This document shows, piece after piece, positions 1-64,000 of a stretch of 64,000 nucleotides of DNA (positions are counted from its first letter, which is position 1; each line of letters opens with the position of its first letter). The DNA is from the human T2T-CHM13v2.0 reference genome, Homo sapiens, in assembly GCF_009914755.1 (NCBI RefSeq), contig NC_060946.1; one strand, given 5' to 3'. A model generated the notes under the pieces. The model worked only from the letters and a program-made list of their open reading frames with translations. It made no database searches and was not told the origin of the DNA. The translations under genes and the position numbers were made by a program.

Positions 1-3551
<3,551 letters not shown>

Positions 3552-4134
3552 TTACTCCCTTACCATTCCTCCCATACTTCTTAACTGTCTACAATGATGA
3601 AATTCTTCTACCTTTATATGAAAGATTAAAAGAAAATTTCTCCCATTTTCAAAAGAAATTCATTTCTAAACAACCAAGTATTTCTCAACCTTCACTCAGG
3701 TCAATACATAAAACCAATTCAACATTTAAGTAGACAGTTGTTAAATATACATATACACATATATTCATATGCATGTATAGATAAACACATACAGATAAAA
3801 TAGGAAGTTAGAAATAGCTAAATTTCTAACAGAACACTGGATAAAAATGCTATAAAATCATTAACGATAACCTAGATCTATGCACTGATGTGGAAAAGAT
3901 ATTCAAGACACAATTCTATTAACCATGACATTTAGGGAATAATTATAAAAGAATTTTACCTTCTTAAATATTTCTATAATTTCTGAATTTTTAAAAAAGT
4001 TAACCTTTATAATAATTATTTTTAAAAAATAAATTATAGAGAAAATATGCACATGTATGTAGATAAAGATATGGAAGGACAAGCACCCTATTCAGATTCC
4101 CTCCTCAACTTTTAAGGAACCCTGTTTTTATAAA

Positions 4135-4420
4135 TGGGCCCACCTAGATAATCCACCTACCTAGACAAGACAATCCAGGATAACCTTCCTATCTTTAAAG
4201 TCAGCTGATGGGCCTATTCGGGGCATACCACACTGCCCGTGGATTAGCCCTGCTCTGTAAGGAGCAGTTAAAAAAAAAATAAGGTCAGCTGATAAACAAT
4301 CTTGATTGTATCTGCAACCATAATTCCTGTTTGCCAGGTAACCTAACATAGTTATAGGCTCTAGAAATTAGAATACAGCCATGGGGGTGGGTGGGGGGTC
4401 ATTATTCGGCCTATCATGGT
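4135..4420 (-). mobile_element. MaLR LTR fragment (MLT1-type)
   Basis: gggcccacctagataatcca..ggataacct..gtcagctgat..ctgcaacc..aacctaacata..cattatt..gcctatca is typical of a reverse-oriented MLT1. Confidence 0.7.
4196..4293 (+). mobile_element. Short A-tailed retro-insertion (~60-nt body plus A10) with a 14-bp TSD, inside the MLT1 fragment
   Basis: TAAAGTCAGCTGAT (4196-4209) and TAAGGTCAGCTGAT (4280-4293), 13/14 identical. A-tail at 4270-4279. Confidence 0.8.
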
Positions 4421-4734
4421 TTTATAACAGCATGAAGTTTTAAAAACTAGCTGCCTAATATATTTAACAGGTACACGTTAAATGGGAATAAAGAATAATA
4501 CAATTATTAAACGAAGCTAACCTAAAAAAAAAAAAAGGATAAAAAAATCAAATGTATCACTTTTTTTTTTCATGGGTACTCTAAAAAATCTTTGCTTAAC
4601 ATAAGGTCATGAAGATTCTCTCCTGTTTTCTTCTTGAAGGTTAATAACTTTAGGCCTTATATTTAGGTTTATGCTCCATTTTGAGTTTTGTAAATTTTGC
4701 ATATGGGTGTCTAATTGTTCCAGCACCATTTGCT

Positions 4735-5486
<752 letters not shown>

Positions 5487-5701
5487 TTAAAATTAGCAAA
5501 GAAACCAAAAGGTGGAGAACTAGACCGTCATTACCAGGTTCCCTTACTGCACTGCCACTGTTTCCAAAAAAAAAAGGGGGAAGACAACAATTCAGAGTGA
5601 GCACTAAAGAAAGCATTATCCAATAGCCATAGGCTCATTTTTCAGGCTAGTGACCTAACAATTTAACAAATAAACGCGAAGCTAAGCCTAAGAAAAAACT
5701 A

Positions 5702-5869
<168 letters not shown>

Positions 5870-6158
5870 TTAGCTATTAGTTATCAGGACCAAGGTAAAT
5901 GACTACACACCATCAACTCTGAGTCGGAATGAACCCTGATAATTGATATGAGCCGTTGCTTATCACCACTCCTGATGTTTACCTTTCTTATGTTTTTACA
6001 CAAAAGTCCTTAACATTTTAAATCAGAGAAGGTTAAAAATTCACACCTACCACAGGTTAAAGAGTATATTAGAACTCTTCTTAATTTAATGAAGTGACTT
6101 TGATGTAAGCTGTACAAACTTGAGTAAATCTAGCTCCTGAAGGGCTCGGGAACCTTAC

Positions 6159-6273
6159 CCAAAATGTGGTTCAGCTGGTCAAGATAATGCTTCCCTGGAA
6201 AGATGGGCCTGTTAGAAAGCATTTCTGCCAGAATGCAGCCTACAGACCAAATATCAATGGACTTGGTGTAGCC
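6159..6273 (-). CDS. MAPK1: MAPK1/ERK2 coding exon 5 (115 nt): [38 protein letters not shown](G)
   Basis: Subdomain IX DIWSVG motif. Acceptor tctcctgcag|GGC; donor G|gtaagg. Confidence 0.99.
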
Positions 6274-6471
6274 CTGCAGGAGAAAGAGAGAAAAGACTGA
6301 AAATGGTATCTGGTGTTACAGGACATGATGAGATCTTCCTGTATGACAGGTGCATTGCTGATGGGACTCTGAACTTCTCCTTTGACTCTACAATTCAGAA
6401 ATACAAGTAAACAACATGGAAAAGCAAAAAACAATTTGGCTTTCTTATGAGAGGCTGAACAACCAAGATTA

Positions 6472-8885
<2,414 letters not shown>

Positions 8886-9115
8886 CGAACCTGGTCTTAA
8901 AACAAGCAAGCAAACAAGCAAACAAACATAACTCATGACAGTACAACATGTGAACCTGTGCCCAGGTCGGGGGGTGGTTTGGGTGGGGTATAGTTCAAAG
9001 GTTATTGGGATAATATCTAAAATGTGAATATAAACTGTGCATTAGATACTGAATCAGTATTAAGTTTCTTGATTTTGAAAACTGTACTGTGGTCATGTTA
9101 GAGAATACTCTTAAG

Positions 9116-9300
9116 GCAGGGTTTTTCAACCTCGGTATGACTAACATTTTGGGCTGAGAAAGTTTCTGTTTGGAGGGCTGTTCTGTATATCGTAGGATTT
9201 TTAGCAGCATCTCTGGCCTCTTGATGCAGGGAGTACCCCTACCCCTCACTGTGACAACCCTGCCACATGTCCCCAGGGAACAACAGGACCATGGTTTGAA
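9116..9300. mobile_element. MER20 (hAT-Charlie MITE)
   Basis: cagggtttttcaacctcgg..actaacattttgggctg..gatttttagcagcatctctggcctc..tgtgacaacc matches the recalled MER20 consensus. Confidence 0.75.
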
Positions 9301-9911
9301 GTAAAGACATACTGAAACAAGGTGAAGGGGTGTATCTACAATTTACTCTCAAATGACTCAGAGTGCGTGGGAGTGCCCACACACATGCACACAAAGAATG
9401 ATAAAGCAAATGGGGCAAAAGATAAAAAATCGGTGAGCCTGAATCTGGGGTAAAGGGTATTTAGGAGTTCTATCTGGCGGTTCTACAAGAGTGTTCCAGA
9501 GACTCCTATGGGTTCCCTCTAGAGGATCTGAGAGGTCACAGTACATTTATTATACTACTATGACATTTTCATCCTTTTCAGTCACGAGTGAAAAGGAGAT
9601 TTTTCCAGATGCAATATGATGAGTGATGATGTGTACATGAAAATGTGACACTTGGAATATCTGTGTAACTCAGTGAACCAGTATTTTCCAAATACGCTAA
9701 AAAATCATGCATGAGTATGAGTGCAAGGTAGACTAATGGATTTTAACGAAATAGTATCAAGAATTCACTGATATGATTTCAGATTCCACACTGCAATTAA
9801 CCTTTAAGAAACCACCACTTGTTTAAACTGGGGGTAGGATCAAAGAATAGCCACAAGTGGCTGAAAAGACTACTAAAATTTCCCTCCTTTTTCCAGCTAC
9901 ATACCTGTGTG

Positions 9912-10407
9912 AAGAGTTTTCCTCTGGCCATACCACCCTGAACACGCCCGATCTTGTCTGATCTCGGAAGCTAAGCAGGGTTGGCCTGGTTAGTGCTTGG
10001 ATGGGAGGAATAGATCTTGAATTTCATAAATAGCACTCAGACATCTATTTTTAGGCTTATTTGTAAATGTCTTGATAAAATGTCTGATTACTGTTACATA
10101 CTAGGGAAAAATCTCACTTTTTTGTGTGTTATGCTTTTAAGCATAGATTTTGTTTGCTAAAATGTTATTTAGAATTTTGCATGTATTTTTCACTGGCTTG
10201 CGATTTTTCTTTTTATATAACATCTTTTTTAAAGGGTCTTTATTAATATTGCACTCAAGTTTTCTTCTGTTTTCTATGCTCTGAATTCAAGCAGTTAAAA
10301 TCCATGGGAAAGAGTTTTCCTTGACATTTTTGAAGAACTATGCATGTAATATTATATTGATTATTAAATTGATTAAAGCCTGAAAAAAAAAAAAAAGAGT
10401 TTTCCTC
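9912..10407 (+). mobile_element. Chimeric retrotransposed insertion: 5S head, ~375-nt AT-rich body and poly(A), with a 13-bp TSD
   Basis: AAGAGTTTTCCTC at 9912-9924 and 10395-10407. ATTAAA at 10363 and 10372. A-tract at 10383-10396. Confidence 0.85.
9925..10007 (+). pseudogene. 5S rRNA pseudogene (nt ~6-89 of 5S), 5' part of a chimeric retrocopy
   Basis: TGGCCATACCACCCTGAACACGCCCGATCTTGTCTGATCTCGGAAGCTAAGCAGGG...TGGATGGGAG matches mammalian 5S rRNA with about 6 changes, mostly CpG decay. It is 3' truncated. Confidence 0.95.
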
Positions 10408-10559
10408 ATGAACTTAAACCAAAACAACATATTTGACAGACTGAATGCAGAACCAGATGAGAATCCAACTGTCTTCTATTAAGCCAGACATTAAAGAGAC
10501 TTGCAAAAATGAAAACAATGCCACTCTTCTCACTAAAAGGTTGTTTTTCGTTTTGCTTT

Positions 10560-13230
<2,671 letters not shown>

Positions 13231-13630
13231 CAACTTTTCTTTAAAAAATTTTTTTTCTTTCCTAAACAAGCTAAAACAGCGCAAGTTTTCTGAAAGCTGA
13301 AATTCTATAAAACGTTACAAATATGTACACAGAGTGCTCTAGCTTCTCAAAACTGGGACAATATGAGTTTAAAAAAAAAAAAAGAAAGAAAATTAAAATG
13401 GAGAACACATAAAAAAAAAATCCTGGGTCTGCAATAGTGTTTTAAAAACAAAGGTAGGATACAGAGGAAGAGAAAGGGTAAATGGGAAAAATCTTCATAG
13501 GAGAATTCTAGCTAATACAAGTAAAAGAAAGAACAAATTTAGAAAATTACCATTTTATAACCTCCAGTATGATAACTGACAGAAGTGAGTGCTGAACCAC
13601 TGGGGGAAGGCTGCTGGGAAACAAGGATGG

Positions 13631-13723
13631 CCATCCTGGCTAACATGGTAAAACCCTGTCTCTACTAAAAATACAAAAAAATTAGCCGGGCGTGGTGGCG
13701 GGCACCTGTAGTCCCAGCTACTT
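13631..13723 (+). repeat. Internal AluY-like fragment with no head, tail or TSD
   Basis: ccatcctggctaacatggt...tacaaaaaaattagccgggcgtggtggcgggcacctgtagtcccagctact embedded in non-Alu (old L1-like) sequence. Confidence 0.85.
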
Positions 13724-15751
13724 CTGCACCGTCTTCAGGAATCTGTAGTGGTCGTGTTAGAAACGTGCAAGCTACATCTCATCAGAAAGAACTCACTGGA
13801 GGAATCCACAATGTGAACCACTCTGTGAAACAACTGATCTGTACATTGCAAAGTACTGAATGTCTTAAAGAAGAGAGGAAGGGCAAGACTGTTCTAGACT
13901 AAGAATAATGCATGAAACAATTAAATCATGTGTTGAAAACAGAGTTACCTAGACTTTTTTGGGAGGATGGGATGTCATGGAATTAATGCTGATCATTTTA
14001 TGAAAGGGTAAGGGTACTCTAGCTGTGGGAAGAACACCTTCCTTGTAAGGAGCATTAGTATGCCCCAAAGGGTCTAGGAGTGAAGTGTTATATGTTGGTG
14101 AAGTGTCACATGGTCTGACAAAAGAGAAGAGACAGAAGAAGAAAGAGAGAGAGAAAGGAAAGAGTAAGAGAGGGAAAGAGGGATAAGAAATATGACAAGG
14201 TGTTAATAGCTGGAGAACCAAGGACAGGGGCATATGGGTATTCACTCTACTCTCAATTTTTCTATGGGTTTGATAATTTTCTACATTAATAAAAATAAAC
14301 AAAATGAAGACAACTGCTAGAAGTAACATTCTCAGGCTACAGGTATCGCAAATAAGAAAAAAATGAACACTCAATTTTCACTTTGGTGACCCTGCAAGTA
14401 GAAGGAAAAGCTGGTCATCTTGAAGAACACCCTCTCTGGCTACTTCTCCCTGGAGGGTAATAGAGAAGTGGAGACAGTGGGGGCGTCTAAGTCAGAACGG
14501 AGACTGCAAGACCAAGCCACACCAGGACAAAGGCACACCAACAGCTCCCTTTACAACTGGCACTGAACACTGGCATGCCAATGCTCCTTGTTTAGAATGG
14601 CTGTCACGTGGCCAGTCAGAGAAAGAACCTGTTGTGTGGGATTATTTGTGATATAGAATTACAGAGAATCAACATGGCATTTTCTTCTCTGAAACATCTG
14701 TTACACCAAATCCTTCTTTATAATGGAATTTATGTTAATGAGATTTTACTTTTATAACTAAACTGAACAAATGTAGGATATCAAGAAAAACTAAATGCTT
14801 TAAACAAATTCCATTTCCTTATGAAAAAATCTAATAGCTTATCTGTACTAGTAATAAAGGATGGAGGAAGAAAAAGAAGACTATAAGCTAATTAGACCTG
14901 TTCTTTCATTTCCACTAAGCCTCTCAGGACTATTTCTGGTTCCTGGGCCCTAGATACAAGATCCAATGTCTATTTTTATTGCTTTTCTTCAAGTATCTTT
15001 ACATGACAGCAGAGGAAACTGTGTTTAAGAATCTTATAATCCTGAGATACTAGATACAGGTAGTATGTCAGGCCTACTTAACTACTCAATTTTCACACCT
15101 TATTCATATATTATTTGCAAATAACAGAAAAATACTGAATCTCAATCTCCATAGCAGCCCTCAATTTTTGCCTCCTGGCTCATAAACCCAACAAAAAATG
15201 TCAGACTTCACTTTTCTGGGCTTTTGTAAACTTATTCAACCATTTCTTATGACCAAGACACAGACCTTGCTAGTAGAGTGTGGATGAGACCTGGATGCAC
15301 TCTCTATAGCCACTCACAGATGCAGAGGAAAGCACTTCATTTGGAAGCAGGAAATCACGTAATTTCAAAAGAATCCACGGCAGTTCCTACTCTGTCCACA
15401 TTTATGTTTTCTTCAAGTACAACAAATTACAATATAATTCTGCCGAAGAGACATTCTTCATTATCAGATAAATTTGACCTTTATAGAATAGCCCTGGCCC
15501 ATGTTCACAGAAATACACATTACTGAATAACCTCTACAACAAACCCAGCCTGCACCTAACAGTGACAGCGATAGGTAGGACTTCAGGACAGCTGTCCAAG
15601 GAGTGAAACACAGACCACTTATGGTAACAGTGACTGGAGAGGCACACCCCCTCCTACTCTACAACCGTCAGCACTATATCAGCTGAGGTAGAGAGGCTGA
15701 GCCCTAGGGCCCAGAAGTTCAATGCCGAACAAAATTTAGACAGCACCTTGG

Positions 15752-16370
<619 letters not shown>

Positions 16371-16478
16371 GACAGCACCTTGTCTCTGGCCAGACAGGCA
16401 AACTCTCAACGCAGAGGGAGACTTACGGCTTACTGCAATGCATTCAGAAAGTTCTCTTACTTACTGGATTTCTTTTTA

Positions 16479-16613
<135 letters not shown>

Positions 16614-18419
16614 CTAAGAGAGAAAAAAAACAGGATAACTTCTTAGAAATTCTAACCTTTCATATCAAAACATCACAAAAATAAAAAAGGCAATAGGAAT
16701 AATAATGCTACTAAGTGGCAGATACTTTCTGGGCATTCTAGAAAATCATTATTTAATTTTCCCAACAACCTGAAAAGCAATCAACATGTTAGAGACCAGG
16801 ATGCAGGCTGAAGAAGTCTTTACAGAGCACACTTTAAGAAGCATCCCTACCTTTCATTATCTGCTTAGCACAAAGCAATCTCAATAGGTGAATTGACAAA
16901 AACTGTTCTGAGTAGTCACCAAAACCAACCAGTACCCTTTTCTCAGCCTGTCCTGCTGGAGCTCTCAGGACTGCTGTGAAGATCTGCACTGGCCTTCTAT
17001 TCTCAGACTCTACTTTCTGCTAGTCTTCTACTTAGTCTATAAATATAAGTATTTCCAAAGATTCTTCCCACTTCCTTCTTCTAGGTAGTCAAACCTACTC
17101 CCAAAGCTTTTTTTTTTTTAAAGTTTCATATACTTAAGAATATTTTATTTTTAAAAAATACATAGTTTCTCATTTTCTCCGGTCTCAAGCATCTACTGGC
17201 CTTTCATCATCTGGCCCTCCAATATCATGGTGTGGCTTATTTTCTATTTTTAGTAGAGATGGGGTTTCACCACGTTGGCCAGGCTGGTCTCGAACTCCTC
17301 ACCTCAGGTGATTCAACCACCTCAGCCTCCCAAAGTGTTGGGATTACAGGTGTGAGCCACCATGCCTGGCCATGATTTTTTTTTAAGGTCTGTCAACACT
17401 ATAAAATCAAAGACTAACCAAATTTACATGACACTAATCAATACAATGCCAAGGCTACAAAATAAAAAAGCAGTAGTACTCAGTATAATTCCATACAAAG
17501 GAAAATAAATAAGGATATGGTACAAGAAAATATACCTTTTGGGCTGTGTAAATTCAGATTTTCAAAAACAAAGGATGCCCCAAAGACGTGTTTCATTTGT
17601 ATCTATCAGAGTCTTTCTTTCATAGGCATAGCCAGAATTTTCACATGTTGTGATCCCAGCATCTTGTGACTCCTACTGGGATTTCTGTGGGATCAGTCTA
17701 GTAAACAAGGGCACAGACTAGTATAGCTCACGTTCCCTGGTAGTTACACTAGAAATGTGCTAGCAGAGCCTCCAAATAGGGTCTGTAACCCTGGTGAGTT
17801 CCTGTGGTCCTGAAGAATAAAGTCTACAAGAGAGGATCCCGGAAGGGTCCTAAGATGTCAATGTCTGCTGGGTCTTAAGCTTCATAAAATAAGTGCAAAG
17901 CATGTTTATGGAAACCAAAAAGCAAGCTTATTTCTGTCGGCCTTGACTGATAACAGAGCCAAAAGTTAAAGGTCTAAGACACTGATAATAGCTGATATCG
18001 ATAAGGGTTCAAGATATTTTGGTAAGGGTTCAAGAGTAAAAAACACTGTAACATAGAAGTCATTGGATGAAGGTTGAAGAAATCTTCTTGAAAATCTGAA
18101 AGGACCTAAATAACAGGAGGTCAGTGACGCTGCAAGTTACAAACTTCCTAGGCCAAGGGGCCTGTGGGAATAGGCATCATGGTCACATGGCACTGAGGAT
18201 GTGATAAATGTGCAGTGATCCCAGAGCTCCAGCAAACACAAGTCCTCTCCTCATGTGGTGTTCTCAACTGTCATATGCACACTGAACTGCCACTGCCTCT
18301 TGCCCTGCTTTGACACGCTCACTGTAACAAATCAGTGACATACCATACTCATCTTTGAATGAGATTCTCTCTTCTCGCATTTATACCCATGAGAATGATG
18401 CACACACATTGCTGTATAC

Positions 18420-19076
<657 letters not shown>

Positions 19077-20219
19077 TTAGTCAATTTGTTATGCTTCTGA
19101 TTCTTTGTGTTAACTTGGGTTTTCAAGACGATGCCTAAATTATGCCACGGCCAACAACTCGTGTGTGTGAGTGTGAGTAGGTGAACAGAATGGCCTTAAA
19201 GACAAGTCCATAAACTGGGAAGAGACAACAGAGAGAGTAGTCTGGTTCTATTTGTTTTATTCTTAAAGATGAACACTTTCAAGCAAAAATAAGAGCCAAT
19301 TCTTCCCAGAAATGTTATATGCTTAAAATATTGATTGAGAATGTCTCTCCAAAAACAAAAGCAATCTGCCATAACAGGGCTATGATGATAACCAAAAGAA
19401 AAAAAAAACACGAGGAGACATAAAAATATTCACTGCAAATTTTCAAGACAATCATTAAGTGCCAAAGAAGTAGTACAGCCATCCTAAACATAGCTTTATT
19501 CGTTTTGTGCCCACCTGACTCTTGGTTGCACTGATCCAGGTAAAGGAGCTGGTTCCATCCCATGTGGAAAAGACATAAACCTGTATCAGAAGGATCCTAA
19601 GAGGGGACAGAGTCCAATCCACACAATATCTGATGAAGGAAGCTGTCCTTTACATCTCACTGGACATTGGCCACCGTGTTCACCCACCGTGACAAAACCC
19701 ACCGCTTTTTACACACAGTTCTAGAAGGTTCCCCACGATCTACTTGCAACCAACCTTTTTAGCTTAGTGTCGATGACTCCCTATTACTCATCCAATGCTG
19801 CAGCCACAGGGAGGAAGACTCAGTGCTTTCGGTAGTAGTCCCTTCCTTCTTATTTTATTTCTGTACTCTCTGCCTATGATACCCTATGTCCAATAGAGCC
19901 ACTGGCCTCCCGCAAGAAAAGCTACCCAACCTCGAGGGCCGGCACAGATACCACCTTCTTCCTGCTGCCTCCCAGTCCCAGCCAGAGCTAGCCCACCTCT
20001 CTCCTTTGCATTTGTACACCATCTTTTTCTCCATCTCAGTTACAGAACATCTCATTATAATCACCTACTGTCTACCAGATTTCTGATCTATCAGTTTTCA
20101 GATTTCAAGGGCAGACCCTCATCTCTCTTGTCTGGCGTATCTCAAAGGGCTTCTCATAGGAGTGTCTGTTGAACTGAAATCCAATAAATGATTATTGCTA
20201 TACATATATATGTACTTAA

Positions 20220-21990
20220 GCAGCTTTATTAACCTATAATTCACACACCATACAATTTGCTCATTTAAAGTGTATAACTCAATGGTTTTAGTATTATAAT
20301 GGTGGAAATTAACCATTACCACCATCCAATTTGAAAATATTTTTATAACCTCAAAAAGAAATTCCAGTGAGTTAGTATTCCTTCCTTCTTTATTCTCCCA
20401 ACTCCTCTAGCCCTAGGCAATCAGTAATCCACTAATTCTAATTTTTGTCTCTATGGATTTGCCTATTCTAGACATTTCACGTAAACAGAATCATACAATA
20501 TGTGTCTTCTGTGGCTGCCTTCCTTCACAGACATGTTTCCAAGATTCATCCATGTTGTAGCATTATCAGTACTTCACTCCTTTCTCTTCTACTGTGTGGA
20601 TCCACCACACTGTATTTATTCATCATCAGCTGGACATTTGGATTGTTTCTACTTACTGGCTATAGTGAACAATACCACTATGAAGATTTGTGTTCAAGTT
20701 TTTGTATAGATGCATGTTTTCATTTTCACTAAGGAGTGGAATCCTCACCAACACTTATTATCTGACTTTTTAACTACAGCCATCCTAGTTAGCATGAAGT
20801 TGTTTCAATGTAATTTTGATTTGCATTTTTCTACTGACTAATGATGTCAAGCATCTACCATTCCATGTGCTTATTGCCATCTGTATATCTTCTTTAGAGA
20901 AATGTCTATTCAGATCCTTTGTCCATTTTTTAAACTAGGCTATTTATCTTTTCATTATTGAGTTATAAGAGTTCTTCATATATTCTAGTTTTAAGTCCCT
21001 TATCAGATGTATGATTTGCAAATACCTTCTCTCATTCTGTGGCTTGCCTTTTCACTTTTTTGATGGTTTGCTTTGTAGCACAAGTTTCTAATCTTGATGG
21101 AATCCACTTACTTTTTTCTTTTGTTGCTTGTGCTTTTGGTGTCATGTCTAAGAAGCTTTGCCTAACATAAGATTGCAAAGATTTACTTCTATGTTTTCTA
21201 AGAGTATTAAAGTTTTAGCTTTTAATTGAGTTCTTCAATCCATTTTGAATTTTTTTTTCCTTTTGAGACAAGGTCTCACTCTGTCACCCCAGATGGAGTG
21301 CAGTGGTGCAATCTCTGCTCACTGCAATTTCCACCTCCCAGGCTCAAGCAGTCCTCCCACTCAGCCTCCTGAGTAGCTGGGACCACAGGCACATGCCACC
21401 ACGCCCAGATTAATTTTTTTGTATTTTCGGTAGAGATGGGGTTTTGCCATGTTGCCCAGGCTGGTCTTGCTCCGGAGCTCAGGCAATCCACAGGCCTTGG
21501 CCTCCCAAAGTGCTGGGATTACAGGCGCGAACCACTGCACCCAGCCATTTTGAGTTAATTTTTTCATCTTTTTGTATGTGGCTATTCAGTTGTCCCAGAT
21601 TCATTTGCTGAAAAGACTATTCTTTCCCCAGTGAATGGTCCTGGCATCCTTGCCAAAAATCAGTTGACCATAGATACACGGGTTTATTTACTGACTCTCA
21701 CTTCTATTCCACTGACCTATATGTCTATTCTTATGCCAGTAGCACACTGTCTTGATTACTGTGTTTTGCAGTAAGTTTTGAAATCAGGAAGTGTATCAGT
21801 TCTCCATATGAATTTCCATATGAATTTTGGGATCAGCCTGTCAATTTCTACAGAAAAAAACAACTGGGGGCTTTGATAGGGATTGCACTAAATCTGCAAA
21901 TCAATTTGGAGAATACTGCCATCTTAACAGTATTAAGTCTTATGATCCACAGACATGGGATGCCTTCCCATTTATTTAGGTCTTCTTGAA
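20220..21990 (-). mobile_element. L1MB-type LINE 3' UTR and ORF2 end, interrupted by an Alu at about 21250-21546
   Basis: cagctttatt..ataattcaca.accatacaattt..catttaaagtgta 3' end, then ORF2-like sequence. ORF 21848..22105(-) reads EDLNKWEGIPCLWIIRLNTVKMAVFSKLICRFSAIPIK. Confidence 0.88.
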
Positions 21991-22274
21991 TTCCTGTGCA
22001 TTTTTTTAGACTGAATCGACATCGCTCCGTCACATCTAAGATATCCATAAATTTCCCTCGTTTACCTGTAACACCCATTAAAACAGAAATATGTAAATGC
22101 TGCATATTTTCAGAACTCTGAGGACTGTAAAGAATTTGGGGTTTTCTTATTTAGTTGGAATGCCTTATTAGGTATTAAAGTCAGTGACGTTAAGTTTTCT
22201 GCTGCTATCTTTTGAATAAAATTTATTGAAGAAAAATGTCACCAACAAAACATGATTTTAAAACTAACACATAA

Positions 22275-23140
<866 letters not shown>

Positions 23141-23314
23141 GTATCTCTGGGGAGAAAGGAGCAATGGGATAAGGAAGAAGAAGAGGACTACCACACTTTA
23201 TTAGCATTTTTGCCATAAACATGTTTTTGGGTATTTCTGGTGTAATTTAAAATATGAATAATGACAAATATAACTATGCTTCAGTGAAAGGGTTTTTCAA
23301 TATATATCACCTTA

Positions 23315-25358
<2,044 letters not shown>

Positions 25359-26233
25359 TTAAAAACAGCCCTCAGAATATTTGAAGAAGGCAAGTTGGTA
25401 AAGTATTATATTTTTAACACTGTGTAAACACCTGTTTCATACCCGTGAAGGCACCATGTATATTATCCACAAAAAGGCCTCAAGCTAGGGAGGATGGATG
25501 CAACTGACATGAGAGAGCACACAGTGACTCTCAAAACTAACAGAGAACCTAGCCCTGTTAACTGGGTGAATGTCTTGCCTTTATAAACCCAGAAATACAC
25601 AAACAAGCATTCTCCCATTGTCTTAAACAGCAACTGCATTCTGGTGAGAGTAATCACTTCTGTCTCTGAAACACCTTCTTACTGTTGTATCAAATTCCTC
25701 TGACACAGAAGAAACATTCAAATAACCTACAACTGTACATCTTTATCCCTAACAAAAATGGACCCAAGAGAACACCTTGATTACTTCTATTAACTTTGTT
25801 TCTCTCACTTGCAAAACAACATGACCATTTCTTCCCCCAAGAAACTGAATCAAGATGTTTGGGTAGTTTTATAACAAAACCTAGAAAAGTATTCTTCAAA
25901 AAACATATTTGTGGCAATAACATGGGGCCCAGTTCTTTCCTAGTTGTCCTTAATGTCTGATAAACCAGAATTATAAGCAAAAGCAATAATAAAAATTATA
26001 CCTTCAATTTTATGAATTTGAATCTTGAGTATTACTACTATCTTTATGATAAACATTCTATTACAATCTTGTGTATAAGAAATTTTCATATTAATAAATG
26101 TCAACATCTGGCCCACTGACCAAAGCAATCAAATAACATTGACAGGCAGTAAGACAACATTTCTTGTTTCCTTGGGGTAAGTGCTAGAACAGAAAGCAGT
26201 AAAATAACTTTATTCTAAAATTTATGCTTCTAG

Positions 26234-32000
<5,767 letters not shown>

Positions 32001-32046
32001 TATAATTAACCAAAACAATTTTACTTTGTAAAGAGATGAAGTCTCG

Positions 32047-33561
<1,515 letters not shown>

Positions 33562-34174
33562 TCATCTTAAATGAACACAACCTCAAGTCCCAGATGAATT
33601 CTATCCTAAGACCCATAAATTATGGAGAATGGGAGGACATTAAGGTCTGAAGTGAGCACACCCATCTCAAGTCTCAAAACAGATAGATTCCTGCTATTTG
33701 ATAATAAAAGGAAATGAGATTCCTGCTATTTGATAATAACAGGAAATGAACTATTGATATATGCAGCACAGATGAATCTCAAGTAATTATGGTGAGTGAA
33801 GCCAGACCAAAAGAAATGTATTTCCATCTATAGAAAATACAAAGTAATCCTGGGTTTACTTTGGATTTACCCCCAGGATTGCCTGGGAATGGGAGGAAGA
33901 AGATTGCAAATGGAAATGAGGTAACTTTTGGAGGCAATGAGTATGTTCCTTATCCTAATTGTGTTGATGGTTTCATAGGTGTATAATGTATTAAAACTTA
34001 TCCAACTTTATACTTTAAATGTGTGCAATATTTTGTATATCAATTACTTCTTAGTAAAGCAGTTAAAAAAAAAAAAAAAGAACCAGGGTTCTTTGGCCAC
34101 ATGATTCATTCCAGTGCTGGGGCAATTGGGATACAGATTCTAGAAGTGTACCGATCAATAAACGTAGAAGTCCA

Positions 34175-34350
34175 TGAAATTCTGAAGTAGATTATTTAAC
34201 AGATGTTTTATGATTGCTTAGGGAAGGAAAGGGAACCAGCATGAGTCAATTATGAACAAGTCATGCTAAACTAGCTTTATTTCCTGTTTTGATAGGGTTA
34301 CCACAACAACACGAAATGAAGACAGAGTTCTGGTGAATTCAAGCCACGCT
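34175..34350 (+). mobile_element. L3/CR1 LINE reverse-transcriptase fragment
   Basis: ccagcatgagt..aacaagtcatgctaaactagctttatttcctgttttgatagggttacc resembles the CR1 motif QHGF..KSCQTNLISFFDRVT. Confidence 0.65.
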
Positions 34351-35242
34351 TGTCAAGAACTTCCCATTTGTGAGGCTTCATGTTAGGACTGGTGGCAAAA
34401 ACAAATAATGATCCTGCTCTTAAGAAACTTGCAATTTTGTGAGAGAAGGAGACAGGAACAGAGAACATACTTTGCCTTTTATCACATTAAAGCACTTCTG
34501 AAACCCAAGGAGGAGCTGGGTTAACTTCAAATACTAAGGGAAGGATTAAAAGAAGATGAGGCCCGCAAAAGCCTTATCCTGAAGGATGAGTAGGCTTCTG
34601 ACAGAAAAGCAAGACCGCAAAGAAAAGAAAGAGGAAACAGGAGGCGAGGTAAGAGACTGAGACATCTGTGGTCACTGGCCACTAACCCTCACCCAGACAT
34701 GCCCATGCCCATGAGAGAAGGTTATTGGGGTCGGGGAAAATGCTCCTCAGGTGCCCGAGAATTCCCTGCATCTGGAAAAGTGTAGGTCTGTACCCAGCAG
34801 GTGCACTTGAGGTGGTGGTCAAAGGGGCAGCTGCTTGCTGGCGTGTATTGCACCTACATTGTGCAGGCAGGAGGCCACACACGTGCTCAAGCTCACAACA
34901 CATGGATAGTGCTGTGGCTGGGAAGGGAAGAGCACTATGCTGAAGGTCTGCTCTGCCGGAACTACTGACATAGAACTCTAAGGAGCCTGAGTATTTTCTA
35001 TTTGAACCCAACCTTCCAGGTCATTAAGAAGGTATATTAGGCCTGGTGTGGGCATGGTGATGCACGCTTGTAATCCCAGCACTTTGGGAGGGTGAGGAGG
35101 GCAGATCACTTGAATCCAGGTGTTCGAGATCAGTGTGGACAACATGATGAAACCCTGTCTCTACAAAAAATACAAAAATTAGCTGGGCATGGTGGCACTC
35201 GCCTGTAGTCCCAGCTATTTGGGGGACTAGGCAAGAGGATCA

Positions 35243-35371
<129 letters not shown>

Positions 35372-37256
35372 TCATGGCAGGAGGAGAGAGCAAAGTCTGC
35401 TTAATGTTTCTTAGGTTGATTTTTTTTTTTTTTAATGGTATGTAGGGCTCCATTTGTATTCTTGACCTAGACCTTATAAACGTGAGAGGTGGGCCTGGGT
35501 CTGGGAGGTACAAAAAGAAGGTGGAGGTAAGGGACAAAGATAGTTTTCAGCATCCTGATTTAAAAATCTAAGAATGCCTGTCAGTGATTCAGATGGAGGA
35601 GATGACGGTTCCATCCTTCCAGCAGCATCAGGAGAGAGATCAAGTTGGGAATTCTTAACAGAAGCCACAGTGATTAGCACTCCTGCAGAGAGAGAATTTC
35701 AAGAAAAGAAGTCGGAAGACAGAACTCAGGAGCAGCATGAGGATGAGGAATCAGTTAAAGAAAGTGGAAAGAAATGATAATGGAGTAAGAACCTTTAGGC
35801 CAGGCGCCGTGGCTCATGCCTGTAATCCCAGCACTCTGGGAGGCCGAGGCGGGTGGATCATGAGGTCAGGAGATCGAGACCATCCTGGCTAACACGGTGA
35901 AACTCTGTCTCTACTAAAAATACAAAAAAAATTAGCCGGGCATGGTGGCTGGCGCTACTTGGGAGGCTGAGGCAGGAGAATGGGGTGAACCCAGGAGGCA
36001 GAGCTTGCAGTGAGCCAAAATTGTGCCACTGCACTCCAGCCTGGGTGAAAGAGTGAGACTAGTCTCAAAAAAAAAAGAACCTTTGTTGTCCAACTCCAGA
36101 GGCCATGTAGTTCTGCTTAACCATGTAGCAGAACCAGAAAAGGGTGGTGTTTCCCAAGACAAAGAAGGAAGGCATTTCAAACAGGAGAGACTGAGAAAAG
36201 TAAGAACTGGAAAGCATTCACTGAATCTGCATGCAACCAGACGATGTGTGGTAACTTTGGTTCAAGTAAGGAAATGGAGAGGATGGGGAGAGGAGCAGAA
36301 AGAGTACAGCCGACTACTTTTTAAAGAGTGATCATAAGGCAAGGATAACGAAAAAAACTTAAATCCAGGTGAAAAACTGAGAGGCACAGGATGTTATGAA
36401 AGCCATGGTCGGGGGCTGGGGGAGGGGAGGCTGAAGGCTGCAGGACCGGGTAGGGTGAAAGAGAAGGCTCCAATGGCTAACCAGGGGGAAGAGAAGGGAG
36501 AGTAAATTCCAGGCAGAGGAGATGTGGGGCAGTGGTGCAGAGGCCTGTGGGAACCTGGGGCGACAGAGTGCCTGCAGAGAGGCGGACACACAGGGACATG
36601 ACAGGGGAAGCTGGAGGGTGAGCAAGAGCCAGGCCATATTTATATTTTCGTAATTTTATCCTGGGAAGCCACCAAAGGATGCTAAGCACAGACTTTAAGC
36701 ATGGCAACATTTATATTTTTATAACTTTTCCTCAGGTAGCAGTTTGTTGAAAGAATGGAATGGGGAGGATGGTGCACTGGGTCACCCGGAGGCAAGGAGC
36801 CCTTTCAGCCAACTCAGAATGAAGGGGAGCCACAGCTCTGGATAAATGGGCAAAGAGCAGGCTCACAAGAAATGGGTGCTTATTTCACAAACCTCACATG
36901 TCCCAGCAGGGTCCTGTTCAAGCAGTCTCCATCCAATTAGATGAAATTCCTCAAGGACACAACTGTATGTTCTAAATAGCTCATGTCTTCTTTACTGCAG
37001 TTGTAACCAAATTTGCAGGGCGGGAAAAAAACAGTATCCTTATCTGATGCCTCTCAATGAAGATATGACAACAAAAATCCTACAGGTGGCCACAAATGCC
37101 ATAAGGAACAAGCTGTTAGCCAGAAGTACTTTGGTCTTGACAACTCAGCTTCCACCTGTCCTAGCCCCAAGATACATGAAATACCAGTGGGCCCCAGGCT
37201 CAAGTGACCCAAGGATATTTCAAATGTCTTTTTCTTTTCTTTTTTTTTTTTTTTAA

Positions 37257-37561
<305 letters not shown>

Positions 37562-38295
37562 TAATACTTTATTCATTTGAAAGCTTTCCTTTTGTGGTAA
37601 GGTACAGTTCCTTTCACTGATGTTTATTTGTTCTATCATTTCTCATAACCCCCCCACCCCCACATCCTGAAGGTACTTGCTTTCTTGTAGAAATACTTAG
37701 GTCTGTCCGTGGCCCTGACCCTGTAAATAGGGCACTTGGCATTACTATTGTTCTCCAATGCCCACAGAAGGTCAGAAAGCAATGAACCAATCTGATCCTC
37801 ACAGCTATACCACTTCCAATACGGCTACCACTTTTTTTTTTTGGAGACAGAGTCTCGCTTTCTTGTCCAGGCTGGAGTACAGTGGCGCCATCTTGGCTCA
37901 CTGCGACCTCCGCCTCCCAGGTTCAAGCGACCCTCCTGCCTCAGCCTCCTGAGTAGCAGGCGTGTGCCACCATGCCCGGCTAATTTTTGTATTTTTAGTA
38001 GAGACGGGGTTTCACCATGTTCGTCAGGCTGGTCTTGAACTCCTGACCTTGTGATTCGCCCGCCTCAGCCTCCCAAAGTGCTGGGATTACAGGCATGAGC
38101 CACTGCGCCCGCCCGTCTCCTCCTTTCAACACCATATTTACTACCGTGTGAAAAGCAACAAATGTTAATATGGTTAATGCAATACACAGTACTTTAAAGT
38201 CTTGTTTCTTCCTATGTGAAGACTTCCGTTTTTGGTGTATTTTATATGAGGCAGACATATACACTCATTAGCAATTTAAGTACATTAAAGGTATT

Positions 38296-38625
<330 letters not shown>

Positions 38626-39420
38626 AGGAGCTTGAGGATTCTGTTTCACAAAAAAAGACTGACAGTACTCGAAATCAATCTTATTATAGATTGGTGGGGT
38701 TTGTGATTAAGTATGAAGAATAAGAAATGTCCATGTCTGCCCATGAAATCATTTTCTCACTATGCTCTGATTAAAACTGACAAACATTTAAACTGAGATT
38801 AAAAATAAATTCTACACATTAATCATTTACGCATTCACTTTAAACTTGCTTACACTTACTGATAATACTGCTTTGTCTTAGTTTATAGATGTATATTACT
38901 CAAAATATTTACAGTTCATTTATTGGGAACCAGGTAATGATGGTATTGAAAAGAAGTTATGAACAATTCTCACTTAATAATACCTACAATTTATTGAGTG
39001 TTTATTATCTGTCAGGCTCTGCTCTATGTTAGTATCTGTGGACCTCTCTCTAAGAAGGTGGTATTTAATGGTGCCTTGAAAAGCAGGTAGGATTTTAATA
39101 GGCAGCACACGAAAAAGCACTTAAGGAAGAAGGAGCTACAGAAGCTGAAGCACGGAAGGCTGGGTACCAGGTGCTGGATAGTTCAATATGGCTGGAGTTT
39201 ACACCTGTCCAGGGGAAGAACAAAAGGTGATGTTACTAAAAAGCTGAGAAATCTGTACTTTACTTCAATAACAGAAGATGAAGAGTCTGGATGTGGTGGC
39301 TCATGCCTGTAATCCCAGCACTTTGGGAGGCTGAGGCAGGTGGACCACCTGAGGTCAGGAGTTCAAGACCAGCCTGGCCAACATGGTGAAACCCTGTATC
39401 TACTAAAAACACAAAAATTA

Positions 39421-40255
<835 letters not shown>

Positions 40256-40425
40256 TATAAGGGCAATTTATAGATTCAGTGGAAATGGCAGAGACAGGAA
40301 ACTAGTACAGAAGTTTGTATTCAAGAGAAAAAAAACGTCAGTTTGGGATCGTAAAGGATGTGCATCAAATAACTTTAAAAACATTTGAATGTTAAAGTTA
40401 ATTTTATTTATCAAATAATCACCTA

Positions 40426-40889
<464 letters not shown>

Positions 40890-41884
40890 TTATATAATTA
40901 ATGTTATTAAGGATAACTAGAAAACTTAGTTTAAATTAGAAGCTTACGGAAGACTCTTCTTCTCTAAAGAAATTAGGGAAGGCATTTAAACAGAGAACTG
41001 AAGGATAAGCCGGAATTAGCCAGGTTGCTGGGTGGCAAAGGCAGCAAGTATTCTACAAGCAGGGAGAGGGTAGACCAGAAGTAGACCAGAAGTAGACCAG
41101 AAGCCCTAAGAAGACCACTGTGGCTACAGTGTACCAGAGAGAGCGTGGCTCACGATGAGGCAGAAGAAATGCGCAGTGACCCAGCAGTTATGCTAAGGAT
41201 TTATCTTTTAAGTGTCCTTTCACTTTAAACTGGGGAATAAAAGTATCCAACTTATATTTTGTAAATGATCTTACCAAATAAGAGAAAAACTGAACTGTAA
41301 AAAGGAAAAAGTGGCTGGGGGCAGTGGCTCATGCCTGTAATCCCAGTGCTTTAGGAGGCCAAGGCAGGTGGACTGCTTGAACCCAGAAGTTCGAGATCAG
41401 GTTGGGTAACATAGTGAGATCCTGTCTCTATTTTAAAAAAAGAAAATAAAAATAAAAAAAGGAAAAAGTTAAAAAAAAAAAAAAAAGGAAACCGTTCCAA
41501 GCACTGCCATAATACCAGCAAGAGGTGACTGACAGTGGCGTGGACTAAGCAACAAGGATGTAATTGGCATGTTAAGCAGGTCAGTTCAGTGTTCAGTGTG
41601 AAACCATACCACCCACTGCAGGACATCTAGCAACCCAGACCCAAGGTCACTATCAATCCAGCAGCACTCTCAAGTCAGTAAAATAATAATTAAAAAAAAA
41701 AAAAAAAAACACCCACCACATCTCTGAAGGGAGTAGTAAAGTCCTTGGAATGCGTAAGAGCAGTGACAGTGGAAATGGAAAGAGACAGCCAAGACTGAAA
41801 GGGAAAGGCTGCTGAGTGGGATCCACGAATGAGATGGTGAGCAGAGCAGGCCAGATAAGATCATCAAGGTCAAAAATGAATTGT

Positions 41885-42915
41885 GCAGAGAGGAGAAAAA
41901 ATTTGCAATATGTAGGACTTGTATTTAGCATACATAAAGAACTCTTAAAACTTCAAAACAAGACTACAAACAACCCAATATTACAAATAGGCAAAAGAAT
42001 AAACACTTCCTTTGTGACAACAAATATGAAAATATGACTGATGAGTCATAAAGGAAATGTAAATTAAAACCAAATACCCATTAGAATAGCTAAAATAACT
42101 GACCAATACCAAGTGTTGGTGAGGATGCAGCAAAGTTGAAACTCTCATATACAGATGTCTGTAGGAGCTTTATTCCTAACAGCCCTAAACTGTGTACGAC
42201 CCAAATGTTAATTAACAAGCAAAGGGTAAACAAACTGTGGTACATCCATACAACAGGACAGTACTCAGCAATAAAAGGAATTACTACTAATCCATGCAAC
42301 AAGGACAAATCTGAAAAACACTATGCTAAATGAAAGAAGCCAAACACAAAGAGAACAAACTTTTAAATCCCATTTATATGAGATTCTAGAAAAGCTGAAG
42401 CTAATCTATAGTGATAGGAAGCCGTGGCTGGGTGCAGTGGCTCACACCTGTAATCCTATGACTTTGGGAGGCTGAGGTGGGTGGATGACGAGGTCAGGAG
42501 TTTGAGACCAGCTTGGCCAACAAGGTGAAACCCCATCTCTAGTAAAAATACAAAAATTAGCTGGGCGTGGTGGTGTGCACCTGTAATCCCAGCTAGTCAG
42601 GAGGCTGAGGCAGGAGAATCGGTTGAACCTGAGAGACAGGAGGTTGCAATGAGCCGAGATCGCGCCATTGCACTCCAGCCTGGGTGACAGAGCTGGACTC
42701 TGTCTCAAAAACAAAAGGAAAGAAAGCCGTGCTTGCCTGAGGCACAAACTGACTGCAAAGGTACCCAAGAAAGCTTTTTGAAGTGATGTAAATATTCTGT
42801 ATCTTTATTGTGGTGGCAGTTACACAACTACATACATTTGTCAAGATTTCACTGAACAGTACACATAAAAAGATACATTTTATTGCATATAAATTATATC
42901 TCAAAAGGTGATTTT
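41885..42915 (+). mobile_element. Old L1 (L1M) 3' region with an Alu insertion at about 42427-42715
   Basis: catacataaagaactcttaaaacttc, aacaaactgtggtacatccatacaa and attgcatataaattatatctcaa. Confidence 0.8.
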
Positions 42916-44041
42916 TTAAAAATTTAGCTGTGCTACAAAATTAAGGGGTTGATTCTCTTTCATGGTTCATAAGCTCATATTCAAGGAAATTCCAAGGGAA
43001 ATGTTCCAAACAGGTTTTAAGTAATGACAGTATCATTAGAATAAATGCCCAGCCTTCCACAATCATTTCAAAGGCTTTGACATAAAATTTCTAATATTTT
43101 TAGGTTTTCTTCCCATCCTCTTCATCCCCTGTCATTATAGTCATGTCTCATAGCAGAGGCTCAATATTTGTGGATAATATATCCACCTTATTTAGACAAA
43201 CGTTATTATCATGCACAAGCACCATATACTGTAGCAACTAAAATGCTACCTAACAACTGTGAATGGGTTATTTTTAGGGAAAGCTATTAAGCTGTTCTCT
43301 AAGCCACCCATTTTGGTGAACTTTAATTATCTGAACACGAAACTACAGCACTCTGTTTCACAGATAAAAATTATCTTGTCTTCAGATGCTAAGTAAGTTA
43401 GACTGAGCCAAACTCATGTTCCAAAAATAAATAGGTAGATAATACTAATGATTGCTTTAAAAGAAAATGTATTCCTTACTTTAGCTTGGTTCTCTGACAA
43501 TTCACTAACCAAGAAAAACAGTGCAAAGGTTTTTTTTTTTCAGATGCTGCAAACCATTAAGTGAACTATTAAAAGCTAGCCTAAGGTTATTTAAGCAATA
43601 AAACCAGTAATAGCAAATGCTTAGCATTTATTCATAATTTTTTATTATTTTAAGAGCCAATGTTCCAATGTACTATAGGTACCATGGCTTAAAATCTAGT
43701 CATTAACAAGTATGCAACTTCTCTAGAAAAGGTGCTCTGGAGAGCCCAGAGCTTGAACAAGTTTTGTTGGTTACATATGCATTTGTCAATTTCTTCAGTA
43801 ATAAAACAGACTAAAAGACCCAGAAAAGGTTTCAATTCTGGTCCTATCCCTCACTAGCTGAGAGACACTGGCTGAATTACTTAGTATCTCTGAGTAATCA
43901 CTTGCTTGGCTAGAAAATGAGGAAAGCCCGGGGATTGTGAAGATTAGAAAAAGCAGATGCAGCCTAAAAGATAGTAGGCCTTCAAAAAAAAGTTGTATGG
44001 TCTTTTAAAAATTATTTTACTTGGCCGGGCGCGGTGGCTCA

Positions 44042-44317
<276 letters not shown>

Positions 44318-45149
44318 TTATTTTACTTATTATTATTCATTACATTTATCATGTGATACCCTAAAAAGGAAGTAACATCAGAAAAGAACACTGGGCTTCA
44401 AATCAGGAGGTCTGAGTTTTAGTCCTAACTCAGCTATGCCCTACATATATGCTTTGATAATGCTGGCCAAGTTACAAAAAGAAGATTCCATTATTTCATG
44501 TTCAGGCTACATCCAAACATAAGCAGCACAAAATAAAAAATATGGATAAAGAGACACACTCAGTTATACAGGTGTATGCGCAGACACTGACATAGATGAA
44601 GACTTGTAGTGACTTATATTCAGAAAAGTTTCCACAAATTTTTGGTGAACTGTGGTACCCAAATTATTAAAGTATGAAAAACACTTCTCTCTTCATGAAT
44701 GGGAAAAATGTCTATTTTACTTGATCTAAGATATACTACCAGGATTTAGTACTGCGACTATCCATCATCTTAAAAATCCATAACCAAGCAGCTCTGTTTT
44801 ACTTAAAGCATGCTAGGGTAGCCCAAAGTGAGACTTGGTAACAGATACTATCTAATGCAAAGCAGTTACTGCTTAGAAGTGTTCTGAACTTGCCATGAGA
44901 AAGAAAGGGAGACCCTGATGAAATAGATGGAGTATCCACTTCTTGATCATTTCCCTACATTTCCTTTCTCCTCATTTATTTCCTCCCACTTTCACTGGAA
45001 AAGAACTTTACAATGGTCTGGGTGAGGCTAGCTGGCAGTGAGTTATGACAACAGCTAGAAGTAGTATCAACACAAACCAAGAGCATTAAGTGACCCCTGA
45101 GGTAGAGTGAGAAAATAAGGAAGGACTACATTTAATCATAATGATCATA

Positions 45150-45365
45150 GTCACTAGCACAGTGCTAAGAACTTAAGAAAAATCCTTATATATTATCTTC
45201 ACCACAACCCTATGAAACATAACCCCTACTTTATAGATGAAGAAACTGAGGCAGAGTGGAGGGTCAACTAACGTGTCCATGATTACATACCTAGTAGTTA
45301 ACAGAACTGAGATTCAAATCCAGGTGTGCTGACCCCCAAAACCCATGTTCTGAACCATGACACTT
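45150..45365 (-). mobile_element. MIR SINE
   Basis: Core acaaccctatga..tttatagatgaagaaactgaggcagag..gagattcaaatccagg. Confidence 0.8.
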
Positions 45366-46569
45366 TATATAGGCCAACAGTCCTTGGCCACAGGCTCTTG
45401 TGGTGATCAACCAAGTTCAGGTTCATCATTGAGCCAGATTCAGACAGGTCAACTGAAAAGAAGCTGAAGAAGGCAGGCAGTAAGGACAAGAAAAATAATC
45501 ATAATGATCATGATATAGAAAATGTACTGCTTCCCAAAGTAGCCTATCCATTTGGAAGGTTCTGGCTATTTAGATCTATTTCCTCAGGATAAGTCAAAAC
45601 CTGTCTTTCCTGAAATAAGGTGAGTATGTGCTGTAAATGAGGTGTGGGAGTATGGGAGAGCAGGCTGGAAGGCAGAAGATGTGAAGGCAAACCAGGCACA
45701 GGGAAGGTGAGAAAGGGACCCGAACGGGGACAAGTTAAAAGAAAACATTGAAGACTCAGCAGAAAGAATCCAGAGATGTTTAGTGCTGCCAATCATGACA
45801 ATTAAGTGACTTTCTCCAGTATGTATCAGCAGTCTGAGCAAGATCAGACAAAATAAACAGTAGGGTTCCTATAGAGTGGGAGTGGAGAGATCAGGAGAAC
45901 TGAGAATCTGGTCAGAGTGGGGAGGTCAGCAGACAGAATCCAGAGCGAGGCCAGAGAGGACCAGCACACCGGGAAAACACAAAGGTGAGGGTCTCAAGCC
46001 AGGGGTCGTCAGGGAGAGAGGGCAGGATAGGGAGCCATGGTCTAGAAAAGAGGATGATCTACTTTGTCATGGTGACCCTGGCATGCTTTTGTAAGCTGTA
46101 CCCCAACGAGTCAAGTCAAAGGAAGAGAGGCTCAGATGACCACCTCCGTCACTGAAATGTAAGAGTGAAGAAATGCAAATATTTTCTGAACTGCCTCACT
46201 TTTGGAAATATTAAACACCTGTCTCAGAAATCTGGAAAATGACTAAGATGGGGAAAATGTTTAAACTTGCAGTATCCAGTATTATTATCTAAACTGAAAA
46301 GAACTGCCTGCACAACTAAGCAGGTGGTGAGATGTTACATAACAGATGCTAAACTAGGTAAAGTGGAAAAATGTAATACATAATTATAACTTTAAAATGC
46401 CAGTAAGAAAATCTTCAGTCAGCTCTGGAAAACTAATTTTACTTCTTTTCATGAAAAAGTTGCAGTTAGTTTCTTTTGCAACCTGTCATGATAGAAGAGG
46501 AATTGCAGAAGGAAAGGAAGACCCTAAACAAAACTGATAATCATTCATCTGTATGTGTTTTAAAACATA

Positions 46570-48545
<1,976 letters not shown>

Positions 48546-48608
48546 GTCCAGGCGCAGCGGCTCACGCCTGTAATCCCAGTGCTTTGGGAGGCTGAGGCGG
48601 ATGGATCA

Positions 48609-48821
<213 letters not shown>

Positions 48822-49460
48822 TCAAGCAAACAAACAAACAAACAAAAACAAAAAAATCAGACGAGCCAAATGCAGTGGCTCACACCTGTAATCCCAGCTA
48901 TTTGGGAGGCTAAGGCAGGAGGACTGCTTTAGCCCAGGAGTTTGAGGAAGACCCTGTCTCGAAACAACAAAAAAAACCCTAAGAATAACTGTCCTAGACT
49001 GTGTGTATATGTGTGTATGAATTGGGATTTTATTTTGTAAAGGACCCCAGGTGATTCTAAAGTTCAACTAAGATGGAGAGTCACTGCACCAACCCTTTTC
49101 TTCTCAGCTCACTTTGTCCTGGGCCCATATCTCATGGTTTTGGGTCTACTGTGGAAGTACCTTCTCTACAGAACAAAGACAAAGCAATAGAACCCAAATT
49201 CTTCCAATTCCCTTTGGGATCTATTCCCTTCTTCTCCTGCCTACCAGTATGAACTTCTATGGGATTATGCTGATGAGAAAAAATAAATTACATTTAAGTG
49301 ACTGATACCAAAAACTGGAATTACTTCACAGATGAGAAACCTGGTCCCAGATACAGTGCACCTTCTGGACCTCAGTATCTTCAATTTTAAAATCATTGTT
49401 TTGAATCTGATTTCTAATTGTTAAGCTGAAGTGTTTCTTTAAATTTTTAAGTTGGTTAAA

Positions 49461-49461
<1 letters not shown>

Positions 49462-49512
<51 letters not shown>
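49462..49512 (+). repeat. (TG)n microsatellite, about 25 units
   Basis: Perfect TG dinucleotide run. Confidence 0.98.
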
Positions 49513-49519
<7 letters not shown>

Positions 49520-49839
49520 CCTGCTCCCTCATCCTCAACAGCCTCATCAATCTCCACCCATTACCCATTTTTATTAGTTGCTTATCTTTCCATTATTTCC
49601 TCATGCAAACACAAATACATATTAATTTATTTACACGTATTAGAGTAAAGTGATTTCTAAATCTGAAGAGGCATCAGACTCATCCAGGGAGCTTTTTAAA
49701 CACGTGGACACTTAGTTTCTATTTTATACCTATTGACTGAACAAAACCCCTGGAGAGTGGAGCCCAGAACTTTGACAAAGTTCTCCCAGGCAGTTTTCTG
49801 TGACAGACACCTCTCAGGGTACTTACCCCAGCCCACATC

Positions 49840-50225
49840 ACCTTTACCCAATAGGGATCTGTCCCCTTTTGTCTGTGCTGTTGAGAGTATTGCTCCTGGC
49901 CACAGCTGATGAGGTACTACCCAGCCCAGACAAGAATCCATTCTAAGGTAGAGCTGGGCCAACTAGCTCCTCTTCTCAGACAGCCTGGAGCTGGAGCACA
50001 GAGACTCCAAGGGGCCAGGCTGGCTGACAGAAGAGTATCTGGTTGCATAACTGGGAATGCTGGGATGGGCCACATGCACCCAGACTTCATTCTGCAGAGA
50101 GGAGCCAAGTAGTAGACAGATCTGGACTGCAGAAACAAGGCCTGCTGCTCCACAGAGAATGACAGAGGCACTGCCTTGGTTCTCAGTGACTTCCCAATTC
50201 TTCAATCTAGTCCTCCATTCCTCAG
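49840..50225 (+). mobile_element. Probable ERVL LTR (LTR16-like) remnant
   Basis: ctcctggccacagctgat..gctgggccaa motifs typical of LTR16-type elements. Heavily diverged. Confidence 0.4.
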
Positions 50226-50231
50226 GTCTTC

Positions 50232-50727
50232 AGTAGGTTTTCTGGAGTGAGTGAAGGCAGCAGGAGTTTCAGCAGTCGTCCTGCAGATCATCTGTTACTC
50301 TGAATATGCAGTGGGTTAGTGTTGTGGGCGTGGCTGTTATCTGGGGGCAGGTTGAAAAGCTGCAACACTGCCACTGACTCTGGCAGTTATTTCTCTGTCT
50401 AGGTCTTTGCTTGTGTTTGGAACAGATGTATTTACTGCTCAAGAGTGCAAATGAGGAGACAATATGGGAAGAAAAGAAAAGAAATTTCAGAAATAAGATT
50501 TCCACTGTAACTTGAGAAATAAAAAATTTGAGTAATTTCACAAGAACTCATAATTCTGCTTAACTAGTATTCCGTAGGATGACAGTGGCAATGTGGCAGC
50601 TTTTCAACCTGCCCCCAGATAGCAGCCATGCCCACAACACTAACCCACGATACATTCAGAGTAACAGATGATCTCCAGGACGAATGTTCAAACTTGTGCC
50701 GTCTTCGCTCACTCCCGAAAACCTACT
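50232..50727. repeat. Long inverted repeat (145-bp arms, about 88% identical, 206-bp spacer); probable non-autonomous DNA transposon
   Basis: Arm 50232-50376 aligns ungapped to the reverse complement of 50583-50727 with about 18 mismatches by hand count. Confidence 0.9.
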
Positions 50728-50794
50728 TAAGTGATAGAGTATATTTGAAGAAATAACCTTCAAACTATTCAACTTTTATTTTGGGTCAAGATAC

Positions 50795-50985
50795 AAAGCC
50801 TTGGTCTTGGAAGTCCTGAAACCTGAATTCAAGTTCTTGTATTGTATCACAGCTCTGTGCTTGTAACCTCGGGCAATTATCTTCACCTCACTGAACCTCA
50901 GTATCTTCCTCTGTAAAATGTAAAGAATACTTATCTCACATATAAGGTTACTTGGATGAACAGGTACGTGAACTTGTTTCATAAA
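50795..50985 (+). mobile_element. MIR SINE
   Basis: Core tgtaacctcgggcaattatcttcacctcactgaacctcagtatcttcctctgtaaaatg. Confidence 0.8.
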
Positions 50986-51072
50986 TTCAATACAAACAGT
51001 GTCACTGCCATCTAGATTTTTATCACTTTCATCTCCAATCTCACTTTTTTCATTATTTTAATATAATTTTAA

Positions 51073-54549
<3,477 letters not shown>

Positions 54550-55659
54550 TTAAAAACTGAAAAAATGAAGCAATATAAATGCCCAACAAATGGGGGCAAC
54601 AGTTATATAAATAACCTGTTTTTAATAAAATTTAACATTATGTTGATGTTACATGTTGGAGTCAGATACATAGAAAAAGGAAAAAATAGGACACAATAGT
54701 ATGGGATAATCATTACGTAGGTTTAAAAAAACAAAAGAATCCTTGCTGAGAACAGGTCTGGCAGAGCAAAGTGAGCTTTAGCCTGAAGTGGGAGGGAGAA
54801 AGTAAAACAGTGGGCAGGGCTCTGGAGGAAAGAAGGATGGTAGTGCTTCAAAGGGAAGCAGAAGTTTTGGCTTTGTTTTATTTTTAGGACAGAAGAGTGA
54901 TCAGCCCCTAGGAATTTGGATGAGATCATCCAGAGAGTGTGTATGGGACACAGAGGGCCCAAGAACTAAGAACAAAGAGTCAAAGACTTGGGAAAACCAG
55001 AGGTGTCTCAGCAAAGTAGTAGATGTAACTTTTTAAAAAGGAAATGGCTTATAACATCAAGTGCTCCAGAAAAAATCAAAATCTTTTGATTTTCCAGGGA
55101 GAATGGCAAAAAAAGGGGAAAAAGAATCTTTGGTGAGGAAGGCCTTCAGGAAAAAGCAACCAGTCCAGAAAGATCAAAATCAAGAAAGACTGTACATAGA
55201 GTGTGCACACCATCAGTTCAGAGTGCAAGAGTGGGGGTAGGGGGCTAAAGTCTGGCTCTCGTGGGCAGAAGAGGTGGGCACAGAAAGCAGAGCAAGCAGC
55301 ACGAACCATTCCCGAGAGAGCCTGACTATGAAGGGGAGAGAACAAATGGCACTTGTCTCACAGACTCTGGGGCAGTGCCCAGGAAATTAAATTTAGGACT
55401 ATATATCAATTTAAAAGTACTGGATAGAGTAACGAAAGTGATGTTTTCAGTAAGTGTTGTACAGCAGAAGGCTTGTTTTTGTTGATTTTAAAAATCTTTC
55501 ATGGGAGATTGGAGAGATGCTGGTAAAAAAAAATACAGCATTAAAATAAAATCTTTCACTATAAAACTAGCTAGTACGGCCAGGAGTGGTGACTCACACC
55601 TGTAATCCCAGCACTTTGGGAGGCTGAGGCGGGGTGGATCACCTGAGGTGAGGAGTTCA

Positions 55660-55881
<222 letters not shown>

Positions 55882-56039
55882 TTAAAATGCTAGTGTAACT
55901 TCAGAAAACTTAGAATATGATTTTAAATAAAAATAATAACTAAACTAAAAAAGCAAATCCTGTATAAGCCCTTAGTTACTTGGGAAGTCATTTAAAAGTT
56001 AAGCCCATATCATCTCAAATTCCAAAACTTATTGCAAGG

Positions 56040-60117
<4,078 letters not shown>

Positions 60118-60424
60118 TTACTGTTTTCAAAGACTGATTAGTGGTCTGGAAAATGATTATACTACTGTGTTGGATCAAAGATTCAGAATACCAAATGATA
60201 TGATGTATATAAAATGTAATCCCAATTTTACTAGGAAAAAAATGTGCCAGGATGTTGACAGCAGATATCCCTGGGTAGCAGCATTACAGGTGAATGCTTT
60301 TTGCATAAATGTGCCTTTCTGTGTTTTCCAAATTTTCTCTAAAGAAAAAAAACTGAGATGATTATCAAACTATATTATTTGGGGATTACAAATTGTAGCA
60401 AGTTCAGGAGAAGCACAGATTCAT

Positions 60425-60711
60425 TAGCCCTTGGAACAAAGCTGTTTCAGAATTCAGTATTTTTCAGATTTTAGAAAGGTAATACAGTGCATACATATGT
60501 GCATACATCCCTGGCGAGGTCTGGTGTGTACCAAGGAATCCAGCACTGATATTTCTGCAGCAAACATACAAATAATCACACTAGATGGGAAAAATACAGA
60601 CTATGAATAGTCTCGTGGCAGTCCACGTCAGGTTTTGCCCCAAATGAGCTTACAAAAGATACCCAGAAAGGTCTGAAACCCTGAGCTGCAAATAAAGCAC
60701 TGTGGACCTGT
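60425..60711. mobile_element. MER46C-like (TcMar-Tigger) MITE
   Basis: tgtttcagaattcag.atttttcagattttagaaaggtaatacagtgcata..atatttctgcagcaaac..gtcaggttttgcc.caaatgag..tgtggacctg. Confidence 0.75.
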
Positions 60712-61414
60712 GGAAGGATCCTGAATGAGGAATGAGTTTCAACCGTTAGAACCAATTCCAGTGGCGACGAGCCCCTCCCTATAGTTTTGCTGAAGTAAGA
60801 ACACTTTTATTTGTGGTGTGAGGGGTACAGACCATATTTAGAGATGAGAAGACATCAGAGGCAGAAGAAGGGGTAAAGAGAACTCACTTCTTCAGCAAAG
60901 GGTAAGGCTGAGCTCTCCTGTCAGAGAGGAGAGTGCAGGGGTCACCAGACAGCACTCTGAGGATCACTATATCTCAACCAAGCCCATCAAGTTTGTACTT
61001 CTGATATGTCTGATAATTTACTTGAGTTATGTCATTTAACAGGTCGGCCAAGCCTTGGAGATCTAGTCAGAATGCCTGCATGCATATTTTTAAAATTTAG
61101 ATGTATACATACTTATAATGGAGAGTAAAGATTCAAAACCCAAAGAATTACTAGGATATTTTTAAAGAACAGGTGAGATTTATTAGGAATAGACATAGTG
61201 ATCAAATGGTTATAGAAGACAGGAACACAACATTAAGCTCCAGTGTACTTATCCCCTTTATAATGTTGATACTTATGATACAGTATGTAAATAAAATATT
61301 ACCTACCCTTACATTGTAGCAATAGGCTTACCTTTTAACATGGCTTTGCTACAACCAACAAGGTGGTGTCCACTCTAGGTAGTCCACATTCAGTTTCCAA
61401 CCATCCCATTAAAA

Positions 61415-61692
61415 TCCCTTCGTCTGTTTTGTGTTGCCATAACAGAATACCACAGACTGGGTAATTTATAGGAAAAGAAATGTATTTCTTATAGTTCCGT
61501 AAGCTGGGAAGTCCAAGGTCAAGAGGCCTGCATCTGGCAGAGGCCTTCTTGCTGTATCACCCCATGGCAGAAGGGCAAGCAAAGGCAGGAGCGTAAGAGA
61601 CAGAGAGGGCCCAACTCACTTTTAGACCAACCCACTCTGTGATAATGACCTAAATCCATTCATGAGGGCAGAACCCCCATAGCCAAATCAGG
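61415..61692 (-). mobile_element. MaLR LTR (MST/MLT1A-type) fragment
   Basis: ttgccataacagaataccacagactgggtaatttata..gctgggaagtccaaggtcaag..atccattcatgagggcaga. Confidence 0.8.
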
Positions 61693-61797
61693 TCTTTTTT
61701 TTTTTTTTCTTTTTTTCTCAGATGGAGTCTCACTCTGTCACCCAGGCTGGAGTGCAGTGGCGCGATCTCAGCTCACTGCAACCTCTGCCTCCTGGGC

Positions 61798-63080
<1,283 letters not shown>

Positions 63081-64000
63081 AGGCTCCATGAAATTATCTA
63101 TGTACATAGGTATCTAGCCTATATCCCACAGTCATTCACTCCAATACTTTATTCTCTACCCCATTCTGGGATGCATAAAGATTGCTTTTAGGATTACATA
63201 GTGATTTAGTTAATACAGTCATTTCAACACTCAAAAGACATGATCCTTGTTTCACCAGAGTAAAATGAGACTCTGAGAAGTTACAGGACATGCTCTAAGT
63301 CACCCAGCCATAAGTGTCAGAGCTGAATTTTCAAATGCAGTTACTAATTTGATAAATGAGATATGTTACCTTGCTGTTCTTAAAAAGGCTTGTAACTTCA
63401 GTGAGGAACTTATTCCTGTCTTCATTCATGTATTCAACTAATATAGAGAAATGAATGGGAAAGTGAAGAGAAGATGAAGACTATTACGGAGATGGCACAG
63501 GGTTAGCCAGCCTTATTTGTGTTATGCAGATGGGGAAACAGACCTAGGCAGGAATCTGCCTGATTCAACAAATATTTACTGAGTACCTACTATGTGCAAT
63601 GTGTATACTAGGTGCTGGGGATACAGCAGAGAACAAAGTCCCCACTCTCAATGAAAGGGGCCAGTCTTTTTATTCATCTTTAGTTAATTTTAAGCACACA
63701 ACAGCTATCTCAAACTTTCTTCACACTTTCCAAGCCCCTGATCCCTCATGTACTCTTGGCAGATGCCCCACCTTATCTCTTACCAGAACCTAAGGCCAAC
63801 TAGCATAAAATCCCTTGAGCACACTTAGATTGGCATGCTTTTACTGTGACATCTGTTCCTACAGCACCCTTACTTTCTTCTCTTGAGCTGAGGGTGAAGA
63901 TCTCTTTCTTTCCCATCTGTAATCTCACAATATGCACAACTACACCAGAGACAATGGAGGCACAATACAGGCCAGAGGTCTGTTCCTCATTCCTTCTGCG

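What the first reader, a model, noticed from the sequence alone, without database searches (positions are those of the whole stretch)
9912..10407. Chimeric retrocopy: 5S rRNA head fused to a foreign polyadenylated 3' end, in one TSD-bounded insertion
Seen in sequence: a perfect 13-bp direct repeat (AAGAGTTTTCCTC) encloses 5S rRNA nt ~6-89, then ~375 nt of unrelated AT-rich sequence, ATTAAA about 15 nt before an A14 tail. Removing the insert restores a continuous Charlie1-like transposon, so both parts arrived in one event. Established: L1 machinery produces small-RNA/mRNA chimeras (U6/L1 is the best-known type) by template switching or prior RNA ligation. Inference: the body is the 3' end of a Pol II transcript from another locus. 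Part of it (~10140-10215) resembles antisense ancient L1 ORF2, so the donor may be a UTR or lncRNA ending in an old L1. A standard annotation would show only a short 5S pseudogene. A Pol III head on a foreign tail is also how new SINE-like elements begin.
Basis: partly seen in the sequence, partly recalled or inferred. Interest (0 to 1): 0.8.

Follow-up and report, generated by a model that had tools for sequence, protein, structure and literature searches.

The report
Retrocopy carrying an embedded 5S pseudogene
This is a young, ordinary LINE-1-made copy of one polyadenylated transcript from chromosome 6 that already contained an old 5S pseudogene, not a fusion of 5S rRNA with a foreign RNA.

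Summary
A perfect 13-bp target-site duplication (9912-9924, 10395-10407) encloses a 5S-like head, an AT-rich body, ATTAAA and a pure A tail, and the insert splits an old interspersed repeat.

The head and body are contiguous genomic DNA at G000:C6:162142849-162143305 (minus strand), which is 456 of 457 bases identical to window 9926-10382. That locus has no A tail. Its flanks are shared with two older paralogues (chr6:154.62M and chr21:30.93M, about 88-90% identical) that carry the same 5S/body junction. The junction occurs at exactly 4 loci in the genome.

All five departures of the head from the chr1 5S gene are the donor pseudogene's own. In the donor, the 5S piece has its own old 15-nt direct repeat, 14 of 15 identical.

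So one donor transcript was copied, with no template switch or RNA ligation. Pol III is implausible because there are 13 T-runs of four or more. Both ATTAAA signals are specific to the donor.

Two points stay open: whether the RNA began at the 5S piece or the copy was 5'-truncated there, and the exact age (1-2 differences in 458 nt). Interest is low to moderate.

The parts
9912..9924 (+). Left copy of the 13-bp target-site duplication AAGAGTTTTCCTC
   Evidence: Exact repeat of 10395-10407. It is part of the host repeat.
9925..10005 (+). 5S-derived segment (5S nt about 6-87), copied from the chr6 donor's 5S pseudogene
   Evidence: Rfam 5S_rRNA, 53.5 bits. The alignment to the chr1 5S gene and the donor shows 4 substitutions and 1 deletion against the gene, all shared with the donor. 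Base 9925 is T against donor C, at a CpG.
10006..10020 (+). Right copy of an older 15-nt direct repeat (AGGAATAGATCTTGA) that brackets the 5S piece at the donor locus. It is a relic of the ancient 5S insertion.
   Evidence: In the donor the two copies are 14 of 15 identical and 99 nt apart, and they are the only direct-repeat family in that 231-nt stretch. The repeat is also seen in L003.
10021..10382 (+). AT-rich body: genomic sequence that lies next to the 5S pseudogene at the donor. It ends at the poly(A) addition site.
   Evidence: Window 9926-10382 is 456 of 457 identical to G000:C6:162142849-162143305 (minus strand). The single mismatch is at 10251, G against A.
10146..10185 (-). Short patch resembling LINE-1 ORF2 in antisense orientation
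   Evidence: It is 93% identical over 40 nt to chr17 locus L007. The antisense frame of L007 matches a family with 35,225 first-look candidates, some lying in open frames of about 1280 aa. The window's own 48-aa frame found no such family and no Pfam family.
10310..10322 (+). Internal 12-of-13 copy of the duplicated target sequence (AAGAGTTTTCCTT). It is present in the donor too.
   Evidence: A same-strand match this good arose in 10 of 20000 Markov-simulated inserts. Unexplained.
10363..10377 (+). Two ATTAAA poly(A) signals (10363-10368 and 10372-10377). The first ends 14 nt before the cleavage site.
   Evidence: The donor has them. Paralogues L003 and L004 carry 23 different bases there and have no ATTAAA or AATAAA.
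10383..10394 (+). Untemplated poly(A) tail. The A-run continues to 10396 into the duplicated target sequence.
   Evidence: At this point the donor continues GTAAGACG with no A-run.
10395..10407 (+). Right copy of the target-site duplication
9597..10555 (.). Old interspersed repeat that was split by the insertion (host sequence 9597-9924 and 10395-10555)
   Evidence: There were 454 first-look candidates, of which the 40 scored gave 42 matches; those other than the window's own locus were 69-88% identical. The flanks are adjacent in 5 of 11 fetched copies.

Best explanation
The insert is a single, non-chimeric retrocopy made by LINE-1 from one polyadenylated RNA. That RNA was almost certainly a Pol II transcript, made from the minus strand of chr6 at about 162.143 Mb (T2T coordinates).

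Proposed history:
1. A 3'-truncated 5S cDNA (about 84 nt) inserted long ago into ordinary genomic DNA and made its own 15-nt duplication.
2. That region was later duplicated, giving copies at chr6:162.14M, chr6:154.62M and chr21:30.93M that are now about 10-12% diverged.
3. In the chr6:162.14M copy only, a small replacement and near-tandem duplication created two ATTAAA hexamers.
4. A transcript that ran through the 5S pseudogene was cleaved and polyadenylated 14 nt after the first ATTAAA.
5. LINE-1 reverse-transcribed it at a nick in an old repeat in a MAPK1 intron. This produced the 13-bp target-site duplication and a 12-14 A tail.

Shown: the donor, the contiguity of head and body, the direction of copying, the untemplated tail, the donor-specific signals, and the single insertion event.

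Inferred: LINE-1 as the enzyme, Pol II as the polymerase, and the order of the older events.

The 5' end of the copy lies 2-6 nt inside the 5S piece. I judge 5' truncation somewhat more likely (about 55%) than a transcription start at the 5S piece (about 35%). The confidence given here is for the plain-retrocopy reading as a whole, whichever way the 5' end arose.
For: - Donor identity: window 9926-10382 is 456 of 457 identical to chr6:162142849-162143305 on the minus strand.
- Donor context: the donor has no A tail or duplicated target site at those borders. It continues on both sides into sequence shared with L003/L009 (88.8% over 2946 nt plus 88.9% over 3703 nt, reaching the end of the fetched 10 kb) and with L004/L010 (90.1% over 1209 nt plus 88.4% over 430 nt).
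- Junction count: a 26-nt probe across the 5S/body junction, allowing up to 3 mismatches, finds 4 loci in the whole genome and 0 with the reversed control pattern.
- Origin of the head: its 4 substitutions and 1 deletion against the chr1 5S gene are all in the donor. Two of them (GTT-GG, AGTGCTT) are private to the donor among the paralogues.
- Old 5S insertion: a 15-nt direct repeat, 14 of 15 identical, brackets the 5S piece in the donor.
- Poly(A) signals: ATTAAA occurs twice in the donor and is absent at the same place in both paralogues.
- Polymerase: 13 runs of four or more T lie between the 5S piece and the poly(A) site.
- Direction of change: at the one certain mismatch (10251) the donor base equals that of the paralogues, so the change arose in the chr22 copy.
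- Single event: the host repeat is continuous across the site in 5 of 11 other copies.
Against: - No expression data were available, so no donor transcript, start site or poly(A) site has been observed.
- The copy's 5' end falls within 2-6 nt of the start of the 5S piece. Random 5' truncation would do that only about 1% of the time for a transcript around 1 kb long.
- The nick site fits the LINE-1 endonuclease consensus poorly. The top strand reads TG/AAGA against TT/AAAA, 4 of 6, and the consensus is recalled from memory, not taken from a call.
- The donor cleavage site coincides with a sequence that looks like a 5' splice site (CTG|GTAAGA). This is unexplained.
- The internal 12-of-13 copy of the duplicated target sequence (10 of 20000 simulations) has no role in this model.
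Confidence: 0.9

Rival explanations
1. The donor RNA really starts at the embedded 5S pseudogene. The 5S piece marks or drives a Pol II transcription start, as the 5S-OT lncRNA does at true 5S genes, and the retrocopy is essentially full length. This is a variant of the best explanation that differs only in how the 5' end arose.
For: The copy starts at 5S nt 6/7, which is 2-6 nt inside the old 5S insertion. A Pol II lncRNA expressed from the 5S rDNA locus (5S-OT, 'overlapping transcript') is described in a review, of which I read passages (PMC5487532).
Against: By eye I saw no TATA-like box at about -30 and no initiator-like sequence at the start. There is no extra 5' G of the kind a reverse-transcribed cap often leaves; the only unmatched base is T at 9925. 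There is only one retrocopy, so the start is not recurrent. No CAGE or 5' RACE data were available.
Confidence: 0.35
2. One reading: a genuine 5S rRNA molecule was joined to the 3' end of an unrelated polyadenylated RNA by LINE-1 template switching or prior RNA ligation, as in U6/L1 and 5S/L1 chimeras.
For: There is one target-site duplication and one A tail around both parts. 5S/LINE-1 chimeras are known; in the preprint 10.1101/2025.02.02.635956 they are 10.5% of 253 candidate chimeras (passages read).
Against: The same junction is contiguous genomic DNA at the donor and in two old paralogues. The head has the donor pseudogene's five changes, not the sequence of the chr1 5S genes. The body is not an L1 3' end. 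In the cited catalogue, 5S parts are mostly antisense to the L1 part, whereas here the 5S part is in sense.
Confidence: 0.02
3. A proto-SINE: Pol III started at the 5S pseudogene's internal promoter, read through to the ATTAAA, and the RNA was polyadenylated and retrotransposed.
For: The 5' end lies at the 5S piece. The central 5S region, where I recall box A and the intermediate element to lie, is intact.
Against: There are 13 runs of T4-T6 on the sense strand before the poly(A) site, the first only 124 nt from the 5' end. The 5S piece stops at about nt 87-89, inside the region I recall as box C. Only 1 retrocopy exists among the 4 junction-bearing loci. The tail is not derived from a LINE.
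Confidence: 0.03
4. An orphan LINE-1 3' transduction: a full-length L1 upstream of the donor read through into the 5S-plus-body region, and a severely 5'-truncated copy retained only the transduced part.
For: It would account for efficient mobilisation in cis of an otherwise unremarkable RNA, and for the arbitrary 5' end.
Against: No open frame longer than 143 aa exists on either strand in the 30 kb around the donor, which includes 14.7 kb upstream. So this assembly has no intact L1 there. Only three copies match the first 250 nt and the last 245 nt of the 991 nt upstream.
Confidence: 0.03

Closest known systems
LINE-1-mediated processed retrocopies of cellular Pol II transcripts (processed pseudogenes; Esnault et al. 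2000, seen only in the reference list read)
   Same: An untemplated A tail after a poly(A) signal, a 13-bp target-site duplication, an identifiable parental locus, and a 5' end that may be truncated.
   Different: The parent is a non-coding stretch with no known gene assigned here. The copy is only 458 nt and includes an old 5S pseudogene, so annotation shows it only as RNA5SP493.
snoRNA retrogenes that carry parental flanking sequence (Weber 2006 appears in the reference list; Luo and Li 2006, PMC1802619, was seen only as a search listing and abstract)
   Same: A sequence resembling a small RNA is retrocopied together with the sequence that flanks it at the parental locus, with an A tail and a target-site duplication. 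It therefore looks like a small-RNA pseudogene with an odd tail.
   Different: Here the small-RNA part was already a dead, truncated pseudogene at the parent, not a functional intronic small-RNA gene.
U6/L1 and 5S/L1 chimeric retrogenes (Buzdin 2002, 2003; Moldovan 2019; preprint 10.1101/2025.02.02.635956)
   Same: A small-RNA-like head and a polyadenylated tail lie inside one target-site duplication.
   Different: In true chimeras the parts come from separate loci and are joined as RNA or cDNA. Here they are adjacent in the parental DNA, and the head is a copy of a pseudogene.
5S-derived SINEs (SINE3, AmnSINE1 and the fruit-bat 5S SINE; references listed)
   Same: A 5S-derived 5' part is followed by unrelated sequence and an A tail.
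   Different: There is a single retrocopy, no LINE-derived tail, and many Pol III terminators in the body.

Membership tests
Small-RNA/L1-type chimeric retrogene (template switch or RNA ligation) | Both parts lie inside one target-site duplication with one 3' A tail | tested here: met
Small-RNA/L1-type chimeric retrogene (template switch or RNA ligation) | The two parts come from different loci, and no genomic locus has them contiguous | tested here: not met
   They are contiguous at chr6:162.14M (456 of 457 identical) and in two paralogues. The junction is found at 4 loci.
Small-RNA/L1-type chimeric retrogene (template switch or RNA ligation) | The head is copied from the functional small RNA | tested here: not met
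   The head has 4 substitutions and 1 deletion against the chr1 5S gene, all identical to the donor pseudogene.
LINE-1-mediated processed retrocopy | Untemplated poly(A) tail directly after a poly(A) signal, absent from the parent | tested here: met
   ATTAAA lies at 10363 and 10372 and the A-run at 10383-10396. The donor continues GTAAGACG.
LINE-1-mediated processed retrocopy | Target-site duplication of about 7-20 bp | tested here: met
   13 bp, perfect.
LINE-1-mediated processed retrocopy | Identifiable parental locus with higher-order context (flanks not copied) | tested here: met
LINE-1-mediated processed retrocopy | Insertion at a LINE-1 endonuclease-type site (TT/AAAA; consensus recalled) | tested here: inconclusive
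   The top strand reads TG/AAGA, 4 of 6.
LINE-1-mediated processed retrocopy | A parental transcript with this 3' end exists | not testable with these tools
   No expression, CAGE or 3'-end data were available.
5S-derived SINE | Many independently inserted copies, each with its own target-site duplication | tested here: not met
   1 retrocopy among 4 junction-bearing loci.
5S-derived SINE | Body that Pol III can transcribe (no internal T-run terminators) | tested here: not met
   13 runs of four or more T.
Orphan LINE-1 3' transduction | Full-length L1 in sense orientation just upstream of the parental sequence | tested here: not met
   The largest open frame in the 30 kb around the donor is 143 aa. 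L1 copies absent from this assembly were not tested.

The most novel reading that the evidence does not exclude
A dead, dispersed 5S pseudogene on chr6 marks the true 5' end of a polyadenylated Pol II transcript. That would be promoter or 5'-end-protecting activity like that of 5S-OT, but outside the 5S rDNA array. This RNA was retrocopied very recently, possibly only in the human lineage. A SINE-like head-plus-tail unit would then have been assembled at the DNA level (old 5S insertion, duplication, newly made ATTAAA) rather than by RNA recombination. A separate point: the 12-nt complementarity between the nicked target strand and an internal site of the RNA (10 of 20000 simulations) could mean that RNA-target pairing influenced where the copy landed.
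Probability: 0.25. Interest if true: 0.5.

Novelty: new member of a known kind. Interest (0 to 1): 0.25.

Why it matters
This is a clean cautionary case. An insertion that has every outward sign of a small-RNA/mRNA chimera turns out to be a plain retrocopy once the parental locus is found. Catalogues of 5S, U6 and similar chimeras should therefore test for a parental locus where the two parts are already adjacent.

It also explains a pseudogene that annotation lists only as RNA5SP493. The copy is near-identical to its parent, which makes it a candidate for a recent, possibly human-lineage retrocopy in a MAPK1 intron.

It shows how a tiny indel that created ATTAAA made one of three paralogues able to yield a polyadenylated RNA, the kind LINE-1 copies.

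Tried and rejected
- RNA-level chimera: rejected by the donor locus.
- Body as a multi-copy transposable element: rejected. Only 6 first-look candidates matched the 375-nt body. The shared flanks are a mosaic of unique DNA and common repeats, so the three genomic copies are a segmental duplication.
- 'GAATA' after GGGAG as the continuation of 5S with an internal deletion: I considered this first, then rejected it in favour of the old 15-nt direct repeat.
- chr4 paralogue (L011, 72% identical from about window 10057 onward) as an empty site for the old 5S insertion: inconclusive. No 5S was detected at E up to 10, but the upstream side is not alignable.
- chr21 copy as an older retrocopy of a longer transcript: no A tail at its 3' border, so not supported.
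- L1 ORF2 patch: the window's own 48-aa antisense frame found no L1-like family in the genome (15 candidates) and no Pfam family. Support comes only indirectly, through the chr17 fragment.
- Orphan transduction: no intact L1 near the donor.
- Host-repeat open frames gave nothing I could use to name the family.
- Literature: a search for 'RNA5SP493' found 1 paper, which only lists the gene name. A search on 5S rRNA, chimeric, template switching, LINE-1 and pseudogenes found 3 papers, 1 listed. I found no description of this locus in these searches.
- The supplementary table of the preprint's 253 chimeras could not be opened (bioRxiv supplements are closed). I therefore cannot say whether this locus is listed there.

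Full report
**What is in the window**

- AAGAGTTTTCCTC occurs exactly at 9912-9924 and 10395-10407. With up to one mismatch, 0.16 matches are expected in the window, and 0 of 100 shuffles reached the three seen.
- Rfam's 5S_rRNA model matches 9920-10010 at 53.5 bits, against a gathering score of 38. The true 5S genes on chr1 score 114.6-115.9 bits.
- There are two ATTAAA hexamers, at 10363 and 10372. The A-run covers 10383-10396.
- The third match is a 12-of-13 copy of the duplicated target sequence, inside the insert at 10310-10322.

**It is a single insertion into an old repeat**

The left flank belongs to an interspersed repeat with 454 first-look candidates; the 40 scored gave 42 matches, and those outside the window's own locus are 69-88% identical. 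I fetched 11 copies. In 5 of them (L013, L015, L017, L018, L020) the stretches matching the left and right flanks abut or overlap by roughly the length of the target-site duplication. In the other 6 the right flank was not found or was not adjacent. So everything between the two copies of the duplicated sequence arrived in one event. I could not verify the name 'Charlie1' because no repeat library was available; from memory the flanks do look like a hAT-Charlie 3' region.

**The donor locus**

- Searching the window's own assembly with the 375-nt body gave a 100% match at chr6:162142849-162143223 on the minus strand. Weaker matches lay at chr6:154.62M (88%), chr21:30.93M (90%) and chr4:169.25M (71%).
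- When the query was extended, all three strong loci matched from 9926 or 9932 onward. That means the match includes the 5S part.
- A global alignment shows window 9926-10382 is 456 of 457 identical to the chr6:162.14M locus. The single mismatch is at 10251 (G against A). Base 9925 is T against donor C, at a CpG.
- At the donor there is no A-run after ...AAAGCCTG. The sequence continues GTAAGACG.
- The 5' side of the donor continues into sequence unrelated to the chr22 flank.

**Head and body are old genomic neighbours**

- The donor's flanks on both sides are shared with the chr6:154.62M locus: 88.8% over 2946 nt and 88.9% over 3703 nt, running to the end of the 10 kb I fetched.
- They are also shared with the chr21 locus: 90.1% over 1209 nt and 88.4% over 430 nt, interrupted by an Alu.
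- The shared region is a mosaic of unique DNA and common repeats. A unit of about 490 nt has 3672 first-look candidates and one of about 570 nt has 968, while the unique parts match only the three copies. This is therefore an old segmental duplication, not a mobile element.
- A 26-nt probe across the 5S/body junction, allowing up to 3 mismatches, hits exactly 4 places in the 3.1-Gb assembly: chr22, the donor, chr21 and chr6:154.62M. The reversed control pattern hits none.
- Only the chr22 copy has an A tail and a target-site duplication.

**The head is a copy of a pseudogene, not of 5S rRNA**

I aligned the head to a chr1 5S gene taken from this genome. The chr22 head differs by four substitutions and a one-base deletion, and the donor has all five. 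Two of them (GTT-GG and AGTGCTT) are private to the donor among the paralogues. A real 5S rRNA captured in an event this recent would not carry them.

**How the 5S got next to the body**

In the donor, the 84-nt 5S piece (5S nt about 3/4 to 87) is bracketed by a 15-nt direct repeat, AGGAATAGCTCTTGA and AGGAATAGATCTTGA. The two copies are 14 of 15 identical, and they form the only direct-repeat family found in that 231-nt stretch. A 12-nt version is seen in the chr6:154.62M paralogue.

This is the signature of an ancient insertion of a 3'-truncated 5S cDNA that predates the duplication. The preprint 10.1101/2025.02.02.635956 (passages read) reports truncation of 5S segments at positions 46 and 90 in 5S/LINE-1 chimeric insertions. 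Window 10006-10020 is the right-hand copy of this old repeat, carried along in the retrocopy.

**Why only this paralogue gave a retrocopy**

Between ...TATATTGA and AAAGCCTGG the donor has TTATTAAATTGATT. This makes a near-tandem 12-nt duplication and both ATTAAA hexamers. The two paralogues have 23 different bases there and no ATTAAA or AATAAA. The cleavage site at 10382 is 14 nt after the first hexamer.

**Which polymerase**

The sense strand has 13 runs of four to six T between the 5S piece and the poly(A) site, the first 124 nt from the 5' end. By established knowledge of Pol III termination (recalled), read-through of all of them is not credible. Signal-dependent cleavage and polyadenylation point to Pol II.

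No open frame above 143 aa exists in the 30 kb around the donor, so this assembly shows no intact L1 that could have transduced the region.

**The 5' end**

The copy begins at 5S nt 6 or 7, which is 2-6 nt inside the old 5S insertion. This is either chance 5' truncation or a real RNA 5' end at the 5S piece.

A review describes a Pol II lncRNA expressed from true 5S genes, 5S-OT (PMC5487532, passages read), so a start there is not absurd. However, I saw no promoter-like motif and no cap-derived G, and I have no expression data. I put truncation at about 55%, a start at the 5S piece at about 35%, and the rest on the minor rivals.

**Age**

There are one certain and one possible difference in 458 nt, a pure A tail, a perfect target-site duplication, and retained CpGs. 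All of these indicate a recent event.

At the certain mismatch the donor agrees with the paralogues, so the change arose in chr22. Taking about 1.2% human-chimpanzee divergence as the yardstick (recalled), about 5.5 differences would be expected if the copy dated to that split. One or two differences suggest a younger copy but do not exclude an origin at that split. No primate genomes were available to test this.

Window 10146-10185 is 93% identical over 40 nt to a chr17 fragment. The antisense frame of that fragment belongs to a family with 35,225 first-look candidates, some within open frames of about 1280 aa. That length fits LINE-1 ORF2 (recalled). The window's own frame did not find that family or any Pfam family. 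The remark is therefore weakly supported, and only for about 40 nt. The body is not an L1 3' end.

**Unexplained**

- The internal 12-of-13 copy of the duplicated target sequence is also in the donor, so it was in the RNA. The 3' end of the nicked bottom strand would pair perfectly with it over 12 nt. Yet the insertion carries the full 3' end and the tail.
- In first-order Markov simulations of the insert, a same-strand match this good arose in 10 of 20000 runs, and a match on either strand in 18 of 20000. The true dinucleotide shuffle timed out.
- I treat this as a coincidence worth a genome-wide check.
- The donor cleavage site also sits on a CTG|GTAAGA motif that looks like a 5' splice site.

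**Verdict**

The element is an ordinary LINE-1-mediated retrocopy of a non-coding chr6 transcript that happens to contain an ancient 5S pseudogene. It is new as an annotated instance and belongs to a known kind. I found no description of this locus in print in my searches.

Noticed in passing
L008/L009 (G000:C6:162138000-162147999 and C6:154617800-154627799): An inverted intrachromosomal duplication on chr6 of at least 6.5 kb at about 89% identity. It runs past the end of the fetched 10 kb. A 1.6-kb third copy lies on chr21 and a 72%-identical relative on chr4.
   Followed up: partly
L004 1815-2130 (chr21 paralogue): An antisense Alu has inserted with its own target-site duplication of about 17 nt (TTTTCCTTGACATTTTC). 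It sits exactly at the paralogue's counterpart of the window's internal motif at 10310-10322, the one that resembles the chr22 duplicated target sequence.
   Followed up: no
L010 5900-6100 (chr21): Homology of the chr21 copy ends abruptly, without an A tail, next to sequence that from memory looks like LINE-1 ORF2. The copy may have been truncated by, or carried with, an L1.
   Followed up: no
L002 2080-2200 (donor, minus strand; about 110-230 nt upstream of the 5S piece): The sequence upstream of the old 5S insertion resembles the 3' half of a MIR element. This is recalled from memory and not tested with a library.
   Followed up: no
window 10548-11500: A cluster of Alu-like elements on both strands just downstream of the insertion. 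Metazoa_SRP partial hits score 53-54 bits, and there are several sub-threshold hits to miRNA families (mir-1268, mir-3135 and others; that these are Alu-derived is recalled).
   Followed up: no
window 10382/10383 and donor chr6:162142849: The poly(A) addition site coincides with CTG|GTAAGA in the donor, a good 5' splice-site look-alike. This may point to an exon end or to intronic polyadenylation.
   Followed up: no
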